Sequence record: PQ462667.1 | Direction: 5' to 3' (one strand) | Length of the DNA stretch: 64,000 nucleotides | DNA from: Escherichia phage HMD-P3 | Part shown: positions 1 to 64,000 of the stretch, one piece after another | Layout of the letters: each line of letters starts with the position of its first letter | Position numbering within the stretch: the stretch's first letter is position 1 | Notes under the pieces: model-generated | What the model saw: only the letters and a program-made list of their open reading frames with translations | Told to the model about the DNA's origin: nothing | The model's database searches: none | Translations under genes and position numbers: made by a program

Positions 1-298
1 AACCCATGCTTATGGCTTGGTCTTCATAATTTGGAGTCCAGATAGTCCACTGTCCTTCGTCACGCCCAAATGTGAATACTCGTAGATCATGGAGATTTGT
101 AGATCCAGATAAAAACCATAGGAGTTCTCCAACTACCGATTTCCAAGCTAGACGTTTAGTGGTTACAGCTGGAAATCCTTCACGTAGATCGAACTTAGCA
201 TAGGAATCGAAAATCGAAACTGTGCCTGTCCCCGTACGATCGTTACGTGGTTCACCTAGTAAAATTACATCTGTTAGAATTTTTAAATATTGTTGCAT
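1..298 (-). CDS. thyA: thymidylate synthase, N-terminal part (gene runs off the left edge of the window)
   Basis: Minus-strand translation from ATG at 298..296 gives MQQYLKILTDVILLGEPRNDRTGTGTVSIF..., matching the conserved ThyA N-terminus as I recall it from E. coli; start overlaps the DHFR stop (TAATG). Confidence 0.8.
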   Translation of the reverse strand, partial: MQQYLKILTDVILLGEPRNDRTGTGTVSIFDSYAKFDLREGFPAVTTKRLAWKSVVGELLWFLSGSTNLHDLRVFTFGRDEGQWTIWTPNYEDQAISMG

Positions 299-831
299 TA
301 ATAAGTAACCAATTCCTGTACAAATCGCAGGCTGTTATCACTGTTTGCGCCAGTTGCGTAAACTAAACGAGTAGATTCATAGTTGTAATCTAGAATCGTA
401 TTATCCAGATGTACATCTGCCTCTAGTTTTTGATTACTAAAGATTGTGGATACGAAAGCACTTTCAATATGACCATGAATATACATTTCGTACAGTAATG
501 TTGCGCCACCTAAAACCACTGTCTGTTGATCTTTTAAGAATGTAGGTAATGTATCCCCAATCTTAGAAATTGGAGTGTAAATACCATGTTTAATATCATC
601 AGGCAGAGGACGATCCGCACGAATAAAGAGGTCAGATTCTCCAATCATACGTTGCCGAACAACTTCTGGAAGTGCTAAATAAGTACCCGCACCAATGATG
701 ATGTTATCTGGGTTCAACACGTCCAGTTGAGAGTAGAAAGCATCTAGTTCTTCTTTGAAGGAACCCCATGGAAGTTTACCTCGGAGGCCGAACTCCCCAT
801 TCGGCCCAACTGCATATAATGCCGTTATCAT
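298..831 (-). CDS. dihydrofolate reductase
   Basis: 177 aa ORF; DHFR-like N-terminal fold motifs (GxxGxLPW, VLGGATL); sits between nrdB and thyA as in T4/T5-type nucleotide operons; start overlaps nrdB stop (ATGA). Confidence 0.75.
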   Translation of the reverse strand: MITALYAVGPNGEFGLRGKLPWGSFKEELDAFYSQLDVLNPDNIIIGAGTYLALPEVVRQRMIGESDLFIRADRPLPDDIKHGIYTPISKIGDTLPTFLKDQQTVVLGGATLLYEMYIHGHIESAFVSTIFSNQKLEADVHLDNTILDYNYESTRLVYATGANSDNSLRFVQELVTY

Positions 832-1973
832 AAGAAATCTCCAAATTCATTGCCCAGATCTTTCAGAGTATCAGTAGAGGTCTCAGTTACCTGACCTACA
901 CGGTATGCTGCACCAATCTGGATTTCTTGTGGAGCAGGCTGTAGAGAAGTAGTATCCAACCAGTTCATGATCCACGGAATAGGGTTTTTGGTAATTACTG
1001 GTAAGTGACTAGGCCATTCTACACCAATGTGCATAAATGCGTTACGTCCCACAAAGTACAAATACTCTTCTAGAAGTTCTGCGTTCAAACCAATCAGGCT
1101 ACGACCTTTGAAAATGAAATGACCCCATTCAATTTCAGTTTTCAGAGTTTTCAGGAGCTGTGCTGGTGCTTTAGCCACTGCTTCATCTACCAGATCTTTG
1201 TCAAATTGCTGAAACATAATCTGGATGATTGCTTTGGACATCTGAGTATGCAGAGCTTCATCTTTAGCGATTAATTGCAGATTTTTAGCAATACCTTGCA
1301 GAATATCGTTCTCTGCTAATGCAAAGGTACATGCAAAGGATGCGTAAAACTGCATTGCTTCCAGACCATAGATCGCAAAGTAAGCGTCTAATAGTTTAGC
1401 CTGAGTTTCACGTTTAACTTCAGGGAACTCAGTTTCTGGGTATGTATTGTCGCCACGATGATCGCGTACTGCGATGAAATACTGACCTAACTGGTACAGT
1501 TCATCGAATAGTTCAACAGAATCAGCGATGCGTGCGAATGCTTCTTGGTTTTTGGTTACAGAATCAATAAATTCTGCTGGATCAGTTAACACATTACGAA
1601 TAATATTGCTATAAGCACGACTATGCAGATCTTCAAAATAGCTCCACTGCTTGAGCATACCTTCCAATTCTGGACGACTTACAAGCGGCATAATAGCTGC
1701 TTCAGGAGCACGACTGATAAAGGAGTCGGTTTGGGTTTGCCATGCTAAGTTCAGGAGTGTAATTTCCTGAATTTCACGCGGAAGGTTAGGCCATTGTTTC
1801 TTATCTGCTTCCAGACTGATTTCAGTTTCAGTCCAAAATTGAGAGCGTTGCAGTAGTGCCAGACGTTCTAGTTCTGGATGTGCTACACGTACGTAATCTG
1901 CGATACCGAGAGAATCTCCCAGGAAAAGGTCAGCGTTAGTATGATCCCAATTCAGGTTTAGTAAAGTAGTCAT
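828..1973 (-). CDS. nrdB: ribonucleotide reductase class Ia beta subunit
   Basis: 381 aa; di-iron ExxH ligand motifs (e.g. KDEALHTQ); immediately downstream of nrdA. Confidence 0.9.
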   Translation of the reverse strand: MTTLLNLNWDHTNADLFLGDSLGIADYVRVAHPELERLALLQRSQFWTETEISLEADKKQWPNLPREIQEITLLNLAWQTQTDSFISRAPEAAIMPLVSRPELEGMLKQWSYFEDLHSRAYSNIIRNVLTDPAEFIDSVTKNQEAFARIADSVELFDELYQLGQYFIAVRDHRGDNTYPETEFPEVKRETQAKLLDAYFAIYGLEAMQFYASFACTFALAENDILQGIAKNLQLIAKDEALHTQMSKAIIQIMFQQFDKDLVDEAVAKAPAQLLKTLKTEIEWGHFIFKGRSLIGLNAELLEEYLYFVGRNAFMHIGVEWPSHLPVITKNPIPWIMNWLDTTSLQPAPQEIQIGAAYRVGQVTETSTDTLKDLGNEFGDFL

Positions 1974-2079
1974 TGATTTTCCTCTTTCTCACTATTTCAG
2001 GAATATTATAGCAAATCTGGTAGAGATTAGCAAGTAAAATTTCAAAGAAAAAGGAGACCCGAAGATCTCCTTGTTTTTA

Positions 2080-4410
2080 TTAAATAGTACAACCACCGGA
2101 TGCACAACCGGCTGCTTCTTCTCCAGCACCTCCACCATTTGCGGTATTGAAGTTAGCATAATACCAAGTTTTCCACCCATACTTAACAGCAGTCATGAAA
2201 TCACGAACTACTACTGGGCCAGGAATGATTTCATTCTCAAACTTGGTGTAGTCATAGTACATATTCGTACTGATAGACTGACTGAAGAATTTCTGCATAG
2301 TTGCTACCCATTTGATCCACTCGATACGATCTACATCATAAGCCAGTTTATAGCTCATTAACGTTTCCCAATCGGTTGCGCCTGGAGCAATTGCAATTAC
2401 TTTATTTACTGCACTACCTTTAATAGATACAATCTTACGGGGTGGTTCGATAGAGTTAGTAACACCTAACAGAACAGAAGAACTTTCCCCTGGCATCTGA
2501 GCAGTCAGAACAGAGTTACGCATACCATATTTCAGAATATCTGCACGCAGAGACTCCCAATCCATTTCTAGACCTACGGATACCAGTTCATCAACAGTTT
2601 TCTTGTACGTGTCGATTACCAGAATTCCTTTAGATGGTTTAGTACGATCAAACCACTCACATGCACCCTGTTCTTTAGCTAGGCGTACAGAGGCTTTATG
2701 CAGGAAGTAAGACAGTTTTTCAGCTTCACGGTGAATCCAGTTACGGGCTTCAATACCTTCATAAGCCAGACCTTCTGCCGCCATTGCACCTGCTGCGTTC
2801 ATCAGGCCAATACCAACATTACGACGTTTCTTAGCCGTATATTCCATAGTTGGGAACGGATAATCCTGAATTTCAATAATTGTATCAACGAATTTCAGGA
2901 GGATGTAGCAAGTTTTTTCCCACTCAGCCAAAGATTCCATGCGCCCAAGTACAACACCACCTAAGTTACACAGAGATACTTCACCAATATCCTCCGGCTT
3001 CATTTGATCAAGCTGCTCTTTTGTCTTGTACAGCTCTGTAATGTGATGGAACGGGCGTGTAGGCTGAGTAATTTCAACACAAAGGTTTGTCATACGGATC
3101 GGATCAAGGAAGTTACCGTGACGATTAGATTCCCCGATGTGATGAGCATACATACGTCCTGTTTCCATTCGGATACGTAGCCAAGTATCTAGGATTTCTT
3201 TTGCAGAGACTTTAGGAGCTGCTGGAACTGTTTTTCCTTCGTGGTCGATCTTTGTAAGAGATGCCACACGTTTCTCCGCTGCCACGTAGATTTCTTCAAA
3301 TTTAGCCTCGTCATCACTATAAAACGCTTCATGAACTTCTGGAGCATAGAAGTATGACATTAGCGTAATATCTTCGTTTTTCAGATAACGTTTTAACAAA
3401 AGATTGTTGAAGCTCAGAGAGTAATCCATCTTATCGATTTTATTCTCATCTGTAGCACGTTGTTGCTTAACCTGCATCAATTGAATGATTTCAGGGTCGA
3501 AGTATGGATAAGACACTGTAGCAGAACCACCACGAGTTTGCTGAGTATTGGCCTTTACTGAGCGGTCAATGTGTCGATAATATGGCAGTTTTCCGGAATG
3601 CGGGAATGCCCCATTTCGCACCGGATCAGCAATTGATCGGCTTTCAAGATGATACCCGATTCCCGCTCTGGCTGCGACCATTTTGAAGACGATGTGCTCG
3701 GCGGTGTCGATTGAATCCAACGTGTCAGTGGAATCCACGAGGCAGCAACTAGCAAATCCACGGTCACTAGAGCGCAGACCAACCAGTGGCGGCGTAGGAA
3801 CGTTAATTTTGTGGAGCGACATTGCGTTGTAGAGGTCGATTGCATCTAGAATTGTCCAGTTAGGTTGAGATAGCATCGCCATTGCCATACCCATGTAGGC
3901 AAACTGCGGAGTTTCATAAATTTCACCAGTGGCTATGTTACGGCGGGAATACTTATCAAAGAACTGCTTCAGCCCACCACTAGTAAAAAGACGGTCACGA
4001 TCATGGTCGATAACCTGATTCAGAGCTTCAAATTGCTCATCGGTAATCCATGCACTCATGTCTTCCCATGCACCTACGCTAACCATATGGTCATGGAAGA
4101 AACGCAGAGAAGGCGGTTCGAAGGAATCATAAAGGCGTTTACGCATTTGCGCAAGACGTAATTCCTTTGCTGGCACATCATATGCTGGATTATCTTTGAT
4201 AAGACTTTCAGCAGCTTTAATTAATGCATCCATCAGAGTGTCGGAATCTACAACCCCTTTAGGCAGAGTTTTTTGAGCAGCCATAGTAATGGCTGACCAA
4301 CTTACATCAACTGTTTTGCAACCATACTCTGCCCAACCATTGATTTTTTCAGGAGCAAAGTCTTCTACAGTACCGTCACGTTTAATTACTTTTTCAATGC
4401 GATGGCTCAT
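2080..4410 (-). CDS. nrdA: ribonucleotide reductase class Ia alpha subunit
   Basis: Large ORF with ATP-cone-like N-terminus (HRIEKVIKRDGTVEDF) and catalytic NLCVEI motif. Start placed at ATG 4410 (RBS AAGGAAAG upstream) rather than the longest ORF start 4515. Confidence 0.88.
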   Translation of the reverse strand: MSHRIEKVIKRDGTVEDFAPEKINGWAEYGCKTVDVSWSAITMAAQKTLPKGVVDSDTLMDALIKAAESLIKDNPAYDVPAKELRLAQMRKRLYDSFEPPSLRFFHDHMVSVGAWEDMSAWITDEQFEALNQVIDHDRDRLFTSGGLKQFFDKYSRRNIATGEIYETPQFAYMGMAMAMLSQPNWTILDAIDLYNAMSLHKINVPTPPLVGLRSSDRGFASCCLVDSTDTLDSIDTAEHIVFKMVAARAGIGYHLESRSIADPVRNGAFPHSGKLPYYRHIDRSVKANTQQTRGGSATVSYPYFDPEIIQLMQVKQQRATDENKIDKMDYSLSFNNLLLKRYLKNEDITLMSYFYAPEVHEAFYSDDEAKFEEIYVAAEKRVASLTKIDHEGKTVPAAPKVSAKEILDTWLRIRMETGRMYAHHIGESNRHGNFLDPIRMTNLCVEITQPTRPFHHITELYKTKEQLDQMKPEDIGEVSLCNLGGVVLGRMESLAEWEKTCYILLKFVDTIIEIQDYPFPTMEYTAKKRRNVGIGLMNAAGAMAAEGLAYEGIEARNWIHREAEKLSYFLHKASVRLAKEQGACEWFDRTKPSKGILVIDTYKKTVDELVSVGLEMDWESLRADILKYGMRNSVLTAQMPGESSSVLLGVTNSIEPPRKIVSIKGSAVNKVIAIAPGATDWETLMSYKLAYDVDRIEWIKWVATMQKFFSQSISTNMYYDYTKFENEIIPGPVVVRDFMTAVKYGWKTWYYANFNTANGGGAGEEAAGCASGGCTI

Positions 4411-4560
4411 TTGGCTTTCCTTTTTATAGTTATCAGGATTTAAGGAATATTCTACTTTATTATCGGTCATTAGGCAAATAAAATTTTCTGATAGAAAAGG
4501 CCCGAGTATTTTCATACCCAGGCCCTATATATTACCAGTCTAGCTTTTTAGCTTATTCAA

Positions 4561-4776
4561 TTACTTTAGCTCTCTAGCTACTTCTTTTAATAGAATATCT
4601 ATGGAGGTGCTCAGCTCGTTATAATTGAATGGTTTATTTGGATTTGAGGTTACAATTTTCCACGCTAGGGTTGTCTTAGGACTTTCTTCCCCTTCCTTAC
4701 GTGTAATCATATTAGCAGCACTCAGTGAAGTACGATGTATTTTAGTTTTACGGCTCAGATGAACGACGTTTCCCAT
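4561..4776 (-). CDS. small hypothetical protein (about 71 aa)
   Basis: ATG one nt after the phoH stop (TAAT-ATG) with GGAAGG RBS; no recognisable motif. Confidence 0.3.
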   Translation of the reverse strand: MGNVVHLSRKTKIHRTSLSAANMITRKEGEESPKTTLAWKIVTSNPNKPFNYNELSTSIDILLKEVARELK

Positions 4777-4777
4777 A

Positions 4778-5530
4778 TTACACCTTCCCCATGTCTTTAA
4801 AAATATCATAGAATGCTTTAGACTCAACAGAACGAACGTTATCAATCAATTCGATCATTGAGAATGGGGCATTTTCGTATTTCTCATAGACTTCCATAAG
4901 GAGCGCTAGACCTGAGTCACCTTTAATGTCTTTCTGAGCTATATCTCCGCAGATAATTAAACGGCAGTCTTGCCCTACACGAGTTAGGAGACAAATCATT
5001 GCCTCAACGGAAATATTCTGAGCTTCATCGACAATTACATAGGAGTTGTTGAAAGTTCTGCCACGAGCATGTTCGATAGCCAAAAATTTAATTTTCTGAC
5101 GTTCGACATATCCTTTATATGCATGATCGCCGATGGCCCATTTCATACCATCAGCTATTGGCTCCAACCAAGGCTCTAGCTTTTCCGCTAGATCACCAGG
5201 AAGCATACCAAGAGACTTACCTAGAGGTTCATTAGGACGTACGAGGATCACTTGCTCAATATCTGAGTGAATGTCTACGAGTTCCTGAGCTGCAAGAACG
5301 GACGGAATAAAGGTTTTACCAGTACCTGGCTCACCTATACCTACAGTCACTGTGTTGTTCTTGATCATATTGATATATGATTTTTGCTCGCGGTTTTTAC
5401 CTACTAGGGATTTAGCAACTGGGTTAGCGTAATCAGTAGAAAAATCAGCCTGAATTACGTTATTCTCATATTTGTTGCCACGCTTTCTTGAACCATTGCG
5501 GTTCTCTCTTTTTTGACGTGCTTTTCCCAT
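4778..5530 (-). CDS. phoH: PhoH-like ATPase
   Basis: Walker A GEPGTGKT and PhoH-like architecture; start placed at ATG 5530 preceded by AGGAG RBS (longest ORF begins at GTG 5539). Confidence 0.85.
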   Translation of the reverse strand: MGKARQKRENRNGSRKRGNKYENNVIQADFSTDYANPVAKSLVGKNREQKSYINMIKNNTVTVGIGEPGTGKTFIPSVLAAQELVDIHSDIEQVILVRPNEPLGKSLGMLPGDLAEKLEPWLEPIADGMKWAIGDHAYKGYVERQKIKFLAIEHARGRTFNNSYVIVDEAQNISVEAMICLLTRVGQDCRLIICGDIAQKDIKGDSGLALLMEVYEKYENAPFSMIELIDNVRSVESKAFYDIFKDMGKV

Positions 5531-5824
5531 AAATAACACTCCTATAGTGTACTTCGCTAACAGAGGATCAACAAAAAGATCTTGTTTATCAACTTACAAA
5601 TATATTATACCAATATATACAGTAAAAAGCAACTACAATTTTAAATAAGCCTATGATATTGCATTTAAATAAAAAATTTGCTTGCTTTTAACGTGAGATG
5701 TGTGATACTAGATAATCATTTTATATCGCGTGCACGAGTGCGTGATTATACAATTTTTAATAGAGATTGGCAAATAAAATTTTTTGACTCAGATCATGTT
5801 ACAGAACTTTATAGTAAAATATTG

Positions 5825-5853
5825 TTGACATCCGCCCTCGAATGAGTTATAAT
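5825..5853 (+). promoter_or_regulatory. sigma70-type promoter with perfect consensus (TTGACA, 17 bp, TATAAT) upstream of nrdD
   Basis: TTGACA at 5825..5830, 17-nt spacer, TATAAT at 5848..5853, AAGGAGAG RBS, ATG at 5883. Confidence 0.7.
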
Positions 5854-5882
5854 AGTAGTCTTAGTTAGAGAAGGAGAGTATA

Positions 5883-7757
5883 ATGAATCGCAATGAAGAA
5901 CTAAAGTATAAAGAAATGCAGGCGTTAATTAGAAACTGCAAAGAGATTATCGAAGGGTCAGCAGATGAAGAGCTGCTGTTTAATAATGCTAATAAACCCT
6001 CAGAACGTTTCCCTACACAAAGGGATATGCTTGCAGGTGAATTGAGTAAGTATCTGATTCTAGAAGAAATGCCAATTCAGATTCGAAATGCTCATATGAT
6101 TGGGGATATTCATTTCCATGATGCTGATTATGCTGCATTAGGCATGACTAACTGTTGTCTGGTAGCTCTGGAAGATATGCTGAAGAATGGTATGAAGGTT
6201 GGTAATGCTGAAATTAGCACTCCAAACTCTATCACTACTGCGGCGGCTATTACTGCTCAGATTATCACTCAGGTTAGCTCTCATCAGTATGGTGGTACTT
6301 CTGTAGATCGCCTTGATGAAGTATTAGCCCCTTATGTTCGTAAATCCTATGACAAAAATCATGCGTTTGCAAAACGTTGGACTAAGGATGAAGCCAAAGC
6401 ATCAGTAATGGCTACGGAGATGACTGAAAAGGAAGTCTATGATGCCTGTCAGGGTCTAGAGTATGAAATCAATACGATGTTCAACTCTAACGGTCAGAGT
6501 CCATTTATTACCTTTGGTTTTGGTCTAGGAACTTCTTGGGAAGCACGTCTAGTACAGAAAGCAATACTGAAAGTACGCATGGATGGTTTAGGTATCAATA
6601 AACGTACAGCTATCTTCCCGAAACTGGTATTTGTACTTCGTGATGGAGTAAATATGAAACCAGGAGATGTTAATTATGACATCAAGAAGTTAGCTATGAA
6701 ATGTACTGCTGAACGTATGTATCCAGACTATATCAGCTATGATAAGGTTGTGGAAGTTACTGGGGACTACAAAGTTTCTATGGGTTGTCGTTCATTCCTA
6801 GCTGCTACAGAAGATGGTGAAACTGCCGGTCGTAATAACTTAGGTGTTGTTTCTGTAAACTTGCCTAGAATTGCTATCGAAGCTGAAGGAAATATTGACC
6901 TATTCTTTGATTTGCTTGAGCTACGTGTAGATACAGCGTTAAAAGCGTTGGAGTGGAGAGTTGATCGCTTAAAATACATTCAAGCTAAAGCTGCACCCAT
7001 CCTGTATATGTCAGGAGCCTTTGGACTGCGCTTGGAGCCTGATGAATATGTATTCGATCATTTCTATAACCGTGCTTCTGTATCTCTAGGGTATATTGGT
7101 TGCCATGAAATGCTACAGTTTATGTTTGGCAAAGATGTAGACACAATGTCCGAGACCTGCATCAAGTTTGTTCAGCGTGTATTGCAGTACATGCGGGATA
7201 GAGTCGATCAGAAGAAGGAAGAAACTAAATTAGGTTATAGCCTGTATGCTACACCATCAGAATCCCTATGTGACCGTTTTTGTCGTCTAGACCGTGAATA
7301 TTTCCCAGAGCATGAAGATATTCTGTCCAAAGGATACTACACTAACTCGCACCACCTTGATGTAGAACGTAAAGTTGCTCCCAATGTGAAATTTGATTAT
7401 GAATCTAACTTTACTCCGATTGCTTCTGGTGGGTGCATTTCCTATGTAGAACTACCGGATATGAAACGATTCCCAGATGCACTGGAATGGGTTATTAATT
7501 ATGCTGCTAGTAAGGTTCATTACTTCGGTATTAATACCCCAGTGGATTCTTGTGGTAAATGTGGATTCTTAGGTGAAACAATAGCATCCGAAGATGGATT
7601 TAAGTGCCCTATCTGTGGTAATCATGACCCCGAAACTCTTGAAGTAACTCGTCGAGTTTGTGGGTATCTTGGAAATCCGGGTGCTCGTCCATTTAACCCC
7701 GGCAAACAGCACGAGGTGATGGGCAGAGTGAAGCATCAGGATATTCGAGCTAAGTAA
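5883..7757 (+). CDS. nrdD: anaerobic ribonucleoside-triphosphate reductase (class III)
   Basis: 624 aa; C-terminal glycyl-radical motif RVCGYLG and zinc ribbon CGKCG...CPICG. Confidence 0.9.
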   Translation: MNRNEELKYKEMQALIRNCKEIIEGSADEELLFNNANKPSERFPTQRDMLAGELSKYLILEEMPIQIRNAHMIGDIHFHDADYAALGMTNCCLVALEDMLKNGMKVGNAEISTPNSITTAAAITAQIITQVSSHQYGGTSVDRLDEVLAPYVRKSYDKNHAFAKRWTKDEAKASVMATEMTEKEVYDACQGLEYEINTMFNSNGQSPFITFGFGLGTSWEARLVQKAILKVRMDGLGINKRTAIFPKLVFVLRDGVNMKPGDVNYDIKKLAMKCTAERMYPDYISYDKVVEVTGDYKVSMGCRSFLAATEDGETAGRNNLGVVSVNLPRIAIEAEGNIDLFFDLLELRVDTALKALEWRVDRLKYIQAKAAPILYMSGAFGLRLEPDEYVFDHFYNRASVSLGYIGCHEMLQFMFGKDVDTMSETCIKFVQRVLQYMRDRVDQKKEETKLGYSLYATPSESLCDRFCRLDREYFPEHEDILSKGYYTNSHHLDVERKVAPNVKFDYESNFTPIASGGCISYVELPDMKRFPDALEWVINYAASKVHYFGINTPVDSCGKCGFLGETIASEDGFKCPICGNHDPETLEVTRRVCGYLGNPGARPFNPGKQHEVMGRVKHQDIRAK

Positions 7758-7764
7758 GCTAATC

Positions 7765-7800
7765 AGCCGGGTTGCTAGTCGACCTGGCTTTTATTTTATT
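7765..7800 (+). terminator. rho-independent terminator after nrdD
   Basis: Hairpin AGCCGGGT / ACCTGGCT (one G-U pair) followed by TTTTATTTTATT. Confidence 0.55.
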
Positions 7801-7828
7801 TGCTTTCAGCCAAAAATTTATATATAAT
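7800..7828 (+). promoter_or_regulatory. T5-type early promoter (TTGCTT, 17 bp, TATAAT)
   Basis: -35 TTGCTT 7800..7805, -10 TATAAT 7823..7828, then conserved AGATTTATAAATTTGAGAGGAG box and ATG 7857. Confidence 0.65.
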
Positions 7829-7856
7829 AGATTTATAAATTTGAGAGGAGAAAGAT

Positions 7857-8237
7857 ATGGAATTAAAGCCCTATATAGTTGAATCTACATGTGGTAGTTT
7901 CCATCTGGGTGTGGATAATATTGCTGAGGCTGTCTTTGCTGCTACAGGTGATTACTCGCATATAGAGGGTGTTGCATACCCTACCATTATTGGCGATTGG
8001 GTGGGAACAAATCTAGATGTATCGCCTTATAACCCATATTGCTTGTTTGATGAAGACAGAGATGAAGTAAAATGTAATCTTGAATTTGTGTATAATAGAG
8101 TGTTAAAAGTGTACCAACGTAGCCCCAATGGGTACGAAGATATTACTTGGAGTATTAAACAGTATCTTAAAGATATATACTCTAGTTTTTCTGACGAAGA
8201 CCTAGAAACAGTTGCAGTGGAGTTTAATAATGACTAA
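7857..8237 (+). CDS. hypothetical early protein (126 aa)
   Basis: ORF directly behind promoter and GAGGAG RBS; no recognisable motif. Confidence 0.6.
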   Translation: MELKPYIVESTCGSFHLGVDNIAEAVFAATGDYSHIEGVAYPTIIGDWVGTNLDVSPYNPYCLFDEDRDEVKCNLEFVYNRVLKVYQRSPNGYEDITWSIKQYLKDIYSSFSDEDLETVAVEFNND

Positions 8238-8436
8238 GAATGTGAAACACCTTAAATATCGCTTAATTTACAACGGACGTATGGAAACAGAAGATCTGGC
8301 CCAGTTAGCTATTAATTCTAATGAGGTTACAGTACGCGCGCTGGCAATTGAAAAGTTGCGTGCCTCTTATGAAAATCGTGTTATGGAACTAGAGGAGAAA
8401 CTTTATGGCATTCTCGAAGCCGATGCTACCAGATAA
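8230..8436 (+). CDS. hypothetical small early protein
   Basis: ATG 8230 overlaps the upstream stop; start uncertain (longest ORF from 8212). Confidence 0.4.
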   Translation: MTKNVKHLKYRLIYNGRMETEDLAQLAINSNEVTVRALAIEKLRASYENRVMELEEKLYGILEADATR

Positions 8437-8626
8437 GGGTTTAAACGCCGCTTTGGAAAACGCATTAATGCAGCGCTGGGAAACTGGCTATAAGGATGGT
8501 GTTGAATCCTGCGCTACTATGCTAGAAGTTATTGCTAATACCTTAATGGAGAAAGGCAATAAAGAATTAGCTGAGCTATTAGACAGTATTGGGCAAAACT
8601 TCAGAGAACAGGTGAAAAATGCGTAG
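8405..8626 (+). CDS. hypothetical small early protein (73 aa)
   Basis: GAGGAG RBS 6 nt upstream of ATG 8405. Confidence 0.5.
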   Translation: MAFSKPMLPDKGLNAALENALMQRWETGYKDGVESCATMLEVIANTLMEKGNKELAELLDSIGQNFREQVKNA

Positions 8627-9434
8627 ATTAATTATTATTAGTGGTGCAGGTTTGAGTGTTGAAAGTGGTGTACGAGCTTTTCGTACTGATACTGCTAGCG
8701 GTAAAGCATTGTGGGATGATTATGATCTAGAAGAAGTATGTAATATTCATGCCTTTCGCGGTAATTTTTATCATAAAACCCATATGTTTTACAACAAGCG
8801 TCGTGAAGAACTAAAAACTGTTGAACCCAATCTTGCGCATTTGCGTATTGGTGAATGGTATAAACAATATCCAGGTCAAATAGTAAACTTGACTACCAAT
8901 GTTGATGACCTTATTGAGCGTGCTGGCGTTCCACATAGTGACATTCTGCACATTCACGGATATTTAAAAGAGGTTGTTGTAGCTGATAACTACAATAGTA
9001 GCAATAAACGGATTATTGATGTAGGATACAATTCTATTGATCCAGATGATTATAAATGGGTTAAACCTAATGTAATCTTCTTTGGAGAGCATGCTCCAGC
9101 ATATGCGGAGATGTACAATGTTTTTGATGGTATTACCAGTCAAGATATGATCATTGTGGTTGGTTGCTCCAACCAAGTAATTAACTTCTACTGGGAATTA
9201 TTTCCTGTTCTTAATTTGACTGCTGCTAAGCTAATGGTTGTTAACTACTATGATAGTGCCCTAGCGGTGGAACCGGGCTATCAAGGTATGACTCGTAGTG
9301 AGATGTATCAACTGGAAGAACGTGGTATCCCTTACTGGAGTAAAGGTGCGGTAGATGCTTTCAGTGATCCTGATTTTATTGCTCGTGTAGAAGCTCATTT
9401 AGGGGGTAGACCTTATGTATCAGGAACTAAGTAA
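8619..9434 (+). CDS. Sir2-family protein lacking a zinc-ribbon module (NAD-dependent deacetylase / NADase-like)
   Basis: Sirtuin NAD-binding motif GAGLSVESGVRAFR near the N-terminus and HIHG catalytic-His motif; no CxxC...CxxC pairs anywhere in the protein. Confidence 0.75.
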   Translation: MRRLIIISGAGLSVESGVRAFRTDTASGKALWDDYDLEEVCNIHAFRGNFYHKTHMFYNKRREELKTVEPNLAHLRIGEWYKQYPGQIVNLTTNVDDLIERAGVPHSDILHIHGYLKEVVVADNYNSSNKRIIDVGYNSIDPDDYKWVKPNVIFFGEHAPAYAEMYNVFDGITSQDMIIVVGCSNQVINFYWELFPVLNLTAAKLMVVNYYDSALAVEPGYQGMTRSEMYQLEERGIPYWSKGAVDAFSDPDFIARVEAHLGGRPYVSGTK

Positions 9435-9927
9435 TACTCCAATTATTTTTCTAGACATTGATGGGGTGCTCAATTCGAGCATCTCCCACCATCATGCACC
9501 TGATAATGAAAAGATTTTCTTTGGAAGTGACTGGGTTTTCAAACCGCTTCTCAAGGCTTTTCAGGACTTTATTCGTCCTTCTCCAATAATGATTGTTGGA
9601 GTATCATCTTGGTTCTCTGTCAGAAATGAGATGGAGAACGTTCAGATTATGACCGGATTAGGTCTTATCGATCGCTTTCTTGGTACAACGGATTTTACTG
9701 GTGGTGGATTATCTAGGGGTAATTCTGTTCTTCGTTTCGTCGAAAAGCATAAGCTCAAACATTGGTGTGTACTTGATGATGCGGGTGCTATGATGTATCA
9801 GTATCCAACGGTTATAGTCAACGGTAGAACTGGGATAAATCTTCAAGATTTAAAAGCTGTTAGCTATATGCTAGAATTTAGCCCAGATCTTGAAATGTGT
9901 AAATCCTTACAACAATTTAAGGTGTAA
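9415..9927 (+). CDS. HAD-superfamily phosphatase-like protein
   Basis: HAD motif I FLDIDGVLN at the N-terminus; 170 aa; overlaps the Sir2-like gene by 20 nt. Confidence 0.6.
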   Translation: MYQELSNTPIIFLDIDGVLNSSISHHHAPDNEKIFFGSDWVFKPLLKAFQDFIRPSPIMIVGVSSWFSVRNEMENVQIMTGLGLIDRFLGTTDFTGGGLSRGNSVLRFVEKHKLKHWCVLDDAGAMMYQYPTVIVNGRTGINLQDLKAVSYMLEFSPDLEMCKSLQQFKV

Positions 9928-9929
9928 AT

Positions 9930-10358
9930 ATGTTCAATAATGTATTCTCTAAAGAAGCTAACCCAATTTTGGTTAACTTTTGGCGTACTCTCCCGGCTAG
10001 CCTGTATAATGAGGCTATTAACTCCTTGAAAATATGGTGTGAGAATAACGAAATCTCTTTTGCTTTTAAAGATGATGTTGATGAGGCCCCTTGTATTGGT
10101 TTAAGTGTGCAGGTAGAGGAGGGTCTTGAAGAGATTGTCGGCTGGAAAGAGTTAGATGAAATGGGCTTAGTTTTTGCGTTAAACTATAAGCTGTTTATGC
10201 CTGCTAAGCATCGCCTCGTTGTTAACTATAAAACTAGTGAATCTCCTGGTTTTCAGGTTAATGAACGTTATGGTTGGTCTTACTCACCGGAAGAAGTAAA
10301 TGAGGGGATTCAGAAACTTCGACGTTTCGGGTATATAATCCCAGGTTTAACTGCTTAA
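9930..10358 (+). CDS. hypothetical protein, paralog A of a tandem pair
   Basis: Shares PCIG ... ELD-x-MGL-x-ALN ... PGL motifs with the next ORF. Confidence 0.6.
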   Translation: MFNNVFSKEANPILVNFWRTLPASLYNEAINSLKIWCENNEISFAFKDDVDEAPCIGLSVQVEEGLEEIVGWKELDEMGLVFALNYKLFMPAKHRLVVNYKTSESPGFQVNERYGWSYSPEEVNEGIQKLRRFGYIIPGLTA

Positions 10359-10367
10359 GGAGGCAGA

Positions 10368-10757
10368 ATGGAACAAGTATATTGGCGTCAGATTGACCCT
10401 AGTTTGGTGAAACGTGCGGAGAAGCTGCTACAACGTTGGTTGGGGGTAAGACAAGCCTCCTTTACTTTTCCGGAACAGCAAATAGATGACCCCTGCATTG
10501 GTGTTTTCCTGTCTGGATATGCCGGGGAATGGGAATTGGATTGGAATGAATTGTCTGCTATGGGCTTGATTGTTGCCCTAAACTTCTCTATATTCCATCC
10601 ACGTGGTTTGGCCATATGTCGTGTGCCGGATGATGGTTGTTCGCCCCATCTTTTACAGGTGGAAGATGATATTTGGGAGTACACTCCAGATATTCTCAAA
10701 GAAGCTAAAGAACAATTAAACCGTGTTGGGATCTATGTTCCGGGGTTAAGTGACTAA
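10368..10757 (+). CDS. hypothetical protein, paralog B of a tandem pair
   Basis: Same conserved blocks as 9930..10358 (DPCIGV, MGLIVALNF, PGLSD); AGGAG RBS upstream. Confidence 0.6.
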   Translation: MEQVYWRQIDPSLVKRAEKLLQRWLGVRQASFTFPEQQIDDPCIGVFLSGYAGEWELDWNELSAMGLIVALNFSIFHPRGLAICRVPDDGCSPHLLQVEDDIWEYTPDILKEAKEQLNRVGIYVPGLSD

Positions 10758-10851
10758 TGATTTTTATTAGCTGAACTCTGATTACCGAGTCATTTTGGCT
10801 CGGTTTTCTCTATGCTCAAGGACACTGATAGCACCTTTGGGAAAATTTTAC

Positions 10852-10880
10852 TTGCAGGATGCCCAAAATCTTGATATAAT
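10852..10880 (+). promoter_or_regulatory. strong sigma70-type promoter with extended -10 (TTGCAG, 17 bp, TGaTATAAT) with no ORF directly behind it
   Basis: -35 10852..10857, -10 10875..10880, followed by the T5-type downstream box ATTGAATTGAGAGA; the next convincing start codon is about 500 nt away. Confidence 0.6.
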
Positions 10881-11378
10881 ATTTATATTGAATTGAGAGA
10901 CATTAGTAAAAATTGATTTTGCTAATTTTTCTTGTTTACAATCCGCGATACGGAACAGTTAGGCTGCCCCATTAAGGGTTGTTTTAACTGTTACGTGTTA
11001 GTTTTTAAACAAATAATTAATAGAATACTTAGCGATCTACATCCCGTAGGAACCCTGGTAAGGCCTCGAAGCAACCTAGTGTGAGGTGGTTGTGAAGTGA
11101 GACGGGAAGAGTGAAAAACTCTGAGAAGTGATGACGTAAGGTATACTGCATCTAGTATGAGCTAGTATATGAAGCATTAGGTGAGCAAATCTGGCTTAGC
11201 GGCCATCCTCAAGGATTTGTGCGGTATAGTGAAGCGGCAGTGTAGCGTGAAAGGGGAAGTTGCCACCCCCCTTCAGTATTTGCGATTAATTGTTGAGAAA
11301 TTGACAGTAACAGTTGTTCTATTCTTTCTGAATAGTCCTAAAGAAAACTTATTTCATTTCCAACACAGGAGTATTGTT

Positions 11379-14168
11379 GTGTTCTCAATCCTACAAGGTC
11401 ATGCAGGATTTCATCGCGATTTAGCCACAGGCAATTGGCGGGAAGTTAAAGCAGAAAACTATCTTTTTGCTAAAAGATTTTCCTCAAAGCATCCTGAAGG
11501 TAAACCAGCTTCAATGCCCTTCAAGTTTGATGTAATTGATGAAGTTGATCCTCAAACCCTAGTAGAAATGCTCCCTCTTATGAGACGTTTAACGTCTGAC
11601 CCTCATATCGTTGCGGTACGAGGTCGATGTCTTGCACCTAAAAATAATGTGCGACGTAAGAAGGGCAACTTTAATGTATCTAACCCAAGTCATATAATTG
11701 CAATGGACGTGGATGGTATTGTAGATACAGGTGGTTGTAACAAGTTTGATCTTGTTGGCATGGCTCGACATATTATTAGAATGTTAAATAGTATTAGTGA
11801 GGATATGTTTCCTCTTGATGCAGGGTTTATCGCTCATGCATCGTCTTCGGCTGGGCTAAAACCAGGTATCCGAATGCACTTAATACTAGAATCTAATGTT
11901 AAAGTAACTCAGGGTCAAATCAAATTCTTATTTACATCTATCAACGAAAGTAGTAGACAAAAGTATGGCTTTGATATTGCCGACTTAGCTTATTACTCTT
12001 CCGTACAGCTCCATTATTTTGCAGATCCGTTATTTACTGATGGTATAGTAGATCCGTTTAAAGCGGAGGGTGCTTCACGTCTGGTATTTGTTAAGGGTTC
12101 TAAGGTAAACTTACCCAATAATCTGGTTGATTATGAAACAACTAGAGGTGAGTTTAAAGAGGAGTTTTACTCTTTACTCGACCAAATTAAGGGTAAAAAA
12201 GCTGCCTCTGATAAAGTAGAGGAAACTATCAGCGAACTAGAAGAAGCTGAGGATGGAGTGTACCTACGTATCATACCTAAACTCTATCACAGAGCTTTAG
12301 AGGATGGTGTTGATTTTGCGTGGCTAGAAAAAGAAATCCGTCCAGCCTTATCAGAATATATTGCAACTAAAGATAATAGTCGTAATATTCAAGATTACTT
12401 TAATAACGGTCGTAAACAGGCTCTGAAAGCGTTTGTTAATAATTCTAAACGCGATATACCTGATGTTTTAAAAGGTATTCCACTTAAAAAGCTAGAAACT
12501 AATTCTTTAGAAACTGATAACTTCTTGAAATTAAATACTGTACCACCAGAAGGTTATATGACTTTTGTAAAAGCAAGTCTAGGTACAGGTAAAACTACGG
12601 CGGTTGTGCGTTGGTTAGATTCAGGAGTTATTAAGGGTAATTTCTTAGCAATTACCAATACTCGAGCACTGGTATCTTCAAATGCTAAGAAATTTAGTGC
12701 AGGACAATATGATAAGTCTGTAGATATGCTTAATTTTAAGCGTGGCGCTATTGACCGTATGTCCACAACTATTCACTCTTTGCATAAGTTCAAGAGTTTT
12801 ATTGGTCAAATCGATGCAATCTTTATCGATGAATGTGATGCTGTAATGAATGACCTATTATTCGCCCCGGTTGTTAAACAACGTCGTGAATGTATTCAGG
12901 TTCTTCGGGATATTCTTGCAACTGCAAAAATCATTATATTATCTGATGGGGATATTAGTGCTGAAACAATTGAAGCATATGGTTCTTTGATTGAGTTTGA
13001 TAAACCGGTTGCATTTTATAATCACCACCGTAAGATGCTGTCAAAAGCTCATGCTTATGAATTCCCTGATGAATCCAGTATTTGGGTTGCACTTCAGACT
13101 TCTCTAGAGATGGGTGAGAAGTCTATCCTAGTATCTGACTGTGGTCCAGATGAACTGAATGAGAAGGGTATGGCATTGCGTCGTAATACGGGTGCGTTAG
13201 TTAAGGAAATCCACTCAAACTCTACGTCTGATGTAGATATTCGACGTATTCTGGATTACACAACTAATGAGCTAATTGACCAACAAATTGATTGCTTATT
13301 ATGTAGTCCATCCGTAACGAGTGGTGTTGACTTTAACTATTTTGATAACGTATTCGTTATCACTAGAACCTCAAACCAAGCGCCAAACATGCGTTTTCAA
13401 GCAATCAGGCGCGACCGTGGCGCTCAGAACATTTATTATTTTATTGATAAATCTACGAGTGGATTCTCCGCAGGTTCTGAACAATATAACATTGATGAAG
13501 GTTGGCTGGAGTTAGCACAGCAATTATACGCACGTCGTAGGGAGCTGGAATCTAGGAACTATACTAGTACTTTACGTTATTACTTGCTTGATCAGGGTGC
13601 AACTATTGATATTTTCAGTGAAAGCTGGGGAACTATCGAAGGTGCAGGAAAAGAGTATACGGAAGAGCGAATCAAAGCTATTTTGTATTCAACTCCTGAT
13701 TATTGTGCTCCACGCCATGCAGATGCGTATGAGGCTAAACTACTTCTTGTTCGCTATTATCATCTTGAGTCTATTAAAGATGTAACAGTTGAGCACGTTG
13801 AACAATATATCAAGGATAAACCGAATGATCGAGCTGCATTCTTCCATAAGATGCACGAGATGTTCTGGGAAGATATTAAGAAGTGTTCAAATGTCACTAT
13901 CAAACCATTCATAGAAGCTCTGAAAGGTAAGAAGAAAGATTTCTTCCTTAAAACAGGTCAGAGTGCTAACCCAAAATATGCAAGAATGTATCTTGGTATG
14001 ATGGGTATTGGTAAGGATATGAACACTGAAAATATTGTAGACTGGTACAGAACCTATTGTAAAATCGAGTGTATGCCAATCCCGTATAAGTTTATGACTG
14101 ATGAGGAGAAACATATGCATGATGAAGCAATGGCAGAGCTAGGTGCTAGAAATGACAGTGAAGAATAA
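11379..14168 (+). CDS. replication ATPase / helicase-like protein (putative origin-binding protein)
   Basis: Walker A SLGTGKTT and Walker B IFIDECD in the middle of a protein of about 930 aa. Start placed at GTG 11379 (AGGAG RBS 7 nt upstream); the longest ORF begins at 11181 but that extension has no RBS. Confidence 0.7.
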   Translation: MFSILQGHAGFHRDLATGNWREVKAENYLFAKRFSSKHPEGKPASMPFKFDVIDEVDPQTLVEMLPLMRRLTSDPHIVAVRGRCLAPKNNVRRKKGNFNVSNPSHIIAMDVDGIVDTGGCNKFDLVGMARHIIRMLNSISEDMFPLDAGFIAHASSSAGLKPGIRMHLILESNVKVTQGQIKFLFTSINESSRQKYGFDIADLAYYSSVQLHYFADPLFTDGIVDPFKAEGASRLVFVKGSKVNLPNNLVDYETTRGEFKEEFYSLLDQIKGKKAASDKVEETISELEEAEDGVYLRIIPKLYHRALEDGVDFAWLEKEIRPALSEYIATKDNSRNIQDYFNNGRKQALKAFVNNSKRDIPDVLKGIPLKKLETNSLETDNFLKLNTVPPEGYMTFVKASLGTGKTTAVVRWLDSGVIKGNFLAITNTRALVSSNAKKFSAGQYDKSVDMLNFKRGAIDRMSTTIHSLHKFKSFIGQIDAIFIDECDAVMNDLLFAPVVKQRRECIQVLRDILATAKIIILSDGDISAETIEAYGSLIEFDKPVAFYNHHRKMLSKAHAYEFPDESSIWVALQTSLEMGEKSILVSDCGPDELNEKGMALRRNTGALVKEIHSNSTSDVDIRRILDYTTNELIDQQIDCLLCSPSVTSGVDFNYFDNVFVITRTSNQAPNMRFQAIRRDRGAQNIYYFIDKSTSGFSAGSEQYNIDEGWLELAQQLYARRRELESRNYTSTLRYYLLDQGATIDIFSESWGTIEGAGKEYTEERIKAILYSTPDYCAPRHADAYEAKLLLVRYYHLESIKDVTVEHVEQYIKDKPNDRAAFFHKMHEMFWEDIKKCSNVTIKPFIEALKGKKKDFFLKTGQSANPKYARMYLGMMGIGKDMNTENIVDWYRTYCKIECMPIPYKFMTDEEKHMHDEAMAELGARNDSEE

Positions 14169-14385
14169 AAAATGGGAAACAAGGAAGTTCCCAGTAAAAG
14201 AACGTAAAGTTCCTGTTTACGACACTTCGGAAAAGCTATGTAGGGTGGTACCGCATAGATTAGTTGGCATCCCTAACATATCCGAGTGGTTACTTAAACA
14301 ACGGAAAACAAACGTGTCTCTTCGCATCGGCTTTGAGTTAGATAAAGTCTATGCTGAACTTGCTTCTTTGCTCAAGGAATCGTAA
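14143..14385 (+). CDS. hypothetical small protein
   Basis: ORF overlapping the end of the helicase-like gene; start uncertain. Confidence 0.4.
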   Translation: MLEMTVKNKKWETRKFPVKERKVPVYDTSEKLCRVVPHRLVGIPNISEWLLKQRKTNVSLRIGFELDKVYAELASLLKES

Positions 14386-14393
14386 AAATTTAT

Positions 14394-14422
14394 TTGCTTT
14401 CAGGAAAATTTTTCTGTATAAT
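14394..14422 (+). promoter_or_regulatory. T5-type early promoter
   Basis: TTGCTT 14394..14399, 17 bp, TATAAT 14417..14422, then AGATTTATAAATTTGAGAGAGGAG and ATG 14454. Confidence 0.65.
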
Positions 14423-14453
14423 AGATTTATAAATTTGAGAGAGGAGTTTAAAT

Positions 14454-15158
14454 ATGGCTGGTTCTCGTAGAAAGAAACACATTCATGAAATCCCGGATGA
14501 AGTCTTTAAAAAGGTTATAGAGCATCTGGAGAACGGTGGTACTAAGAAAGCAGCATGTGAAATGCTCGGCGTATCGTCCAATCCAACTATGGAAAGGATG
14601 ATTGAAGAATGGCAAGACCGCCAGATCCAAGTTGCCGAAATGAAGAAAAAGAAACGTGGCACACTTATTGAAGGCATCGAGTTAGCTAACGTTATTGAGC
14701 AGTATTTATCTGGTGATTCTTTTGAAGAAATTGCCGATCGTAATTATCGCTCTGTAGCAATGGTTAAATCTGTTCTGGAACGATACGGTGCTCTACTTCG
14801 TTTGAATGATATTGTAGATCCATTGAATCCTCCGATTATTCCTGATGATGCTGTAGCAGAAGAATTTGCAGTTGGTGAACTTGTTTGGGTTCCTGGATAC
14901 CAGTGTATCGGTGAAATCAAAAAAGCAATGGATAATCCTGTTGGTTGCTACCGTGTATGGCTTCTATCAGAAGGCAAACAACAGAACGTCCATTATATGA
15001 ATTACGAGCTGGCTTCTGTTAAACATCTGGAAAAGTTAGGGGTAGACGTAAAATCTCTGGGGTATAAATGGACTCGTGAAGAAATTATTACGTTGATTAA
15101 CGAAGCTGTTAAGGCTGCCCTGAAACTTGATAAAGAAAAAGGAAAACGCCGTGAGTAA
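14454..15158 (+). CDS. putative HTH DNA-binding / regulatory protein
   Basis: N-terminal HTH-like segment GGTKKAACEMLGVS and a second EEIADRNYRSVAMVKSVLERYG motif; 234 aa. Confidence 0.55.
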   Translation: MAGSRRKKHIHEIPDEVFKKVIEHLENGGTKKAACEMLGVSSNPTMERMIEEWQDRQIQVAEMKKKKRGTLIEGIELANVIEQYLSGDSFEEIADRNYRSVAMVKSVLERYGALLRLNDIVDPLNPPIIPDDAVAEEFAVGELVWVPGYQCIGEIKKAMDNPVGCYRVWLLSEGKQQNVHYMNYELASVKHLEKLGVDVKSLGYKWTREEIITLINEAVKAALKLDKEKGKRRE

Positions 15159-15381
15159 ACTAACAGATTTGCTTAAAGATGGAGATGTAAAATATCTCCA
15201 GCGTGATAGTTGGGAAAATAATAAATACTTTACAGTGGTTTTAGAATTTAACGTAGGGCAGGGTACAGTGACCGAACATGTGTGGGAGAACGGTATGGAA
15301 TCCCCACTTATCCGTCAAGTAAACCTTACCCTAGACGAGGCTCTGGCCGACGATTGGGAGATCATTGAGCTAGATGTGTAG
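15151..15381 (+). CDS. hypothetical small protein
   Basis: GTG 15151 with AAGGAAAA RBS overlapping the upstream stop; longest ORF from 15127. Confidence 0.45.
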   Translation: MSKLTDLLKDGDVKYLQRDSWENNKYFTVVLEFNVGQGTVTEHVWENGMESPLIRQVNLTLDEALADDWEIIELDV

Positions 15382-15401
15382 CAATTACAGAAAAATTTCA
15401 G

Positions 15402-15430
15402 TTGCTTAATCCTATAATTCTTGATATAAT
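15402..15430 (+). promoter_or_regulatory. T5-type early promoter with extended -10
   Basis: TTGCTT 15402..15407, 17 bp, TGaTATAAT (TATAAT 15425..15430); ATG 15488. Confidence 0.6.
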
Positions 15431-15487
15431 ATTCTCATAGTTTGAAAGAACTATTCTGTTTAATTCTTAATTAAGGAAATATAAAAT

Positions 15488-15898
15488 ATGACTACTCCAA
15501 CTCAGTGGACTGATGAACTGTTCGAAAAAATGTCTTCCGAATACGTTGCTCGTATGGAGCAATTCCCAGAGGATGAACGTCCGGGTGTTAGCATGGAAAT
15601 TGTTAGCGAAATTGCCCAGGAAAATGGTGTAACTCCGAACGGTTTTCGTATGAAGCTGACTAAAGCAGGTTTGTATATCAAGAAAGCTGCTGGCTCTGCT
15701 TCTAAATCTAGCGCATCTACTGGAGAAAAAGCTTCTGGTGGTTCTCGTACTTCCAAAGCCCAGGCGCATGCAGATCTTCGTTCAGCGTTCTCTGATGCTG
15801 GCCTAGCACCAGATTTTCTGGATGATGCAATTATCGACAAACTGACCGGTAAAGCGGCTGCTCATCTGGCAGAAGCAATCCGAGCTATCACTAAGTAA
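15488..15898 (+). CDS. hypothetical protein with strongly host-optimised codon usage and one HTH-like motif
   Basis: 136 aa; codons dominated by CTG, CGT, GCT, GGT; motif VSEIAQENGVTPNGFRMKLTKAGL resembles the repeats of ORF 18803..19570. Confidence 0.6.
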   Translation: MTTPTQWTDELFEKMSSEYVARMEQFPEDERPGVSMEIVSEIAQENGVTPNGFRMKLTKAGLYIKKAAGSASKSSASTGEKASGGSRTSKAQAHADLRSAFSDAGLAPDFLDDAIIDKLTGKAAAHLAEAIRAITK

Positions 15899-15934
15899 TT
15901 TTTAGATAAATCCACCAACAAAAGGAACACAGTT

Positions 15935-16231
15935 ATGACCAAAGCTGAAATTATCGCACAATGTGAAAAATTTGGTGAGTTTTATCTTCATTACGAGAAA
16001 CTTCGTCAGAAAGGAACCACGTACCTTCAGGGTACGATGGAATTTGATCCAGCCCAAGATAAATATCTGGCTGAGCGTATTAAACGTGAACGTATTCGTA
16101 AAGCGAAAGATGATGAAATCCTTGTCTTCTCTCGTACTAATGATAGCTTCCGTTTTATTCCTGTCGAGAAAGTCCGTCGTGTGACTAGCCTCCAATCAGA
16201 GTTAGATCGTGCTTCTCCAGTAGGCCGATAA
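15935..16231 (+). CDS. hypothetical protein (98 aa)
   Basis: AAAGGAAC RBS upstream of the ATG; followed by a terminator. Confidence 0.55.
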   Translation: MTKAEIIAQCEKFGEFYLHYEKLRQKGTTYLQGTMEFDPAQDKYLAERIKRERIRKAKDDEILVFSRTNDSFRFIPVEKVRRVTSLQSELDRASPVGR

Positions 16232-16241
16232 GAAACCAATT

Positions 16242-16265
16242 AGCCCCTATATGGGGCTTTTTGTG
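16242..16265 (+). terminator. rho-independent terminator
   Basis: AGCCCC-TATAT-GGGGCT hairpin followed by TTTTTGTG. Confidence 0.6.
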
Positions 16266-16281
16266 TATTTGGGATATGTAA

Positions 16282-16590
16282 ATGAGCGAACAGGTAAATC
16301 AAAACTATGAAGGACACGTTGATGACCAGTCCATCATACTTTGGGAGAAGGAGGGAGAACAAGTAAGATTAACAGTATCTGAATTTCGTGGGAATCTATA
16401 CATGGGTATTCGTTACTGGCTTCTTGATATTAATGATGAATGGTTTCCAACGAAATCTGGCTTCTCTTTTCCTTACACCCTAGAAACAACATCACAGCTT
16501 TTCTATGCGTTTACACAGATTCTTAGCGAATCTGAGGTTTTACATGAAGTACAGAAACGAGCTGAAGAACTCAAAGCCAAGAATGCCTAG
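16282..16590 (+). CDS. hypothetical protein (102 aa)
   Basis: ORF with start directly after the terminator; no recognisable motif. Confidence 0.55.
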   Translation: MSEQVNQNYEGHVDDQSIILWEKEGEQVRLTVSEFRGNLYMGIRYWLLDINDEWFPTKSGFSFPYTLETTSQLFYAFTQILSESEVLHEVQKRAEELKAKNA

Positions 16591-16605
16591 TTCTTGGCTT
16601 TTTCT
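16574..16605 (+). terminator. rho-independent terminator overlapping the stop codon
   Basis: 10-bp stem AAGCCAAGAA / TTCTTGGCTT with loop TGCCTAG, then TTTTT. Confidence 0.6.
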
Positions 16606-16617
16606 TTATAAATGTAT

Positions 16618-16646
16618 TTGCTTTCAACTCAGTTTTGTTATATAAT
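16618..16646 (+). promoter_or_regulatory. T5-type early promoter
   Basis: TTGCTT 16618..16623, 17 bp, TATAAT 16641..16646, then TTTATATAAATTGATGAGAGGA box. Confidence 0.65.
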
Positions 16647-16675
16647 ATTTATATAAATTGATGAGAGGATCAATT

Positions 16676-16864
16676 ATGAACATAACACTTCCAAAAATTC
16701 AAGCAAAGTTAAACCTAGTATCAACTGCTAGAAATAACTATCTAGATAACTTTGGTGGAATCAACGATAAAGCGTACAAAGATGCGTGGTTGAAAGAAGC
16801 GCAAGAGTTAGCCGATCTCACTACTCAGTATAGTAAAGAACTACAGGTAGAAATGAATGACTAA
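16676..16864 (+). CDS. hypothetical small protein (62 aa)
   Basis: ATG 16676 after GAGAGGA RBS; the upstream ATG at 16658 lies inside the promoter downstream box. Confidence 0.5.
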   Translation: MNITLPKIQAKLNLVSTARNNYLDNFGGINDKAYKDAWLKEAQELADLTTQYSKELQVEMND

Positions 16865-17828
16865 TGTAAAAGACTTTATTAAACGTTGTCAAGAAGCATA
16901 TTACCAGGGAATGTCTTTAATCTCTGACGAAGAATATGATCGTCTGATTAAAAGATTTCCGTTAGAAGAAGAGATCGGGCCTAAGGGTGATATTCCACAT
17001 CTGTATCGTATGTATTCTTTACAGAAAGTTTATTATAATCGTGGAGATAAACCTCCGTTTAACCCATTAGGTCAGGTAGAAACTGATAAGTTAGATGGTT
17101 GTGCGATTTCTCTGTTATATATTAATGGCGAATTTGTTCAAGCACTAACTCGTGGTAATGGTATTCTAGGGAACGATGTCACAAGCAACGTAAGATTGCT
17201 GAACATTCCTAAAAAGATTTCCCAAAAAGTACCTACTCAAATCACTGGTGAAGTTCTAATTACAAAAGAAGTAGAAAATAAACGTAACTTTGCCTCTGGT
17301 GCTATTAACCTCAAAGATAGTGATGATTTCGTACAGCGTATCGGAGAAGGTGGTTTAATCTTCGTTGCATACGGTATCCAGTGTTCTGGTGAATCTGTAG
17401 GTATTACAGAAACGTATTTAAAAGATATGCTTTGGCTAGAGAATGAGAACTTCTTAACAGTTGTTAATGTGCGTTCCTTCTTTAAGTGGATTCCAACGGA
17501 TGGTAAAGTTGTTCGTATTAATGACAACAACAAATTCTTCCGAGAAGGCTGGACTAATAAATTTCCTCGTGGAGCATTCGCTATTAAAGAGGATGAAGAA
17601 GGTGAGATTACTACTCTTACTAAAGTTGAATGGCAGGTAGGGGCTTCTGGTAAAGTAACTCCAGTTGGTTATTTCGAACCGGTAATTATTGATGATGCTA
17701 CAATTGTTAAGGCGACTCTTAATAACGTTGATTATATTAACTCTCTCGATCTAGAGATCGGTTGCCAGATTCGAGTAATTCGTGCTGGTGGTGTAATCCC
17801 GTGCATAGTAGAGCGAGTATACGATTAA
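16857..17828 (+). CDS. NAD-dependent DNA ligase, N-terminal (adenylation/OB) part encoded as a separate ORF
   Basis: Ligase motif I KLDG (ETDKLDGCAISLLY) and adenylation-domain-like sequence; ends in a stop with a 200-bp gap before the C-terminal part. Confidence 0.75.
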   Translation: MTNVKDFIKRCQEAYYQGMSLISDEEYDRLIKRFPLEEEIGPKGDIPHLYRMYSLQKVYYNRGDKPPFNPLGQVETDKLDGCAISLLYINGEFVQALTRGNGILGNDVTSNVRLLNIPKKISQKVPTQITGEVLITKEVENKRNFASGAINLKDSDDFVQRIGEGGLIFVAYGIQCSGESVGITETYLKDMLWLENENFLTVVNVRSFFKWIPTDGKVVRINDNNKFFREGWTNKFPRGAFAIKEDEEGEITTLTKVEWQVGASGKVTPVGYFEPVIIDDATIVKATLNNVDYINSLDLEIGCQIRVIRAGGVIPCIVERVYD

Positions 17829-17878
17829 TACATAACCCTTTGCTACCCATCTACCATATCGGAATTATAAAGTGGTTA

Positions 17879-17907
17879 TTGACATTTTCGCCGCTTAGGT
17901 ATATACT
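17879..17907 (+). promoter_or_regulatory. sigma70-type promoter inside the ligase inter-ORF spacer
   Basis: TTGACA 17879..17884, 17 bp, TATACT 17902..17907. Confidence 0.5.
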
Positions 17908-17971
17908 ATTATCATTCAGTTGAGGGATAGAAAGTTATGGCGAGGGTAAGCAAAGTTAGTTAAAATTGTAG

Positions 17972-18000
17972 TTGCTAAATGCTTAAATACTTGCTATAAT
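17972..18000 (+). promoter_or_regulatory. T5-type early promoter upstream of the ligase C-terminal ORF
   Basis: TTGCTA 17972..17977, 17 bp, TATAAT 17995..18000, then ATTTATATAAATTGATAAGGAAG. Confidence 0.6.
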
Positions 18001-18030
18001 ATTTATATAAATTGATAAGGAAGAAATTTG

Positions 18031-18810
18031 ATGAAAATCGAAATTCCAATACAATGTCCCTCTTGTGGTTCTAAGCTAGATCTTGTCAACGGACAATTAT
18101 TCTGTCGGAATAAGTCCAACTGTCCAGCGCAATCAAGTAAGTTAATTGAGAACTTCTGTACAAAAATGAAGTTAAAGGGCTTTGGCCCAAAAACTATTGA
18201 GAAGCTGGAGCTGACGAAGATTTCAGAACTATTCTACCTAACCGAAGAAGATTTGGTTAGAGCCGTGGGTAGCAAGGTTGCCGCTAAATTAATTAGCGAA
18301 TTAAATACTAAAGTTCGCGGAGACATTGACTTTGGTTCAGTTCTCGGTTCTTTAGGAATCCCTCTAATTGGAGAGGTTGCAGCAAAGAAATTATCCCAAA
18401 ATTGCACTAGCTTCCACGATGTGAAGGCTGACGGCAAGGCTGGAGAAAACTATAAAACCTGGCTAAATTCCCCACAAGGCAAGGATGTTATTGAATTACC
18501 GTGGAAATTCTCAACTGGTATCAGAGGTGCAAAAGCTAATATTATCATTACAGATGAATTAGTTGCCCAGCCAAACGGAATCGCGGTATGTATTACCGGA
18601 TCTTTGCAAGATTTTGCAAATCGAACGGATGCAACAAACTATTTAGAAAGTCTAGGATATACGGTTAAGAAATCCGTTACCAAAGACGTCAAATACCTAA
18701 TCTGTGAGGATGAATCAAAACGTTCTTCCTCATCTTATAAGAAAGCCGAAACGAATGGGATAGAAATCCTGTCGATTAAAGAACTATTGGAGAAAAATAA
18801 TAATGTCTAA
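18031..18810 (+). CDS. NAD-dependent DNA ligase, C-terminal (Zn finger / HhH / BRCT) part
   Basis: Cys4 zinc-finger CPSCGSKL...CRNKSNCPAQ at the N-terminus, HhH-like and BRCT-like C-terminal region; ATG 18031 (longest ORF from TTG 18028). Confidence 0.75.
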   Translation: MKIEIPIQCPSCGSKLDLVNGQLFCRNKSNCPAQSSKLIENFCTKMKLKGFGPKTIEKLELTKISELFYLTEEDLVRAVGSKVAAKLISELNTKVRGDIDFGSVLGSLGIPLIGEVAAKKLSQNCTSFHDVKADGKAGENYKTWLNSPQGKDVIELPWKFSTGIRGAKANIIITDELVAQPNGIAVCITGSLQDFANRTDATNYLESLGYTVKKSVTKDVKYLICEDESKRSSSSYKKAETNGIEILSIKELLEKNNNV

Positions 18811-19570
18811 ACTGAACTGGAACGTAGAAGGTGTAACCGAGTCTCTGAAAGCAAAAGCCACTGCTCTGGGTGTTGCTGTAATCTCTCAAGAACAAGTAGC
18901 TGCTATCGCTGCTGAACTGGCTGCTGAAACTGGCAAAGACGTTACAGCTCGCTCTGTCGGCTCTAAACTGCGTAAAGAAGGTTTTGAAGTACAGAAAGCT
19001 AACGAAGTACAGAAATCCCCGTGGACTCCTGAGCAGGAAGCTGAACTGGTTGATTTCCTGAACGCTCATGCTGGTCAGTACACCTATGCTGAAATCGCTG
19101 CTGCTGTAGCTGGTGGTCAGTTCGGTGCTAAACAGGTACAGGGTAAGATCCTGAGTCTGGAAATGACCGCTTCTGTTAAGCCAACCGAAAAAGCTGCTGC
19201 TGTTCGTTCCTTTACTCCAGATGAAGAAACTGATTTTGTTAATCAGGTTGTTGCTGGTGCTACTATTGAAGCTATCGCTGCTCACTTCGGTCGTAATATC
19301 AAGCAGATCCGTGGTAAAGCTCTGAGCCTGCTTCGTGAAGGTCGTATCGCTGCTATGCCGGTACAGGAAACTTCAAGTGCTAAAACTCGTGAAGATCTGT
19401 TAGAAGGTCTGGATCTGGTTAACATGACTGTTGCTGAGATCGCTGAGAAAACTGGTAAGTCTGAGCGCGGTGTTAAATCTATGCTGTCTCGTCGTGGTCT
19501 GGTTGCTAAGGACTATGATGGTGCCGCTAAGCGTGCTAAACTGGATGCAAAAGCTGCGGCTGCTGAATAA
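18803..19570 (+). CDS. abundant early DNA-binding-like protein with four internal HTH-like repeats (possibly the T5 D5-type protein)
   Basis: 255 aa; strongly host-optimised codons; four repeats of the pattern xAEIAxxxGKxxxxVxSKLRxxG; strong terminator downstream. Confidence 0.55.
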   Translation: MSKLNWNVEGVTESLKAKATALGVAVISQEQVAAIAAELAAETGKDVTARSVGSKLRKEGFEVQKANEVQKSPWTPEQEAELVDFLNAHAGQYTYAEIAAAVAGGQFGAKQVQGKILSLEMTASVKPTEKAAAVRSFTPDEETDFVNQVVAGATIEAIAAHFGRNIKQIRGKALSLLREGRIAAMPVQETSSAKTREDLLEGLDLVNMTVAEIAEKTGKSERGVKSMLSRRGLVAKDYDGAAKRAKLDAKAAAAE

Positions 19571-19588
19571 TCTGGTAAATTAAACCTA

Positions 19589-19620
19589 AGGGGAGGGGGC
19601 TATGCTCCTTCCCCTTTTTG
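19589..19620 (+). terminator. strong rho-independent terminator
   Basis: 11-bp stem AGGGGAGGGGG / CTCCTTCCCCT with loop CTATG, followed by TTTTT. Confidence 0.65.
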
Positions 19621-19652
19621 CATTTAGAAGGCACGAAAGCGTGCAAAGGAGA

Positions 19653-21125
19653 ATGACCTTGTTTAACGTGCAAGCTGTAGTGTTGAAGATGCTTCTCGCT
19701 TCTGAACAGAAGCAAATAGCATTGGAAACATTCTCAAAACTGCATAAAGATCATTTTAATGACGCTTTCTCCTCAATTTACCAAGCCGTCCAGAATTATT
19801 ATAAAAAATATAACACAATGCCGTCCATTGACGCACTTATGCTTGAAGCTAATAGGAACGCCCGCCTTTCTCAAGCTCTAGTCGTCTTAGCTAACACTCA
19901 AATTCCAGAAGTGAGCATGGAACAGGCACTTGAAGTCCTAGAGGCTGAATATACACAGGATTTATTCCTGAAGCTTCTAGAAACAGACGTGCTTCAAGAT
20001 TTAACAATGCTGGATCAGGGAGAAATTCTCAACCGAGTTGCCTCCCTTCACTTAAAATTAGAAGAGAAAGTAACGAATACTGGAAAAGTATTCAACGCAG
20101 ATAACATGCGTATTTTCCAGAGAGAAGAAGATACCAAACTGAACTTAATCGCTCTTGGTATTTGTAATGAGTTCGACGCTCAAATTGGTTTAGCTCGCAC
20201 AGAAACGTTACTGCTTGGTGGTTGGCGTGGTACTGGTAAATCCATTATCTGTTCAAACATACAGGTTCAGCAATATTTGAATGGAGATATTGCTCCATAC
20301 TTCTCAATTGAGATGAAAGAACATGAAGTATTTAGACGTAATCTAGCCATGTTAGCAGGTGTATCAGCACTAGCAATGCGTAATAATACTCTAGAAGGTG
20401 CAGCTCTGTTGAGATTAGCCAGAACTAGAGCTAGAATGTTTAATGGTGGTGAAGAGCTTTTTGATAACTTCGTTAAACAGTACACAATGGCTAAGATGAG
20501 TGATTTCTACGATATGGAGAGTAAGCTAATAGAAGGATATGAGCTACATACTCCTATGATTATTGTTTATGACCCTGAGCTGTCTATTACAACAGTTGAC
20601 GTAGAACTAAATAAATTAGTTGCTAGATATGGAGATAAAGTTACAGTAGCTTTACTGGACTATATTAACCAAACCCGACTTCCAGATTCTAAAACCATTG
20701 ATATGTATGACTGGAAAGAACAGATGGTTGTTAGCTCGTCTTTCAAATCTATCTGCCAGAAACATAACGTGGCTGGTGTAGCTCCTTACCAGATCGATCA
20801 AGATGGTAGAACACGTATGTCAAAGGGGATTCTTGATTCCGCGGATATGGCTGCTAATCTTAATGCTGCAAAAGCTGATAATGGTCAAGGTGCTATTATG
20901 TTTGACTTCGTTAAGACTCGTTCTTCTGATAGCGTGAAGTTTATGCCTAAGATGAACTGGGAAACTCTGCGAATGGATAACACTACCAACCTAGCAATGG
21001 AAGACATATCTCAAATGGAAGCTGAGTTCGTTATCCCTATTGAGAAGGATAAGCCGGCTCAACCTAAACGTGCTAAGAAAGACAAAGCTGAAAATTCAAC
21101 AGGTGAACAGGCCAGCGATATATGA
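19653..21125 (+). CDS. DnaB-like replicative helicase
   Basis: Walker A GGWRGTGKS; sits directly upstream of the primase with overlapping stop/start. Start uncertain: ATG 19602 is in the terminator loop, ATG 19653 follows AAGGAG. Confidence 0.7.
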   Translation: MTLFNVQAVVLKMLLASEQKQIALETFSKLHKDHFNDAFSSIYQAVQNYYKKYNTMPSIDALMLEANRNARLSQALVVLANTQIPEVSMEQALEVLEAEYTQDLFLKLLETDVLQDLTMLDQGEILNRVASLHLKLEEKVTNTGKVFNADNMRIFQREEDTKLNLIALGICNEFDAQIGLARTETLLLGGWRGTGKSIICSNIQVQQYLNGDIAPYFSIEMKEHEVFRRNLAMLAGVSALAMRNNTLEGAALLRLARTRARMFNGGEELFDNFVKQYTMAKMSDFYDMESKLIEGYELHTPMIIVYDPELSITTVDVELNKLVARYGDKVTVALLDYINQTRLPDSKTIDMYDWKEQMVVSSSFKSICQKHNVAGVAPYQIDQDGRTRMSKGILDSADMAANLNAAKADNGQGAIMFDFVKTRSSDSVKFMPKMNWETLRMDNTTNLAMEDISQMEAEFVIPIEKDKPAQPKRAKKDKAENSTGEQASDI

Positions 21126-22012
21126 GTAGAATAACAGAACTACTTGATCTGAAAGGCATTGAATATAAAGACACAGGTGGGGACATCCTCATCTGTTGTC
21201 TCAATCCAGATCATGACGATAAACACCCAAGTTTGCGTATTGATCCTGAAACAGGTATTATGCACTGCTTGAGTTGTGGCTTCGGTAAAGGTATACCGAG
21301 CATTTACCATTATTTTAATGAGACTCAGTACCGACAGTCCCCAAGGCTATCGCAAGTACGCAAAAAGATTTCAGAGATTAGGAATGGATCAACGAATCTT
21401 GCAATTCCTGAATCTGCTTACCTTTTCGAAGGTGATTTCCGAGGTATAAGTTCTAAGACCTTGAAGAAATATTTTGCTTTCCAACACCAAGCAGACTGGG
21501 AAGGCAGAATTGTATTCCCAATCACAGATGCTGTTGGACGCAATATCCTATTTTTGGGTCGTTCTATAAACAGTTCTGCCCCTCCTAAATACTTAGTAAA
21601 ACCAAAACAAGTTTCACCACCGATTTTCCCTGTACGATATAATACTCCAGTTCTTATTCTAGTTGAAGGTATCTTTGATATGCTGAACCTAGAGGATAAT
21701 GGTATAGACTATGCTTCTTGCTGCTTTGGTACACATCAGTTTACTTCGGATAACATTGCAGATAAGTTCAGTCCTTATATTATTGCGGGTGTAAAAGTTG
21801 TTGTTATCTTACTAGATAATGATGCTTCTGGTAATAAGGCTGCACAAGCATTGGCCAAATTAATTCGTACAAAAACGCGTTTAACACCTGTAGTGGCTAA
21901 CTTTCTTCTGCCTGAGGGTAAAGATCCTGGTGAGTTAAACAAAGATGAAATTGATATGTTAGCAAAACGTATTGAAATTTTAGTTGCTGAATCGCTTAAA
22001 GATTTGGTATAA
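21122..22012 (+). CDS. DNA primase (DnaG-like zinc finger plus TOPRIM)
   Basis: Zinc-binding CLNPDHDDKHP...HCLSCGFG and TOPRIM motifs LVEGIFD / LLDNDASG. Confidence 0.8.
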   Translation: MSRITELLDLKGIEYKDTGGDILICCLNPDHDDKHPSLRIDPETGIMHCLSCGFGKGIPSIYHYFNETQYRQSPRLSQVRKKISEIRNGSTNLAIPESAYLFEGDFRGISSKTLKKYFAFQHQADWEGRIVFPITDAVGRNILFLGRSINSSAPPKYLVKPKQVSPPIFPVRYNTPVLILVEGIFDMLNLEDNGIDYASCCFGTHQFTSDNIADKFSPYIIAGVKVVVILLDNDASGNKAAQALAKLIRTKTRLTPVVANFLLPEGKDPGELNKDEIDMLAKRIEILVAESLKDLV

Positions 22013-22074
22013 TATATTGGTAAGTTAGAGAAGAAACACTGAAGTTATACTTACTTACCAAGAGGAGATTAAAT

Positions 22075-24642
22075 TTGAAAATCGCAGTAGTTGATAAAGC
22101 TCTAAATAACACTCGTTACGATAAACATTTCCAGCTATACGGCGAGGAAGTTGATGTATTCCATATGTGTAACGAGAAGTTATCTGGTCGTTTGCTTAAA
22201 AAGCATATTACTATTGGAACACCAGAAAACCCATTCGATCCGAATGATTATGATTTTGTTATACTAGTAGGTGCTGAACCTTTCCTGTACTTTGCAGGTA
22301 AGAAAGGTATTGGTGACTATACTGGTAAACGTGTAGAGTATAATGGATATGCTAACTGGATTGCGAGTATCAGCCCAGCCCAGTTACACTTTAAGCCCGA
22401 AATGAAACCAGTTTTTGATGCAACAGTAGATAATATCCACGATATTATCAATGGTCGTGAGAAGATTGCAAAAGCTGGTGATTACCGTCCTATTACTGAC
22501 CCTGACGAGGCGGAAGAATATATCAAGATGGTGTATAATATGGTTATCGGACCTGTCGCATTCGACTCCGAAACCTCAGCACTATACTGTCGAGATGGTT
22601 ATCTGCTTGGTGTTTCTATGTCTCACCAAGAGTATCAGGGTGTATATATCGATTCTGATTGTCTCACAGAGGTTGCAGTATATTATCTCCAGAAAATTCT
22701 GGATAGTGAAAACCACACTATTGTTTTTCACAACCTGAAGTTTGATATGCACTTTTATAAGTACCATCTGGGACTTACTTTTGATAAAGCACATAAAGAA
22801 CGCAGGCTCCATGATACTATGTTGCAGCATTATGTCCTAGATGAGCGTCGTGGTACTCATGGCTTGAAATCTCTAGCAATGAAGTATACCGATATGGGTG
22901 ACTATGACTTTGAACTAGATAAGTTCAAGGAGGATTACTGCAAAGCACATAAAATCAAGAAAGAAGATTTCACCTATGATTTAATTCCGTTTGATATTAT
23001 GTGGCCTTACGCTGCAAAAGATACCGATGCCACCATACGTTTACACAACTTCTTCTTACCAAAAATTGAGAAGAACGAAAAGCTTTGCAGTCTGTATTAT
23101 GATGTTTTGATGCCTGGTTGTGTATTTCTCCAGCGTGTTGAGGATCGTGGTGTACCTATTTCTATTGATCGTTTAAAAGAAGCTCAGTACCAGTTAACTC
23201 ATAATCTGAATAAAGCTCGTGAAAAGCTGTATACTTATCCAGAAGTAGTTCAGCTAGAGAAAGATCAGAATGAAGCGTTTAACCCAAACTCTGTTAAACA
23301 ACTCCGTGTTCTTCTGTTTGACTATGTTGGCTTAACTCCAACAGGTAAATTGACGGATACTGGAGCAGACTCTACAGATGCAGAAGCTCTGAACGAATTG
23401 TCTACGCAGCATCCAATTGCTAAGACTCTACTAGAGATTCGTAAGCTGACTAAGCTGATCTCTACTTACGTTGAAAAAATTCTTCTGAGTATTGATGCAG
23501 ATGGTTGCATTCGTACTGGTTTCCACGAACATATGACTACTTCTGGTCGTCTGAGTTCTTCTGGTAAACTGAACCTGCAACAGTTACCTCGTGATGAATC
23601 TATTATCAAGGGCTGTGTAGTAGCTCCTCCTGGGTATCGTGTAATTGCTTGGGACTTAACAACTGCGGAAGTTTATTATGCTGCTGTTCTATCTGGGGAT
23701 AGAAATATGCAACAAGTATTTATCAACATGAGAAATGAACCTGATAAATACCCTGACTTCCACTCTAACATCGCACACATGGTATTTAAGCTCCAATGCG
23801 AGCCTCGTGATGTTAAAAAGTTATTCCCAGCTCTGCGTCAAGCAGCTAAAGCAATCACCTTTGGTATTCTGTATGGTTCTGGCCCAGCTAAAGTAGCTCA
23901 TTCTGTTAACGAAGCTCTTCTGGAACAGGCTGGTAAGACAGGCGAACCGTTTGTAGAGTGTACTGTTGCAGATGCTAAAGAGTACATTGAAACTTACTTC
24001 GGTCAGTTCCCACAGCTTAAGCGTTGGATTGATAAGTGTCACGACCAGATCAAGAACCATGGATTTATCTATAGTCACTTTGGTCGTAAACGTCGTCTGC
24101 ATAATATCCACTCCGAAGACCGTGGTGTTCAGGGTGAAGAAATCCGTTCTGGATTTAACGCAATCATTCAGTCTGCTTCTTCTGATAGTCTCCTTTTAGG
24201 TGCTGTAGATGCAGATAATGAGATCATTTCTCTTGGCCTAGAACAAGAGATGAAGATTGTTATGCTGGTTCATGACTCCGTAGTTGCTATTGTTCGTGAA
24301 GACTTGATCGACCAATACAATGAAATCCTGATTCGTAATATCCAAAAAGACCGTGGTATCAGTATTCCTGGCTGTCCGATTGGTATTGATTCTGATTCTG
24401 AAGCTGGAGGTTCTCGTGACTACTCTTGTGGTAAGATGAAGAAGCAACATCCATCAATCGCTTGTATTGATGATGATGAATATACTCGTTATGTTAAGGG
24501 TGTATTACTTGACGCAGAGTTCGAGTATAAGAAACTAGCTGCAATGGATAAAGAGCATCCAGATCATAGCAAATACAAGGATGATAAGTTTATTGCTGTA
24601 TGTAAAGATTTGGATAACGTGAAAAGGATTCTCGGTGCTTGA
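22075..24642 (+). CDS. DNA polymerase, family A, with 3-5 exonuclease domain (T5 DNA polymerase-like)
   Basis: 855 aa; exo motif FDSET, Pol A motif B RQAAKAITFGILYG, motif C VHDS; TTG start 6 nt after GAGGAG; size matches my recollection of T5 DNA polymerase. Confidence 0.92.
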   Translation: MKIAVVDKALNNTRYDKHFQLYGEEVDVFHMCNEKLSGRLLKKHITIGTPENPFDPNDYDFVILVGAEPFLYFAGKKGIGDYTGKRVEYNGYANWIASISPAQLHFKPEMKPVFDATVDNIHDIINGREKIAKAGDYRPITDPDEAEEYIKMVYNMVIGPVAFDSETSALYCRDGYLLGVSMSHQEYQGVYIDSDCLTEVAVYYLQKILDSENHTIVFHNLKFDMHFYKYHLGLTFDKAHKERRLHDTMLQHYVLDERRGTHGLKSLAMKYTDMGDYDFELDKFKEDYCKAHKIKKEDFTYDLIPFDIMWPYAAKDTDATIRLHNFFLPKIEKNEKLCSLYYDVLMPGCVFLQRVEDRGVPISIDRLKEAQYQLTHNLNKAREKLYTYPEVVQLEKDQNEAFNPNSVKQLRVLLFDYVGLTPTGKLTDTGADSTDAEALNELSTQHPIAKTLLEIRKLTKLISTYVEKILLSIDADGCIRTGFHEHMTTSGRLSSSGKLNLQQLPRDESIIKGCVVAPPGYRVIAWDLTTAEVYYAAVLSGDRNMQQVFINMRNEPDKYPDFHSNIAHMVFKLQCEPRDVKKLFPALRQAAKAITFGILYGSGPAKVAHSVNEALLEQAGKTGEPFVECTVADAKEYIETYFGQFPQLKRWIDKCHDQIKNHGFIYSHFGRKRRLHNIHSEDRGVQGEEIRSGFNAIIQSASSDSLLLGAVDADNEIISLGLEQEMKIVMLVHDSVVAIVREDLIDQYNEILIRNIQKDRGISIPGCPIGIDSDSEAGGSRDYSCGKMKKQHPSIACIDDDEYTRYVKGVLLDAEFEYKKLAAMDKEHPDHSKYKDDKFIAVCKDLDNVKRILGA

Positions 24643-25132
24643 TTTCAAATTGCCCGTATATGCTTTACGGGCGTTTGTATCAATTGAGCAGGAAGGTGAT
24701 TATTCCGTAATTACAACAAGATATAATAAATATGTGCTAGATAACAGGAAGTTGCCTGGCACTTTTTCTCAACGTAGACTTATTCTATTTGAGAAACGGA
24801 AAGAATTACCGTACAAGCTCTACCCTATTAGAGGTAGAATATCAATGTTGTCTCAATTAGTTGGGTCAAAGCGTAGCCAATTTATAGATTCTGATGGAAA
24901 TCTTATTAACTGGAAGAAAACTACGTTCTATGATGTTGTCACCTCTAAAGTTTTGCATTCAGCTAGAATTTATAACGGAAAATACCAATGCTATGTAGCT
25001 AAAGTTCCATATCCATTTGTATTATCCTATGTTCCAGCTTATATAAGCTATATTCTGGTAAATAATAGCCCTGTTATTTATCAAGTCCATCAAGAGGAGC
25101 CTGAAATTCCTAGACTTAGAATAAAATTATGA
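24635..25132 (+). CDS. hypothetical protein (165 aa), AT-rich codon usage
   Basis: ORF between polymerase and helicase overlapping both neighbours; no recognisable catalytic motif. Confidence 0.5.
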   Translation: MLDFKLPVYALRAFVSIEQEGDYSVITTRYNKYVLDNRKLPGTFSQRRLILFEKRKELPYKLYPIRGRISMLSQLVGSKRSQFIDSDGNLINWKKTTFYDVVTSKVLHSARIYNGKYQCYVAKVPYPFVLSYVPAYISYILVNNSPVIYQVHQEEPEIPRLRIKL

Positions 25133-26481
25133 AGGTTGTTATATCTAATAAAGCCTATTTCAAGCCCGATGATGAACTTTGGGATTATTGTAGTAAACAA
25201 ACCACTTATCACATAGAGACAATGACTAGTAAATACCCTATTATGTATAAGAATAGTGGTGTTGTTGCCAAAGAGATTAAGTGGATTCCTATTACGCGTC
25301 TGGATTTACTAGATGCTAAAGGAGTAAAATACGAATTAGTCGATAAACGTACATTAGCTCCTGTAGATATACCAAAACCTAAGTTCAAGCTGCGTGAAGA
25401 AGATCAGCTTCCAATATACGAAGAATGCGATGATACCTGTATTATTAATGGTAAGCCTGGATTTGGTAAAACTATCCTAGCCCTTGCACTTGCGTATAAA
25501 TTTGGCCAGAAAACTTTGGTAATTTGTACCAACACATCTATTCGTGAAATGTGGGCTGCAGAAGTTCGTAAATGGTTTGGGTTTGAACCGGGTATCATAG
25601 GTTCTGGGAAATACAATATTGATCCACCAATTGTGGTCAGTAATATTCAAACAGTGAATAAACATGCGAATAATCTGTCTAAAGTATTCGGTACTGTTAT
25701 AGTTGATGAAGTTCACCATTGTGTGGCCACAACTTTCACTAACTTCCTAGAAATATCATGTGCTCGCTATAAGATTGGACTATCTGGAACATTAAAACGT
25801 AAAGATGGTCTACAAGTTATGTTCAAAGATTTCTTTGGATATAAGGTCTTTAGCCCACCGGTTAATAATACTGTTGCACCTACAATCCATAGGTACTCCG
25901 TGCCTGTTGAGTTATCAGGAAACCAAAACGTACCGTGGGCATTACGTGCTAATGATGTGTACAACCATCCTGAATATCGAGAGACTATTATAAATCTAGC
26001 ACATTTATACGTGAACATGGGACATAAAGTACTCATTGTAAGTGACAGAACAGAGTTAATCCAAACAGTACTAGAAGCTCTTGCACAGCGTGGTGTTACA
26101 ACATATGAAATTATAGGGGCAACCCACTTAGATGACCGATTAAAAATTCAGGAAGATATAGCAAAAGGTGGACCTTGTGTACTTGCAGCAGCTCAAAGTA
26201 TCTTCTCTGAGGGTATTTCTCTAAATGAGTTGTCTTGTTTAATAATGGGAAGTCTCATTAATAATGAATCTCTCATTGAACAGCTTGCAGGACGTGTTCA
26301 ACGTATTGTCGATGGTAAACTCGACCCTATTGTTGTAGATTTAATTATGAAAGGCGGCACTGGACTAAGACAGGCTTCTGGACGTATGGCAGTATATCGT
26401 AATAACGGGTGGAAAACTATTACTATGACTCCGGAGAAAGCAGTTCAATTAGCTAAAATTGCATTTGGCAACAGCTCATAA
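25129..26481 (+). CDS. SF2 DNA helicase (T5 D10-like)
   Basis: Helicase motif I GKPGFGKT and motif II VDEVHH; 450 aa. Confidence 0.8.
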   Translation: MKVVISNKAYFKPDDELWDYCSKQTTYHIETMTSKYPIMYKNSGVVAKEIKWIPITRLDLLDAKGVKYELVDKRTLAPVDIPKPKFKLREEDQLPIYEECDDTCIINGKPGFGKTILALALAYKFGQKTLVICTNTSIREMWAAEVRKWFGFEPGIIGSGKYNIDPPIVVSNIQTVNKHANNLSKVFGTVIVDEVHHCVATTFTNFLEISCARYKIGLSGTLKRKDGLQVMFKDFFGYKVFSPPVNNTVAPTIHRYSVPVELSGNQNVPWALRANDVYNHPEYRETIINLAHLYVNMGHKVLIVSDRTELIQTVLEALAQRGVTTYEIIGATHLDDRLKIQEDIAKGGPCVLAAAQSIFSEGISLNELSCLIMGSLINNESLIEQLAGRVQRIVDGKLDPIVVDLIMKGGTGLRQASGRMAVYRNNGWKTITMTPEKAVQLAKIAFGNSS

Positions 26482-26493
26482 ATGATGTATAAT
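26465..26493 (+). promoter_or_regulatory. T5-type promoter overlapping the 3-prime end of the helicase gene
   Basis: TTGGCA 26465..26470, 17 bp, TATAAT 26488..26493, then ATATACATAAATTTGAGAGAGAAAG. Confidence 0.55.
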
Positions 26494-26564
26494 ATATACA
26501 TAAATTTGAGAGAGAAAGTTTCGGATTGATAAGAAAGTCCGAAGCAGAAAAATAAAAATTTTAG

Positions 26565-26594
26565 TTGCTAAATTCTCTCGAAATCTAGTATAAT
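26565..26594 (+). promoter_or_regulatory. T5-type promoter
   Basis: TTGCTA 26565..26570, 18 bp, TATAAT 26589..26594, then ATATACATAAATTCGAGGAG. Confidence 0.55.
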
Positions 26595-26701
26595 ATATAC
26601 ATAAATTCGAGGAGAAAACAAAAATTAAATTCTTCGATTATGAAAAGCTATACTTACTAGCTAGAGGAAATTCCGACCTAATTATTAAGCTATTCAAAAG
26701 A

Positions 26702-26986
26702 ATGCTTACAGAGCCTGATGCTCACCAATTATTGGTCGGTTCCTCATTCATTTTGAATGAATCAACAATAGTTGATAATCCAAATAAATTGTCTAATAGA
26801 CAACTGGCAGAATATCTAGGAATTTTAAGTCTACGAAATTATGCCGAATACAAGTTTACAAACGATCCTAGTTTGGACATACAATATGTTCCAGTATGGA
26901 TACCACGTTTAGTAATCGACACTAACCCACTAATCGCAATTAACAAATCGAAATTAATCTTTAAAGAGGAAATAAAATATGGCTAA
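26702..26986 (+). CDS. hypothetical protein (94 aa)
   Basis: ORF only; no canonical RBS; start uncertain. Confidence 0.35.
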   Translation: MLTEPDAHQLLVGSSFILNESTIVDNPNKLSNRQLAEYLGILSLRNYAEYKFTNDPSLDIQYVPVWIPRLVIDTNPLIAINKSKLIFKEEIKYG

Positions 26987-27752
26987 GTCTTGGGGCGAAA
27001 CTACTGGCGGTTCTAACGATAAAATCGAATTCCTGAAGTTCAACAACGGTATCACTCGTGTTCGTATCGTTTCTGGTGTTCTTCCACGTTATGTCTATTG
27101 GCTGACTAATAAAGATGGTAACGCAGCTCCTTTCGAATGTCTCCGTTTTAACCGTGACAAAGAGAGTTTTGTTCGTGGTAAAGCTGATCCGGTTCATGAG
27201 ATGGGCTTCTTCGAGAAAGAGCTGGATAAAGATGGTAATCGTGTTCCGCTGAAACCGAAGAAAAACTATATAGCTTTTGTTATCGACCGTTCTGATAACA
27301 AACTGAAAGTAATGGAAGTCAAGGCTACTATTCTGAAAGGCATCCAGTCTATCATGAAGCAGTTGAATCTGGCAACTCCGTTTGATATTGATATTTCTAT
27401 CGAGAAAAAAGGTAAAGGTTTCGATACTGAGTATGATGTACAGCAGATTGCTGCTATGCAGTTCCAGATTAAGCTGCAAGATCCTAACAGTGCGGAATCT
27501 AAGCAATATGCTGCGGATGTAGATCTGATCGGTGAAGCTATGTGTGACGAAGATGGCGACATCATTAAGTTCGAAAAAGTTCCTTCTCTGGAACAAACCT
27601 ATCCGGTTCCTACCTATGAAGAGCAGAAAGAAGCAATTCAAGCCTTCATGGAGGGGCGTGAGAATAAAGATGATGATGCCAAATCTGGTAATAGCAATGC
27701 AGGTTCCCAGAAAGGTATTGACTCAGAAGCTGCAAGCGATCTGGACGACTAA
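26979..27752 (+). CDS. hypothetical protein with acidic C-terminal tail (candidate ssDNA-binding protein)
   Basis: 257 aa; host-optimised codons; C-terminus DSEAASDLDD resembles the acidic tails of SSB proteins; function not established. Confidence 0.45.
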   Translation: MAKSWGETTGGSNDKIEFLKFNNGITRVRIVSGVLPRYVYWLTNKDGNAAPFECLRFNRDKESFVRGKADPVHEMGFFEKELDKDGNRVPLKPKKNYIAFVIDRSDNKLKVMEVKATILKGIQSIMKQLNLATPFDIDISIEKKGKGFDTEYDVQQIAAMQFQIKLQDPNSAESKQYAADVDLIGEAMCDEDGDIIKFEKVPSLEQTYPVPTYEEQKEAIQAFMEGRENKDDDAKSGNSNAGSQKGIDSEAASDLDD

Positions 27753-27759
27753 TAAATAG

Positions 27760-27783
27760 AGGGGCTTCGGCCCCTTTCTTTTT
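27760..27783 (+). terminator. rho-independent terminator with UUCG tetraloop
   Basis: AGGGGC-TTCG-GCCCCT followed by TTTCTTTTT. Confidence 0.65.
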
Positions 27784-27788
27784 AACCA

Positions 27789-28766
27789 ATGAGAATATTA
27801 TTTAGTGCTGATCATCATATCAAACTAGGACAAGATAAGGTTCCAAAGGAATGGCAGAAGCGTCGCTTCCTGATGCTAGGAGAACGGTTAAATGATATAT
27901 TCCATAATCATAACTGTGATCTTCATATTGCTGGTGGTGATATACTTGATATTGCCGACCCGTCGTCAGAAGAAATAGAACTGCTTGAACAGTTCATGTC
28001 AAGACTTGACCATCCAGGCAAAATCTTTACTGGAAATCATGAAATGTTAACTAAAACCATTTCATGCCTATATCATTATGCAGGAGTTATTAATAAAGTA
28101 ACGAGCGGGAAGTGGGAAGTAATTACCAAACCATATCGTTCCCCTGAATTTGATATTGTTCCGTATGATGAGATCCATAAGTCTAAGTGGAAACCATCTG
28201 AATCAAAACTATGTTTCACGCATGTTCGTGGTGAAATCCCTCCACATGTAAAACCAGAAATTGATCTAACTAAGTACAACTGTTATGATACTGTAATTGC
28301 TGGCGATTTACATTCTTATACTAATAGCCAGACTATCGGATCTACTAGACTCCTCTACCCAGGCTCTCCATTAACTACATCGTTCCATAGAGAACGCACA
28401 AAAGGTACAAATGGTTGCTTTATCATTGATACCGATACATTAAAAGTAGAATGGATTGAACTTGGTGATTTGCCACAACTGATTCGTAAAACAATCGGAG
28501 CTGGTGAAGAGATGGAACCTAGCGATTATGATCGTGTAGTCTATGAAGTTACTGGTGACGTTGTTCAATTAAAGTCTATCAAAGACTCTGATTTATTAGA
28601 TAAGAAGATTAACCATCGAGTTACTAAAGACGCTAAGTTAAATCTTGTTGATCTTGATATGTTAGGTGAACTTGAACTTTACTTCCGTGAAGTCGAGAAG
28701 CTATCTCAAGGCGACATTGATAGAATCTTGGCTAGAGCTGCGAAATATGTCAAAGATTACAATTAA
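27789..28766 (+). CDS. SbcD/Mre11-like nuclease (T5 D12-like)
   Basis: Calcineurin-like phosphoesterase motifs: DHH near the N-terminus, GGDILD, GNHE. Confidence 0.8.
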   Translation: MRILFSADHHIKLGQDKVPKEWQKRRFLMLGERLNDIFHNHNCDLHIAGGDILDIADPSSEEIELLEQFMSRLDHPGKIFTGNHEMLTKTISCLYHYAGVINKVTSGKWEVITKPYRSPEFDIVPYDEIHKSKWKPSESKLCFTHVRGEIPPHVKPEIDLTKYNCYDTVIAGDLHSYTNSQTIGSTRLLYPGSPLTTSFHRERTKGTNGCFIIDTDTLKVEWIELGDLPQLIRKTIGAGEEMEPSDYDRVVYEVTGDVVQLKSIKDSDLLDKKINHRVTKDAKLNLVDLDMLGELELYFREVEKLSQGDIDRILARAAKYVKDYN

Positions 28767-30585
28767 GACACTAAAATTTAGTAACGTTATGTCTTACGGT
28801 AAGGACATCGTAATTCATTTCGATAAGAATCCAGTTACTCAACTAATTGGTGGCAATGGGCTAGGGAAATCCACTATTGCTACTGTTATTGAAGAACTAT
28901 TCTATAATAAGAACTCACGCGGTATTAAGAAGGATGCCCTGTTCTCTTGGTCTTCTCCGAAGAAAGAGTATGATATGCATGCTTACTTCTCAAAAGATGA
29001 AGATGAGTATGAATTGCATAAAGTAGTTAAATCAACTGCTAAAGTAACTCTTATTAAGAATGGAGAAGATATTAGTGGCCACACGGCAACTCAAACATAC
29101 AAGATGATTGAAGAGATTATGGGTGGTGACTTCCAAACATTCACCAAACTGATTTATCAATCAGTGGGTTCCAATCTAGACTTTCTAAAAGCAACAGACG
29201 CAACACGTAAGGCTTTTCTTGTTAACTTGTTCAATCAAGAACAGTACAAAGAAATGTCAGAAACTATTAAGGCTGACCGTAAAGAAATAGCAAATACCTT
29301 AAATAATTTGCAGGGCCAAATGGCTGTAATTACGAAAATCCTTAATGGAAAGAATAACCTGGGAACTTTGCAAGAACCAGTCGAAGTGCCTGAGTTTGAT
29401 GAAGAGCCATTAGCACAAGAACTTACTGAATCGAAAATTAAGGCGGCATTAGCCAAGTCTCAAGAGGCTAATATTACTAAATTGCGTAATTTGGACAAAG
29501 CTGTACAAGTTGCCGAACAATCTTTCGAGCCTTTCAAAAATTTACCCGCGCCCACTGACCAAAATGAAGAGATCTCGAGTGTTACGCGTGACCTAACGAT
29601 TGTGACCTCACGTGCGGGCGAAGTCAAGAAACGTTATCAGAAGTTCAAGCAAGAAGCTTCAAATACTAAATGTCCTACTTGTGGTACTCATCTGGATACA
29701 ACTGCTGCTCAAAAAGCAATGGATATGGCCAGAATAGAATATGACCCACTGTTCAAAGAGAAGCAATCTCTTGAAGCTAAGCTAGAACAGTTGAAGAAAG
29801 AACAACTTGAGTACGTTGCGTATACTAGAGCAAAGGATGCTTTGGATAAAGCAGTAGCAGCTAGAGATGAGTTCAAAAACTCAATGAGTGATGCTTCTTT
29901 TGAAGAACTCAATGTGCAAATCCTACAGGTGCAAATCCGACAATTAGAACAGGAAATCGCTGATGGCCGTTCTAAAGTTGCAATTGCCAAAGAGCATAAT
30001 GCAAATGTCGAATTAGCCAATGCAAAATATAAAGCGAAACTAGAACAGATTGAGAAAGCTGAGGCAGAAATGTCTGAGATTACTTCCAAACTGGATGGAG
30101 TATCAGAAGCTGTTGCTGATCTCGATATTCTGATCGCCGCATTGAAAAATCTGGTAGGGTATAAACTAGAACATAGTGTGAAAGTATTTGAAGAACTAAT
30201 TAATAAATACCTTTCTATTATGACTGGTGGTAAGTTCGCACTTGGATTTGAACTTGATGAAACGAAATTACAAGTAGTAATCTTCAATGATGGAAACCGT
30301 ACTAGTATGGAGAACTGCTCTACTGGTCAGCAAAGTCGAATTAATCTAGCAACTCTGTTAGCTATTCGGATGCTACTAACATCTATTAGTAAAGTTAATA
30401 TTAATCTTCTATTCCTTGATGAAGTAATTAGCTTTATTGATACGAAAGGACTTGACACTCTTGTTGAATTATTAAATGAGGAAGAAAGTCTAAATTCTAT
30501 CATTGTTTCTCATGGGCATACGCATCCATTGGCCCATAAGATTACTGTCAAAAAAGATGCAGAAGGATTTTCCTACTTAGAATAA
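28747..30585 (+). CDS. SbcC/Rad50-like ATPase (T5 D13-like)
   Basis: Walker A GGNGLGKST, long coiled-coil with CPTCG zinc hook, Walker B/D-loop LLFLDEVISFID. Start set at ATG 28747 (MSKITIKTLKFSN), overlapping sbcD by 20 nt. Confidence 0.8.
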   Translation: MSKITIKTLKFSNVMSYGKDIVIHFDKNPVTQLIGGNGLGKSTIATVIEELFYNKNSRGIKKDALFSWSSPKKEYDMHAYFSKDEDEYELHKVVKSTAKVTLIKNGEDISGHTATQTYKMIEEIMGGDFQTFTKLIYQSVGSNLDFLKATDATRKAFLVNLFNQEQYKEMSETIKADRKEIANTLNNLQGQMAVITKILNGKNNLGTLQEPVEVPEFDEEPLAQELTESKIKAALAKSQEANITKLRNLDKAVQVAEQSFEPFKNLPAPTDQNEEISSVTRDLTIVTSRAGEVKKRYQKFKQEASNTKCPTCGTHLDTTAAQKAMDMARIEYDPLFKEKQSLEAKLEQLKKEQLEYVAYTRAKDALDKAVAARDEFKNSMSDASFEELNVQILQVQIRQLEQEIADGRSKVAIAKEHNANVELANAKYKAKLEQIEKAEAEMSEITSKLDGVSEAVADLDILIAALKNLVGYKLEHSVKVFEELINKYLSIMTGGKFALGFELDETKLQVVIFNDGNRTSMENCSTGQQSRINLATLLAIRMLLTSISKVNINLLFLDEVISFIDTKGLDTLVELLNEEESLNSIIVSHGHTHPLAHKITVKKDAEGFSYLE

Positions 30586-30588
30586 AAC

Positions 30589-31071
30589 ATGGCTGTAGAT
30601 AGTAGAGAGAAAGGTAAACGCGGTGAATATCAGGTAAGAGATATTCTACGTGAGCGTACAGGTCTTGAGTGGGAACGTGTTCCTGGCTCTGGTGCTTTTG
30701 GCCAGAGCCACGGACTGAAAGGTGACATCTACCTTCCACCACAAAGCGGACACATTAGTAAATACTGCTTCGAAGTTAAGTGGTATAAAGATGATAATAT
30801 ATCAAGTAATTTATTTAATGTTGGTGAATCCACTCTAGAGAAGTGGTGGCAGCAGTGCTCACGTGAAGGTGAGCAGATGAACTCCAAACCTGCATTAATA
30901 TTCAAAAAAGACAGAGGACAGTGGTTAATAGCTTTGGATAGCTCAGACCCGATGGTTGACAACTTAATGAGTCGTACCCATATGGTGTTAAATAAGAAAG
31001 ACATGGAAATCGTAATTGGTTTATTTGAGCCGTGGCTACATCATGCATCTGTTGAGGACTTAATTAAATAA
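30589..31071 (+). CDS. putative PD-(D/E)xK nuclease / Holliday-junction-resolvase-like protein (T5 D14 position)
   Basis: 160 aa; GDIY...FEVKWYK resembles a D...E-x-K nuclease motif; located between sbcC-like and FEN genes. Confidence 0.4.
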   Translation: MAVDSREKGKRGEYQVRDILRERTGLEWERVPGSGAFGQSHGLKGDIYLPPQSGHISKYCFEVKWYKDDNISSNLFNVGESTLEKWWQQCSREGEQMNSKPALIFKKDRGQWLIALDSSDPMVDNLMSRTHMVLNKKDMEIVIGLFEPWLHHASVEDLIK

Positions 31072-31946
31072 TGAGTAAATCCTGGGGAAAATTTATTGAA
31101 GAAGAGGAAGCTGAAATGGCTTCCCGTCGTAACCTAATGATTGTTGATGGAACTAACTTAGGCTTTCGCTTCAAGCATAATAACAGTAAAAAACCATTTG
31201 CCTCAAGTTATGTTTCCACTATTCAGTCTCTAGCAAAATCTTATTCCGCTAGAACTACAATAGTTTTAGGAGATAAAGGGAAGTCTGCATTCCGCTTAGA
31301 GCATCTCCCTGAGTATAAAGGGAATCGAGATGAGAAATACTCGCAGCGTACGGAAGAGGAGAAAGCGTTAGATGAGCAGTTCTTCGAGTATTTGAAAGAT
31401 GCTTTCGAACTATGTGAAACTACATTCCCAACATTCACTATTCGTGGTGTAGAAGCAGATGATATGGCGGCTTATATCGTTAAACTCATTGGACATCTTT
31501 ATGATCATGTTTGGCTAATTTCTACCGATGGTGACTGGGATACTTTATTAACTGATAAAGTTTCTCGCTTCTCTTTCACAACACGTCGTGAATATCATCT
31601 TCGTGATATGTATGAGCATCATAATGTTGACGATGTAGAGCAGTTTATCTCTCTGAAAGCAATTATGGGTGATTTAGGAGATAATATCCGAGGTGTTGAA
31701 GGTATTGGGGCAAAACGCGGATATAATATTATTCGTGAATTTGGTAATGTTCTGGATATTATTGATCAGCTTCCATTGCCTGGAAAACAGAAATATATAC
31801 AGAATTTAAATGCTTCGGAAGAATTGCTTTATCGAAACCTAATTCTGGTTGATTTACCTACCTACTGTGTGGATGCTATTGCTGCTGTAGGTCAAGATGT
31901 ATTAGATAAGTTTACAAAAGATATTTTGGAGATTGCAGAACAATGA
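31071..31946 (+). CDS. flap endonuclease / 5-3 exonuclease (T5 D15-like)
   Basis: 291 aa; N-terminus MSKSWGKFIEEEEAEMASRRNLMIVDGTNLGFRF and acidic metal-binding residues typical of FEN; very close to my recollection of the T5 enzyme. Confidence 0.9.
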   Translation: MSKSWGKFIEEEEAEMASRRNLMIVDGTNLGFRFKHNNSKKPFASSYVSTIQSLAKSYSARTTIVLGDKGKSAFRLEHLPEYKGNRDEKYSQRTEEEKALDEQFFEYLKDAFELCETTFPTFTIRGVEADDMAAYIVKLIGHLYDHVWLISTDGDWDTLLTDKVSRFSFTTRREYHLRDMYEHHNVDDVEQFISLKAIMGDLGDNIRGVEGIGAKRGYNIIREFGNVLDIIDQLPLPGKQKYIQNLNASEELLYRNLILVDLPTYCVDAIAAVGQDVLDKFTKDILEIAEQ

Positions 31947-32389
31947 TTAAAATTAAATTAACTCATCCAGATTGTATGCCTAAGATTGGTTCCGAAGACG
32001 CCGCAGGTATGGATCTGCGTGCATTCTTTGGTACTAACCCTGCTGCAGATTTACGTGCTATTGCACCAGGTAAATCCCTAATGATTGACACCGGTGTCGC
32101 GGTGGAAATTCCGCGAGGTTGGTTCGGTTTGGTAGTTCCTCGCAGCTCTCTAGGTAAGCGTCATCTGATGATCGCAAATACCGCAGGAGTGATCGACTCA
32201 GACTATCGTGGAACTATTAAGATGAACCTTTATAACTACGGTTCTGAAATTCAAACTCTGGAAAATTTTGAAAGACTTTGCCAGTTGGTAGTAGTACCAC
32301 ACTACTCAACACATAATTTTGAAATTGTTGATGAACTAGGAGAAACTGATCGTGGAGAAGGTGGATTTGGAAGTTCAGGAAGTAAATAA
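31943..32389 (+). CDS. dut: dUTPase
   Basis: 148 aa; dUTPase motifs VPRSSLG and IDSDYRG. Confidence 0.9.
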   Translation: MIKIKLTHPDCMPKIGSEDAAGMDLRAFFGTNPAADLRAIAPGKSLMIDTGVAVEIPRGWFGLVVPRSSLGKRHLMIANTAGVIDSDYRGTIKMNLYNYGSEIQTLENFERLCQLVVVPHYSTHNFEIVDELGETDRGEGGFGSSGSK

Positions 32390-32414
32390 TCTACATATCA
32401 AATAAATAATAAAC

Positions 32415-32449
32415 CCCAATGGACAAAATCCATTGGGGTTTTCTTTTAT
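32415..32449. terminator. bidirectional rho-independent terminator between convergent early (+) and late (-) units
   Basis: 10-bp stem CCCCAATGGA / TCCATTGGGG with loop CAAAA, A-run upstream and T-run downstream. Confidence 0.75.
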
Positions 32450-34602
32450 TGTGATACTAGTTGTACCTTTAATTGCTCAAGCTCTTTCTCCAGATCTTCA
32501 ATCCTTTTAATAAGATCTTGCACAACATGCATAGTGTCAAGAAGCATTGGAGTTGTATCTAATTCCTTTTGTTCCTGCTCTACTCCGTCATCATTATAGA
32601 ATCTTCTGGTCTTTACATAGAGGGGCTCTATAGTCTCTACTTGCTGCGCAATAACCCCACGTCGGATACGAGATTTTTCATCGTTATTATATATAAAGGA
32701 CTGGAATTCTAATCCTTTTAATACCTCGATGGACTTAGTTGCATCTATAGCTTTAATATCATGCTTTAAACGAGAATCAGATATAGCATTTAACTGCAGA
32801 GTATACGTTGCTGCGCCATTGGGCCACCAAGAATAGAAATAAATACTATTATTGTTTGGCTGAATTTTTAAACGTACACCATATTTGTTATCCGCGTCTC
32901 CCGATACGTGCCAGCAAGAATCAGCAAAGGAACCCAAGTCATTATGAATTAATCCAAAATGTGCAGATGTTTTATACCCCGCAGTAGAATACTGGGAACC
33001 ACTCAAAATACTATTAAAATTAAATGTACTGCCTATATTCGCTTCGCTCTGAGAAAAAGTACCTTGTACCCAGCCTGTCTGAGACCACGCCATACCAGTT
33101 ACTAGTCTAGCTTCAAAACGATCCGCTACAAAATTCCCAGTATCTACAAGCTGGGCGGAACTCGATTTACCAGTAGATTTATTTTCTATTAGTAGCTCAG
33201 TAGAGTAGTTGCCATCAATAGTAGCTTTAGCACGTAATGTACTTACAGCTTCACTACTAGTACCTACTTTATACTCAGATAGTACACTCCCGCCATAAAC
33301 AGTAGTACTAGCAGAAGGTTTGACAGCATCGCCATTAATGACACTCCACGAGGTATTCGCAGCCACGAATCCACCAGAAGCACGGATTACCCATACACCG
33401 ACAAAGTTTCGTGTAAGGATTTCGTCCTGTGCTGCACCGTAGATAGGGCTTGAGTGTGAGGCGTCAAAATTTAATGTATTATAGCGCCCAGTTAATGCAA
33501 TATTTCCTGTACTGGGGATCGCATCCCCATCCCCATTAGGAAAAATCCCATTATTAACAAAGAATGCACCGGCAGCAGCAGACCCAAATACCTGAGCGTA
33601 GCTAGTACTTGAGTAGCTAGGAACAGTACCTGTTATATTAGGCGCAGCTGATTCAAATAGCTGACCATTTGCACTACTATTCCCACCATCACCACGACCG
33701 TAAAGAGCACGTATTGATCCTTGTTGCACACCGTTCCGATCTGGCACACGGAAAGTAGTTGTGCCATCACCCAAGGAGTATCTGCCACGCTGAAATTTAT
33801 CTGCTAACCAAACTGAATCATCTATGGCCCCAACCATTTGTGCATATGCCCAAAGTTCAGGCCAATCAGCCCTATTAAGGAGCTGTCCGTCAGAAACGAC
33901 TTCGTATGGCTGAATATACGCACGACTATCTCGGAGGTGAAAATCACCAACACCGTAGTTCATAACACCATTCATGGTAGGTCCAACTGTACCAGTGTTA
34001 ATCTTATTCTCTACCCAACGCTTAGTAACAGCATCATAATCATTAACGGGATCTCCAGCAAGTGGAGTAGACCCAATAGGGCGTACATTTAGCCACGCAG
34101 CGGCTCGGTCTGCTAAATCTGATAAATTATTTTCAGATAATAGACTTTCGTCTTTTGTTGGCACATTATAACTTTGTCTAAAAGCTTCTTTTGATACTAC
34201 TCCAGTACCTCCTTGTTCTATAGAAAGTGCAGTGGTTAAACCTGTTAAAGATTTAATAGTTGAGTTGGCACCATCCATGTCTATACTAGCAAATCTTGAC
34301 CATGCAGTCCATGAATTGTAAAAAGATCTACTATATATCTCATTACTATTATAAGGTAAGTAAATTTGAGTACAAGAAGTTGATAAACTGCTTGCATTAT
34401 TTTTTAAGACTAGTAATGTACCTGCAGCTGCAACAGGATAGTTAAGAGAAGTAGGAGAGTTAGCATTTCCAGATTGCCAGTACTTTCCATACACCCTTCC
34501 ATCAAGTGTATTTAAATCTGTTCCTGCAGTAATTAAACCATATACAGGTAATGCGGCTACATCAGTAGCCTTTAAGTTAATTTTATCAATTCTAAGAGCC
34601 AT
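32446..34602 (-). CDS. tail fibre protein with C-terminal intramolecular chaperone (peptidase S74-like) domain
   Basis: 718 aa, Gly/Ser/Thr-rich beta-structure-like body; C-terminal SDSRLKHDIKAID...GVIAQQVE block typical of auto-cleaving chaperone domains of phage fibres. Confidence 0.75.
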   Translation of the reverse strand: MALRIDKINLKATDVAALPVYGLITAGTDLNTLDGRVYGKYWQSGNANSPTSLNYPVAAAGTLLVLKNNASSLSTSCTQIYLPYNSNEIYSRSFYNSWTAWSRFASIDMDGANSTIKSLTGLTTALSIEQGGTGVVSKEAFRQSYNVPTKDESLLSENNLSDLADRAAAWLNVRPIGSTPLAGDPVNDYDAVTKRWVENKINTGTVGPTMNGVMNYGVGDFHLRDSRAYIQPYEVVSDGQLLNRADWPELWAYAQMVGAIDDSVWLADKFQRGRYSLGDGTTTFRVPDRNGVQQGSIRALYGRGDGGNSSANGQLFESAAPNITGTVPSYSSTSYAQVFGSAAAGAFFVNNGIFPNGDGDAIPSTGNIALTGRYNTLNFDASHSSPIYGAAQDEILTRNFVGVWVIRASGGFVAANTSWSVINGDAVKPSASTTVYGGSVLSEYKVGTSSEAVSTLRAKATIDGNYSTELLIENKSTGKSSSAQLVDTGNFVADRFEARLVTGMAWSQTGWVQGTFSQSEANIGSTFNFNSILSGSQYSTAGYKTSAHFGLIHNDLGSFADSCWHVSGDADNKYGVRLKIQPNNNSIYFYSWWPNGAATYTLQLNAISDSRLKHDIKAIDATKSIEVLKGLEFQSFIYNNDEKSRIRRGVIAQQVETIEPLYVKTRRFYNDDGVEQEQKELDTTPMLLDTMHVVQDLIKRIEDLEKELEQLKVQLVSQ

Positions 34603-34611
34603 TTTAATTCC

Positions 34612-34917
34612 TCATGCCCACATGCGAACAGGTGTTTCTGGGTTTACTATAAACTTATCTAGTATAGAGAGATCAAAATCATCAATATTCATAATACGCA
34701 GATTAACGTGATATCCTTCTTGCACTACATACTCAATATCTTCTATATTTTGATACTCTGTTAAGGGTTTTACAGGCTGACTAATAATACCTATAAAATC
34801 AATACTAACATTTTCACAGTATAAACTACCTGTTTCTTCATCTAAACTAAAGCCAAATTTTATCAAATTAATTTTCATTTCATCAGCATTAGTAAATTTT
34901 AGATATAAATCTTTCAT
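34612..34917 (-). CDS. hypothetical protein between the two fibre genes (101 aa)
   Basis: AAGGA RBS; preceded on the minus strand by a GGAGCAT/ATGCTCC hairpin. Confidence 0.5.
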   Translation of the reverse strand: MKDLYLKFTNADEMKINLIKFGFSLDEETGSLYCENVSIDFIGIISQPVKPLTEYQNIEDIEYVVQEGYHVNLRIMNIDDFDLSILDKFIVNPETPVRMWA

Positions 34918-34962
34918 TATAGGATCCTTAATTTATGGGAGCATTATATAATGCTCCTGTAC

Positions 34963-36168
34963 TTACCGTAAGCCATTAATCTGATCATTATTTAAGGCCC
35001 TATACCATACTCGGAAATTCTTAATATGATATACAAATTTAGAAACGGTATAAGGTGGTGGTGTACCTAACCTAGACGGAGTACCTGTCAAACTCACGGG
35101 AGTACTAGTAGATTTAGCAGTTTTACCATTAAAATAGTTGCTTATTTCATCTCCAACTATTTTTTGGACATAGGTCATAGGAGGTAAACTTTCTATATCT
35201 GGAATAGATAAGGTTGGCCCACCACTAGATCTATATGTTATTATAGTGGCACTATCACTGCTATTACAGCGGCAGATAATGTCATTCCTAGAGCCTCTTA
35301 CTTGCATAACTTCTACATAACTAGTATAAGGCCGTACTTTACAATTAAATTCAAAAGATACTGTACGCTCAAAGTAGTCCGCTAGGGTTCTATAGCCGGC
35401 ATTATCTGGTATACACCACCATTCATCTGCTGTTCTAGTAGTAGTGGTATCAGTGCTATTACGGATGTAAGAAGTTGGAGCTATGCCTTCCTCAACCTGT
35501 ATACCCCAGATGTAGAAACCAGAAACACCATCCCCCGGATAGACGGTAACACCAGTAGTTTTAGCCATCTGGAGTCTAAATATAGTATCTTTACTTGTAG
35601 TGGCAGCAAAAGAAAGCCAAATTCTATATATACCTCCAGTTAGTCTCTCATATCCCCCTCTAATATTACTAGCAGAACCACTTGTAGTAACAGTTTCATT
35701 TTTAATATCAAAAAACATGCCCGCTGTTGTACCGGAAGCTACACGTAGGTATACTAAACGATTTGCAGTATCATCTTTAACATAAGCAGAATAGCAATAA
35801 AAAGTATCAGCAGTCAAAGATATAAATTTATCTTTGGAATAATGCTCGCTGTCATTGGTATTCTCGGTAAACTTAGTCATTAACATTTCGCCAGTCGGAC
35901 AAGCCGAAGCATTAGGAGTTGTAATAACTGTACTACTTCCAGTAATTTCTTCTGAATTAGTATATAAATTAGTGCACTGGGACTCCATTAATAAACCTTG
36001 CTTTTCAAATCTAGGTTCATTAATATCTGCAAAACACATTTTACCACTTTTATCTATATAACTGGCGGTAGTTGAGCGAGTAAAATTTGCAGATTTTGTT
36101 GGTAATTCCAGAGTTACATCATTAATTGTTGCTAAATCGTAAGGGGCCATACCAGATAATAATCTCAT
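34963..36168 (-). CDS. lateral tail fibre protein, C-terminal (distal, probably receptor-binding) segment; ORF artificially separated from 36390..37058
   Basis: The reading frame is actually open upstream to 36384 without a start codon and continues the Ala-rich heptad repeats of the upstream ORF. Confidence 0.6.
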   Translation of the reverse strand: MRLLSGMAPYDLATINDVTLELPTKSANFTRSTTASYIDKSGKMCFADINEPRFEKQGLLMESQCTNLYTNSEEITGSSTVITTPNASACPTGEMLMTKFTENTNDSEHYSKDKFISLTADTFYCYSAYVKDDTANRLVYLRVASGTTAGMFFDIKNETVTTSGSASNIRGGYERLTGGIYRIWLSFAATTSKDTIFRLQMAKTTGVTVYPGDGVSGFYIWGIQVEEGIAPTSYIRNSTDTTTTRTADEWWCIPDNAGYRTLADYFERTVSFEFNCKVRPYTSYVEVMQVRGSRNDIICRCNSSDSATIITYRSSGGPTLSIPDIESLPPMTYVQKIVGDEISNYFNGKTAKSTSTPVSLTGTPSRLGTPPPYTVSKFVYHIKNFRVWYRALNNDQINGLR

Positions 36169-36389
36169 ATCATCAGTTAAAGGTACCCAAACATCCGGAT
36201 AGGGGACAGGTTCATATATAATAATACTAGCAGCAGAGGCAGCAGCAGCGGCTTCAGAAGCTTTAGCATTAATTTCAGAAGCTTTAGCATTAGTCTCTGA
36301 AGCTTTAGCATTAGTCTCAGAAGTTTTTGCTGCTGTTTGTGAAGCTGCTGCTGCATTTTTACTTGCTAATGCATCAGCGGCACTTCAAT

Positions 36390-37058
36390 TTAATGATACG
36401 GCGACCACCGAGATCTACACCTGAGGAAACACTCTTTCCCTACACGACGCTCTTCCGATCTAGCTGCCGCTAATTCGGAAGCTTTAGCATTAGTTTCAGA
36501 AGTCTTAGCATTAGTCTCAGAAGTTTTTGCTGCTGTTTGTGAAGCTGCTGCTGCATTTTTACTTGCTAATGCATTAGTCTCACTAGTTTTAGCATTAGTC
36601 TCGGAGGCTTTAGCTTTTGTTTCACTAGTCTTAGCATTAGTTTCTGATACTTTTGCATTAGTCTCTGAGGTTTTAGCCTTAGTTTCACTAGCTTTCGCAT
36701 TAGTCTCAGATACTTTAGCTGCTGCGGCTGATTCTGCAGATCTATCCGCTGATGCAGCAGATTGAGTAGCAGATGTAGCGGACTGAGTAGCAGAAGTTTC
36801 AGAAGCTCCAGCAGAAATAGCTGCTTCCTGTTCAGAGTTCTTAGCGTTAAGCTCCGAAGTTTTAGCCGCTATCTCAGAATCTTTTGCAGCTGCAGCAGAC
36901 TTAGCTGCTGCTTCAATAGAAGATACTAACTCACTTGCAGTAATAGAGCTAATAGAATTACCTAGAGTTACTGTATATCTAGGAAACTTACTAGCAGTAG
37001 CTTTAGTATCATCAATATTTAATATTTGTTGTACAATAATTTTAGTAGTTACTGCCAT
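36390..37058 (-). CDS. lateral tail fibre protein, N-terminal segment; C-terminal 20-odd residues are translated adapter
   Basis: Ala-rich repeats (SETNAKTSETKAK...); ORF ends ...SEERRVGKECFLRCRSRWSPYH, which is the reverse-complement translation of the adapter at 36392..36461. Confidence 0.6.
   Translation of the reverse strand: MAVTTKIIVQQILNIDDTKATASKFPRYTVTLGNSISSITASELVSSIEAAAKSAAAAKDSEIAAKTSELNAKNSEQEAAISAGASETSATQSATSATQSAASADRSAESAAAAKVSETNAKASETKAKTSETNAKVSETNAKTSETKAKASETNAKTSETNALASKNAAAASQTAAKTSETNAKTSETNAKASELAAARSEERRVGKECFLRCRSRWSPYH
36392..36461. other. embedded Illumina universal (P5) adapter sequence - assembly/library artefact
   Basis: AATGATACGGCGACCACCGAGATCTACAC + 8-nt index CTGAGGAA + ACACTCTTTCCCTACACGACGCTCTTCCGATCT, read directly from the sequence. 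Confidence 0.97.
36470..36760. repeat. tandem 21-bp coding repeats (heptad repeats of the fibre shaft)
   Basis: Successive 21-nt units of the form GCTTTAGCATTAGTCTCAGAA encoding (S/T)ETNAK(A/T) repeats on the minus strand. Confidence 0.7.
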
Positions 37059-37480
37059 TATTTAGTTACCCCATCACTGATAAATACTTTACCCTCCATT
37101 ATACGAAAGGAGCTAATTGCAGATCCTATAATATCTCTAGTCATAATTATATCATAGTATCCCGCAAATCTCTGACGAGGATTATATTTATCTCTATCTT
37201 TAGATGCCTTAGCTCCTATATTTTCCACAGATTCTACTGGCAAACTTATAGCTACAGCCCCCTGAGCAGCATCAATAATATTAGTAGTAAAGGATGCTAA
37301 TATCTCCGCATTCTCATCTAGGCTATTTTTTATAGTACCCCTTAGAGAGTACCCAGTTAAGTTAACAGGGGTATTTGTAGGTGGATAAGTACTATCATCA
37401 ACATCTAAGAACTGCATCATTAAACCATAAGGTACTTTTTCATCTATTACTAAGTCTATAACTCTATTTTCAGTACTCAT
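37058..37480 (-). CDS. collar / fibre-attachment protein (T5 p132-like)
   Basis: 140 aa ORF directly upstream of the fibre genes and downstream of the pb4-like gene; assignment by size and synteny only. Confidence 0.55.
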
Positions 37481-37483
37481 TAT

Positions 37484-39556
37484 TTACCTTATATGAATGT
37501 ACCCGTTTTGCAGGTCTATCTTCATTCTGTAATAGGCTTCCGGGTTAGATGATAGTGCGGCCGCACGATCATATATAATATTCACACCAATTTGAGATAA
37601 GAAAGCATTACCAGCAACTATTTTACTAGCGGTTACAGTACCATTAACTATCATATCTCCGTGTAAGACCATAGCAGGACTAACCCATGCCGAACCATTC
37701 CATTGTCTAGTAAATGCTGTTTGCGGAGCATTACTATTAAACTCAGTTAATACATCGTATTTAACAGGTGGGGAACCAAAATTACTTTGGAAGAAGGAGT
37801 TAGCACGACTATCGTCCCATCCTCCTAATCCGGCCACTCCAAGAGAATACATGCCCGGGCCTCTCTGGCCATCCGCACCAATAGTACCTTCAGTACCACT
37901 CCACTGAACAACGTCTGCCCAGCTAGTACCTTCTAGTAACTTATTAGTAACAGGGTCTAGAGTACCAGTTGTAGCATAAATATTCTGAGTCATATCAGTA
38001 CGGTTAGGCGGTGTTTTAGACCAGCCAGGTGGTGGGTAATCCTGCTCCAATGGTTTTGCTGGTAAACTTTTACCAAGTTTATAAACAAATACTGTTTGTT
38101 TACCTTGCATACCAGTTCCAATATCTACGTCACCATTAGGAGTTCCAATAACAACCCCGCTAGAAATACGAAGAGTATCCCCATCATAACGTATCCACTG
38201 AGTAGCATTACCTATATCTAACTTTGGCTTAGCAGAAGTGTTATCCATTCCCATCCAGATACCAGATTTTGTATCTCCCCAAGTTTTACCTTGAGTATAG
38301 ATTGCCGGATTATCTTGGCCAGTTAGATTAGTCATTACAAAGTTAGCAGCATTGATAGTTTTAGTTATAACACTACCATCAACGTTAACTATCTTTTTAA
38401 TAGGATCGAAAGATATTGGTGCTTTTCCTTCGGCATCTAGGAGGCCTATATTAATAGCACCAGTAGTAGCATCGATTAAAAATGTTTGCTTCCACGTGGA
38501 GCCATCTTTAATCTTACCTTTAATATACGCATAGTTTACTTCTATACCAGTTTCATTAACAAAACTATTGTCAAGAGGGGTATCCTCATTTAGTATAAAA
38601 GTCTGTACTACAGAATCTGTTACATCTTGAGCATTTGGCCCCCACGCTATAGAGGAGACTTTAAATTTATGCTCAATTTTCCACGGGAACGATATAATAG
38701 TTGCCGCTTGTGCAGCACCTACGTTAATTTTTTGGGCCTTAGTCCATCCAGTTCTTGCAAATTCTGCGGAGTCTATATAAGACACGACAAATTCACGAAC
38801 ATTTGCTCCAGATCCCTTATTCCAATCCCATTGCACACGTAAATCATAACGTTCTTTACCATCTGCAATTCTTGCAGCCTTGAAGGTAATATTGCTAGGA
38901 GCAGTGGGTGGTACAAAGTTATATTCTACAGTAAGAAATTTAGAAAACTCAAAGTATCCAGAGGAATCTACAGTTACACCATCAGGCATAGTAACTTGCC
39001 CTGATATACGTACTTTATAATCTCCAATAGGAACACCACCAAATCTAATAGTCGGAGATAGTGGGCCTATATAATACTTTATCCATGGGCTATTTGAAGG
39101 TTGAGTACTTTTTAACTCAATAGTACAATAACTAGCTTCTCCTGTAGTTTCTATAACTACTATAGGAGCACCTACGCCCACATCTACTGGATCAGCTTCT
39201 GATCTAGCGGCAGTAATAATAGGTTTTCTCTTAGTACTAAAGGTAGTTTTATTGGATAAGTTTATACCAATTTTAGCCTCTAGTAATTCAGAATCTATAA
39301 TAGAATCATAAAAAGCCCCTTGAACTTCATAAGAGGTTGAAGGGGTTAGATTATTAATCATTACGAAGAAAGTATCTATACCAGTATAATCACGTCTATC
39401 TATACTTTCTCCTAACTTTAGCCAAAAAGATCTACCAATAACATCATAGTCAGTATATATAGAGTGCTGGACATACGCCATTGTATATCCAGTCATTATA
39501 CTATTTAAGACCATTTTGGCTGGTGCATTATTCGAAATCATTAAATGGATGCCCAC
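37484..39556 (-). CDS. baseplate / central fibre protein (T5 pb4-like)
   Basis: 690 aa, beta-rich; position after the pb3-like gene; T5 pb4 is about 688 aa as I recall. Confidence 0.6.
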   Translation of the reverse strand: MGIHLMISNNAPAKMVLNSIMTGYTMAYVQHSIYTDYDVIGRSFWLKLGESIDRRDYTGIDTFFVMINNLTPSTSYEVQGAFYDSIIDSELLEAKIGINLSNKTTFSTKRKPIITAARSEADPVDVGVGAPIVVIETTGEASYCTIELKSTQPSNSPWIKYYIGPLSPTIRFGGVPIGDYKVRISGQVTMPDGVTVDSSGYFEFSKFLTVEYNFVPPTAPSNITFKAARIADGKERYDLRVQWDWNKGSGANVREFVVSYIDSAEFARTGWTKAQKINVGAAQAATIISFPWKIEHKFKVSSIAWGPNAQDVTDSVVQTFILNEDTPLDNSFVNETGIEVNYAYIKGKIKDGSTWKQTFLIDATTGAINIGLLDAEGKAPISFDPIKKIVNVDGSVITKTINAANFVMTNLTGQDNPAIYTQGKTWGDTKSGIWMGMDNTSAKPKLDIGNATQWIRYDGDTLRISSGVVIGTPNGDVDIGTGMQGKQTVFVYKLGKSLPAKPLEQDYPPPGWSKTPPNRTDMTQNIYATTGTLDPVTNKLLEGTSWADVVQWSGTEGTIGADGQRGPGMYSLGVAGLGGWDDSRANSFFQSNFGSPPVKYDVLTEFNSNAPQTAFTRQWNGSAWVSPAMVLHGDMIVNGTVTASKIVAGNAFLSQIGVNIIYDRAAALSSNPEAYYRMKIDLQNGYIHIR

Positions 39557-42390
39557 TCCACAGACTGTTCTCCATCATCTCCTTCTGCTCTAATACGAAA
39601 ATATAGTTTTCTATTGATCCCTAGAGCACCACTGTTATGAAGAGCAAAATCTGCCTTATTATACATTAATAAATAGTCATAAGTATACTGATTTTCAATA
39701 CGTACACTTCTTAGCATTCTATTCTGAGAATCATAGATCTCCAGAGTATAGAATATACTTTCTATTATATCTTCTTCTGGTATCCTATCCCAAGCTAGTC
39801 TTACATCTGGGCCTACAAACTCAGTTACATCCCCAGAAGCCATATTAGTTACCCTAAAATTAGATACTACACTTAGGTTTTTAGCAGAGTTAAGTTCTAT
39901 AGATAATGTTACTGGAGAACTTCTTCTACCGTTTATATCCACGGCCCTTATTTCAAATATTGCTAAACCTGCAGGCTCTCCAATTATCTCTTGGACCATG
40001 CGTTCATTGGGATTTGTTTCTAGTTGCTGCACGATATAGGGTTCAGCATGACCTGAATGCACGATAGAGTAATAAACTACGTTATTAGTTAAACTTGGAA
40101 GCCAAGATAGCTCACCATTTTTTCCTATAGAGCCAACTAAACCACCGGGTGTAGGGGTATATTTAAAATCTCTAGGAGGAAGAACATTGTTACTAATATC
40201 TGGTATATCATTACCACTATTATCTACTTGATCAGAGTTGATAAATACATCTTCCCCATACTCTTGTAGAGTAACATTTATCTTTCCTTCCCTAGAGTTT
40301 TCGACTTCATCTACTAAAAAGTATTTCTTATCCCATCCGTAACGGTCGTATGTAAATGCAATGGCATCGTTAGGTTCAATACCAATGAATTGATATGGTA
40401 AAGAAAAAGAAAGGGTTCTAGAATACCTAGATTTCTTAAGTTCTCTGTCTGCAAAACTTCTAGCAGTATAGTAGTTAGTTATATTTGCAAAAGATAATTG
40501 TAATTTTTTGTCTAAATTTTTATCTTGCTCTTTATATCTAGAGTTATAAAAGGTAATAGAGTTAGTTTTCCAGCTAAGAGCTGGGTCTACGATGGATGCT
40601 TGAACTGAGTTGAACTTATTTCTACCAGTAGTATCTGATAGCTCTAAATCACCATAAGTATCCAGAAAATTAATCTCTAATGGAGTATTAGAATACTTTT
40701 CCACAGTAATTCTATACTGACCAGATAAGTTGTTAATAGCTCCACCATAGGACTCTAGCAAACCTTGCACATTTTTGAATACTGATTCAGATGTATCTAG
40801 AATAGTATTCATTTGTACTATTTGTCTATTTTCTGCTAATGGATCAGTCCACCCAATGTACCTCCAGTACGGCTGCCAGGATACTTGGTAAGATTCATCT
40901 ATAATATCTAGGATAGCAGCTTCCTGTATCAATTGTTGAAGAGGGAATTGATCAATAGTAATATTAGCACCGTATCTATCTGAAGTTAAGTAATCAAGTG
41001 TTTGCCAGATACCATTTAAACTAGTGCTATTAGCAGTTACTCTACCATCAGAGTGGTAGATTTTTACCTTCTTACCCTGAATCTCAGCACTAACTTCTGG
41101 AATCTCAGTTCTATTTTCATTAATAGTAAAGCGCACTACCGCATAAGCAGTATCTAATAGTTTATATCTAGCATCCCAGTACTCAGGCCCATTACCGTTC
41201 ATACTTTGAAGATAGAACCCACGCTCCTTCGCTATATTTACTAATACTTCAGAAGCCGTTTGATCGGCTTTTCCATGATAAGTCCAAATCCTTATATCAC
41301 CATTACCATCGTTATATTTATATTCCTGGCCATGCACAGAAGGACTACTAGAAGATATTCCTGATGCTATTCTTTGCATGGTGTCTCCTGCTACTTTTTT
41401 AACACCGAAGCAGGTTCTAGCAGAGCTATCATTAGAGTCCATACAAATCATAGGATTATCACCAAAGGAAAAGTCAAGAAAACCGTCTATCTCTCCTTCA
41501 GCAAAAGCATATACTACATAAACTATATTAGGATTGTGTAATTCCGTATCCGCAAAAATAGGTATTCCCGGTATTTTCTGTACACCATAAACTACTGGTA
41601 TATACTTAGCAGCAAGGTTAAAATCTATATCTACTTCTTTAGTAACAGTCTCATAATACTTTTTAAGACTATAACTTCTAGATAGTCCAAATAGCTTTTT
41701 CTTAGATTTTAGCTTGTATCTTTCTTCCTGTACCTGATACTTTGCTAGAATAGAGATACTTTTATTGGCATGAAAGAAACCGTAATCTTCTTGGTACTCA
41801 AGTCTTTTAGCCCCGTTAGATGGAAGTAATTGCCCTGCTACAACTTCAAGCCCTCTATGAGAAGCATCATCAGTAAATCTACCATTAACCCTATCAAAAT
41901 CATAGAATTGGTTAGAACAATTCCAAGTAATTGTGGAGGTTCCAACTCCCGAAGTACTAATATTATCCTTAATACCTCCACCAGTAATTCTACCTCTAAA
42001 GTATAATAAAGGCCCGTTTGTGTCTGGGTCTACAGGTAAAATAGAACCATCCTCTGTAATAATTGCTTGGTGGATTGATACTGTTCTATCTAAAAAGGAC
42101 ACACCATTCTGCACTAATTTCAGTACTTCATCCTGCGCTGTACCCGTAATAGTAAAAGATAGACTGCCAATAGATAAATCTCTGTTTTGTTTATGTGCGC
42201 TAATAGATTTAACTTTACCAGCCTGATACAAAATACCATTATATAGTACATCTCTAAAATAATCAGTTAAATAAATAAAAGCAGTACTAGTACCAGTAGA
42301 GCTAGGCAACTCTAGAGAAATTAGACTAGCAGTTTTTATTCTGCTATTATTTTTTAAGTAGTTTCTAGCACTATCTAATATTTTTTTCAT
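39541..42390 (-). CDS. baseplate hub protein (T5 pb3-like)
   Basis: 949 aa, matching the recalled size of T5 pb3; follows the Dit-like gene. Confidence 0.65.
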   Translation of the reverse strand: MKKILDSARNYLKNNSRIKTASLISLELPSSTGTSTAFIYLTDYFRDVLYNGILYQAGKVKSISAHKQNRDLSIGSLSFTITGTAQDEVLKLVQNGVSFLDRTVSIHQAIITEDGSILPVDPDTNGPLLYFRGRITGGGIKDNISTSGVGTSTITWNCSNQFYDFDRVNGRFTDDASHRGLEVVAGQLLPSNGAKRLEYQEDYGFFHANKSISILAKYQVQEERYKLKSKKKLFGLSRSYSLKKYYETVTKEVDIDFNLAAKYIPVVYGVQKIPGIPIFADTELHNPNIVYVVYAFAEGEIDGFLDFSFGDNPMICMDSNDSSARTCFGVKKVAGDTMQRIASGISSSSPSVHGQEYKYNDGNGDIRIWTYHGKADQTASEVLVNIAKERGFYLQSMNGNGPEYWDARYKLLDTAYAVVRFTINENRTEIPEVSAEIQGKKVKIYHSDGRVTANSTSLNGIWQTLDYLTSDRYGANITIDQFPLQQLIQEAAILDIIDESYQVSWQPYWRYIGWTDPLAENRQIVQMNTILDTSESVFKNVQGLLESYGGAINNLSGQYRITVEKYSNTPLEINFLDTYGDLELSDTTGRNKFNSVQASIVDPALSWKTNSITFYNSRYKEQDKNLDKKLQLSFANITNYYTARSFADRELKKSRYSRTLSFSLPYQFIGIEPNDAIAFTYDRYGWDKKYFLVDEVENSREGKINVTLQEYGEDVFINSDQVDNSGNDIPDISNNVLPPRDFKYTPTPGGLVGSIGKNGELSWLPSLTNNVVYYSIVHSGHAEPYIVQQLETNPNERMVQEIIGEPAGLAIFEIRAVDINGRRSSPVTLSIELNSAKNLSVVSNFRVTNMASGDVTEFVGPDVRLAWDRIPEEDIIESIFYTLEIYDSQNRMLRSVRIENQYTYDYLLMYNKADFALHNSGALGINRKLYFRIRAEGDDGEQSVEWASI

Positions 42391-43001
42391 AGACTTTCCC
42401 GTAAATTTAATGAGATGTTGGAATATGTTCCGTTATTATTTAGTGTAGACCCAAAAGCATCACCATTCATGAGTTTTGTTCTAAATAGTATTCCATTAAA
42501 TACTGGCTTCTCCGCTCCAGTAGTAGTTATAAATAAATCAGGGTATAAGTTTATAGACCATGTATTACCTGATTTGTTAAATGATGTTATTTTATATACT
42601 TTTGGGTGGTTAGACAGCTTAAATAGATCCCCCGGTTTTGGAGTACCTGTAAGAAGTCCTTTTGTATCCATAGTTATATTAGAACCCTTCTGTCCAGCGG
42701 GTATACTTACTAGACTAGTATTACCTCTAACTCTAAAAGCTTCGTATTGTGGTAGTATAACATCAATATAACCACCAGTCCTTTTGTATTCTAGAATAAA
42801 AGCATCTAGAACACTATATTCATCTGGAAATAATTCTGGATAAGAAATATTTATACCCCAGTATTGAGCAGATACCTTAACTTCGTTAACTTTACCATTT
42901 GGTAACTCATCACGAATTACTGGGTCATTATCAATCAGGTTAACACTTTCGAATCCTAAGCCTGAAAGTTCTGGATTCGTGTATGGGTCTGGTAATCTCA
43001 T
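42387..43001 (-). CDS. distal tail protein (Dit; T5 pb9-like)
   Basis: 204 aa, directly downstream of the tape measure gene. Confidence 0.65.
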   Translation of the reverse strand: MRLPDPYTNPELSGLGFESVNLIDNDPVIRDELPNGKVNEVKVSAQYWGINISYPELFPDEYSVLDAFILEYKRTGGYIDVILPQYEAFRVRGNTSLVSIPAGQKGSNITMDTKGLLTGTPKPGDLFKLSNHPKVYKITSFNKSGNTWSINLYPDLFITTTGAEKPVFNGILFRTKLMNGDAFGSTLNNNGTYSNISLNLRESL

Positions 43002-43028
43002 AGTTAATTTCTCCTCTTTAATAACAAT

Positions 43029-43057
43029 ATTATAATAGTATTAGAAAATTTTATCAA
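43029..43057 (-). promoter_or_regulatory. sigma70-type promoter (minus strand) upstream of the Dit/baseplate genes
   Basis: On the minus strand TTGATA, 17 bp, TATAAT, then AAAGAGGAG RBS and ATG 43001. Confidence 0.5.
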
Positions 43058-43074
43058 GAAATTTTTATTTTTCC

Positions 43075-43103
43075 ATAAAGAAAAGGAGGACTCAAAGTCC
43101 TCC
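43075..43103 (-). terminator. rho-independent terminator after the tape measure gene (minus strand)
   Basis: Hairpin GGAGGAC-TTTGA-GTCCTCC followed by TTTTCTTTAT on the minus strand. Confidence 0.55.
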
Positions 43104-43110
43104 TCCAGTT

Positions 43111-46100
43111 TTAAGAATTTCCTAATGTTTTCAGACTAGCACCGTTCTCATTCAGAGCTAATTCTACTGCGTCTCTCAGAGCACCACTATTACTAGAAGC
43201 AAACTCTCTAAAACTTGCAGCATCCATAGCACTAATATTCAGGATGATAGGTCTTCCTGAAGTTGAGTTAGATGAAGTTTTTAGCTCATCATTAGGTGTA
43301 GATTTCATAGGAACCATAGGGGTAACTACTTCTGTACCATGTTCACCCATTTGATAACTAACCCCAGGGTACATATTACCACCCTCAGCACGAGGAACGA
43401 AAGAATTAGCACCACCTATACCTTTATCGCCTCTGATATAAGATAATTCACCAGCATTAGCAGACATAGACACATCTATATTCTTCTGACGCTCTCCTAA
43501 GGTTAGGTAACTAGTTGTATTTGCTCCAGAATCCACAGAGGGTATAGAGGATGCACCAGAAGCAGCGGCTAAGGATAGTGCGCCTGCAGCAGCCGCAGTG
43601 GCCATCATCGTTAACCCTAATGGTAAGAACGGACGGGTAGCTGCAGCGTTCATCATAGCTACGGCTGTAGATATGATTATTTGCTTTTTAGCTTCTCGCT
43701 GTTGTATCTTAGTCTTTTCTGCCTCCAACTTCTTGATTTTAGCTTTAGATTCCTCAGACTTACCATCACGCTTCTGTTCTGCTGCAATAGCCTGGTCTAT
43801 TGCACTTATTTGCTGGTTAGCGGAATATGCCATCATCTGTCCCACCATCTGCATACCTGCAGATATGGTTGTTATACTATCCAAGCTATCTTGTGCATTA
43901 GCCACCACTGCTAAGGAGAAATTACCTATGCTGTTAGCCAATGCTGTAGAAGCAGAATCCACTTCTGACATCTTAGCTATAGCCTGATCATACATAGACA
44001 TTCTATTCTCAAAATCAGCAAACTCCTTATCAGCACCAGATAATCCATAGGTAGGAGTGAAGGTACCCCCTAGTGAGGATACGACTGATTTGTACTTTTG
44101 ATCCTCTCTTTGCTTTTTAAGCTGTTCTAAGGCTGCTGAAGTTTTATAAATCTCATTACGATATTTAATTTCTTCTTCAGTATTATCTTTAGACAGCTCC
44201 AGCTGCTGCTGCAGAATAGATAACCTTTCAGTGAGAATCTGTGACTGACCAGTGACATTTCTCTGCGTTTGGCTAACCTCTAAGGCATCCATAAGGGCGG
44301 ATACATGAGTAGCAGTAGCTTGCTTTTCTGCTTCCCACTTCTCTCTCTCTAGCTGTGCCTGTGCACGTCTAGATTGTTCCAGTTTAACCTGGCTATCAGC
44401 CTGTTTAGCGTATAGCTTAGTTTTTTTCCCCTCTAACTCTAGTTCAAGATCTAACTGTGCTAGACGATACTGAGTATCAGTCATAGTACGGTTATTTAAA
44501 AGGGCTATTTCTTCGTCAATGCCAAGAATTTTATCTGTTTGATCCTTAACCTTTTTAGCGGTTTCAAATCCTTGAGCTTTAGTGTTGAGAATTTCCGTTT
44601 CTATTTTAGCTACTTGTTTTAATGCTTCAGGATCATTTGGATTTATAGCTAATAGTGTTTTTGCTGCACTAAGCTGTTCCTGTTGTTGACGCAGTAATAC
44701 TTCCCTAGCTGCTGCCTCTGCCTTAGCCTTGTCCTTAGTCTGAGCGTAAACCTCATCCTTACGTTTAGCTACCTCTAGTGCATTCTGCTCAGTTTTATCC
44801 ATAGCAGTTACATATTCTGCTAGGCCTTTCTGAGCATTCTTAATTTGATCTAGGCTTGTGAAACCTAGATTTAGATCCTTAACTAGAGTATCTGCACTTT
44901 GCCCAGTTATTTTAGAAGTATCTTCTATTGCCTTTACAACACTGTTTAGGTCACTAGAGGCTTTCTTAGCGTTAGTAATACTACTTGCCGCCATTTTTAT
45001 GTTATTTGCAGTATCACTAGAACTTTTCTTCAGGAAGTCAAAGTTCTTCTGTATCTCTGCGGCAGCTTTGAGGTTCTTAGGATCAATTTCGAATACTCCT
45101 TTTTCTCCCGGGATAGCAGTGGCAGCATACTTCATTTTAGCTCCTAACTGCTCAGCCAGATTGCCATTACGTAACAGAGCTTCCCCGGTATCCTGTACCG
45201 CCTGTCTTAGAACCTTCTCGGTTTTGGCTCGTTCTTCTATTTCTTTGTTTTGACGAGCCAACTCATTAGTAAGCTGTACTACTAACAGATTACTCTCATC
45301 TGTAGGAAGACCACCAAAAGCAGTCAATGCATTGACAAAAGGAGCAGTAAATGATTGTTTTGCTTTAATATCATCCAATTGCTGTTTAATCTCTTGAGCT
45401 TTCTTAATACGTTCTTCACTTTCTTTAAGATATGTATCTAGGTCTTCTTGAGCCCCTACAGCATTCCCTATTAAAGCTGTAACGTTTTCAGATGGAGTAA
45501 TTTTAGCGGATGCACTACGTGCCATTGCAGAAACTCTTGATTGAGAAGCCTTAGTTTGGTATAAGAAAGTATTAAGTGTATCCATAACAGGATTTAAGTA
45601 TGTAGCAGCACTTTGTTGTAAACTTCTTAGAGCTGAGTTAGCATTGGCAGCAAATTGTTCCCAAGAGGTTGCCTTAAGAGCATCATCCAGGTATCCAAAT
45701 CTACGAGTAGACTCTGCAATAACCTCATTTGCATATGCTTGTTGTCTCTGGTAGGTAGTCAGGCTATCTACAGTATATTTAATGCCGGTACTAGTAGCAT
45801 TTAACTGTTTAACATAATTTGCATACGCATCGTTAAGACGAATAGTAACACCAAGTTCATCCAGAAGTTCAATTTCTTGTTTTGATACACCCTTAATTAC
45901 ACGGTTAAGTGCATCAGTCATATCAACACCAAGAACAGCAGCAGCACGACGTGCTACTAAACCAAACTGCTCCAATTGTTCACTGTCAAATCCATAAGCG
46001 GAAGCAGTAGATGCTTGGCGCATAGCTTCTTCAAAGGATATAGCACCATTAGTAGCGTTTTGTAGTGATAAAGCTAGTGTCTGTACAGGTGTACCTGTTA

Positions 46101-46773
46101 TGGTACCAACAATAGTGCCAAACTGCTCTAACCTGTTTAGCTGATCACCTACTTTTAGGTTCTCAAAAGCAGTCTGTAGGACGTATACGTTAGAAGCAAA
46201 GGCTGCGTATAGTATAGGTAGACGACCACCGATCTTAGCCATTGCCGCAAAATCACGAGTAGCTCCGCGTGCTGAACCGGAAGTATTACCTAAAGCTCTA
46301 GAAGCCCTACCAGCAGCACCAGCAGTATCATTAAAACCTCTAGATGTACCACCTAAAGCTCTATTAGTATCGTATAGCCTATCTTGAACTTTCTCTGTTG
46401 CAGCTGCAACATCATTACCCATTGCTTTAACAGATCTAGAGACTCCATTAAACCCAACCTCTAGTTTATCCGCTACTTCGATCATTGCAATAGCTAGATC
46501 ATCTAACTTAACACCAATACTATCAATGGATTTAGTGATACCAGCCATACCCCTACTAGCTTGCATTTTAGTAAGACTTTTTGCTGCTCTATCCGCTGCC
46601 CTCTCAATGGAGTAAAGGGTTTTGGGCATTTTACCTAACTGCTCGTTTGTCAGTTCGGAAGCAGCAGCAGCGTTTTCTAACGCATCAGATACGTTTTCAA
46701 TAGACTTTGCAGTACGAGTTGCCCCCTTCTGCTTAACGTCTATTAGTAATTCTCGTATTAGCTTATCAGTCAT
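43111..46773 (-). CDS. tail tape measure protein (T5 pb2-like)
   Basis: 1220 aa, extended alpha-helical/coiled-coil sequence with Ala/Gly-rich hydrophobic segment; size matches T5 pb2 (about 1219 aa). Confidence 0.85.
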   Translation of the reverse strand: MTDKLIRELLIDVKQKGATRTAKSIENVSDALENAAAASELTNEQLGKMPKTLYSIERAADRAAKSLTKMQASRGMAGITKSIDSIGVKLDDLAIAMIEVADKLEVGFNGVSRSVKAMGNDVAAATEKVQDRLYDTNRALGGTSRGFNDTAGAAGRASRALGNTSGSARGATRDFAAMAKIGGRLPILYAAFASNVYVLQTAFENLKVGDQLNRLEQFGTIVGTITGTPVQTLALSLQNATNGAISFEEAMRQASTASAYGFDSEQLEQFGLVARRAAAVLGVDMTDALNRVIKGVSKQEIELLDELGVTIRLNDAYANYVKQLNATSTGIKYTVDSLTTYQRQQAYANEVIAESTRRFGYLDDALKATSWEQFAANANSALRSLQQSAATYLNPVMDTLNTFLYQTKASQSRVSAMARSASAKITPSENVTALIGNAVGAQEDLDTYLKESEERIKKAQEIKQQLDDIKAKQSFTAPFVNALTAFGGLPTDESNLLVVQLTNELARQNKEIEERAKTEKVLRQAVQDTGEALLRNGNLAEQLGAKMKYAATAIPGEKGVFEIDPKNLKAAAEIQKNFDFLKKSSSDTANNIKMAASSITNAKKASSDLNSVVKAIEDTSKITGQSADTLVKDLNLGFTSLDQIKNAQKGLAEYVTAMDKTEQNALEVAKRKDEVYAQTKDKAKAEAAAREVLLRQQQEQLSAAKTLLAINPNDPEALKQVAKIETEILNTKAQGFETAKKVKDQTDKILGIDEEIALLNNRTMTDTQYRLAQLDLELELEGKKTKLYAKQADSQVKLEQSRRAQAQLEREKWEAEKQATATHVSALMDALEVSQTQRNVTGQSQILTERLSILQQQLELSKDNTEEEIKYRNEIYKTSAALEQLKKQREDQKYKSVVSSLGGTFTPTYGLSGADKEFADFENRMSMYDQAIAKMSEVDSASTALANSIGNFSLAVVANAQDSLDSITTISAGMQMVGQMMAYSANQQISAIDQAIAAEQKRDGKSEESKAKIKKLEAEKTKIQQREAKKQIIISTAVAMMNAAATRPFLPLGLTMMATAAAAGALSLAAASGASSIPSVDSGANTTSYLTLGERQKNIDVSMSANAGELSYIRGDKGIGGANSFVPRAEGGNMYPGVSYQMGEHGTEVVTPMVPMKSTPNDELKTSSNSTSGRPIILNISAMDAASFREFASSNSGALRDAVELALNENGASLKTLGNS

Positions 46774-46787
46774 ATTTTATTTTTCCC

Positions 46788-46821
46788 AATAAAAAAGGCT
46801 CTGGGCAAATCACCCAGAGCC
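46788..46821 (-). terminator. terminator plus RBS module upstream of the tape measure gene (minus strand)
   Basis: 9-bp stem GGCTCTGGG / CCCAGAGCC followed on the minus strand by TTTTTTATTGGGAAAAATAAAATATG. Confidence 0.55.
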
Positions 46822-46856
46822 AAGCCTCATCGTGGAACGCCCATTGGAGGAAACTT

Positions 46857-47225
46857 TTACCGTGCTCGAGATCTAGCATGTGGCTTAACGTTAGGAATCC
46901 TTCCGTTTTGCGGTTTATGCTTCTCAGCACGTTTACGTGCAGCATCTACAGCTTTAGCATCAAATATATTGATAATGTGTAGAACAAATTCTTTTTCTAT
47001 AGGATCAGTAATCCCATAAATATCAAATAAAACACCTAATGCAGCCTTATCCTTACCTATAAAAATAGGAAAGTCACCTGGTATAAAGCAGTCAATTAGA
47101 CTGTTATAAATATTCATACTAACAGATACAATAGGCGGAAAATCTTCGAGTTCAACGGGCATAGCCTTAGGATCAGGTTCTATACCCATGGACTCGCAAA
47201 GTATTAAATATTGTTGTTTAGTCAT
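46857..47225 (-). CDS. putative tail assembly chaperone (122 aa)
   Basis: Small ORF immediately upstream of the tape measure gene; assignment by position only. Confidence 0.4.
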   Translation of the reverse strand: MTKQQYLILCESMGIEPDPKAMPVELEDFPPIVSVSMNIYNSLIDCFIPGDFPIFIGKDKAALGVLFDIYGITDPIEKEFVLHIINIFDAKAVDAARKRAEKHKPQNGRIPNVKPHARSRAR

Positions 47226-47286
47226 TTTAGATGCTGAGCTTTTAATGCACTTATCAGCAAAGTCAGCAACAGCATCTAGGAGTTCT

Positions 47287-47691
47287 TTACGCTTTTGGGC
47301 TACGAAAAGTGTCTAAGTGGAACACTGTCTGGTTGATCCAAGAATCAAACGCAGCAGAGTTCTGCATAAGCATTACAGCATTATCACGACTGAATGGAAC
47401 TTCAGTAGCAGGATCAGCATCTGTTTCAATCAGCATCAGTTTTTCAACGTCACCTACAGTCAAACCAGTCCAACCTTTAATAGCTGCATCAACAAAGGCT
47501 TCAATGAACTTATCATCATCCTGTACCTGAACCAAAGTACCGTTAACCCATTCATCGCGTTTAGCAGAAGAAATAACACGTTTAGAGGTAGCACGAGACA
47601 TATAGTTAAGTTCTAGTTTAAAGTTCGGCATACCTGGGTAGGAAAGAGTAATAGTACGAGTATCAAGAGTAATATCTTTTAAATTAATCAT
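47287..47691 (-). CDS. putative tail assembly protein (134 aa)
   Basis: Small ORF between the collar-like and chaperone-like genes; assignment by position only. Confidence 0.4.
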   Translation of the reverse strand: MINLKDITLDTRTITLSYPGMPNFKLELNYMSRATSKRVISSAKRDEWVNGTLVQVQDDDKFIEAFVDAAIKGWTGLTVGDVEKLMLIETDADPATEVPFSRDNAVMLMQNSAAFDSWINQTVFHLDTFRSPKA

Positions 47692-48587
47692 TTTTTAATT
47701 TCTCCAAAGAAATCTATTCTCACTGGGTCTGAAGAAGCAGTAGGTATAATATCCCACTCAACTCTATACACATCTGAGAACTCTAGGCGTTTTGTAATAC
47801 GTGCTGAAGGAAAATCTATAGAAATATTATTATTTCTTATCGTTAAAGGTACATCTATCTCCGGTTCTATATTATAAACCATATCTCCTGCAAAACGTTT
47901 TAAGTAGTACAGAGAAATGGTTGCCGAAGCATTCATTTCAGTTACATAGGCTCTTTTATTATTATAAATTTTATTTATATCAAAAACACTCTTATCCTCT
48001 CTCCAGGAGCACTGCTGTTGGAAAGATAAAGAGGCAGAAATAAGACCGGGTAAGATGCTGCCATTAGTAGAAGCTATTACTGGGCTGTAAGACATTACTT
48101 CACCCTGTATAATAGAAGCTGCTTCTCTATACGTAGATACTTCTGAGAATTTCCCAGACTCAATACCAACATTAAGAATTGGTATATTCTTATCTAAAGA
48201 AAAATCTACCGTAGATACATAGCAGTTTTCAAAATATACACAGTTATTATCTTTATTTACTATATAGATATTGAACATAATAGGTTCAATATTACTACTA
48301 TATAGTGGTAGTAAGAAAGTATTACCTTTTCTATCAAAACCTAACCATTCAAAGAAGTTAGCCTCAGTAAGAGTATTACTGAAATTTACTGCTAGAGAGA
48401 TAGAAGAGGGGGTTTGAGCATTTATAATAGAGTCTGCATAGTTAGTTCTACGATGAACAGTCCTACGAAGAGTCTTGAATTCCTCGTAGGAAGTCTGTAT
48501 ATCATAGTTTGATAGGGCATCAAAATGAAATGCCCTACCATCATACTCAACTATAACTTTTGACTCTCTCATTAGAGAGTAATACAT
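47688..48587 (-). CDS. tail collar protein (T5 p140-like)
   Basis: 299 aa ORF directly downstream of the tail tube gene; by synteny. Confidence 0.5.
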   Translation of the reverse strand: MYYSLMRESKVIVEYDGRAFHFDALSNYDIQTSYEEFKTLRRTVHRRTNYADSIINAQTPSSISLAVNFSNTLTEANFFEWLGFDRKGNTFLLPLYSSNIEPIMFNIYIVNKDNNCVYFENCYVSTVDFSLDKNIPILNVGIESGKFSEVSTYREAASIIQGEVMSYSPVIASTNGSILPGLISASLSFQQQCSWREDKSVFDINKIYNNKRAYVTEMNASATISLYYLKRFAGDMVYNIEPEIDVPLTIRNNNISIDFPSARITKRLEFSDVYRVEWDIIPTASSDPVRIDFFGEIKK

Positions 48588-48591
48588 TTAA

Positions 48592-50001
48592 TTAGCCACC
48601 AGAACCGGTAACTGTAATGCTCTTAGTACCTTCTACACCAGAACCGTCTTTAGCTACAGCTTTAACAGTAACTTCTCCAGTCTTAGTAGTGTCCGCAGTT
48701 AATAGACCAGATTCTGGATCAATTGTAGCTGCATCACCACTAGAAATAGACCAAGTTACAGCACTATTAGTAGCATCTGAAGGAGTTACTTCAACAGACA
48801 TTTGTAGAGTATTGCTATTCTCCACTGAAGCTGCATCACCAGCAGATTTAACTGTGATTGATTCAACTAGTTTTGGTGGAGTTTTAGCGCCATCTCCTGT
48901 AGCAATCAGATTAGCCACAGTGGTTTTAGTATACTTGTTAGAGAAACCAAGATAACCCTCATCACCAGTATCCAAATCTGTAGGAATAGCTTTAAACTCT
49001 ACTGAAGTACCAAGTACATCATCAGTCTCAATAGTAGGAATGTTAACGTGTGCCTGTTTAGCAACCAACACAGCTGCCGGGCGTTCATCATCATACTCAC
49101 CACCAAGGATAAGTGCAATTTCAAACTTGTTAACTACCTTCAAGGTTTTGATAAGATCTTTATACAGTTCCATAGAACCAAGAGATTTATCATTTAGATA
49201 GGCAGTTAGTGAACCAGTTAATTCAAATGCACCCGTAAATGAACCAATCGGAATATTTACACGGGACATAATATTCGGGGTTAGGTACGTGATGTTGTTA
49301 TTAATGGTGAAAGTACCGCCAGTAATAGGGATATCATATGCCTTATCAGAATCCATATCCTTAATCTTCAGGATAGTCAGTTTGTTCTTAATATAAGAAC
49401 TCTGAATAGTCATATAAGTTTCATCATCAATACCTACAGTATCAGGATCAAATGGTTGCTCATCCAGAGGAATAAGCTGAGTACCATTACCAGACCAAGT
49501 TACACGACCAATATCCTCAATATCAACGTTAACTTCTGCCTGATTAATCTGACAGGAATCGATATAACTCCATGCTTTGTCAGTCAGGATGTAGATATGC
49601 AGCATTGCCAGCTCGTGGTACGCATTATCTTTAAAGTTAACCATAAAATTGGTTTCGTTATTATGTGCTCCTGTATCACCTTCCAGGTTCAGAGCTTTAC
49701 CACTAGAAAGAGCGTGCCATAACATATAGTCAGGAACAATCTGTTTATTAGTAGTTTTATCTTTGTATGGCAGGATATAAGTAGAGAAACTCCACTCAGC
49801 CGCGTTTAAAGAGTCATTAAAACGTTTAGAACCACGAGTTGGACGCGGACCAGCTTCATTAACAGTAATATCTGTTGAGTTACTGTCCTGACCCCAAGAA
49901 ATATCATCCTGAACTAGAATCTCTTGCGTGTTGGTCTTATTATGACCAGTCTTAACCGTAGACACGAAGATTCGAGTATTACGTAATAGTTGTAAAGACA
50001 T
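48592..50001 (-). CDS. tail tube protein with C-terminal Ig-like domain (T5 pb6-like)
   Basis: 469 aa; C-terminal Ig-like (Big_2-type) sequence ...VTWSISSGDAATIDPESGLLTA...VTVKAVAKDGSG. Confidence 0.8.
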   Translation of the reverse strand: MSLQLLRNTRIFVSTVKTGHNKTNTQEILVQDDISWGQDSNSTDITVNEAGPRPTRGSKRFNDSLNAAEWSFSTYILPYKDKTTNKQIVPDYMLWHALSSGKALNLEGDTGAHNNETNFMVNFKDNAYHELAMLHIYILTDKAWSYIDSCQINQAEVNVDIEDIGRVTWSGNGTQLIPLDEQPFDPDTVGIDDETYMTIQSSYIKNKLTILKIKDMDSDKAYDIPITGGTFTINNNITYLTPNIMSRVNIPIGSFTGAFELTGSLTAYLNDKSLGSMELYKDLIKTLKVVNKFEIALILGGEYDDERPAAVLVAKQAHVNIPTIETDDVLGTSVEFKAIPTDLDTGDEGYLGFSNKYTKTTVANLIATGDGAKTPPKLVESITVKSAGDAASVENSNTLQMSVEVTPSDATNSAVTWSISSGDAATIDPESGLLTADTTKTGEVTVKAVAKDGSGVEGTKSITVTGSGG

Positions 50002-50027
50002 TTAATTATTTTCTCCTAATCTGTAAC

Positions 50028-50513
50028 TTATCTGCGAAGTGACCTACGTGGAGGCTGATACCTCACTGTTACATTTATTTCTGCTAAACCATATGGGGCC
50101 AGTAGACCCTCATCTGTACTAACTGATGTAATGATCATATCAGTTGCCTCACATGGGAAGGTCGATCCATTAGGTTTACTAACAGTATATTCTAAATTTC
50201 CACCTGTGTCAATAACGGTTTTTATATCCGCTACGAGTTTTTCAAGTTGCTCTTGAATGTCTGTTTTCTCTTTATCGTACACCAGGATTGGAAGTTCTAA
50301 AAACATCCACTGTTGGCCCGAAGGAAGATACTGCCCAGTTTCAGTTCCGATATGAACTGCCACATAAGGAAACTCTCGTATTTCCTCAAATTTATAAGTT
50401 TGACGAGAAACGTTTCCATATAGGTTATTAAAATATTCGTCAGGTTGAGAACCATCCAACTGTTTAGATATACGGTCAACCAGAGCTTGTGCAATACTTG
50501 TTCTATGATCCAT
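50028..50513 (-). CDS. tail terminator protein (T5 p142-like)
   Basis: 161 aa ORF immediately upstream of the tail tube gene. Confidence 0.5.
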   Translation of the reverse strand: MDHRTSIAQALVDRISKQLDGSQPDEYFNNLYGNVSRQTYKFEEIREFPYVAVHIGTETGQYLPSGQQWMFLELPILVYDKEKTDIQEQLEKLVADIKTVIDTGGNLEYTVSKPNGSTFPCEATDMIITSVSTDEGLLAPYGLAEINVTVRYQPPRRSLRR

Positions 50514-50516
50514 TTA

Positions 50517-51284
50517 TTATGTTCCTTGATTAACCTTGATTTTATATCTAGAGTGAATCAGGTCTCTTGCAGCTTTTGCTATAGCCTCTCCAATAAGTTT
50601 TTGGGGGTTTCTAGCACCAGGATAAGGTCGTAGAGATAGTCTCCTGTAGGTAGATACTGCAGGGTTGAACACAGAATATGGACGAGTCATATAATTATAT
50701 GTTACGTTCAATTCAGGGGAGCCTTTACTAGCATCAGAATCGCGGAGCATAACATCCTTAATTTTTAAAGAGTTTGCAAAGCGACCAGTTCTATATTTTA
50801 GTGGTGCTCCTGTCTTCTTCATATCCTTTATTAAGTACTCTTTAGCAACTATCTCTAATATAGCCTTCATATTGCTATTAGACACAAAACGTCCGGAAGC
50901 ACCTGTTATTGCACCTGAGTATCCATCCTCTACGTCTCTAGGATCACCAAAGTTTACATCTACTCTGCCTGTAGAACGTTTTTTACCTACCGCAGATTTT
51001 TTGCCAGCAGTTGCCTGTATAAGATTTTCTAGAGCACCTAAATCTCCCGAAAGATCTAAACTAGAGGATACAGCTTTTAGTATAGAGGCTGTTCTAACAT
51101 CAAGAAGGTTTTGGGATACAGGTTTTGAAAACTTAAAAGATACTTGAGCAACAGTACCATCTCTGGTAGGATCTTTTAGCCCTGTTTCAACAGAGTATAC
51201 AACAGTATTCTTATTATTTTCAGATCGTCCTGCAGTATCTAGCTGCTCTTTAATAATTTGTTTAGCTAGATCGGAAAGAGACAT
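50517..51284 (-). CDS. head-tail joining / tail completion protein
   Basis: 255 aa ORF in the neck gene block; by position. Confidence 0.45.
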   Translation of the reverse strand: MSLSDLAKQIIKEQLDTAGRSENNKNTVVYSVETGLKDPTRDGTVAQVSFKFSKPVSQNLLDVRTASILKAVSSSLDLSGDLGALENLIQATAGKKSAVGKKRSTGRVDVNFGDPRDVEDGYSGAITGASGRFVSNSNMKAILEIVAKEYLIKDMKKTGAPLKYRTGRFANSLKIKDVMLRDSDASKGSPELNVTYNYMTRPYSVFNPAVSTYRRLSLRPYPGARNPQKLIGEAIAKAARDLIHSRYKIKVNQGT

Positions 51285-51796
51285 TATACTCTCCTATATA
51301 CTTCAATAATAGTACGAATATGCTCTGGGATACCAGATTTAGTGCTATTGAAGGTTACTGTTTCACCACCAATTGTTTTAGCTTGGCGGTAATCTTGTTT
51401 GTGCCAATGATCTACTAGCATACACGCTGCAAGTTTGAGATCTTCAGGTATTGGATTGAACCCACCTTGTGTATATGCTACATCCATATAACCTTCTGGA
51501 GGATTAAATTTGAGAAGGATAATACCATCAGAGTATAGCTTATACTGCTCTGGGTCAATCTCAGTATCATTAATCGTCACTTTAGTTACGGAGGTAGCAG
51601 ATGGTGAACTCAGAAAATATTTCCTACGTGTAGGTTTTGTATTGATTAACTGGTCTACCGCATCAGCATCATCCATGCCTAGAAGGCTCGTAATCAGCGC
51701 ATTGGCAGCAGTAATCATCATTTCTACACCAGACTCTAATTCAGGTCGTTTTAAACTACCGTATAATCTATAATCTTCGGCTGTGATGATTTGCAT
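51284..51796 (-). CDS. head completion / connector protein
   Basis: 170 aa ORF downstream of the capsid gene; by position. Confidence 0.45.
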   Translation of the reverse strand: MQIITAEDYRLYGSLKRPELESGVEMMITAANALITSLLGMDDADAVDQLINTKPTRRKYFLSSPSATSVTKVTINDTEIDPEQYKLYSDGIILLKFNPPEGYMDVAYTQGGFNPIPEDLKLAACMLVDHWHKQDYRQAKTIGGETVTFNSTKSGIPEHIRTIIEVYRRV

Positions 51797-51803
51797 TTAT
51801 TTT

Positions 51804-51834
51804 TCCCAATAAAAAAGGAGAGCCGAAGCTCTCC
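51804..51834 (-). terminator. terminator plus RBS module after the major capsid gene (minus strand)
   Basis: GGAGAGC-TTCG-GCTCTCC hairpin (UUCG tetraloop on the minus strand) then TTTTTTATTGGGAAAAATAAATG. Confidence 0.6.
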
Positions 51835-51855
51835 TTATCGGCTGAAAAGCCTGTA

Positions 51856-53232
51856 TTAAGATGCAGCGTAAGTACCAGATACAACGCCATTTGCAAAGTA
51901 ACGTTGCAGGTTAACACGCTGAGTAACGTAGTATGCATCACGCTGTTTACCAGCCTGGCGCTCACGTTCAACAGTAACAGCACGCTGACGCGGCATTACG
52001 AAGTTATCTTTATAAACAATAACTGCGAACTCTGCATTAACAGCTTTAGCTGGGAAGTATTCGGAAACTACAACCGGCAGACCATAAATACGACCAACCT
52101 GACCTTGCAGCTTAACAGCATCGTTACCAACCTGTGCAACATCTTGCCATTCTTCATCTTCCAGCAGATCATAGTAAGCATCCATAGATACGATCAGTAC
52201 CAGTTTGCTCAGTTTCAGACCGTGACGGCCCAGTTTACGACGCAGTTTAGAAATAGTTTTAGCAGTTACCAGAACAGTACCATCAGCTTTAGCTTCTGTG
52301 GTAACTTTAGCACCATCTTCGCTAGCAAGAGTCAGCAGACCTTTCGGCTTACCAGAACCATCACCAGTCATGAAAGCTTCTTCGATAGAAACAGCGTGTG
52401 CTTCAATCAGACGCTTACGAAGCAGAGGCAGCAGAGAGAAGATTGCATCTTCTTCAGTTTCATCAGTAATGAAGGACTTAGCAGCCAGTTTGTAAGTACT
52501 GAAGTGAATTTCTTTAAGAGCACCTTTAACTTCATCACCAGTAGTAGTGTCAGTACCATAGGTAGAAGCAGCAACCCAAGTAGCTTTACCAGCATCCGGT
52601 TCAACCAACATAGTAAGAATCTTACTAGACATTGGCAGTTCTTCGAACAGTGCACCAACTACCAGTTCCTTCTGCAGGTCACGGATAATGCGCTGAGAGA
52701 AAATAGTTTCATAGCTTTCACTAGAAACTTCTACAGAGGAAGACTGATTCACTGCTTTCAGGTGTCTCTGACCGTGCTCGGTCTCGAATACGCCTTTTTC
52801 CATTACATAAGATAACAGAACCAGTTTTTCAACTTCATCTTCAAAGTTTTCCTGAGTACCGTACAGTGCTTTAGCTACGCTATCACCGACGAAGGAACGT
52901 CCTTCACGAGCTGCCAGCAGAGATTTAATTTCATCCTGGAGACCAACAATAGTTTCCTGCTGTTTTTCTACAGTCTGTGCAAACAGTTCTGCACTCTTCT
53001 TGGATTTCTCGTCCAGAGACTTAACCAGAGTCAGAGCTTCTTCCAGTTTCTGACGATCTTCGCCAACTGCTTTAGAAACCAGGTCATTCATACGAGCCAG
53101 TTCTTTTTCTTCCTGCTCTTTACGCATACGTTCAGCTTCAGCAGCTTTCTGAGCAGCGGTAAGACCTTCCAGAGATTTAGCCAGATCACCCAGACCAAGT
53201 TCTTCTTTCAGCTTATTAATATCAATAGTCAT
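51856..53232 (-). CDS. major capsid protein with N-terminal scaffolding-like domain (T5 pb8-like)
   Basis: 458 aa (T5 pb8 size); N-terminal coiled-coil region then HK97-fold-like body; host-optimised codons. Confidence 0.85.
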   Translation of the reverse strand: MTIDINKLKEELGLGDLAKSLEGLTAAQKAAEAERMRKEQEEKELARMNDLVSKAVGEDRQKLEEALTLVKSLDEKSKKSAELFAQTVEKQQETIVGLQDEIKSLLAAREGRSFVGDSVAKALYGTQENFEDEVEKLVLLSYVMEKGVFETEHGQRHLKAVNQSSSVEVSSESYETIFSQRIIRDLQKELVVGALFEELPMSSKILTMLVEPDAGKATWVAASTYGTDTTTGDEVKGALKEIHFSTYKLAAKSFITDETEEDAIFSLLPLLRKRLIEAHAVSIEEAFMTGDGSGKPKGLLTLASEDGAKVTTEAKADGTVLVTAKTISKLRRKLGRHGLKLSKLVLIVSMDAYYDLLEDEEWQDVAQVGNDAVKLQGQVGRIYGLPVVVSEYFPAKAVNAEFAVIVYKDNFVMPRQRAVTVERERQAGKQRDAYYVTQRVNLQRYFANGVVSGTYAAS

Positions 53233-53249
53233 TTTTAAATAATTCTCCG

Positions 53250-53882
53250 TTATTCTTTAACGTAGCCTAAAGCTATCGCAAGTTTTTCTAGTTCAGAAAG
53301 ATTACGTTCTTGAGCTGGGACAGCTTTAGAACTTATTGCAGTAAAAGATTTGCGCCATTCAGTGTAATCATGACCATTCATGCTCTTAGCGAGATTGAAT
53401 GTTGAGTCCTGATTACAAGGTACAGAAACTACCGAAACTTCGTATAGTTCTAAATCTTTAATAATAAATATATCAGTAGCTTCATCCCACTCTGCATCTA
53501 GGCAGCGGAATCCGATACTAAAAGTTTTCAGTACACCGTTTTTAATTAGTGAAAAGATAGCCGGATCAGAACTTTCATAGATCTCGCATTCGATTTCGAG
53601 ACCCATTTCAGTAGGGTTAAGATCAATACACTTGCCGATTGGGCGACGATGGTCGTGTCCAAAAAGAATAATCGGGTTTTTCATGTAGTTAGCAAGTGCA
53701 TTAGATGTTTTCCATGCCGAAGCAGGAATTACATCACCAGCACGATCTTTACTAATTGTATTAGCAAATCCACGGATTTTTACAACACCCTCTTTGGATT
53801 CGCTATCAATAGATTTAATATAAGCATCTAAATGAACCGGTGCTGATTTTAACTTGTTATAGTCAATAGCAGCTTGTGTCAT
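53250..53882 (-). CDS. prohead protease (T5 pb11-like)
   Basis: 210 aa, between decoration and capsid genes; candidate catalytic His (GHDHRRP) and Ser. Confidence 0.7.
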   Translation of the reverse strand: MTQAAIDYNKLKSAPVHLDAYIKSIDSESKEGVVKIRGFANTISKDRAGDVIPASAWKTSNALANYMKNPIILFGHDHRRPIGKCIDLNPTEMGLEIECEIYESSDPAIFSLIKNGVLKTFSIGFRCLDAEWDEATDIFIIKDLELYEVSVVSVPCNQDSTFNLAKSMNGHDYTEWRKSFTAISSKAVPAQERNLSELEKLAIALGYVKE

Positions 53883-53885
53883 TTA

Positions 53886-54377
53886 TTAGCCTCCAACACC
53901 GGGATTAACTGTCACAGCACATGTAGCAGAGTCCTTGCTTACTTGCTTACTATCTGTTACAGTTACTTTATAGGCTCCAGAATCCTCTGTAGCTGCTGCA
54001 GGCTTAGTATAGGTAGCTCCTGAAGCACCAGGAATAGGAGAACCATCTTTAGTCCATGCGTAAGTATAAGGACCAGTGCCGCCGGTTGCAGTAACAGAAA
54101 GTGTTAATGCTACTCCCTCTTCAACGGACATGCTAGCAGCTAAATCTTTAGAAAGAGTTAAGGGCGGAGCAGGCGGAGCAGGAGGAACTGCTTTACCATA
54201 TGCCTCTACAAATTTCTTCCATACTTTACGGTTAGTATGCGCAGATGAAAGTCCTAGTTCTCTACGCAGAAAAGCATAGCTAGGAACATATTTATGCGCA
54301 GCAACCGTAGCAAAGAAGATATGAGATTCTGGTAGTTTTTCACCAAAAATGGTCTTTAGACCATTATAATCAATCAT
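53886..54377 (-). CDS. capsid decoration protein with Ig-like domain (T5 pb10-like)
   Basis: 163 aa; C-terminal Ig-like sequence ...YTYAWTKDGSPIPGASGATYTKP...YKVTVTD...AVTVNPG. Confidence 0.7.
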   Translation of the reverse strand: MIDYNGLKTIFGEKLPESHIFFATVAAHKYVPSYAFLRRELGLSSAHTNRKVWKKFVEAYGKAVPPAPPAPPLTLSKDLAASMSVEEGVALTLSVTATGGTGPYTYAWTKDGSPIPGASGATYTKPAAATEDSGAYKVTVTDSKQVSKDSATCAVTVNPGVGG

Positions 54378-55591
54378 TCTTTATCTCCCTCGGTGGAACC
54401 TTGAGGTCTACCACCTTCTTGACCCGATACACCTGTTGCAGAACCAGCAACGTTAGCAGGAATACGAATCTTATTCATCTGCTCATCATCTAAAGGTTCA
54501 AGGTTCAGCTCTAAACGAGCTTCGTTACCAGTCATAATACCATTATTAACCAATGAGGTTAAATGTTTAGCCTCAGCTTCTTTATCTGGTGTTAATGCAG
54601 CTACTTCCTTAGTATTAGGAGTAATCTTATAACCAAAAAAGAAAGTAAGAGAACTAGTCAGTTTGTTCAGCATAGGAATGATAGTCATATAATAGAACAG
54701 TTCGATGTTTGGTCGAATGTTCGCATTATTACCACCATCAAGTAGCACTTGCGGAACACCAAAGGCTAGACAGATGGATTTATTAAATCCTTCGATGTCT
54801 TCCTTAAAGTCTAGATCTTTAAAAGAGGATATTTGGGAGTACGGTTTAGCTTTCATACCACCATCTAGAATCAGGACAGAGGACTGACCAGTACTAGGAT
54901 TATAATCTAGTTGTAATTCTTCTTGTTTACGCTCACGCAATTTCTTGTTCAGGATTTCATCCGTCTCAAGAATAAGACCAATCACGGTTCCATTATCGAG
55001 GAACTTCTCTTTAAAGTTAAGCATCTTAGAACGCTTCTCAAGAGAATCAATAACAGTAGCAACACGAGATTGTCCAGAAATTTGGGAATTTGTGCCACAC
55101 ACGTAACTGTTATCCTTTATAAAGATAATCTCATCTACGCGATAGTCTATCTGATTATTAAATATAAATTTTTTGATAAACTTATTGGCATCTGCCTCTA
55201 CTTGCATTAGTGCAGCAGGGACATGATAAAGTGCTGTGCCATCCCAATAGATGTATGCACAACCTTCAAAAAGTAGGTCAGTGACTACAAGTCTACGGAA
55301 TGTGCTTATATCCATGAATGGATTAGGTCGTACATTTAAGAGAGTGTCTAGAGTCTTTGTCTTGATGCCATTAGCATACGTGACAATATTATATTTATCT
55401 CCGACAGTATAAGAACACTCCGCCGCACTATCTATAACCATATTAGCAGTTCTATTGAGAATCTCAATTTTACTGTAGGCTTGTCCAGTGGTAAAAGGCT
55501 TACGGTTAGTGCGATGACTAACTGGTTCCATGTCTCTTATAATACGTTGACCCGGATTTAGCTTTTCAGTAATCCAGCTTTTAAAACCCAT
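54374..55591 (-). CDS. portal protein (T5 pb7-like)
   Basis: 405 aa ORF in the portal position of the head module; size matches the recalled T5 portal (about 403 aa). Confidence 0.65.
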   Translation of the reverse strand: MGFKSWITEKLNPGQRIIRDMEPVSHRTNRKPFTTGQAYSKIEILNRTANMVIDSAAECSYTVGDKYNIVTYANGIKTKTLDTLLNVRPNPFMDISTFRRLVVTDLLFEGCAYIYWDGTALYHVPAALMQVEADANKFIKKFIFNNQIDYRVDEIIFIKDNSYVCGTNSQISGQSRVATVIDSLEKRSKMLNFKEKFLDNGTVIGLILETDEILNKKLRERKQEELQLDYNPSTGQSSVLILDGGMKAKPYSQISSFKDLDFKEDIEGFNKSICLAFGVPQVLLDGGNNANIRPNIELFYYMTIIPMLNKLTSSLTFFFGYKITPNTKEVAALTPDKEAEAKHLTSLVNNGIMTGNEARLELNLEPLDDEQMNKIRIPANVAGSATGVSGQEGGRPQGSTEGDKE

Positions 55592-56028
55592 TATAAGAAC
55601 CTTGCGAATCCTGATTTTGTTTCAGTCTTGACTTGTGTCTTTTCTTGAGGATTCTGTAATTTGTCTTTCTGCTTTTGAACCCACACTTTTTGCTTATTAG
55701 CAGAAAATAAAGGAGGTTCTTTTGTGTAAACCTTATGTAATAATTGGTGATGGTGTACACAAAGGGTAACAGTGTCTTCTACTAGCTCATGCCTATATCG
55801 ATCATAGAATGCCGTCCTATTTGAGAGGACTGTTTCTTCGTCAGTGAAATCCAATTGGAGTTCTTTAGCAAATTTTTTAACTAGTAGAGACACCGTATGG
55901 TAATGATGAAGCTCTAATTCTTCAGCACAACCGCAGATAGCACATTGAGAGTCTTTTTTATATTGACTTTTTATTCCGTCTCTCATAAGGGATATAGCAT
56001 CGCGTTTATATTTTACATTGCTTGCCAT
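55591..56028 (-). CDS. HNH endonuclease-like protein
   Basis: CAICGC ... ELHHYH ... N ... CVHHHQLLH pattern fits the HNH zinc-finger nuclease motif; start set at ATG 56028 (GAGGAG RBS); own promoter upstream. Confidence 0.55.
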   Translation of the reverse strand: MASNVKYKRDAISLMRDGIKSQYKKDSQCAICGCAEELELHHYHTVSLLVKKFAKELQLDFTDEETVLSNRTAFYDRYRHELVEDTVTLCVHHHQLLHKVYTKEPPLFSANKQKVWVQKQKDKLQNPQEKTQVKTETKSGFARFL

Positions 56029-56054
56029 AGTGTTCTCCTCAACTGTATGAATAT

Positions 56055-56083
56055 AGTATACATAATCGTATCGAATTTGTAAA
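56055..56083 (-). promoter_or_regulatory. sigma70-type promoter (minus strand) for the HNH gene
   Basis: On the minus strand TTTACA, 17 bp, TATACT. Confidence 0.45.
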
Positions 56084-56142
56084 GGGGATTTTAAAATGCA
56101 GGAATGGGATACCAACTGAGTAGTATCCCTTCCTATACTTAT

Positions 56143-57459
56143 TTATTTACCACGGGAAATAGAGTAAATTCCATAGCGCAGCGCATCACAAAGGTGAGAG
56201 TTAGCATCATGACGCGGTTTTTCACGTGATAATTTTTCTTCACCTTCTTGGAAATCCCACTTATAGTTCTGCAATGCATGAATTAATGAGGAACATGAAG
56301 CGTCTACAATAATCTTGCCCTGCTGGAATAGTGCTTGTAAGCATGCTAGACCGTCTAGGACAGACTTTTTAGCTGGAGCTGATGCAATTTCATGTTCATA
56401 AGCTAAGTCCTGGCGGAACTGAGCTGCGGCAGAGTCAACAAAAACACGATCAACTTTATAACGATCTATACAGTGCTGAATATAAGCCGCATGCTGAGCT
56501 GTGGTTTTCTCCGCTTGCTGGTACTCTTCTAATACATAGTAAGTATCCGTATCATAATGATATTTAATAGTAAGAACTGCGGTAGGATCACGATAACCAA
56601 CGTCAATACCGAGCAACGTTTCGAATGCTTCATCATCTTTAAAGAAGTGACGCATACCTTTGAGGTCTTTAACATGATCGATAGCATTAAAGGTATCAAA
56701 GATCTGACCTTCGAATACGGAGAAGTCAGCCTCATATTCCTGGCGGAAGTAGTTTTTACTAACTGTACGACGTGCTTCTTCGATGTCATTCAGATCAGCA
56801 CGTGGATTATCACGGTATGTACCATGAATAGATACCCAGTTAGGTAATGTATCATCAAACCCATAGGCATAAAACTCTTTAAACCAGTTACCACCACGAG
56901 GAGTGGAAATAAATAGAGCCTTAGAATTAGGTTTATCTAGGGTAGGACGCAACTGAACCCTGAAGGCATCCCCACCCACATCAGAAATTGCAGCCTCATC
57001 AAAGATGATAAAATCATATGAACGTCCAACTGCGGAGTCGGCCTGAGCCGCGGAAGCTAGTTTAAATAGAGAACCATTAGCTAACTCAATCTCTTTATCT
57101 TTAGCGTTCTCACGTTCGGTTTGTAGGCCATACTTCTTAATGAGACCACGAATCTGAGACCATCCAATGTTGGCCAGTGAGTAGTTAGGGGCAACTACTA
57201 GCACCTTCACATTAGGTTCCAGCAATTTTAGGAACCCAAGTGTGTATGCGATGAAAGATTTACCTACACGGCGTGATACACACGCCGTTACAAAACGATG
57301 TCTAGGGTCTTCTAGCGCATTGATAATCGCTATTTGAGGACCGTTAGGTGTAATACCTTCTTGCGCCAATATTCCCGAAACAGGTAGACGAAAGAAACGT
57401 TTGTCTATTCCGAAATCAATAACATCAACTGTGTTAACGTAGGGTCTTGATACTTCCAT
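56143..57459 (-). CDS. terminase large subunit
   Basis: 438 aa; N-terminal ATPase Walker A VSRRVGKS and C-terminal nuclease-like region; overlaps small subunit stop. Confidence 0.85.
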   Translation of the reverse strand: MEVSRPYVNTVDVIDFGIDKRFFRLPVSGILAQEGITPNGPQIAIINALEDPRHRFVTACVSRRVGKSFIAYTLGFLKLLEPNVKVLVVAPNYSLANIGWSQIRGLIKKYGLQTERENAKDKEIELANGSLFKLASAAQADSAVGRSYDFIIFDEAAISDVGGDAFRVQLRPTLDKPNSKALFISTPRGGNWFKEFYAYGFDDTLPNWVSIHGTYRDNPRADLNDIEEARRTVSKNYFRQEYEADFSVFEGQIFDTFNAIDHVKDLKGMRHFFKDDEAFETLLGIDVGYRDPTAVLTIKYHYDTDTYYVLEEYQQAEKTTAQHAAYIQHCIDRYKVDRVFVDSAAAQFRQDLAYEHEIASAPAKKSVLDGLACLQALFQQGKIIVDASCSSLIHALQNYKWDFQEGEEKLSREKPRHDANSHLCDALRYGIYSISRGK

Positions 57460-57941
57460 TACTTCTTACCTCCAGTAGCTAGGGAAGTAATTAAGTCCAT
57501 GTAGTTTTGGTCCCCAGCTCCAGCAATAATATTATTCTGGATGTTGGTCTGGTTAGCTGGAGTACGGGCTGCTGCCTTCACTTTCTCCAATTCTACCATC
57601 ATTTTCATCTCTTCCATCTTCATCTTGTGTGCCTTCCAGAGAATATCCATAATATCCTGGTCAGAACCCATACCAGTTTCTTCTAGTTCCTCTAGTTTAC
57701 GTTTAATAACTTCATCTAGAACACCAAACAAACGATCTCTGTTACGGAATCCACTCTCCATAAAAATATCATTTAAGTAGTTCTTAACTTCACTACGATT
57801 CATAATATCTCGGAAAGCAATTTCGGACATCCCAAGACTACGTGCGGCAGAAGGCACATCGCTACCGCACTGTAAATAAGCTTCAATCACATCCATCCCT
57901 TCAGGGGACATAAGATCTGGTACTAATACATCATTTGCCAT
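57459..57941 (-). CDS. putative terminase small subunit
   Basis: 160 aa ORF immediately upstream of terL with HTH-like N-terminal region ([16 protein letters not shown]). Confidence 0.5.
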
Positions 57942-57951
57942 ATTTCCTCCT

Positions 57952-59739
57952 TTAGGTAAGGCGTTGAACTGTTACTCTTAATCTCGGTAGGAAAATAGCT
58001 GCAGCCTCATCAGCGTGAATAATTACGCCCAATTCAGCATTACCATTTCCTAGATTTTTAATAGTATAAATATATCCGTTTCTTCTAAATGTTAACTCAT
58101 CAGGTCTACTTGCCCAAGTTTGAGTATAACTGTATGCAGTAGTGGAGTGATAAGGGACTAAGTATCCAGGAGGTAAGGTTAATATTTGATGGAATATTCC
58201 ATCACCTTCCGTGTAACTATGCTGTCTTCTTCCTTGTACTTGCCAAGCAGTACCACCGTATGTGCGTATGGCTCCTCCAGCCGTATTAATATTACCCATA
58301 ATAACTTCCGTAGTTAATATTACCGTTGCGTTAGCATTAGGTAATCCTAGTCCTATGGTAGCTAGAGCCGTATAATAGTTTCCTGCTCCAGGATACGCTG
58401 GGGTTATATCATCACCAACGTAGGTACTAGCAACATTATTAGGAAATAGTCTTAAAGGTACAGTACTAGGACTCCACACAGCTCCATGCTCATTACCGAT
58501 AGTGTTATTACTTGAGTTTACGTACCATTGCTTACCAGCTCCGAACTTGTAAATACTAATCTGAGACTTAGCCCCTCCATAATCTACAGGAGACCATAAA
58601 GATCCATTACTAGAGCCTACAATTTCACAACGCGCAGTGGTATCTCCAAAGGCTCCAGTGTACGCTGCGTTATTTCCAATGTACTCCATATCTGGTCTAT
58701 AGCCTAAATTACCAAAAGCATTTTGGTTGATAAACTTATATCCAGTATTTGGTAAACTAACCCCTTTTACAGTAAAATTAGATGGAGTTATAAGTATATC
58801 TGATCCGGTAAATGGGTTACCAGATACACCCATATTACCATTAGAATATCTCAAATTAAGTACATACCAAATAACCTTAGTAGGAGTTATGTTATACCAA
58901 TCCTGCACATACACTTTCTTAGCGGCCTGTGCTGCTAGATTAGATGTTGAACCTTTACATATATAAACCTTATCAGGATACGTAGGAGATTGGTATAATA
59001 AGTTAACATTAGCTGGTACTGTGCCCTTTTTACCTACGTAACCTCGTATATTAGAGTTACAAACGTAAAACCAATTATGCCCTCTATGGGCGGCCCCTAT
59101 AGGAGCTTGCCAGTTAGGATGCCAGTAGTCAGCATTACCACCATCTATAGGTACTGTAGACGCTCCTGCTGGAAATCCTGCTAAAGTCCATGCCCTTCCA
59201 ATAGCCTCGCCAGCATATGCACCACCAGGCCTATATAAATTAAATCCAGAGGCTTGAGATATAGTACCTCCTGTACCCTGCCTAGCAATTGACTCTTCAT
59301 GCCCTAAACCAGAGTTATAAATATAAGTGCCATGTGCTAAGCTGTTACCTGATGCAAAAGCTGACGTAAGACCTACTTCTGCACCTGCCCTACCAATAGG
59401 CGGATCTTCAAAAAATGCAGTAAATTGACCAACTTGAGACTGAGTACCATTAAGAAAAGCCCTATGAGTACCATTAATCTCAACGGCAGTTAGTATAACT
59501 CTACCAGGGTCGTTGGATTTAATATTTATTATGTCAGAGGGCATCTGACATACAAAAAACCCATTTCCAGCATTTCCTAACCCAGCCTCATAAGTACCAT
59601 CAACTAGGACAAATGGCATATCACTATGAAAAATACTATTGGCATTTGGACTATAGTGACGATTAATGTCACCACCAGATTCAGTATTTAAAGATAGTAC
59701 GGTCTTACCATCGCTATATTTTCCAGCGAAAAAACCCAT
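57952..59739 (-). CDS. receptor-binding tail protein (T5 pb5-like)
   Basis: 595 aa, Gly/Asn/Tyr-rich beta protein; located at the distal end of the late region, divergent from a lipoprotein gene exactly as oad/llp in T5. Confidence 0.6.
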
Positions 59740-59764
59740 ATAATCTCCTATTATAAAAATGTAT

Positions 59765-59793
59765 TTGCTTTCATCCCTCTATTTTGCTATAAT
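59765..59793 (+). promoter_or_regulatory. T5-type promoter with extended -10 upstream of the lipoprotein gene
   Basis: TTGCTT 59765..59770, 17 bp, TGcTATAAT (TATAAT 59788..59793), then AGATTCATAAATTAGAAATGGAGAG and ATG 59825. Confidence 0.65.
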
Positions 59794-59824
59794 AGATTCA
59801 TAAATTAGAAATGGAGAGATAAAT

Positions 59825-60091
59825 ATGAAAAAGTTTGTGATTGCACTAGTTGCCGCAGTTATGTTATCTGGTTGTGCACCTGCTCCCAAACCATTTTGTA
59901 CTGGATTTGTAAAATCTTTTGGTGGTGCGGGAGAAGAACATTACGGCCTCAAGATTCAAAAAGTTCGTATTAAGGGAGATCGCTTCCCAGTAGTACAGCT
60001 CCGTACTAAGTTTGGGTGGTGGGATCTCAGTCAGTTTGATCTTAAATATGGGGATTGTAAATTTAAACTAGAGCAATCTAACTACCTGTAA
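59825..60091 (+). CDS. llp: Llp-like lipoprotein (receptor-blocking superinfection-exclusion protein)
   Basis: 88 aa; signal peptide MKKFVIALVAAVMLSGC with lipobox LSGC; divergent from the RBP gene. Confidence 0.7.
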   Translation: MKKFVIALVAAVMLSGCAPAPKPFCTGFVKSFGGAGEEHYGLKIQKVRIKGDRFPVVQLRTKFGWWDLSQFDLKYGDCKFKLEQSNYL

Positions 60092-60204
60092 TTAGTATAA
60101 AGCAAAAAGACATCCAAGTAAACTAAATTTTTTATTTTTTGGATGGTATATTGGTAGAAACCACTATGTAAGAAAAGTAGAAGTCCTTCTAGGAAGTCAC
60201 AAGC

Positions 60205-60396
60205 ATGGTTGGTTATGCACAAACTATAAAATATTCCAAATACAACATTTACAGGAGCATGAAAGATATGTCAAATAAAAGAAAGAACAGACGCGGAGAA
60301 GTGTACGAAAGTTGGATAAATAGTTTCGGATTTGGTTTTGTATTATTCCTAATCTTCGTAGGCTTTTGGTTAGCAGCTATGGCGGGGTGGATATAA
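60205..60396 (+). CDS. small membrane protein (63 aa, C-terminal TM helix)
   Basis: Basic N-terminal half then hydrophobic GFGFVLFLIFVGFWLAAMAGW; AGGAAG RBS. Confidence 0.45.
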   Translation: MVGYAQTIKYSKYNIYRSMKDMSNKRKNRRGEVYESWINSFGFGFVLFLIFVGFWLAAMAGWI

Positions 60397-60500
60397 TGGG
60401 AGTAATAATTATTATTTTATTAGTTGTGATAATTCTAGGGCAGTGTGTCTTGGATAACCACTTAGCTCGTATTGAACGTAAGCTACGGGAATATAAATAA
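60396..60500 (+). CDS. small membrane peptide (34 aa), not in the supplied ORF track
   Basis: ATG overlaps the upstream stop (TAATG); translates to MGVIIIILLVVIILGQCVLDNHLARIERKLREYK; its stop overlaps the next ATG (TAATG). Confidence 0.4.
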   Translation: MGVIIIILLVVIILGQCVLDNHLARIERKLREYK

Positions 60501-60745
60501 TGTTTAGTATTGTAATTGCTTTTATTATCGGGATACTCGCGGGAGTTTTCGGGACGACTGCGGTAATCAACAAGCATCGTAAATATATTGCGGGGGTGAC
60601 GCGGGAGATTGCGGAAAGGGAGCGGAAGTTTGACGAGAAACGTGCGGAGTTTGAGCGGGAGTGGTCAGATGGATCTCGGGCGTCGCGGAAGAGATTCCGT
60701 GAGTTTAGACCAGAACACAGGTTTGATGACCCTTCTATGCGCTAA
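60500..60745 (+). CDS. small membrane protein (81 aa, N-terminal TM helix, charged C-terminus), GC-rich codons
   Basis: MFSIVIAFIIGILAGVFGTTAV then Arg/Glu-rich tail; G/C-ending codons unlike the rest of the window. Confidence 0.45.
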   Translation: MFSIVIAFIIGILAGVFGTTAVINKHRKYIAGVTREIAERERKFDEKRAEFEREWSDGSRASRKRFREFRPEHRFDDPSMR

Positions 60746-60896
60746 TTTGACTTTTGCCAAATTTCATAAGATTACACATGGAGGTGTGTCCAGTGGCCTC
60801 CCAGATGAGAATGAGTCTCGTTACCGCCCGGTACTTAGCAGACTAATAGTCACGGCATGTTATCATTGCACACCGTGACTATTTCAATTTTAATTA

Positions 60897-61631
60897 TTAC
60901 GCAACTTTTAATTTCTCAATATATTGTTGCGGGCTGCAACTATATTCTGCGCGTTCTTCTTCGGTCATACTTTCCCAACATAATTTTAAGCGATCGGCTA
61001 GGAACTGATAATCATTATCATCCTCGAGAGATTCATCAATAAAGGTTCCGCCTATCAATGCCGCGCCGATCGATAGAATATCATTAACGGCTTGCGCATC
61101 TAGCGTTTTAAATCCATATGATGCCGCTGCTGATAATACACCTTTATGATCATCAATCATCGTAAAATCAGCATTCGGATATAACTGTTTAAATAATTCA
61201 AAATAATAACTTTTATATACTGCGTCCTTGCTGTGGTATATTTCGCTAACCTTATCAGCCTCAAAATATTTATGCAGTGTATCACGGGAAAATACACGGA
61301 TATTACTATCCCCACGCCCGCGCAATCCTTGTTTACGCAAATAATAATAATCCGACTTGCTCATCAGTCGAGCGGTACAAATAATGTTTAAAGTATTTGC
61401 GTCATTCATGCATTGGCGCATATATTCAACTAATGGTAATAAAGTATCTTGCATAATTAAATCATGTTTGCAAGCCTCATTTTTATACTTATTTAAATCT
61501 AAATTCCCATCGCTATCAAAGCAAGGTGCTACACGATGGAATGAGTTAACGATAGTGCCATCCAGATCCCAGATCATGACGCGGGAAATATGCGGGAAAT
61601 TACGGGAAATATTCGTTTTAACTTGATTCAT
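60897..61631 (-). CDS. HAD-type 5-prime-deoxyribonucleotidase-like phosphatase (T5 dmp-like pre-early gene)
   Basis: HAD motif I MIWDLDGTIVNSF; start set at ATG 61631 (GGAGA RBS), giving 244 aa; longest ORF from 61673. Confidence 0.65.
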   Translation of the reverse strand: MNQVKTNISRNFPHISRVMIWDLDGTIVNSFHRVAPCFDSDGNLDLNKYKNEACKHDLIMQDTLLPLVEYMRQCMNDANTLNIICTARLMSKSDYYYLRKQGLRGRGDSNIRVFSRDTLHKYFEADKVSEIYHSKDAVYKSYYFELFKQLYPNADFTMIDDHKGVLSAAASYGFKTLDAQAVNDILSIGAALIGGTFIDESLEDDNDYQFLADRLKLCWESMTEEERAEYSCSPQQYIEKLKVA

Positions 61632-61711
61632 TTTGTTACGTTCTCCATTAAAGGGATGTAGTTTATCCAGCATTGCCCGCTATTTATAAGCGGGCAATAA
61701 TAAATCAACTA

Positions 61712-62104
61712 TTAAAGACCATAAGCCAACGCATCAGCGATAAAACTAATATCTTCGCCGGATACGTGGGAACGAATGCCCGCGCATGTAAATACCTTCG
61801 CGCTCATTAGTTGATCATCAAGACAAGCCGGACAAGGCGCGACAACTGCAAACGCTAGGCCGGATTTTACGGCGTCGATGATAATCGTTTCCTGCTTCAC
61901 CGTGTCAACATAAACGCCTGCGGCCTTGATGTGACTACTAGCGCGGCCTTGCGTATATGCGAAGGTAGTAACCTGCAAAGCCTCATTGAAATCTAATAGA
62001 TCATCAATAACGTGCCCCGCCTCTACGTGGTAACGTTCGCCGTTAGAATAAACCAGAACGATTGAGGATTGAGCGCGATCGAATGGGATATTTTGCTTTT
62101 TCAT
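61712..62104 (-). CDS. hypothetical pre-early protein (130 aa)
   Basis: GGAG RBS 9 nt upstream; contains HVE ... PCPAC residues. Confidence 0.55.
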   Translation of the reverse strand: MKKQNIPFDRAQSSIVLVYSNGERYHVEAGHVIDDLLDFNEALQVTTFAYTQGRASSHIKAAGVYVDTVKQETIIIDAVKSGLAFAVVAPCPACLDDQLMSAKVFTCAGIRSHVSGEDISFIADALAYGL

Positions 62105-62168
62105 GTTTATAACTCCAATTAATTTAATAAGGGTATAAGCTGGGAATATTCCCAGCTTATAAATTTAA

Positions 62169-63833
62169 TTATGCGAAAAATTTGCCGTTTTTAAAGTCAA
62201 TCAAAGTGCGCTGGCCGTTCGCATAGGTAATTAAATGCGTTTGCGTCCAGCTTGACGCGCCAACGTTATAGCCCATATCTAGGGAACCAGCGACGCCCGC
62301 CGTATATACGCCGCCGTATATGCTGGCGGTGTGGGTGTGCCCCGTGTTTAATTTGCCTAGTTTCTTAAATTGTTTTGGATTGCCACGGCTGCCGTTAATG
62401 CCGTTGTGACCGTGTACACCGCACTCAATGCCTGCAATCTTGAAAGATTGATCAGTCGTTAGGAAAATCGCGTTAAACTCACAACCTGCGACGTCACGCA
62501 GCGCATAATCTAGCACGTTAAAAGTATCATCCTGCTTTGCAATAGCTGCATAGATAGCGGCATTCAGGCGGTGATACAGTTCCGCGTTTGCTGGATCATC
62601 TTTAATGTTAGCATTACGATCATCAAGCCAACGAGATAGCGCCAAATCGTGGTTTGATTCCACGATGATTGTTTGACTAAAATCACGTTCCATTGATTCC
62701 AGCACGCGCCCGGTGTCGATCAAATCATCCATAACCTTATCGCGTCCGGCTGCATACTGTTTCGCTAGAAATACACCGGAAGCGCGGTTATGGTGATTGC
62801 GTGATGTAAAATCGTGAACGTCATGGATAAACTGATATTTTGGCTTGAGAATATCAAGCAAACTGTTTTCGCCAGCCCATGACGCTGCGGCGCACTCCTC
62901 ATCTAATTTTTCAGCGTGCACGTCGCCATACTGCAAGCCTAAAACATGCCCCGACGTTTCAAAACATCCGGCGGGGGTCGCGCAAACATTCAGATCATAA
63001 AACATGCCGCTTTCGTCCATCGTTTCAAGCTGGCGCACAAAAAACTCACCGTCTTCGTCGAACTCAACAATCAGCGCACCGTAATTATGCAGCGCCTCCG
63101 CTTTCTGTCCTGCTTTTTGCTGAATGTAGTTTTTGAGCGTTGCCGTTCCGGTTGAGTACATGCGGCGCACCACTTCACCTTTTAAAGCTGGGACACTTTC
63201 GGCGGTGATTTTAGCGTGACCAATTGCCAGACCTTCCAGATTAAGCGCCGTTGCAGTTTCTGCAAATCCAGACAGTGGATAGTCTGCGGTCGGTAGCACG
63301 TTAATCTCTGCCATGAAAGCAAAACGGCGGTTATTTAAAAACACGTTTTTGCTGCAAATATATTTATCAAATGCGGAATCATATTTTACACCGTCTGCGC
63401 CTTCACCATTTTGAAAGCCGTTTTTGTTATAAATATACTTAGAAACGAGCAAATCAGCGCCGCAAAATTTAGCATATTGTTCAAGTGAGGCTAAAAAGTT
63501 TTTATGAGGGAAAGTATTGTTCTGAATCGATGTAATAATAAAGCGTTTTCCCTGTTTTACTTCCCACTGTTCCACCGTGCTAGAAATAATTCCAGCCGCT
63601 TCGGGGCGCTCGTCGTTTTTGATAGCTTTTACAGCTTTCGCCGCTTTTGGTTTTGCTGGTTTATTTTCTTCTAACCAATCACAAATAGCGGTCGAGTGTT
63701 TCGTTGTATCGTAGACCGCTTTTGATATATAGTCGCAGACTTCCAGCTTAGTAGCGCGCAGACGTTTACCGTAGAAATTAAAATCAGCGGCCATCTTCAG
63801 GATAACGGTTTGTTTTTCTGCGGAAAAAATCAT
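62169..63833 (-). CDS. calcineurin-like metallophosphoesterase (T5 A1-like pre-early protein)
   Basis: 554 aa; phosphoesterase-like motifs GDVHA, ESNHD, GVHGHNG, GHTHT; size and position match T5 A1 as I recall it. Confidence 0.6.
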   Translation of the reverse strand: MIFSAEKQTVILKMAADFNFYGKRLRATKLEVCDYISKAVYDTTKHSTAICDWLEENKPAKPKAAKAVKAIKNDERPEAAGIISSTVEQWEVKQGKRFIITSIQNNTFPHKNFLASLEQYAKFCGADLLVSKYIYNKNGFQNGEGADGVKYDSAFDKYICSKNVFLNNRRFAFMAEINVLPTADYPLSGFAETATALNLEGLAIGHAKITAESVPALKGEVVRRMYSTGTATLKNYIQQKAGQKAEALHNYGALIVEFDEDGEFFVRQLETMDESGMFYDLNVCATPAGCFETSGHVLGLQYGDVHAEKLDEECAAASWAGENSLLDILKPKYQFIHDVHDFTSRNHHNRASGVFLAKQYAAGRDKVMDDLIDTGRVLESMERDFSQTIIVESNHDLALSRWLDDRNANIKDDPANAELYHRLNAAIYAAIAKQDDTFNVLDYALRDVAGCEFNAIFLTTDQSFKIAGIECGVHGHNGINGSRGNPKQFKKLGKLNTGHTHTASIYGGVYTAGVAGSLDMGYNVGASSWTQTHLITYANGQRTLIDFKNGKFFA

Positions 63834-63936
63834 AATAATAAAACACCATTAAAGAGATTAAAAAACGTTTGTTATTGGCAATATAGCAAAATATAACGCC
63901 TCGAATAAAAGGAGTAATAATTTGCAACATTAAGAA

Positions 63937-63980
63937 CGGAAGAGCACACGTCTGAACTCCAGTCACAGGACAGACTCTCG
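63937..63980. other. Illumina index-adapter remnant at the right edge - artefact
   Basis: CGGAAGAGCACACGTCTGAACTCCAGTCAC followed by an 8-nt index-like AGGACAGA and CTCTCG; ORF 63784..63966 (MTGVQTCALPF...) is its translation. Confidence 0.9.
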
Positions 63981-64000
63981 GAAACCCTCGAATTCGATAA

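Follow-up and report, generated by a model that had tools for sequence, protein, structure and literature searches.

The DNA analysed here, a window of 64,000 nt (64 kb) from Escherichia phage HMD-P3 (sequence record PQ462667.1), belongs to a T5-like phage (Demerecviridae, Tequintavirus). A megablast search with positions 5500–10500 found 457 phage records, with Klebsiella phage KPP2018 (Tequintavirus) the closest at 98.2 % identity. The window is collinear with bases 117154–137988 and then 1–43577 of KPP2018. Relative to the T5 reference, it begins at ~47.6 kb (frd/nrdB) and reaches ~3.5 kb into the terminal repeat, and the part of a T5-type genome that is absent from it corresponds to T5 ~3.5–47.6 kb. 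The complete genome would be roughly 110–120 kb, and ~45 kb of HMD-P3 lies outside the window.

Between positions 828 and 7757, nrdB, nrdA and phoH are found on one strand and nrdD is divergent from them, with no adjacent nrdG, an orphan-nrdD arrangement. The features of the locus and of the NrdD coding sequence are as follows.

828–1973, minus strand: nrdB, class Ia RNR small subunit, identified by its collinearity with KPP2018_206 and T5.094 nrdB
2080–4515, minus strand: nrdA, class Ia RNR large subunit, collinear with the class Ia alpha region of KPP2018 (97.9 % nucleotide identity) and in the same position in T5
4778–5539, minus strand: phoH-like gene (Pfam PhoH, E=3.3e-61), divergent from nrdD
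5773–5745, minus strand: candidate phoH-side promoter, 11/12 match
5825–5853, plus strand: sigma-70 promoter of nrdD, TTGACA, 17-nt spacer, TATAAT, 12/12 consensus match
5883–7757, plus strand: nrdD, catalytic subunit of a class III (anaerobic) ribonucleoside-triphosphate reductase, 624 aa, complete, without ATP-cone
6147–6164, plus strand: active-site cysteine loop TNCCLV, residues 89–94, the same in 7/7 Demerecviridae NrdD aligned
6780–6797, plus strand: MGCRSF, residues 300–305, holding the thiyl-radical cysteine, invariant in the phages and E. coli NrdD
7551–7616, plus strand: C-terminal zinc ribbon CxxC...CxxC (Cys557, 560, 575 and 578), 4/4 cysteines kept throughout the alignment
7650–7673, plus strand: glycyl-radical loop RRVCGYLG, residues 590–597, radical glycine Gly594, the same as the E. 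coli NrdD loop
7765–7799, plus strand: rho-independent terminator of nrdD, 10-bp stem (6 GC pairs) and then a T-run
7857–8237, plus strand: separate ORF of 126 aa, homologue of T5.100, PHROG 11748 (unknown function)

The product of nrdD matched NrdD profiles over its full length and above their curated cutoffs and has the RVxGY motif, the active-site cysteines and the zinc ribbon. The scores were 574.8 bits for Pfam NRDD (PF13597, E=2.7e-172, cutoff 26.2), 844 bits for the NCBIfam equivalog PRK09263 (cutoff 657) and 588.6 bits for TIGR02487 (cutoff 326), and Pfam Gly_radical was matched with E=9.4e-23. As the match to PRK09263 covers model positions 87–706 of 712, beginning only at position 87, and no ATP-cone match was found, the protein was concluded to be without an ATP-cone. 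The protein shares 54 % identity with E. coli NrdD and 100 % with the NrdD of Shigella phage SSP1, and the closest solved structures are 9d3x (E=1.5e-188) and T4 NrdD (1h78, E=2e-177). The first-pass annotation had extended nrdD from 5883 to 8237; the gene is real but the end is not, as the reading frame stops at 7757 and the remainder is made up of the terminator and the separate 126-aa ORF. This ORF has no Pfam or NCBIfam match and only three scattered cysteines, and its homologues are confined to Tequintavirus loci, with none at the five other Demerecviridae nrdD loci compared.

In the T5 reference, a promoter (T5 53884–53958) and a terminator are annotated at the positions equivalent to those of HMD-P3 nrdD. 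With a promoter and a terminator of its own, nrdD forms a monocistronic unit. An FNR box was also looked for upstream of nrdD. The sole site (5784–5797) has 2 mismatches and was rejected, since such matches occur at chance frequency (60 in the window against 58.6 expected by chance) and therefore provide no evidence of anaerobic regulation for nrdD.

The first-pass annotation had reported that no small ORF next to nrdD carries the CxxxCxxC cluster of the activase NrdG, and this was borne out across the window, as a six-frame scan of all 64 kb found the motif only within stop-to-stop frames no longer than 29 aa. A relaxed pattern (Cx2-8Cx2C), applied to window frames of at least 90 aa, gave four matches in three frames, none of them supported as coding, and a tblastn search of the window with E. 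coli NrdG gave a best E-value of 3.3. An NrdG HMM was built from eight sequences of 154–204 aa (E. coli, T4, ICP1, a Felixounavirus, rV5, and Enterococcus, Clostridium and Lactococcus phages) and was run against six-frame translations using hmmsearch --max (filters off). The positive controls scored 190–240 bits (230–240 bits at the control loci; E=1e-70), and the best match in the window had an E-value of 0.9.

The Demerecviridae sequence searched comprised the window, T5 1–50 kb, the whole KPP2018 genome and five further nrdD loci, from Sugarlandvirus KpGranit, Salmonella phage RUS_R2, Shenzhenvirus AhSzw-1 and two Epseptimavirus phages. The best NrdG HMM match in all of this had an E-value of 0.24, at the AhSzw-1 locus, and the five further loci were without nrdG. 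Neither tblastn (best E-values of 3 to 6) nor the HMM detected an NrdG in T5 1–50 kb or the complete KPP2018 genome, and no activase or PflA homologue is named among the annotations of either. The search for a CxxxCxxC ORF, which the first-pass annotation had proposed for the complete genome, was run on these two relatives. It identified a sole annotated ORF, T5.055 / KPP2018_095 (101–103 aa, motif CICSCWMCGNPRK (CICSCWMC)), which is not radical-SAM-like. The product falls in PHROG 4499, a family of unknown function, and its N-terminus is highly basic. It was rejected as a mini-activase because it has no Pfam or NCBIfam match and an NrdG-HMM E-value of 2.3 and, at 103 aa in T5, is too short for a radical-SAM core when compared with known activases (NrdG, 154–204 aa). 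A 174-aa frame containing CTATCSDC (T5 39134–38610) was also rejected, being unannotated, mostly antisense to T5.077 and T5.078 and with an NrdG-HMM E-value of 2.9.

T5.055 / KPP2018_095 adjoins a gene (T5.056 / KPP2018_096) that belongs to the region beyond the HMD-P3 window and encodes a GrcA/YfiD-like spare glycyl-radical protein with the loop RVSGYAV. The T5-like lineage thus seems to have two glycyl-radical proteins and to be without an activase. A GrcA/YfiD-like protein is also known from T4 (Y06I), where PFL-AE installs its glycyl radical (PMC8683613).

The presence of nrdD without nrdG is a family-wide trait of T5-like phages that has been documented since 2013. The layout with nrdB-nrdA-phoH on one strand and a divergent nrdD was also found in T5, KPP2018, KpGranit and RUS_R2, and the order nrdB-nrdA-phoH | nrdD-...-Sir2 without nrdG is found in Tequintavirus, Epseptimavirus, Sugarlandvirus and an unclassified Salmonella phage. 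Dwivedi et al. 2013 described nrdD together with nrdAB and without nrdG in many phages, named T5, EPS7 and SPC35 for the phoH gene located between both RNR classes, and placed these three in one nrdD cluster with a gene order unlike nrdGDBA (PMC3653736). The observation itself was therefore already known. In the phage collection, NrdD was found in 2796 records, 551 of them of T5 type (at least 60 % identity), and an NrdG-like match in 2273, totals that agree roughly with an absence of the activase from the T5-type group. Among Salmonella phage records, the counts for NrdD (345), the T5-type locus query (273) and NrdG (126) do not reconcile exactly; because queries and thresholds differ among the counts, the overall totals alone were used, as rough support.

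As the known glycyl-radical enzymes all need radical-SAM activases and none was found in the phage, the host would have to supply one. We infer that HMD-P3 NrdD is probably activated in trans by host NrdG that is already present at the time of infection. Reliance on a host activase, raised in the first-pass annotation, is the explanation left standing when purifying selection on the gene, the host-identical glycyl-radical loop and the near-universal presence of nrdD in the host are considered together, with the activation step itself arrived at from sequence comparison. In complete E. coli genomes, nrdD was found in 5396 of 5426, and nrdG was directly downstream in the one genome inspected.

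In this mechanism nrdD would be a functional monocistronic early gene in a Demerecviridae lineage without nrdG. Host NrdG, the radical-SAM activase that enterobacterial hosts already contain when growing anaerobically, would convert NrdD into the active form with a glycyl radical at Gly594, acting catalytically with SAM and reduced flavodoxin. For anaerobic (gut) infection the phage would thereby gain a further NTP reductase, one that lacks an ATP-cone, and its class Ia NrdAB would serve aerobic infection. T5 silences host transcription and breaks down host DNA early in infection, so the usable NrdG would be limited to protein made beforehand. Cross-activation by host NrdG is also not automatic, since T4 NrdD, in work attributed to Young, Ohman and Sjoberg (J Biol Chem 1994), reportedly requires T4 NrdG even in an nrdG+ host.

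The sequences around the radical glycine were compared between phages with and without their own nrdG. The loop VTRRVCGYLG is identical in E. coli NrdD, HMD-P3 NrdD and all other Demerecviridae NrdD compared. In four phage lineages that carry nrdG (T4-like Sf21, rV5-like EF1-1, FBKp34 and K64-1, the last with an unannotated nrdG found at 5009–5476 of its locus sequence), the loops have all diverged, to IRRTCGYLG in the T4-like lineage and to VRRVSGYLS or IRRVSGYLG/S. Over the glycine and 15 residues on either side, identity to E. coli NrdD was 0.71–0.75 in the Demerecviridae without nrdG versus 0.48–0.68 in phages with nrdG, a comparison of one NrdG-less lineage with four others that is descriptive rather than statistical. 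Likeness of the core to E. coli NrdD (0.52–0.54 for NrdG-less phages, 0.42–0.60 for those with their own nrdG) does not explain the difference in the glycine segment. The C-terminal domain of T4-like NrdD resembles that of E. coli less (0.47) than the core does (0.60), and that of T5-type NrdD resembles it more (0.62–0.64, core 0.54). The pattern in the loop and C-terminal domain fits possible selection for matching host NrdG. Specificity between glycyl-radical enzymes and their activases has been little studied, according to a 2026 review. The same review states that in the known cases of cross-activation the glycine loops are identical or near-identical (PMC13450708).

Instead of NrdG, some other radical-SAM enzyme of the host, such as PflA or a further activase of glycyl-radical enzymes, might act on the phage NrdD. 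The GrcA/YfiD-like protein of the T5-like relatives, with its PFL-type loop, would need host PflA, and the lineage may plausibly exploit host activases generally. However, the phage NrdD loop is the same as that of the natural substrate of NrdG, and E. coli PFL-AE is inactive on a peptide of the class III loop RVCGYLG, installing no radical on it (PMC13450708). We consider activation by PflA or a similar enzyme to be quite improbable.

That nrdD might be an inactive relic that is never activated was considered because the laboratory T5 reference has an in-frame 50-aa deletion within nrdD, which indicates that the gene is dispensable under laboratory conditions. Against this, dN/dS for nrdD remains very low across Tequintavirus and Epseptimavirus, at 0.015 between HMD-P3 and T5 (dS 0.34), 0.017 between HMD-P3 and OSY-STA (dS 0.67) and 0.051 between HMD-P3 and KFSSM (dS 0.79), and the gene is found in hundreds of isolates. 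The TNCCLV motif of HMD-P3 aligns with TNCCLV of T4 NrdD, the equivalents of T4 Cys79 and Cys290 are both kept, and all of the catalytic residues are retained even in family members with only 60 % amino-acid identity. Judged from its sequence, HMD-P3 nrdD is not a relic but a gene with intact catalytic motifs under strong purifying selection, which implies that the NrdD protein must become activated in infected cells. A relic is therefore very improbable.

The first-pass annotation had also suggested that nrdG lies outside the window. The window makes up only a part of the genome, the early regions of T5-like phages are mosaic, and the best match in the phage collection to positions 30–54 kb (fp01) has only 94 % identity and 87 % coverage; an nrdG gene in HMD-P3 could accordingly be sought in the ~45 kb beyond the window, which would include the pre-early, early and tRNA regions. 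As far as this can be tested with relatives, the suggestion is contradicted, as T5 1–50 kb and KPP2018 gave no NrdG by motif scan, tblastn, HMM or annotation, and the literature includes many phages with nrdD and nrdAB but without nrdG (PMC3653736). We regard a gene in that region as extremely improbable.

It is likewise exceedingly doubtful that a phage protein outside the radical-SAM family is a novel activase, as T5.055 / KPP2018_095, although the only annotated CxxxCxxC ORF in the two relatives and located beside the GrcA-like gene, fails on length, family match and HMM score as described above, the 126-aa ORF, also rejected as an NrdD partner, is not conserved at the five other Demerecviridae loci that retain nrdD and has scattered cysteines, and every glycyl-radical activase known to us is a radical-SAM enzyme.

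Returning to activation by host NrdG, we lean, if only slightly, towards a broader version in which the activase-recognition surface of NrdD (the glycine loop and the C-terminal domain) has stayed matched to enterobacterial NrdG in T5-like phages, host nrdG is an unrecognised host factor for anaerobic infection, and NrdD and the GrcA-like protein both need host activases. Biocontrol and therapy with T5-like phages have been widely proposed against Salmonella and E. coli in the anaerobic environment of the gut. Should the anaerobic dNTP supply depend on host NrdG, phage yield would be affected by the nrdG status of the host and by its anaerobic physiology before infection. The T5-type NrdD would also offer a natural case in which to study how specific activases are for their glycyl-radical enzymes. 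The practical consequence is modest, and the genomic observation has been in the literature since 2013.

Among known systems, T5 is the closest. Its nrdD (T5.099) is the same gene in the same synteny (nrdB-nrdA-phoH | nrdD-small ORFs-Sir2), with a promoter, a terminator and no nrdG, and its product has 99 % amino-acid identity to HMD-P3 NrdD. The T5 reference NrdD is 574 aa because of the deletion (150 bp, in-frame), whereas that of HMD-P3 is the full-length 624 aa, and the homing endonuclease gene hegH found between nrdB and nrdA in T5 is not in HMD-P3. E. coli NrdD shares the loop VTRRVCGYLG with HMD-P3 and is also above the cutoff of PRK09263, but its N-terminus carries an ATP-cone (~90 residues) and its gene shares an operon with that of the activase (nrdDG), two features that the HMD-P3 gene lacks. 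T4 Y06I and E. coli YfiD/GrcA, both of which host PflA activates, set a precedent for the activation proposed in HMD-P3, since Y06I is a phage glycyl-radical protein that needs a host activase (PMC8683613), but that system repairs pyruvate formate-lyase, unlike the ribonucleotide reduction carried out by NrdD. T4 NrdD, like that of HMD-P3, is without an ATP-cone and, at ~50 % identity, shares the catalytic cysteines, zinc ribbon and C-terminal glycine. Unlike HMD-P3, T4-like phages have their own NrdG encoded directly downstream of nrdD, and their glycine loop (IRRTCGYLG) has diverged from that of the host, while the loop of HMD-P3 is identical to it.

The genomes of T5-like phages contain a gene for an autonomous glycyl-radical protein of 122 aa that resembles GrcA/YfiD and has a PFL-type loop (RVSGYAV). 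This protein matched the Pfam Gly_radical profile (1.1e-17) and scored 121 bits with NCBIfam TIGR04365, which is below the 170-bit cutoff. In the sequence records its gene is annotated as either 'acetyltransferase-related' or 'formate-lyase'. Together with NrdD, it gives this lineage, which lacks an activase, two orphan glycyl-radical proteins. Two examples and the gene neighbouring one of them, in the first 50 kb of T5 (L005) or in part of the Klebsiella phage KPP2018 record (L003), are:

L005:27656-28024, minus strand, T5.056, GrcA/YfiD-like, outside the window
L003:17403-17771, minus strand, KPP2018_096, GrcA/YfiD-like, outside the window
L005:27263-27574, minus strand, T5.055, 103 aa, immediately 3' of the GrcA-like gene

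T5.055 was the sole annotated ORF with a CxxxCxxC motif in the T5-like genomes. The protein has a strongly basic N-terminus together with a CICSCWMCGNPRK motif and is assigned to PHROG 4499, a family labelled as of unknown function; no match was found when it was compared with the Pfam and NCBIfam profiles. An nrdG that had not been annotated was found in Klebsiella phage K64-1 (L021:5009-5476, GenBank accession number AB897757), where it scored 199 bits with the NrdG HMM; ~700 bp separate it from the annotated nrdD, which lies upstream.

The nrdD of the T5 reference (T5.099, L011:3961-5685) carries a 150-bp in-frame deletion relative to the window (7061-7210), bounded by direct repeats of 7 bp (TCGATCA; window 7054-7060 and 7204-7210). 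Residues 393-442, which include the conserved RASVSLGYIG segment, are missing as a result. The 574-aa NrdD of laboratory T5 may be inactive, and this phage may therefore be an unsuitable strain for tests of nrdD function.

Downstream of nrdD, the window contains:

8619-9434, intact Sir2-family gene
9415-9927, gene for a HAD-domain protein (HAD_SAK_2, 'Swiss Army Knife RNA repair')
9930-10358 and 10368-10757, two tandem DUF7415 paralogues

In the KPP2018 record (137,988 bp), a block of ~29 kb with an identical gene series is annotated twice, at about 50-79 kb and 79.5-109 kb (L003). This is probably an assembly artefact that accounts for the oversized genome.

In the Salmonella phages KFSSM (L010:825-1493) and RUS_R2 (L007:3094-3999), an additional ORF, annotated as a hypothetical protein and an endonuclease, respectively, has been inserted directly 5' of nrdD and extends over the start of that gene. 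Both phages have a different sequence in place of the first ~25 residues of NrdD, and the ORF looks like a homing-endonuclease insertion. An HNH homing endonuclease gene, hegH (T5.095), is found between nrdB and nrdA in T5, whereas the window has just ~106 bp at this position (1973-2080).

Follow-up and report, generated by a model that had tools for sequence, protein, structure and literature searches.

The 64,000-nt stretch of Escherichia phage HMD-P3 that we analysed (sequence record PQ462667.1; hereafter the window) comes from a T5-like phage, and its 8619..9434 / 9415..9927 locus is an early accessory operon, the counterpart of T5.100-T5.107. The locus encodes a sirtuin, a member of a zinc-less branch of the class III (CobB/SIRT5-like) sirtuins that is confined to phages, followed by a cap-less HAD phosphatase. 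After Iyer et al. 2022, we tentatively propose a KptA/Tpt1-like reaction in which the sirtuin would consume NAD+ to act on a phosphate monoester, with the HAD protein removing phosphate. The pair itself is not new: it is already annotated in T5-like phages, and a publication of 2022 predicted it to be an RNA-repair module. What we add is context, i.e., related sirtuins with neighbours encoding RNA ligase/kinase and NAD-reconstitution functions, a HAD-NARP1-like operon, and T5-type genomes without a detectable RNA ligase.

Both open reading frames, and their overlap by 20 nt, are as given in the preliminary description; the Sir2 and HAD frames are orthologous to T5.102 and T5.105, respectively. 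The operon and its limits comprise the following features.

7765..7789, + strand: terminator-like hairpin 3′ of nrdD, a 10-bp stem plus T-run; upstream limit of the transcription unit
7857..8237, + strand: first operon gene, T5.100 homologue, 126 aa (phrog_11748, E = 5e-72)
8230..8436, + strand: small gene, T5.101 homologue, 68 aa from the ATG at 8230 (phrog_5236, E = 1e-45)
8405..8626, + strand: small gene, 73 aa, with an 8-nt overlap with the Sir2 start (phrog_5827, E = 2.7e-30)
8619..9434, + strand: zinc-less sirtuin, T5.102 orthologue, 271 aa, ATG start (Pfam PF02146, 86.8 bits)
8961..9062, + strand: degenerate zinc-ribbon segment, sirtuin residues 115-148 (Cys positions replaced in the alignment with CobB)
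9415..9434, + strand: overlap of the Sir2 stop and the HAD start, 20 nt (alignment with T5, fp01, phiAPCEc03 and locus L014)
9415..9927, + strand: cap-less HAD_SAK_2 phosphatase, T5.105 orthologue, 170 aa, ATG start (PF18143)
9930..10358, + strand: DUF7415 protein, T5.106 homologue, 142 aa, with two DUF7415 repeats (PF24187, E = 6.2e-37)
10368..10757, + strand: second DUF7415 protein, T5.107 homologue, 129 aa (PF24187, E = 2e-32)
10784..10804, + strand: terminator-like hairpin, downstream limit of the operon (T5 and Lindwurm have annotated terminators at this site)

A terminator and a promoter are annotated in T5 at the position equivalent to 7765..7789, and our call of the operon promoter relies on that annotated T5 promoter; a simple scan for sigma-70 promoter-like sites was no richer than shuffled sequence. 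The start of the T5.101 homologue at 8230 is taken from the Lindwurm annotation (the mechanical ORF begins at 8212). The T5.100 homologue upstream of Sir2 is kept in many T5-like loci, and the T5.106-type DUF7415 gene lies 3′ of Sir2 even where HAD is missing (L055, L058 and L059). The 73-aa gene has no match in the T5 locus (L019) and is absent from T5 itself. Shine–Dalgarno-like sequences precede the ATG of Sir2 (AGGTGA, 8610-8615) and of HAD (AGGGGG, 9401-9406), and the ribosome binding sites of both genes are identically annotated in phage Lindwurm. No tRNA genes or Rfam families were found in the window, and no repeats in the 620-bp non-coding stretch 3′ of the operon. Five flanking proteins scanned with Pfam gave no match to a Macro domain (for the T5.101 homologue, the scan covered PHROGs alone), and a Macro-linked, SirTM-type system was rejected on these grounds. 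In a CRISPRi-ART screen, T5.100-T5.106, Sir2 and HAD included, were scored “Not Fit” (PMC11879866, supplementary file 16): the Sir2 and HAD genes of T5 are dispensable under laboratory conditions. The main text of the HIDEN-SEQ and transposon-mutagenesis phage papers mentions neither Sir2/sirtuin nor T5-type phages.

The Sir2 reading frame matches the Pfam SIR2 family (PF02146) over model positions 1-178 of 180, scoring 86.8 bits (cut-off 24; E = 2.3e-24); this match and that of the HAD frame to PF18143 lie far beyond chance. The NAD-binding motif and the HIHG from which a Sir2 identity had been proposed are borne out: GAGLSVESGVRAFR spans residues 9-22 (nt 8643-8684), and HIHG residues 111-114 (nt 8949-8960), with the catalytic H113 at nt 8955-8957. 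The sirtuin motifs further comprise GAGLS (9-13), F21/R22, Y58-x-x-R61, TTNVDD (92-97), FFGE (154-157), GCS (182-184) and N209. Across 42 homologues (to ~50% identity), GAGxS, F21/R22, N94/D96, H113-G114, FFGE, G182/S184 and N209 are invariant. Y58/R61 is likewise invariant and aligned with the FYNARR motif of CobB, as an anion-binding pair; the Gln of TQNxD is a Thr in the phage sirtuin.

CobB (1s5p) is matched by sequence (E = 1.8e-17), and the AF2 model of the sirtuin (pLDDT 90.9, pTM 0.88) finds CobB, Sir2-Af1, SIRT5, Sir2Tm and SIRT2 as its best Foldseek matches in the PDB, with E down to 1.5e-17; against CobB, the target-normalised TM is 0.83-0.85 at 22-26% identity. Profile and model both place the protein inside the Sir2 fold. 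The best NCBIfam models are CobB deacylases, yet the scores of 99.4 bits (NF001753; cut-off 243) and 89.6 bits (NF040867; cut-off 320) are below those of CobB equivalog orthology. By sequence and predicted fold, the phage sirtuin is nearest to the class III deacylases (CobB, SIRT5), and it is predicted to be an NAD+-consuming transferase with an intact active site. It is a single-domain protein of 271 aa, the neighbours of which are HAD, DUF7415 proteins and tiny ORFs, with no sensor or partner domain; the sirtuin and the HAD protein are both acidic (median pI 5.2; net charge of the sirtuin about -11). T5.102 is indeed annotated in T5, as “Sir2 (NAD-dependent deacetylase)”, and our literature search found no functional study of it, nor any phage sirtuin that had been tested biochemically.

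The cysteine pairs of a zinc ribbon are missing, as had been observed: the protein has two cysteines only (C41 and C183) and no CxxC, a motif that occurs in 0/42 members of the clade, so that none has the four-cysteine ribbon. Its beta-strands (114-122, 131-134 and 147-152) are retained in the AF2 model. Zinc loss is a secondary event inside a CobB-like phage lineage, of which the deeper members L149, L063 and L064 still have CxxC...CxxC, and not the mark of a defence family. It co-occurs with the changes of TQNxD to TTNVDD and of GTS to G(C/A/M)S, and the Pro of VxP is gone (VIN/VID) in nearly all zinc-less members; together, these replacements suggest an altered substrate. The zinc-less TTNVDD clade has next to no members in 185,579 cellular genomes.

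That the neighbouring gene encodes a HAD phosphatase also held. Its product matches PF18143 (HAD_SAK_2) over model positions 1-138 of 139, with 72.1 bits against a cut-off of 27.5 (E = 7.6e-20), and has the HAD Rossmannoid fold and all four motifs: D14-x-D16 (motif I; nt 9454-9462), S64/S65 (II), R101 (III) and D121/D122 (IV). In 28 homologues, D14, D16, S64/S65, R101 and D121 are invariant, and D122 is at least 90% conserved. We predict an intact, catalytically competent cap-less phosphatase. A PDB sequence search gave no match even at E<=10, nor did a Foldseek search of the PDB at E<=0.001, and the likeness to T4 Pnkp is only weak. The family name, “Swiss-army-knife RNA repair”, itself reflects a prediction.

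The overlap between the two genes had been read as coupling. The overlap as such stands, but special coupling does not: the genes overlap in the window and in five of about 30 T5-like loci sampled, while T5 and most relatives have a spacer of 124-460 bp with one to three tiny genes (two in T5, between T5.102 and T5.105). The alignment with T5, fp01, phiAPCEc03 and L014 identifies the overlap as the scar of a lineage-specific deletion of ~325 bp, by which HAD inherited the start codon of a T5.103-type tiny gene. Obligate translational coupling via the overlap was rejected, given the genes that intervene in T5 and most relatives. An obligate two-gene module was also rejected, most lineages carrying only one of the genes: in 60 distant HAD loci, no Sir2 lies within 8 kb, and HAD is missing from many Sir2 loci. 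The adjacency, found in the single family Demerecviridae, may reflect one historical event.

Gene neighbourhoods of phage sirtuins were described as “RNA-repair” neighbourhoods by Iyer, Burroughs, Anantharaman & Aravind 2022 (Viruses 14:1977, section 3.7.3; PMC9503650), who took Escherichia phage SP15, a Tequintavirus, as the type phage of their type 3, proposed a KptA-like removal of RNA 2′-phosphate for the Sir2-HAD neighbourhood of Tequintaviruses, and remarked on the absence of a Macro partner for phage sirtuins. Their types 2 and 3 were reproduced independently here; a third, independent sirtuin association, with 2H, Nudix-cREC and PIN, was described in jumbo phages (PMC9503650). In the Mydovirus-type loci, a sirtuin 59-64% identical to that of the window stands in a string of overlapping genes for Metallophos, an Rnl1-type RNA ligase, cREC, an AAA_33 kinase, Sir2 and a DNA ligase. 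Nampt-family or NARP1-like genes adjoin the sirtuin in L060, L062, L148 and Mydovirus loci, and a NADAR gene along with NARP1-like genes lies near it in the Mydovirus-type loci and L060; in L003, L039, L041-45 and L052-53, the sirtuin is a solo gene. The nearest non-T5 homologues of the HAD protein (36-38% identity in the alignment) open a NARP1-like operon (HAD, Adps-like, Namat-like) in three phages of ~150 kb, ChuuTotoro, ABPH49 and a JGI contig. The addition of a Macro-domain ADPR-1″P phosphatase to NARP1 has been shown experimentally (10.64898/2026.01.28.702374). In T5 and the window, tblastn (E<=0.01) found no RNA ligase (Rnl1- or Rnl2-type) and no polynucleotide kinase; at the same threshold, cREC, NARP1 genes and NADAR went undetected in T5-type genomes. 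NARP3 (NadR/PnuC) is not in the T5 annotation from 1 to 68 kb; the “phage Sir2” of the NARP3 paper is the anti-phage Sir2-HerA system.

Beyond the folds, intact active sites, zinc loss, operon structure, gene neighbourhoods and laboratory dispensability described above, we infer the sirtuin acceptor, the HAD substrate and the action of both proteins in one pathway. In the reaction that we tentatively favour, the acceptor would be the 2′-phosphate or a terminal phosphate of damaged RNA, as in the 2022 proposal of Iyer et al. A phosphate oxygen would attack C1″ of NAD+, with departure of nicotinamide, and the 2″-OH, activated by His113, would then yield dephosphorylated RNA and ADP-ribose 1″-2″ cyclic phosphate or ADP-ribose-1″-phosphate. 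HAD would take the phosphate off the RNA end, or off ADPR-1″-phosphate to give ADP-ribose, from which NAD+ could be rebuilt where NARP1 is present. The invariant catalytic motifs and the confident model of the sirtuin are consistent with such chemistry, and so are the RNA-ligase/kinase clusters in which its relatives occur, the association with 2H, Nudix-cREC and PIN in jumbo phages and the SAK-type HAD that is its partner in Tequintaviruses. The HAD-Adps-Namat operon, which parallels NARP1 with its Macro phosphatase, the Nampt-family or NARP1-like genes adjoining related sirtuins, the motif changes that go with zinc loss and the invariant YxxR pair fit a phosphate/ADP-ribose logic; the “Not Fit” scores and the near-absence of the clade from cellular genomes fit an accessory role. 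Several points count against RNA repair. We found no biochemical evidence of any sirtuin using an RNA or phosphate acceptor. T4-type heal-and-seal repair (kinase, phosphoesterase and Rnl1) leaves no 2′-phosphate, and hence no need of such an enzyme. The acidity of both proteins is not typical of RNA-end enzymes; the phage sirtuin is nearest to protein desuccinylases and keeps their YxxR; and Sir2 and HAD occur independently in most phage lineages. As T5-type genomes lack RNA ligase, kinase, cREC, NARP1 and NADAR, the T5 pair would depend on host enzymes. It is possible, though somewhat unlikely, that the TTNVDD sirtuins as a group switched from acyl-lysine to a phosphate monoester, as sirtuin-fold analogues of KptA/Tpt1, and that HAD is an ADPR-1″-phosphate phosphatase, a non-Macro analogue of Adpp feeding NAD+ reconstitution.

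Alternatively, the sirtuin might be an ordinary NAD+-dependent lysine deacylase with a pocket of the desuccinylase/demalonylase type, altering host or phage acylation early (for example, to activate acyl-regulated metabolic or replication enzymes), and HAD an unrelated neighbour. We consider this possible but somewhat unlikely. Its best relatives by sequence and fold (CobB, Sir2-Af1 and SIRT5) and the best NCBIfam models argue for it, as does Y58/R61, aligned with the class III Y-x-x-R; in SIRT5 and CobB, that pair binds the acyl carboxylate. F21, V95, F154/F155 and V187 are invariant and aligned with residues lining the acyl-lysine tunnel of solved sirtuins, and the pI is acidic like that of CobB. 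The sirtuin is solo in many phages and the HAD family almost always occurs without it, while the links with Nampt, NARP1 and NARP2 suit an enzyme that consumes NAD+ stoichiometrically with release of nicotinamide. Deacylation was also proposed for zinc-less Vibrio-phage homologues (Skliros et al. 2016; PMC5107563). Nevertheless, the scores are far under the CobB equivalog cut-offs (99 vs. 243 bits), the change in the zinc module is accompanied by changes in three motifs near the active site (TTNVDD, G(C/A/M)S and VIN/VID), and it would be left unexplained why genes for RNA-end and ADPR-processing enzymes recur independently around the sirtuin; moreover, the host already has CobB.

The preliminary description had suggested an NAD or ADP-ribose processing module, which is still a live reading of the pair. 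In its small-molecule form, i.e., a counter-defence or NAD-economy module in which the sirtuin would convert or break down a metabolite or immune signal derived from NAD and HAD would dephosphorylate phosphorylated ADP-ribose (e.g., ADPR-1″P from RES-type defences, as a non-Macro Adpp analogue), we regard it as improbable. The operon in ChuuTotoro, ABPH49 and the JGI contig points to it, along with the proven countering of aRES by NARP1 plus phosphatase, the NADAR and NARP1-like genes found close to the sirtuin in L060 and the Mydovirus-type loci, the dispensability of both genes where defences are lacking, and the acidity of both proteins, which fits enzymes of soluble metabolites. In T5-type genomes, however, there is no NARP1, and ADP-ribose would thus not restore NAD+ there; the link between HAD and NARP1 is confined to a single group of related phages. 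HAD is cap-less, a form that usually goes with macromolecular substrates, and we know of no sirtuin that processes signals of the cyclic ADPR type.

A glycohydrolase akin to ThsA or DSR, draining host NAD+ for host takeover, would agree with the missing zinc ligands, the full set of NAD-binding residues and the low NADase activity possible in sirtuins, but it is very improbable: no Sir2 defence model of PADLOC is matched at E<=1 (nor does the HAD protein have a match), PF02146, a canonical family, is the only Pfam match at E<=1 to the exclusion of defence-type Sir2 families, ThsA, DSR2 and other defence NADases are missing from the top 50 Foldseek matches in the PDB, which are of the CobB/SIRT5 type, no sensor/effector partner domain exists, T5 itself encodes an NAD-dependent DNA ligase (T5.116/T5.117) and so depends on NAD+, the relatives adjoin NAD-rebuilding genes, and zinc loss was secondary in a CobB-like lineage. 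The analogy with zinc-less defence NADases drawn at the outset is not supported.

Hundreds of T5-like, Mydovirus-type and jumbo phages carry a conserved sirtuin. If the phosphate-acceptor chemistry that we favour were true, the sirtuin repertoire would be widened to RNA, with the first sirtuin shown to act on it, and RNA repair would be tied to the phage-bacteria arms race over NAD+ (NARP1, NARP2, NARP3 and aRES); if the enzyme is a desuccinylase instead, phages rewrite host protein acylation. T5 is a tractable model phage and its Sir2 and HAD genes are dispensable, so clean deletions are feasible and the substrate question is directly testable.

Amongst known systems, type 3 of Iyer et al., the function of which is a prediction, consists of the same sirtuin and SAK-type HAD in a T5-like phage. 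There is no substantive difference: the window holds a deletion variant with overlapping genes. The adjacency typical of such RNA-repair neighbourhoods is present, while tblastn detects no RNA ligase in the same genome. CobB and SIRT5 have in common with the phage sirtuin the fold, all NAD-binding and catalytic motifs, the Y-x-x-R pocket, and a similar size and pI; in contrast, the phage protein has no zinc cysteines, TTNVDD in place of TQNxD, GCS of GTS and VIN of VxP, is only 22-26% identical, falls below the NCBIfam CobB cut-offs and belongs to a phage-exclusive clade. The Sir2/CobB of KVP40-type Vibrio phages is likewise phage-encoded, CobB-like and missing the zinc site; Skliros et al. 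2016, whose Vibrio-phage Sir2 proteins are in silico models only, listed T5 as a homologue carrier and linked the gene to phage NAD+ synthesis genes (PMC5107563).

With KptA/Tpt1, the phage sirtuin would share, by analogy, the logic of the proposed reaction (phosphate oxygen to C1″ of NAD+, nicotinamide out, 2″-OH attack), and KptA/Tpt1 likewise occurs in RNA-ligase neighbourhoods, but the KptA fold (ART superfamily) is unrelated, with neither sequence nor structural similarity to the sirtuin. The defence proteins ThsA, DSR1/DSR2, SIR2-HerA and short pAgo-Sir2 have the Sir2 Rossmann fold, the NAD+ substrate and the lack of a zinc ribbon in common with it, whereas the phage sirtuin is of another family, is phage-encoded and comes without a sensor domain or partner. 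In NARP1-AP (Adps, Macro-domain Adpp and Namat; Osterman et al. 2026 preprint), a phosphatase has been added to the Adps-Namat operon, and in ChuuTotoro-type phages, HAD_SAK_2 homologues hold that phosphatase position; in contrast to HAD, Adpp is a Macro domain, T5-type genomes are without NARP1, and an activity of HAD on ADPR-1″P would be an analogy with Adpp. Finally, the HAD protein shares with the cap-less HAD phosphatases MDP-1 and SCP1 and with the phosphatase domain of T4 Pnkp a DxDxT-type core, no or a minimal cap, and the four HAD motifs.

The two overlapping genes of the preliminary description were recovered in the window with exactly the coordinates proposed there, and both products match Pfam families far beyond chance:

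8619-9434, + strand, sirtuin (Sir2) ORF, 271 aa
9415-9927, + strand, HAD phosphatase ORF, 170 aa

The finding is real, and its sequence-level description is correct. The gene pair is already annotated: many Tequintavirus genomes share 97-98% identity with the region, which has matches in 424 phage records, and the T5 orthologues are T5.102, labelled "Sir2 (NAD-dependent deacetylase)" in keeping with the preliminary description, and T5.105. A functional prediction has also been published. Iyer, Burroughs, Anantharaman and Aravind (2022; PMC9503650, section 3.7.3) described a distinct viral sirtuin clade occurring in three neighbourhood types and proposed that the sirtuin acts like KptA, stripping 2′-phosphates from RNA. 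Since SP15, one of their examples, is a Tequintavirus, the window locus is the published one. The zinc-less Sir2/CobB proteins of KVP40-type Vibrio phages were noted in 2016, in a paper that names T5 among the carriers (PMC5107563). The literature searched contained no experimental work on phage sirtuins, which agrees with the initial view of the T5 gene as functionally uncharacterised; in a CRISPRi-ART screen, T5.100-T5.106 scored "Not Fit", i.e., dispensable on a laboratory host (PMC11879866, supplementary file 16).

In T5, T5.100-T5.107 form a single early transcription unit, running from an annotated promoter to an annotated terminator, 3′ of nrdD and 5′ of the genes for replication and for the NAD-dependent DNA ligase. 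Its window counterpart consists, in order, of three small genes, Sir2, HAD and two DUF7415 genes, with a terminator-like hairpin at either end:

7765-7789, terminator-like hairpin at one end of the operon
9930-10358, first of the tandem DUF7415 genes ending the operon
10368-10757, second of the tandem DUF7415 genes
10784-10804, terminator-like hairpin at the other end

A 73-aa gene (8405-8626; phrog_5827), present in the window and many relatives and absent from T5, shares 8 nt with the start of Sir2. The operon terminator is separated from the gene for the origin-binding protein by some 620 bp (10758-11379) without an annotated gene, in which no Rfam family and no repeats were found; a mechanically called ORF (11181-14168) begins 5′ of the annotated start, and the equivalent T5 stretch contains an annotated promoter followed by a leader of ~470 nt.

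The 20 nt shared by the sirtuin and HAD ORFs had been taken to couple the two genes. In T5 and most relatives, the interval holds one to three tiny genes; those of T5, T5.103 and T5.104, are paralogues of 60-61 aa (phrog_5116) with a W-C-Y-R motif, and the Sir2 stop overlaps the T5.103 start. Compared with T5, the window lacks ~325 bp, and the start codon of T5.103 now heads the HAD gene. The overlap occurs only in the window and five others among ~30 sampled T5-like loci, the remainder having spacers of 124-460 bp. It is a deletion scar and, therefore, no special sign of coupling between sirtuin and HAD. The tiny-gene cassette varies from none to three genes in T5-like phages (T5 copy: locus L019, 10797-11155), being deleted in the window lineage (between 9434 and 9415) and carrying an extra insert in phiAPCEc03.

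The sirtuin covers the entire Pfam SIR2 model (PF02146; 86.8 bits, E = 2.3e-24). As first described, it has the NAD-binding motif (GAGLSVESGVRAFR, residues 9-22) and HIHG (residues 111-114, H113 being the catalytic histidine), and its only two cysteines (C41, C183) form no CxxC. The closest solved proteins by sequence are Escherichia coli CobB (E = 1.8e-17), Archaeoglobus Sir2-Af1/Af2 and SIRT5. A confident AlphaFold model built on an alignment of 42 homologues (pLDDT 90.9, pTM 0.88) likewise gives a Sir2 fold, with CobB (target-normalised TM 0.83-0.85), Af1, SIRT5 and Sir2Tm as its top PDB matches; in NCBIfam, the nearest models are those of CobB deacylases, with scores far under the cut-offs. 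Throughout the 42 homologues (to ~50% identity), GAGxS, F21/R22, Y58-x-x-R61, N94/D96, H113-G114, FFGE, G182/S184 and N209 are invariant; the protein therefore looks active as an enzyme. Y58-x-x-R61 corresponds to the class III anion pocket, and its invariance favours the KptA-like proposal.

None of the 42 homologues has a CxxC; lack of the zinc site is therefore common to the entire clade. More distant relatives (35-38% identity) keep CxxC...CxxC, the canonical TQNxD and GTS, and mark the ancestral state:

10001-10711 of L063, a 279-kb phage contig
9986-10708 of L064, a 608-kb phage contig
7926-8735 of L149, a MAG contig

Zinc loss is therefore secondary within a CobB-like phage lineage. All zinc-less members carry TTNVDD and G(C/A/M)S, and the VxP proline is gone in nearly all; zinc loss is thus accompanied by changes adjoining the active site, which suggest an altered substrate, again in line with KptA-like action. 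Outside phages, the clade is all but absent: across the genomes of 185,579 species, a pattern scan returned six weak matches, the best two on short MAG contigs.

The HAD protein matches Pfam HAD_SAK_2 (PF18143; 72.1 bits), and all four HAD motifs (D14-x-D16, S64/S65, R101 and D121/D122) are invariant or nearly so. Its model is confident (pLDDT 95.6), and Foldseek returned no match below E = 0.005, the T4 Pnkp phosphatase appearing only at E = 0.09. We predict a divergent, cap-less phosphatase that is catalytically competent. T5.105 (RefSeq NC_005859, 57588-58094) is mislabelled "Sir2 (NAD-dependent deacetylase)", as are its counterparts in many GenBank records ("Sir2 x2"); phrog_18062, a 92-residue profile that bears a Sir2 label although it spans the C-terminal half of the HAD, appears to be the source of this propagated error.

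We surveyed 59 viral loci with sirtuin relatives. T5-like phages have Sir2, HAD and two DUF7415 genes; some Demerecviridae have Sir2 and DUF7415 genes without HAD. Mydovirus-type phages of ~145 kb carry a tight string of Metallophos, Rnl1-type RNA ligase, cREC, AAA_33 kinase, Sir2 and ATP-dependent DNA ligase genes, with a NADAR gene and a divergent, NARP1-type pair of Prs-like and Nampt-like genes close by. Two distant zinc-less sirtuins are immediately preceded, on their own strand, by a Nampt-family (NAPRTase) gene (L062, 8057-9493; L148, 6086-7528), which fits with recycling of nicotinamide from the sirtuin reaction. In many phages, Sir2 stands alone. DUF7415 genes trail the sirtuin even in HAD-less Demerecviridae (L055, L058, L059) and one also lies near HAD in ~221-kb phages (L086, L089); they may be more faithful partners of the Sir2 locus than HAD is.

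The reading we rank first, tentatively, is the published one, extended by a possible action of the HAD: the sirtuin would remove RNA 2′-phosphates as KptA does, and the HAD may dephosphorylate the resulting ADP-ribose-phosphate by-product. The repeated, independent association of the sirtuin with enzymes handling RNA ends and cyclic or terminal phosphates argues for it. However, T5 lacks an encoded ligase or kinase (neither of the probed RNA ligases, nor the kinase, cREC, NARP1 genes or NADAR has a detectable homologue in T5 1-68 kb or the window), both proteins are acidic and their genes are separable. Moreover, no sirtuin is known to act on RNA, and T4-type repair is not known to need a 2′-phosphotransferase. 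The main rival, a plain desuccinylase-type protein deacylase, draws on direct homology and the solo occurrence of Sir2, and we consider it only somewhat less probable. A small-molecule or counter-defence role is improbable. A ThsA-like NADase is most improbable of all: no PADLOC defence model matches the sirtuin and no defence NADase is among its top 50 PDB fold matches, so that the analogy drawn at the outset is not borne out.

To the published account we add that zinc was lost secondarily, that the overlap arose by deletion, that sirtuin and HAD are independent, that T5 lacks a ligase and that a HAD-NARP1 operon exists; together these points sharpen the choice of experiments on sirtuin and HAD function. 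The HAD family is spread much wider than its pairing with Sir2, none of 60 distant HAD loci having Sir2 within 8 kb. In three related ~150-kb phages (Serratia phage ChuuTotoro, phage ABPH49 and a JGI contig), the non-T5 members closest to the window HAD (36-38% identity; alignment A2) head an operon in which the HAD stop overlaps the start of the next gene:

6001-9217 of L004, HAD_SAK_2, Prs-like (Adps-type) and Nampt-like (Namat-type) genes
5001-8222 of L145, the same three genes
5001-8569 of L147, the same three genes

In the published NARP1 pathway, such Prs-like and Nampt-like pairs rebuild NAD+ from ADP-ribose, and a Macro-domain ADPR-1″-phosphate phosphatase added to the operon defeats RES-type defence. 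Homologues of the HAD thus occupy a site where a phosphatase role is proven, which favours the extended KptA-like reading, and the HAD/Adps-like/Namat-like operon is a candidate for a NARP1-AP counterpart that does without a Macro domain.

Follow-up and report, generated by a model that had tools for sequence, protein, structure and literature searches.

Tandem early genes of a T5-like phage, each encoding two fused DUF7415 modules

Gene layout at the end of an early operon

We analyzed a stretch of 64,000 nucleotides from Escherichia phage HMD-P3 (sequence record PQ462667.1), hereafter referred to as the window, which is that of a T5-like phage. The original prediction had pointed to two adjacent ORFs of 142 and 129 aa, and both were located on the + strand as listed in Table 1, where they are designated genes A and B. 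A and B come last in an early operon, which passes through a Sir2-family gene and a HAD_SAK_2 phosphatase-like gene before reaching A, B and an intrinsic terminator; T5 and phage Lindwurm have an annotated terminator at the corresponding position. The operon ends just upstream of the gene for the replication-origin-binding protein. As read from the sequence, 2 nt lie between the stop codon of the HAD_SAK_2 gene and the start codon of A. A and B are likewise closely spaced and probably translationally coupled, as is A to the HAD_SAK_2 gene, the end of which its Shine-Dalgarno-like sequence overlaps.

The locus is already catalogued, the two genes corresponding to T5.106 (YP_006934.1) and T5.107 (YP_006935.1) and their domain to Pfam DUF7415 (PF24187). 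T5.106 and T5.107 occupy the same position in the same operon as A and B, and nothing of substance differs between the two loci. What is added here is the anatomy and history of the locus, namely four modules, the duplication first of a domain and then of a gene, a single canonical module and complementary retention. Across the Demerecviridae-like lineages, the gene order is SIR2, an optional HAD gene, DUF7415 and the origin-binding gene, with the Sir2 gene conserved as the upstream neighbor in every lineage examined and with one or two DUF7415 copies at the otherwise syntenic loci of related phages. A and B were both intact in all 32 T5-like genomes examined, and the dN/dS values calculated from these genomes (Table 1) indicate purifying selection on both; because of this intactness and the low dN/dS, they are real coding genes.

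Table 1. Features of the A/B locus and its operon (positions counted from the first letter of the window)
Feature	Position	Strand	Remarks
Sir2-family gene	8619..9434	+	Pfam SIR2 86.8 bits; upstream of A, same operon
HAD_SAK_2 phosphatase-like gene	9415..9927	+	Pfam HAD_SAK_2 72.1 bits; directly 5' of A
Shine-Dalgarno-like AAGGTG for A	9919..9924	+	5 nt before ATG; overlaps end of HAD gene; read from the sequence
Gene A (ORF A)	9930-10358	+	142 aa; first-copy type; T5.106 orthologue, 90.8% identity; dN/dS 0.08
A N-terminal DUF7415 module, residues 15-65	9972..10124	+	half alone 74.8 bits; most similar to N-modules from single-copy relatives
A C-terminal DUF7415 module, residues 68-121	10131..10292	+	half alone 55.1 bits (Pfam); 29 bits (independent single-module HMM)
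A C-terminal helix and IPGLTA tail	10293..10355	+	P, G and L (nearly) invariant in alignment A1
Shine-Dalgarno AAGGAGG for B	10357..10363	+	overlaps TAA stop of A, 4 nt before ATG of B; read from the sequence
Gene B (ORF B)	10368-10757	+	129 aa; second-copy type; T5.107 orthologue, 94.6% identity; dN/dS 0.11
B N-terminal DUF7415 module, residues 3-54	10374..10529	+	diverged; half alone 60.4 bits
B C-terminal DUF7415 module, residues 55-108	10530..10691	+	54.8 bits (Pfam); 75.2 bits (single-module HMM)
B C-terminal helix and VPGLSD tail	10692..10754	+	from alignment and model of B; helix is residues 107-120 in the model
Intrinsic terminator	10784..10812	+	9-bp stem, loop of 3, T-rich tail; operon end

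The blocks that the original prediction had found to be shared in the same order by the two proteins, PCIG, KELDEMGLVFALN / NELSAMGLIVALN, WSYSPEE / WEYTPD and IPGLT / VPGLS (A/B), aligned co-linearly in BLASTP, which gave 40 identities over 125 positions (32%) with one gap and E = 1e-20. The Smith-Waterman score of A against B was 166, compared with a mean of 27.8 (sd 4.7, maximum 56) for 2000 shuffles; thus, the alignment stood far above the shuffled controls (z = 29) against which the original prediction had proposed to judge the paralogy. Both proteins were recognized as DUF7415 by Pfam, with 126 bits for A and 111.6 bits for B at a gathering cut-off of 27 bits, and both matched the phrog_2502 profile over positions 2-134 of its 134 (E 4.9e-62 for A and 3.3e-61 for B).

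Two-module anatomy and duplication history

A and B each consist of two fused DUF7415 modules followed by a C-terminal helix and a PGL tail, and the locus therefore holds four modules in a row. Within a module, a first helix is connected through a glycine turn to a second, after which a beta-hairpin and a W-x-Y strand follow, and the AF2 model of B (pLDDT 91.5) presents the same order of secondary-structure elements twice. Each half alone exceeded the Pfam cut-off of 27 bits (Table 1), although these hits on both halves may partly be a product of how the DUF7415 seed alignment was built. We also used an independent single-module HMM, derived from 111 single-module proteins but from neither A nor B; it did not detect the N-modules of A and B, and its scores for the C-modules are given in Table 1. 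When the profile of the N-half was compared with the single-module profile by hhalign, 51 co-linear columns were aligned with a score of 25.1, compared with a mean of 8.3 (sd 1.7, maximum 13.1) for 150 column shuffles. The internal repeat is visible at the profile level only: Smith-Waterman comparison of the N-half with the C-half within each protein gave a z of only 0.2-2.2, and direct hhalign of the N-half with the two-domain C-half aligned just a helix at a probability of 2.7%, with the modules left unaligned. The original prediction had overlooked this internal repeat, by which each gene carries two copies of a domain already catalogued in Pfam.

The canonical core of single-module proteins reads DWNELS..GL...IN..ILHP.GLA..R....G.S, and the canonical motif of this kind (DWNELS..GLI..LN..IFHP.GLA..R.P..G.SP.LL..DD.WEY) is present, among the four modules, only in the C-module of B, which retains 25 of 50 consensus positions. 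The C-module of A is degenerate, with HP changed to MP and GLA to HRL, and 14 of the 50 positions are retained. In all three lineages compared, little of the canonical motif is left in A-type C-modules, which scored 7-35 bits with the single-module HMM, compared with 53-88 bits for B-type and single-copy modules.

The history of the locus is one of domain duplication within one gene, followed by an old tandem gene duplication. The latter had been put forward by the original prediction and is borne out by two adjacent genes of the same strand and one architecture and by the phylogeny, in which one clade with 93% bootstrap united the first-copy proteins from T5-like phages, the L143 lineage and Sugarlandvirus-like phages (neighbor-joining on about 130 columns with 500 replicates, saturated distances being capped). 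As one first-copy clade spans these three Demerecviridae lineages, the gene duplication predates their split. Three single-copy relatives (P0048, P0050 and P0051) indicate what each copy has kept. Their N-modules are A-like, with BLOSUM scores of 110, 122 and 84 to A, compared with 35, 27 and 13 to B; their C-modules are B-like, with 145, 118 and 134 to B, compared with 63, 64 and 75 to A; and their tail resembles that of A. As judged from these sequences, the divergence is complementary, A retaining the ancestral N-module and tail and B retaining the canonical C-module. The subfunctionalization proposed by the original prediction thus holds at the sequence level only, where complementary retention is accompanied by purifying selection on both copies. 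The pair represents a clean, small case of domain-level subfunctionalization in a phage.

The wider DUF7415 family and searches for function

The DUF7415 family is small, with 154 cluster representatives among 1.8 billion at E < 1e-3, and a profile search of genome contigs with the tighter alignment A3 yielded 11 loci, 10 of them in Gammaproteobacteria. Most members are stand-alone proteins of 65-90 residues, and the core of about 54 residues occurs alone or fused to a PF04447 dATP/dGTP pyrophosphohydrolase, a thymidylate kinase, HTH_37 or DUF5405, the thymidylate kinase fusion being based on a single 4-kb contig. In single-module proteins (phrog_3954, 33705 and 1812) from T4-like, P2-like, lambdoid and P4-like elements, the core matches the C-module of B at an hhalign probability of 99.9% (E 5e-33). 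These proteins resemble A and B in being acidic and encoded in early or replication-side regions, and differ from them in having one module, in lacking the PGL tail and in their frequent fusion to other domains; tandem paralogues were absent from the 80 loci sampled. The acidity is shared throughout, with a pI of 4.75 for A and 4.57 for B, family medians of 4.5-4.9, and a net bulk charge of -7 for A and -9 for B. The strongly conserved polar core of the family comprises N, H, S, R, W and Y, and its invariant positions include polar N and S together with glycine, only one basic residue being conserved.

The genomic contexts of the family are varied. In two T4-like genera, a member is found between nrdD and nrdG, and others are encoded two genes downstream of nudE or in the early regions of a Rac-like prophage and of a P4-like element; among 80 IMG/VR loci, DUF7415 adjoins gpA in 37 and is placed between the late genes gpL and gpX in about 20. 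Such contexts are weak evidence of function, because the early regions of large phages are in any case full of nucleotide-metabolism genes. A fusion protein downstream of gpA has an N-terminal domain of 113 residues that was read by eye as "MazG-like"; this reading found no support in Pfam, PHROGs, NCBIfam, PDB or BLASTP against the PF04447 fusion and was dropped.

To look for a function, we compared A and B with family libraries and solved structures. Neither a defense-related nor any other functional family was matched in Pfam, PHROGs, NCBIfam or PADLOC, the last being a library of defense proteins and not of anti-defense proteins, and PHROGs lists the phrog_2502 family as "unknown function". 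Sequence searches of the PDB with the two-domain profile and the core profile returned nothing significant. Foldseek searches of the PDB with the two-domain model (B) and the single-module model gave no match below E 0.4, and Foldseek against BFVD retrieved family members only. MarR-type and other winged-helix proteins were prominent among the top PDB fold matches of the single-module model; the MarR-type matches had E of at least 0.46, a probability of at most 0.13 and a TM of at most 0.27, and the highest TM of the list, 0.35, belonged to an unrelated protein. One of two weak matches in the sequence search was a stretch of ParB at E 0.49. A search for DUF7415, PF24187, the phrog ids, T5.106/T5.107 and the accessions returned nothing in the main texts of the searchable literature, and the HIDEN-SEQ preprint does not cover T5-like phages.

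Experimental information is available from the supplements of a CRISPRi-ART screen of T5, in which T5.107 was one of 17 "Fit" genes, with a marginal score of -2.90 and p of 0.0215, and T5.106 was "Not Fit" (PMC11879866). The screen missed the origin-binding protein T5.108, and in the same study, anti-defense genes irrelevant to the strain did not score (PMC11879866). The family can be considered a reasonable experimental target: it is spread over T5-like, T4-like, P2-like, lambdoid and P4-like elements, no solved structure matches its fold, some phages have it fused to dNTP-handling enzymes, and T5.107 is one of the 17 T5 genes whose effect on fitness was measurable.

Possible roles of the two proteins

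Taken as a whole, the explanation toward which we lean, with modest confidence, is that A and B, as orthologues of T5.106 and T5.107 and duplicates with four modules between them, are small, acidic early binding proteins of a non-enzymatic nature. A binding module, and not an enzyme or a DNA binder, is suggested because the family is small and acidic throughout and its core occurs alone or fused to varied domains, and an early role in replication or nucleotide supply is suggested by the nrdD-nrdG, nudE, gpA, Rac-like and P4-like contexts, with the marginal "Fit" call of T5.107 as a further point in favor. The single-module relatives would probably be homo-oligomers, and each two-module chain could then be a built-in pseudo-dimer. 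A and B themselves would probably function jointly, in a hetero-oligomer whose one canonical binding site would be located in B. Early in infection, while DNA is being synthesized, this site may dock onto a partner that is conserved, which could be a nucleotide-like ligand or a protein of the machinery for replication or dNTP supply. A more specific form of this proposal is tentative and, as it stands, rather doubtful: DUF7415 would be a phage-specific module, its fold as yet absent from solved structures, and would bind a ligand derived from a nucleotide or dock on a conserved factor for replication or dNTP supply in Gammaproteobacteria; T5.106/T5.107 would form a hetero-oligomer with a single canonical site, without which early DNA synthesis would not be efficient. 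If true, such a single-site hetero-oligomer would explain why T5.107 is among the few "Fit" T5 genes of unknown function.

Small, oligomeric phage sponges for immune signals, such as Tad1, Tad2 and Acb2, and small, acidic early inhibitors, such as Ocr and Gp2 of T7, provide purely functional analogies. A and B might counter host defense, either as small acidic inhibitors or as sponges of immune-signal nucleotides, with their duplication reflecting an arms race; we regard this as unlikely. A and B, like those proteins, are small, early-expressed and acidic, lack enzymatic motifs and are probably oligomeric. The family is moreover patchy and, in P2-like prophages, T4-like phages and satellites, occupies the places of accessory genes, its copy number is variable, its neighbors handle NAD or nucleotides (Sir2, HAD and NudE), and its conserved polar core would suit a ligand pocket. 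However, no solved structure was matched significantly by sequence or by fold, and among the 50 best fold matches of each PDB search, not one carried a description as a sponge or an inhibitor. A and B also differ from the sponges and inhibitors in being under strongly purifying selection and conserved across the phage family: both genes are retained in every T5-like genome examined and across the family lineages, with dN/dS of about 0.1 and no sign of diversifying selection. T5.107 furthermore matters, if marginally, on a laboratory K-12 host, and strain-irrelevant anti-defense genes did not score in the same study. The host-takeover or anti-defense role that the original prediction had suggested gained no backing from family matches, and a core early function is somewhat favored by the family-wide retention, the strong purifying selection and the marginal effect of T5.107 knock-down on the laboratory host.

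It is also conceivable, but in our view improbable, that DUF7415 is a nucleotide-sensing or allosteric module, comparable to the ATP-cone or the ACT domain, which, depending on nucleotide levels, tunes the enzymes (dNTP pyrophosphohydrolase, thymidylate kinase or NrdD) or the HTH regulator to which it is fused or next to which it is encoded. The fusion of one module both to nucleotide enzymes and to HTH is the usual signature of a sensor domain, and the members between nrdD and nrdG, as well as the invariant polar N and S and the glycine, fit this idea. However, the net charge is acidic, with one conserved basic residue for phosphate binding, most members stand alone, no similarity to known ligand-binding folds was found, and three of the four T5 modules lack the conserved motif.

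We consider it very unlikely that A and B are DNA-binding regulators, in which a minimal winged helix-turn-helix would bind DNA near the replication origin or the promoters downstream of B. The module does share the order of helix, turn, helix and beta-hairpin with winged helix-turn-helix proteins of the MarR, MexR and SlyA type, many of the top fold matches are MarR-type or winged-helix proteins, ParB was weakly matched in sequence, and the genes adjoin initiator genes, that is, gpA and the gene for the T5 origin-binding protein. However, the fold and ParB matches are all at chance level, DUF7415 lacks the full three-helix bundle and is acidic, not basic, as holds uniformly for the family, and one member already has a separate HTH_37 domain.

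Finally, the names by which A is an exonuclease (ACLAME 70) and B a tail tube protein can practically be dismissed, even though they stand on several GenBank and UniProt records, since no nuclease or tail family was matched by sequence or fold in Pfam, PHROGs, NCBIfam or PDB (for B, no tail tube family in these libraries, the PDB sequence search or Foldseek; for A, no nuclease domain or catalytic motif by profile, the fold search having used the model of its paralogue B), both genes are part of an early operon located among replication genes, with B outside the late structural module, and two unrelated names on two paralogues are typical of name propagation. The GenBank names "tail tube protein" and "exonuclease" are therefore unsupported and not to be trusted. 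As for the remark "similar to ORF91" in the T5 record for T5.106, Orf91 of P2 belongs to DUF3850 and not to DUF7415, and Orf83 of P2 belongs to DUF5405.

The locus and its two paralogous genes

The window phage is T5-like (Tequintavirus, Demerecviridae), and the 1.8-kb stretch around the two small genes considered here, designated A and B, was 96.8% identical to Salmonella phage SP33 and had matches in 525 phage records. A and B lie head to tail. The stop codon of the HAD gene is 2 nt from the start of A, which is preceded by AAGGTG, the AAGGAGG of B overlaps the stop codon of A, and terminators are annotated in T5 and phage Lindwurm at the place matching the one after B. This spacing, the Shine-Dalgarno-like overlaps and the terminator make A and B the last two genes of an early operon, with translational coupling probable; the corresponding operon of T5 begins after the nrdD terminator.

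Features of the A/B locus and the adjoining leader (window positions)
Feature	Position	Strand	Description
Sir2-family gene	8619-9434		upstream of A
HAD_SAK_2 gene	9415-9927		upstream of A; phosphatase-like by Pfam, 72.1 bits
ORF A	9930-10358	+	142 aa; 90.8% identity to T5.106
ORF B	10368-10757	+	129 aa; 94.6% identity to T5.107
Non-coding leader	10758-11385		core ~10945-11385
Intrinsic terminator	10784-10804		3' of B
Sigma-70-like promoter	10852-10880		in leader
Sigma-70-like promoter	10913-10942		in leader
Origin-binding protein, mechanical ORF	11181-14168		GTG start 11181; 995 aa
AGGAG	11368-11372		precedes GTG 11379

The HAD gene also matched phrog_18062, a family labelled "Sir2", and the T5 orthologue of the HAD gene, T5.105, carries the name Sir2 in RefSeq; this is probably a mislabel arising from a gene-fusion or overlap artefact. 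The extra small ORFs T5.103 and T5.104 separate Sir2 from T5.105 in T5, and in the window the Sir2 and HAD genes overlap directly. The G+C content of B was 45.1%, compared with 39.2% for both A and the whole window, and the length of B varied from 129 to 136 aa among T5-like genomes owing to indels in the inter-module linker.

A and B had been proposed to be paralogues sharing conserved blocks, and a BLASTP alignment spanning 125 residues (32% identical, one gap, E = 1e-20) bore this out, with every block that had been listed aligning in order. The local alignment score was 166, far above the 27.8 ± 4.7 obtained in 2000 shuffles (z = 29). Both proteins also matched the Pfam family DUF7415 (A, 126 bits; B, 111.6 bits; cut-off, 27) and, over their full length, phrog_2502.

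Module structure and history of the duplications

The 53-position DUF7415 model gave two matches in each protein, and the N- and C-terminal halves scanned separately scored 74.8 (A-N), 55.1 (A-C), 60.4 (B-N) and 54.8 bits (B-C). Since the Pfam seed could include both types of half, an independent repeat test was used, in which an N-half profile was compared with a profile of 111 proteins that have a single DUF7415 module. The two matched over 51 co-linear columns (probability 70.5%, score 25.1), with tryptophan, helix and hairpin each falling on its counterpart, whereas 150 column-shuffled controls gave a mean of 8.3 (sd 1.7, maximum 13.1); the C-halves matched the same profile with a probability of 99.9% and an E of 5e-33. 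An AlphaFold model of B (pLDDT 91.5, pTM 0.85) had a strand-helix-strand-strand pattern occurring twice and a C-terminal helix at residues 107-120. By profile comparison and predicted structure, the locus carries four consecutive DUF7415 modules. No similarity between the N- and C-halves of either protein was detectable at the plain sequence level (z 0.2-2.2), indicating that the internal duplication took place long before that of the gene.

The modules differ in how far they have diverged. On an HMM that left out A and B and was built from the 111 single-module proteins, the C-modules of B-type proteins and of single-copy relatives scored 53-88 bits (B, 75.2) and those of A-type proteins 7-35 bits (A, 29.0), a low A-type and high B-type score being seen in all three two-gene lineages. 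B also keeps 25 of the 50 positions of the consensus DWNELS..GLI..IN..ILHP.GLA..R.P.TG.S.G.LV.DDG.WEY, compared with 14 in A. Judged by these scores, the C-module of B is the only one of the four that is still canonical.

Comparison of copy number showed that related Demerecviridae-like genomes share the gene order Sir2, optional HAD, DUF7415 and origin-binding protein and differ in having one or two DUF7415 genes. Two are present in T5-like phages, the L143/L144 lineage and Sugarlandvirus-like phages (loci L145/L146, KpGranit), and one in loci L140 (protein P0048) and L142 (P0050). In L140, an 86-aa ORF (5390-5650) lies 3' of the single gene, where other lineages hold the second copy; it had no PHROGs match and could be a remnant or else an insertion of unrelated origin. 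A neighbour-joining tree built on 131 columns from 29 two-module proteins, with 500 bootstraps, placed the first copies of the three two-gene lineages in one clade with 93% support, so that the tandem duplication is older than the divergence of those lineages, in agreement with the old duplication originally predicted. A was 35-36% identical to other first copies, but only 22-28% identical to the second copies of other lineages.

The N-modules of the single-copy relatives P0048, P0050 and P0051 were nearer to A (BLOSUM scores of 110, 122 and 84) than to B (35, 27 and 13), whereas their C-modules were nearer to B (145, 118 and 134) than to A (63, 64 and 75). This pattern shows complementary retention of ancestral parts by A and B, as duplication with complementary degeneration predicts. 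It is less likely that the single-copy genes are A/B recombinants formed by unequal crossing-over, because such a recombinant should have the tail of B, and the tails of P0048 and P0051 were also nearer to A. Each of the 32 T5-like genomes examined carries both genes intact; median pairwise dN/dS was 0.08 (A) and 0.11 (B), and the two genes are under purifying selection. The subfunctionalisation of the original prediction is supported at the level of sequence only, by complementary module retention and purifying selection on both genes.

The wider family and the possible role of A and B

An exhaustive profile search among 1.84 billion cluster representatives returned only 154 matches at E < 1e-3, a few of them spurious repeat proteins, and most were of 65-110 residues with one canonical module. 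The nrdD-nrdG interval holds a DUF7415 ORF of 77 residues in T4-like phages of Klebsiella and one of 131 residues in Morganella phage MP1. In both Pseudotevenvirus and Slopekvirus the module is found two genes downstream of nudE, and in Aeromonas phage PX29 it follows rnlA. Among 80 IMG/VR loci of P2-like prophages with DUF7415, 37 adjoin replication gene A, the module being appended to an Orf83/DUF5405 protein upstream of that gene or to a 113-residue domain without family assignment downstream of it, and about 20 have a small DUF7415 ORF between late genes L and X. In many P2-like prophages among loci L025-L069 (e.g., the 157-aa ORF of L025), the Orf83 homologue with a C-terminal module is directly upstream of gene A; unlike these, Orf83 of P2 itself (L147) has no such module. 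In other P2-like prophages, the module-bearing protein is directly downstream of gene A and is followed by a D12-like DNA methyltransferase. Fusions were found with PF04447 dATP/dGTP pyrophosphohydrolase (P0155 and P0150; Rac-like prophage early regions, 11 contigs), HTH_37 (P0298, 15 contigs) and thymidylate kinase (P0088, a single 4-kb contig), and in a P4-like element the module forms the N-terminus of a 317-residue protein. In representative bacterial genomes, a strict pattern search recovered just 11 loci, of which 10 were gammaproteobacterial.

Searches of Pfam, PHROGs, NCBIfam and PADLOC linked A and B to no nuclease, tail or other named family. The public names of these paralogues, "exonuclease / Phage exonuclease (ACLAME 70)" for A and "tail tube protein" for B, are unrelated to each other and unsupported, and look like name propagation.

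In a transcriptome-wide CRISPRi-ART knock-down screen of T5 (Nat Microbiol 2025, PMC11879866), the only paper found in literature searches to name T5.106, T5.107 or the family, T5.107 was among 17 "Fit" genes (score -2.90, p 0.0215) and was described as of "entirely unknown function", and T5.106 was "Not Fit" (score -3.28, p 0.167). The call for T5.107 is a marginal one from an insensitive screen, given that the origin-binding protein T5.108 was likewise "Not Fit". The asymmetry agrees with B having the sole canonical module.

We propose that DUF7415 may be a non-enzymatic binding module, with single-module proteins probably forming homo-oligomers and each two-module T5 chain probably being a built-in pseudo-dimer. 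A and B would probably act jointly, the C-module of B providing the single conserved site for docking and the other three modules, which are degenerate, a scaffold. The core of single-module proteins is 50-60% identical even between very different phages, which suggests a conserved partner; a component of the replication or dNTP-supply machinery, whether a host or a phage protein, is favoured, with a nucleotide-like ligand as the alternative. We consider the evolutionary and structural description highly probable and this mode of action rather doubtful; the account combining both is slightly favoured. The genes and the family were already catalogued and the finding itself is known; what is added is the nested duplication, the complementary divergence, the family distribution and the absence of a fold match, and no long-standing question is answered.

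An anti-defence role, as suggested earlier, is possible, but it fits less well with the family-wide retention of the genes, with dN/dS values of about 0.1 and with an effect on fitness in a laboratory host. A winged-helix-like, DNA-binding protein is a further, unlikely alternative: many of the weak Foldseek matches of the single module were MarR-type winged-helix proteins, consistent with its core of helix, glycine turn, helix and hairpin, but all were at chance level, and the acidic charge speaks against DNA binding. The family is acidic throughout (A, pI 4.75, net charge -7; B, pI 4.57, net charge -9; median pI 4.5 for two-module and 4.8-4.9 for single-module proteins). Foldseek searches of PDB with the two-domain and single-module (pLDDT 92) models gave nothing below E 0.4, PDB sequence searches gave no significant match, and a BFVD structure search returned family members only.

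The leader before the origin-binding protein gene

A non-coding stretch of about 600 bp extends from the terminator of B to the origin-binding protein gene; the gap at this place is kept in all Demerecviridae-like lineages examined, at about 430-620 bp and about 600 bp in most. The PHROG match of the mechanical ORF starts only at residue 67, and T5.108 has 928 aa; with AGGAG ahead of it, GTG 11379 rather than 11181 is probably the true start. RNAalifold on an alignment of the leader core with three distant lineages (L140, L143 and L145) gave 51 pairs in 12 helices. Paired cells amounted to 94.6%, compared with 79.1 ± 2.0% in 500 shuffles (none as high) and 37-49% with partners slid by 1-3 columns, and compensatory pairs changed on both sides numbered 24, compared with 14.3 in shuffles and 1-6 when slid. 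The single-sequence MFE z-score was only -0.58, and no Rfam family matched the leader. The leader may be a structured 5' RNA that has gone unrecognised, or an origin element acting at the DNA level; with only four sequences, from which the structure itself was derived, this is a lead rather than a result. Several GenBank records annotate "hypothetical proteins" within this leader.

Follow-up and report, generated by a model that had tools for sequence, protein, structure and literature searches.

The gap between the DUF7415 gene and gene D2 of the T5-like Escherichia phage HMD-P3 appears to encode a large structured RNA on the + strand, about 430-450 nt long. Comparative sequence analysis strongly supports a fold that is conserved across six T5-like lineages. 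Our tentative reading is that the interval encodes a large RNA, which serves as the 5' leader of the D2 mRNA and most likely acts in cis on D2. Cis action on this gene, the presumed replication initiator, is what we infer. As far as could be found, the RNA represents an undescribed family of a known general kind (structured leader or ncRNA), and it is unusual in its size and complexity.

Promoter, gene D2 and the predicted transcript between them

The window is the whole stretch of 64,000 nucleotides that was analysed, and it belongs to a phage of the genus Tequintavirus. Its leader region is 99% identical to that of Salmonella phage SP33, and 523-535 phage records match it. The interval 10758-11378 is the gap between the DUF7415 gene (10368-10757, a homologue of T5p105) and gene D2. 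Within it, about 490 nt without a conserved ORF separate a T5-type promoter from the GTG of D2 at 11379. The features are listed in the table.

Upstream of the promoter, a terminator-like hairpin closes the DUF7415 gene pair or operon, and it is kept in T5-type relatives. This hairpin was absent from the list of the first-pass annotation. In some phages, homing-endonuclease genes are inserted in this intergenic region. In hundreds of GenBank records, the region is either empty or occupied by spurious small ORFs or misnamed features.

The first-pass annotation had described a strong extended -10 promoter at 10852..10880, and this description holds. Its parts are found in the sequence: an A/T-rich upstream stretch, a -35 hexamer TTGCAG (10852-57), a spacer of 17 nt, the TG of the extended element (10872-73), and TATAAT (10875-80). 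A 'putative promoter' is annotated at the homologous place in the T5 record AY692264, and the promoter is kept in six of six lineages. A scanner based on the consensus did not detect it, as the -35 hexamer agrees at three of six positions only. The scan of the window found no terminator-like site in 10810-11379 and no second promoter between the fold and D2. The other lineages of the six likewise have neither at this place, and D2 is therefore most probably translated from a transcript that starts with this RNA.

The D2 gene encodes a helicase of 929 amino acids and runs from the GTG at 11379 to 14168. Residues 394-533 match the Pfam family Herpes_ori_bp, and the protein resembles a 'replication origin binding protein', a UL9-like helicase. 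The GTG had been proposed earlier as the next convincing start, that of an ATPase gene. It agrees with the annotated D2 start in T5, DT57C, Eps7, and Lindwurm, and three lineages from Klebsiella and Pectobacterium phages have an ATG at the same position. Moreover, recombinant D2 cloned from the same start codon is an active bipolar SF2 helicase (PMC3632103).

Table. Features of the interval between the DUF7415 gene and D2, with positions in the window.
Feature	Coordinates	Strand	Description
Intrinsic-terminator-like hairpin	10784..10810 (hairpin 10784-10804)	+	ACCGAGTCATTTTGGCTCGGT then T-run; outside the RNA
Sigma-70 promoter, T5 early type	10840..10886	+	predicted start near A 10887
P1, two-part 5' hairpin	10894..10934	+	GAGAGA-c-AUUAGUAAAA ... 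UUUUGCUAAU-u-UUUCUU; 17 pairs, 100% paired (type A)
P2, stem around nearly invariant motif	10938..10982	+	motif ACGGAACAGUuaGGCUGCC (10950-10968), containing ACGGAACAGUnnGGCUGCC
P3, 5' strand	10985..11029	+	long AU-rich helix, ~39 bp, closes the core
P3, 3' strand	11275..11316	+	3' end GUAACAGUU (11307-11315)
P4, 5' strand	11032..11042	+	GCG-au-CUACAU; partner 11240-11248
P4, 3' strand	11240..11248	+	GUGUAG-CGU
P5 three-way element, P6 hairpin and conserved CUGAGAAGUGA	11043..11131	+	P5 11043-47/11102-06 with two inner hairpins; P6 11108-11122; CUGAGAAGUGA 11121-11131
P7 domain	11132..11239	+	P7 11134-49/11221-37; P8 hairpin 11150-82; P9 11185-92/11213-20
P10 hairpin	11251..11273	+	AAGGGG ... 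CCCCUU, loop aaGUUGCCAcc; G-C to U-A compensatory change
P11, small 3' hairpin	11319..11335	+	CUAUUC-uuucu-GAAUAG; no U-run, not terminator-like
D2 Shine-Dalgarno and start	11367..11381	+	AGGAG 11367-71; GTG 11379-81

Fold of the RNA and its conservation

The helices of the predicted fold are named P1 to P11. P1 begins 8 nt past the predicted start of transcription, and the conserved TTGAGAG box that follows the promoter overlaps its 5' strand. The Klebsiella, Providencia, My1, and DU_PP_V lineages have other stem sequences at P1. The P2 motif ACGGAACAGUuaGGCUGCC is common to types A and B, Klebsiella, My1, and DU_PP_V. The outer stem of P2 reads CC/GG in the window and GG/CC in My1 and DU_PP_V, as judged by eye.

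A long inverted repeat had been reported in this region and taken for a hairpin. The repeat exists, with arms of 12 nt at 10950-10961 and 10985-10996 that are 92% complementary. The arms belong to different conserved helices, and the hairpin itself is not conserved. The first arm lies inside the P2 motif; the second is the 5' strand of P3, and its partner is GTAACAGTT at 11307-11315.

The core spans about 210-250 nt, contains nested junctions, and is closed by P3. In the type A alignment, the 39 pairs of P3 are more than 99% paired and show many changes from G-U to A-U. P3, P4, and P10 meet in a three-way junction, and P4 encloses P5, P6, GAGAAGUG, and P7. Two pairs of P4 switch together from A-U to G-C in type A. 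Within alleles, the paired strands of P4 read CUACA/UGUAG or CUGCG/CGCAG. Elsewhere they read CUGUG/CACAG and CUGCG/CGCAG (type B), CUAGAA/UUCUAG (Klebsiella), and UUGCUA/UAGCAA (Providencia). Compensatory changes are also carried by P5 and P6 in type A. Likewise, P9 reads AUAGAA/UUCUAU or UCAGAA/UUCUGA, and P10 reads AAGGGG/CCCCUU or AAGUGG/CCACUU. A P10-like loop, GUUGCCA or GUGACCA, is present in My1, DU_PP_V, and the Klebsiella lineage.

P9 presents the invariant GCUUAGCGGC at 11194-11203, with GCUUAGCGG as the invariant loop. The invariant unpaired nucleotides are GCUUAGCGG, GAGAAGUG, and ACGGAACAGU. In types A and B, AACAGUU/AACUGUU occurs three times and could in principle compete for pairing; the triple is not conserved elsewhere.

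We compared six lineages: the window (type A), T5/Eps7 (type B), Klebsiella, Providencia, Pectobacterium My1, and Pectobacterium DU_PP_V. All present the order promoter, RNA, and D2, and their D2 proteins are 57-99% identical to that of the window. The identity is 73% for the Klebsiella phages (Sugarland/IME260-like), 57% for Providencia (PSTCR5-like), 67% for My1, and 74% for DU_PP_V. In these four lineages, 470-620 nt of non-coding sequence lie between a strong promoter and D2, and all have the GCTTAGCGG motif. The architecture (5' hairpin, motif, AU-rich helix, core, and invariant loop) is shared by the six lineages at about 55-65% sequence identity. The spacing of the anchors is also narrow. 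From the 5' strand of P4 to P9 there are 138-147 nt, P9 takes 34-37 nt, and 16-20 nt lead from P9 to the 3' strand of P4.

An alignment among Tequintavirus genomes had been proposed, and it proved informative. In nine aligned relatives, the promoter with the first ~110 transcribed nt and the last ~70 nt before D2 are almost invariant. The ~290 nt between these ends exist as two very different alleles, A and B. They are about 64% identical over the core, and their centre shares only GGCTTAGCGGCCA. Both old core alleles occur within phages that are otherwise 85-95% identical, and recombination carries them between Tequintavirus and Epseptimavirus. The alleles of the RNA and of D2 go together. 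An optional module of 89 nt is present in 51 phage records.

Covariation across T5-like genomes, the other check that had been suggested, gave compensatory pairs beyond both the slid and the shuffled controls. The within-allele alignments are 97-98% identical and hence unambiguous, and the tested structure was predicted from a single sequence. For type A, 99.4% of the cells in 158 pairs are paired. Both sides changed in six pairs (31 cells); the slid controls, with shifted 3' partners, show 0-1 such pairs. None of 500 shuffles reached the observed cells or the covariation score; kinship inflates the shuffle statistics, not the slid controls or the model detection, and the independent lineages number six, two of them with internal variants. 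For type B, with 160 pairs and 97.7% of cells paired, seven pairs (34 cells) changed on both sides, against 0-1 when slid.

The covariance model R1 covers 11132-11239 and uses type A only. In every other lineage, the homologous site was its best match, at full length. The E-values, in searches of 57 kb, were 1.6e-5 (DU_PP_V), 2e-4 (Klebsiella), 2e-3 (Providencia), 7e-3 (My1), 8e-3 (Eps7), and 4e-2 (T5). In the R1 alignment of 14 sequences, 34 of the 36 pairs of the 108-nt P7 domain change on both sides, with 93.9% of cells paired. The covariation score is 0.72, compared with 0.08-0.15 for slid and 0.21 for shuffled controls (0 of 500 shuffles reach 0.72); these numbers are inflated, as the alignment was fitted to the model's own structure, and the margin over the controls is large. 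Model R3, for P5-P6 and likewise built on type A alone, detects DU_PP_V (E 5e-10) and My1 (E 1.5e-5). At E up to 1, it gave no match in type B, Klebsiella, or Providencia. Because R3 misses these three lineages, the cross-lineage pair support for the P5-P6 half is weaker and rests on independent folds. This half of the core appears to be more plastic. By these comparisons, it and the outer stem of P2 are less well supported across lineages than P1, P3, P4, P7, P9, and P10.

The lineages were also folded separately, with only P4 and P9 fixed. This cost 0-8 kcal/mol relative to the free minimum. The abstract shape [[[][]][][[][]]] was identical in type A (L004), Klebsiella, and DU_PP_V, and near-identical in My1 and Eps7; of 1600 dinucleotide shuffles, 4 produced it. 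For the whole RNA (10887-11345), the folding energy is -130.7 kcal/mol, and shuffled sequences give -112.1 +/- 5.5 (z = -3.4). A sequence-only approach failed. MAFFT L-INS-i on all lineages followed by RNAalifold recovered almost no structure, and anchored segments behaved likewise, because the core is only about 55-65% identical.

On the + strand there are many G-U pairs, and many switches from G-U to A-U or G-C. The constraint therefore acts on this strand, the transcript of the promoter, because on the other strand such pairs would be A-C mismatches. Compensatory pairs in independent lineages, beyond controls, are what distinguishes a structured RNA, and they are found here. The earlier proposal of a structured leader or small RNA stands in its first part, with a fold that is conserved and covarying in six lineages. 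The second part does not, for at ~430-450 nt the RNA is not small.

Searches beyond the six lineages gave a narrow distribution. In the window, the covariance-model search found a single copy of the RNA. A pattern scan of viral contigs, metagenomes, and 185,579 genomes (one per bacterial species) detected it in T5-like phages alone. The remaining matches were chance hits in GC-rich bacterial contigs, none with a D2 homologue or a model match at the site. Model R2 gave no convincing match upstream of D2 homologues in Vibrio phages and a weak one in Aeromonas phage TS3 (E 0.9). Between the non-coding stretch and D2, terminator-like hairpins were observed in Vibrio phage D145 (by scan) and in TS3 (by eye). 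The terminator scan did not list the TS3 hairpin, and the stretches in both phages are candidate counterparts only.

Possible roles of the RNA

In the reading that we favour, host RNA polymerase would start at the strong T5 early promoter, near the predicted position 10887. The first ~450 nt would fold into the P1 hairpin, P2 with its invariant motif presented, and the long AU-rich P3. P3 would close the core, and the P3/P4/P10 junction would lead to P4 around P5, P6, and P7, with P7 holding P8 and the GCUUAGCGG loop of P9. Without a terminator, transcription would continue for a further 40-60 nt into D2. The P2 motif, GAGAAGUG, and the GCUUAGCGG loop are mostly unpaired and invariant. They may be held by the variable helices and presented to a protein, for which D2 itself or another early phage or host factor is a candidate. 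Its binding would set the translation or the stability of the D2 message. At the extreme 5' end, P1 could stabilise this message. P3, with ~39 bp, resembles an RNase III substrate in length and regularity; a cut at this place would free the core and give D2 a new 5' end.

Several observations weigh against cis action. A multi-junction fold of 430 nt far exceeds known translational operators. The fast-evolving core, in two old alleles, could point to a trans-acting role or to an arms race. The distant relatives D145 and TS3 have their terminator-like hairpins before D2. Finally, we found no helix that hides the RBS and is conserved across lineages. A hairpin with the Shine-Dalgarno sequence in its loop is present in types A, B, and My1 only. 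Candidate helices between the fold and the D2 RBS were lineage-specific, such as GCGAUAC (10945-51) with GUAUUGU (11371-77). A riboswitch or attenuator would have a terminator or an RBS-hiding helix alternating with a sensor fold, and 10810-11379 contains no terminator-like site.

A stand-alone ncRNA acting in trans is a serious rival, which we consider rather unlikely. It could be a ribozyme, a ribonucleoprotein scaffold, or an anti-defence or decoy RNA. It would be abundant and processed off the D2 transcript, with D2 using the read-through. Its size and complexity are typical of large functional RNAs and not of operators. The promoter is very strong, although an initiator protein is probably needed in small amounts, and P3 is a plausible RNase III site. 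The recombination of the old core alleles between Tequintavirus and Epseptimavirus is what diversifying selection predicts. The optional 89-nt module and the hairpins before D2 in D145 and TS3 also suit this alternative. On the other hand, the terminator is absent in all six confirmed lineages, and the RNA always lies directly upstream of D2. There is one copy only in the window, and when the window was scanned for sequences complementary to the invariant loops, with one mismatch allowed, isolated matches alone appeared.

A role in replication is improbable. The RNA would be an origin-associated pre-primer, either as an R-loop or as a structured RNA used by D2 and the polymerase, and the displaced + strand of the DNA could fold alike. 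Early origins of T5 were reportedly mapped by electron microscopy to internal parts of the molecule. The locus has a mid-genome position, at about 49% of the 121.75-kb T5 genome (L028 coordinates), and its strong promoter is followed by AT-rich sequence in the P3 arms. It adjoins D2, with its UL9-like helicase domain (Pfam Herpes_ori_bp; PMC3632103), and its allele travels with that of D2. The window allele would also give a G-rich RNA over a C-poor template (34% G and 12% C in 11080-11260).

This last stretch had been singled out for its purines and its GTGA(A/G)G units. The enrichment is real in the window. Purines make up 63.5% of 11080-11260, and GTGA is found 8 times where mononucleotide shuffles predict 1.5 (none of 2000 shuffles reaches 8). 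The longer unit GTGA[AG]G has only 3 copies (P = 0.004). Conservation is lacking; the units are specific to the window allele, with 1-3 copies of GTGA in other lineages, and no G-rich segment is conserved. An iteron-type origin would present at least three conserved direct repeats of ~17-22 bp beside an AT-rich unwinding element. The leader has no tandem repeats or iterons, and its direct repeats are only two families of 10-11 nt, with two copies each. On the - strand, 10300-11900 contains no promoter-like site, so the antisense regulator of a ColE1-type RNA II origin is missing.

The proposal of a replication origin or iteron region at this place finds no support in these repeats or in further evidence. 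There is no turn of the GC skew at 11 kb, though the skew here follows gene orientation. The G-U pairs are kept on the + strand only, and known R-loop origins need no covarying fold of 10 or more helices. In addition, the strand bias of T5 recombineering points to replication that proceeds mainly in one direction from one end, and it argues against a dominant central bidirectional origin (PMC10055335).

A protein-coding role (an N-terminal extension of D2 from GTG 11181, or small ORFs) or a functionless decaying remnant is scarcely credible and is refuted as far as the comparative data go: the ORF is open from 11181 in the window, tiny 'hypothetical proteins' are annotated in some records, and homing-endonuclease genes insert here in some phages, but the extension is stopped in close and distant relatives, the annotated small ORFs span the allele boundary, and neither coding constraint nor decay predicts compensatory substitutions in stems. 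Upstream of its start, the D2 frame is open for 66 codons in the window, compared with 0-42 in the other lineages. It is open for 30 codons in a close relative, 26 in T5, 13 in Klebsiella, and 0-4 in My1, DU_PP_V, and Providencia. A coding gene would keep an open frame with its start among relatives. The extension to 11181, for which the first-pass annotation saw no RBS, is therefore not coding, as the frame is stopped in these relatives. The tiny annotated ORFs cross the boundary between the alleles. We also considered a decayed homing-endonuclease gene in the central segment. It was rejected on the covariation and on the position of the HNH gene, which lies upstream of the promoter where it is present.

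Relation to known RNAs and significance

Known families gave no identity for this RNA. With the 4227 covariance models of Rfam 15 at E up to 1, the region 9500-12500 showed only a chance snoRNA match, with 17 bits against a gathering score of 36. Seven related loci gave nothing inside the leader in the same search. ARAGORN found no tRNA or tmRNA genes in 10300-11900. In the literature on T5 ncRNAs, leaders, and origins, we found no description of this RNA. The text of a 2023 catalogue that lists over 10,000 candidate viral RNAs has no mention of it, and it may still be among the unnamed candidates.

Some phage replication genes have autoregulated leaders, such as T4 gene 32, T4 gene 43, and f1 gene II; the last is repressed by the gene V protein. 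Like the gene 32 pseudoknot, the gene 43 operator, and the f1 leader, the T5-type RNA is a structure in the 5'-UTR of a replication gene, just upstream of the RBS. Control of translation by a bound protein would be a further shared trait, by analogy. However, the T4 and f1 operators have 30-100 nt and one or two helices, and the T5-type RNA has ~430 nt, at least 11 helices, and nested junctions. Unlike them, it shows no conserved RBS-occluding helix.

Other systems are similar in part. As in ColE1 RNA II, T4 oriF and oriG, and the T7 primary origins, there is a strong promoter ~0.5 kb upstream, with stem-loops, beside replication functions. In contrast to ColE1 RNA II, the T5-type RNA has neither a promoter for an antisense RNA I nor a conserved G-rich segment that forms a hybrid. 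It also differs from the ColE1, T4, and T7 origins in that the T5 strand-bias data argue against initiation at its locus (PMC10055335).

By analogy, P3 may correspond to the RNase III helices of the T7 early mRNA and the lambda N leader, as a long and near-continuous duplex upstream of a gene. The T7 helices are simple intergenic hairpins, whereas P3 is the closing stem of a folded core of ~250 nt. With GOLLD, ROOL, OLE, HEARO, and raiA, the RNA shares a length of several hundred nt, multiple junctions, support from covariation, and association with phages. It matches none of them in sequence or structure (Rfam 15 scans, E up to 1), occurs in T5-like phages only, and always lies in the leader of a single gene.

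Few structured RNAs longer than 300 nt are well supported, and time and again such RNAs have proved to be ribozymes or ribonucleoprotein machines of an unusual kind. That the T5-type RNA is a new class of large phage RNA, with a biochemical role of its own, is doubtful. It would be a released ribozyme or ribonucleoprotein core, or an allele-specific partner of D2 that starts T5 replication. If the RNA is such a partner, it would give a first access to the T5 origin at the level of sequence, and the old alleles A and B would represent variants in specificity or escape.

T5 has long served as a model phage, and relatives of it are isolated in many places for use in therapy and biocontrol. The blank or spurious GenBank annotation of the region would be put right by a covariance model of the RNA. 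The RNA should be easy to study, as it offers a genetically tractable phage, a defined promoter, natural alleles, an optional 89-nt module, and many natural compensatory mutants.

Insertions and repeats in and upstream of the leader of relatives

The structured leader RNA upstream of the helicase gene D2 can carry an additional element. It is an optional module of 89-97 nt (AGTGAAGCTGACAAGGG...GAAAAAGT), inserted between the 5' hairpin P1 and the next stem, P2, and bordered on either side by a duplication of TTTTTCTT. We found it in 51 phage records, with one copy per genome. Its sequence is identical whether the backbone is of type A (the core allele of the window) or of type B (the T5/Eps7-type allele). 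The module has no match in Rfam. It may be a further domain of the RNA; alternatively, it may be a mobile insertion of small size.

In several relatives, the terminator hairpin is separated from the leader by an inserted HNH homing-endonuclease gene that brings a promoter of its own. The inserted gene takes the place of the native leader promoter. The locus L033 retains both promoters and thus has two copies of the promoter together with the beginning of P1. In Salmonella phage oselot, ATTTTGCTA is tandemly expanded within the 3' strand of P1. This expansion carries a repeat_region annotation in its record. The leader itself is mis-annotated in GenBank: entries label it 'exonuclease' or 'tail tube protein', or place small hypothetical proteins there.

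Location of the features in the window and in related records
Feature	Record	Coordinates	Position in the window
Optional module	DT57C (L001)	3001-3849	insertion point ~10934
HNH homing-endonuclease insertion	L007	743-1195	upstream of leader, ~10805-10850
HNH homing-endonuclease insertion	L008	743-1195	upstream of leader, ~10805-10850
HNH homing-endonuclease insertion	L013, L020, L025, L033		upstream of leader, ~10805-10850
Expansion of ATTTTGCTA	oselot (L006)	759-789	
Mis-annotated leader	GenBank records under H10, H16, H23, H26, H33, H36		
R2 weak match	L094 (Saccharibacteria MAG)	7784-7867	
R2 weak match	L078	2119-2202	
Sir2-like ORF	window		8619-9434
DUF7415 genes	window		9930-10358; 10368-10757
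D2 residues 1-390	window		11379-12548

D2 and the surrounding genes

No Pfam domain covers residues 1-390 of D2, nor is there a relative by sequence in the PDB. To the eye, two sequences in this N-terminal part, HIIAMDVD and SSSAGLKPGIRMH, look like motifs known from archaeo-eukaryotic primases, DxD and sGxGxH. Some records name the gene 'DNA primase C'. We take this possible likeness to a primase as a lead.

Directly upstream of the terminator lie two tandem paralogous genes, each with a DUF7415 domain. Further upstream, a Sir2-like ORF of 271 amino acids is intact; its homologue in T5 and DT57C is annotated as defective or truncated. The cumulative GC skew of the window has its minimum at ~6 kb and its maximum at ~32 kb, with no turn at the leader. 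These turns probably reflect the switch in gene orientation, not replication.

Distant phages and bacterial contigs

The covariance model R2 gave weak matches, identical in two unrelated bacterial contigs (17.1 bits, E 0.04, 62% GC). They lie apart from the pattern match through which both contigs were picked up, and are probably due to chance.

The Vibrio T5-like phages (L042, L043, L088, L089) all have a gap of 640-730 nt upstream of their D2 homologue, with no credible genes within it. Model R1, built from type A, had no significant match on L042 and L043, nor did R2 on any of the four loci. Vibrio phage D145 presents two terminator-like hairpins in tandem, 85-130 nt ahead of D2.

In Aeromonas phage TS3 (L090 / L087), ~1.6 kb without annotation precede obp, the D2 homologue. 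The covariance-model match of this stretch reaches only E 0.9. The unannotated stretch contains two CTTAGCGG motifs, and an 8-bp stem (CCCGAAAA-GCUUAGCGG-UUUUUCGGG) carries one of them in its loop. About 90 nt ahead of obp there is a strong terminator-like hairpin. The TS3 stretch may be a divergent or duplicated form of the leader RNA.
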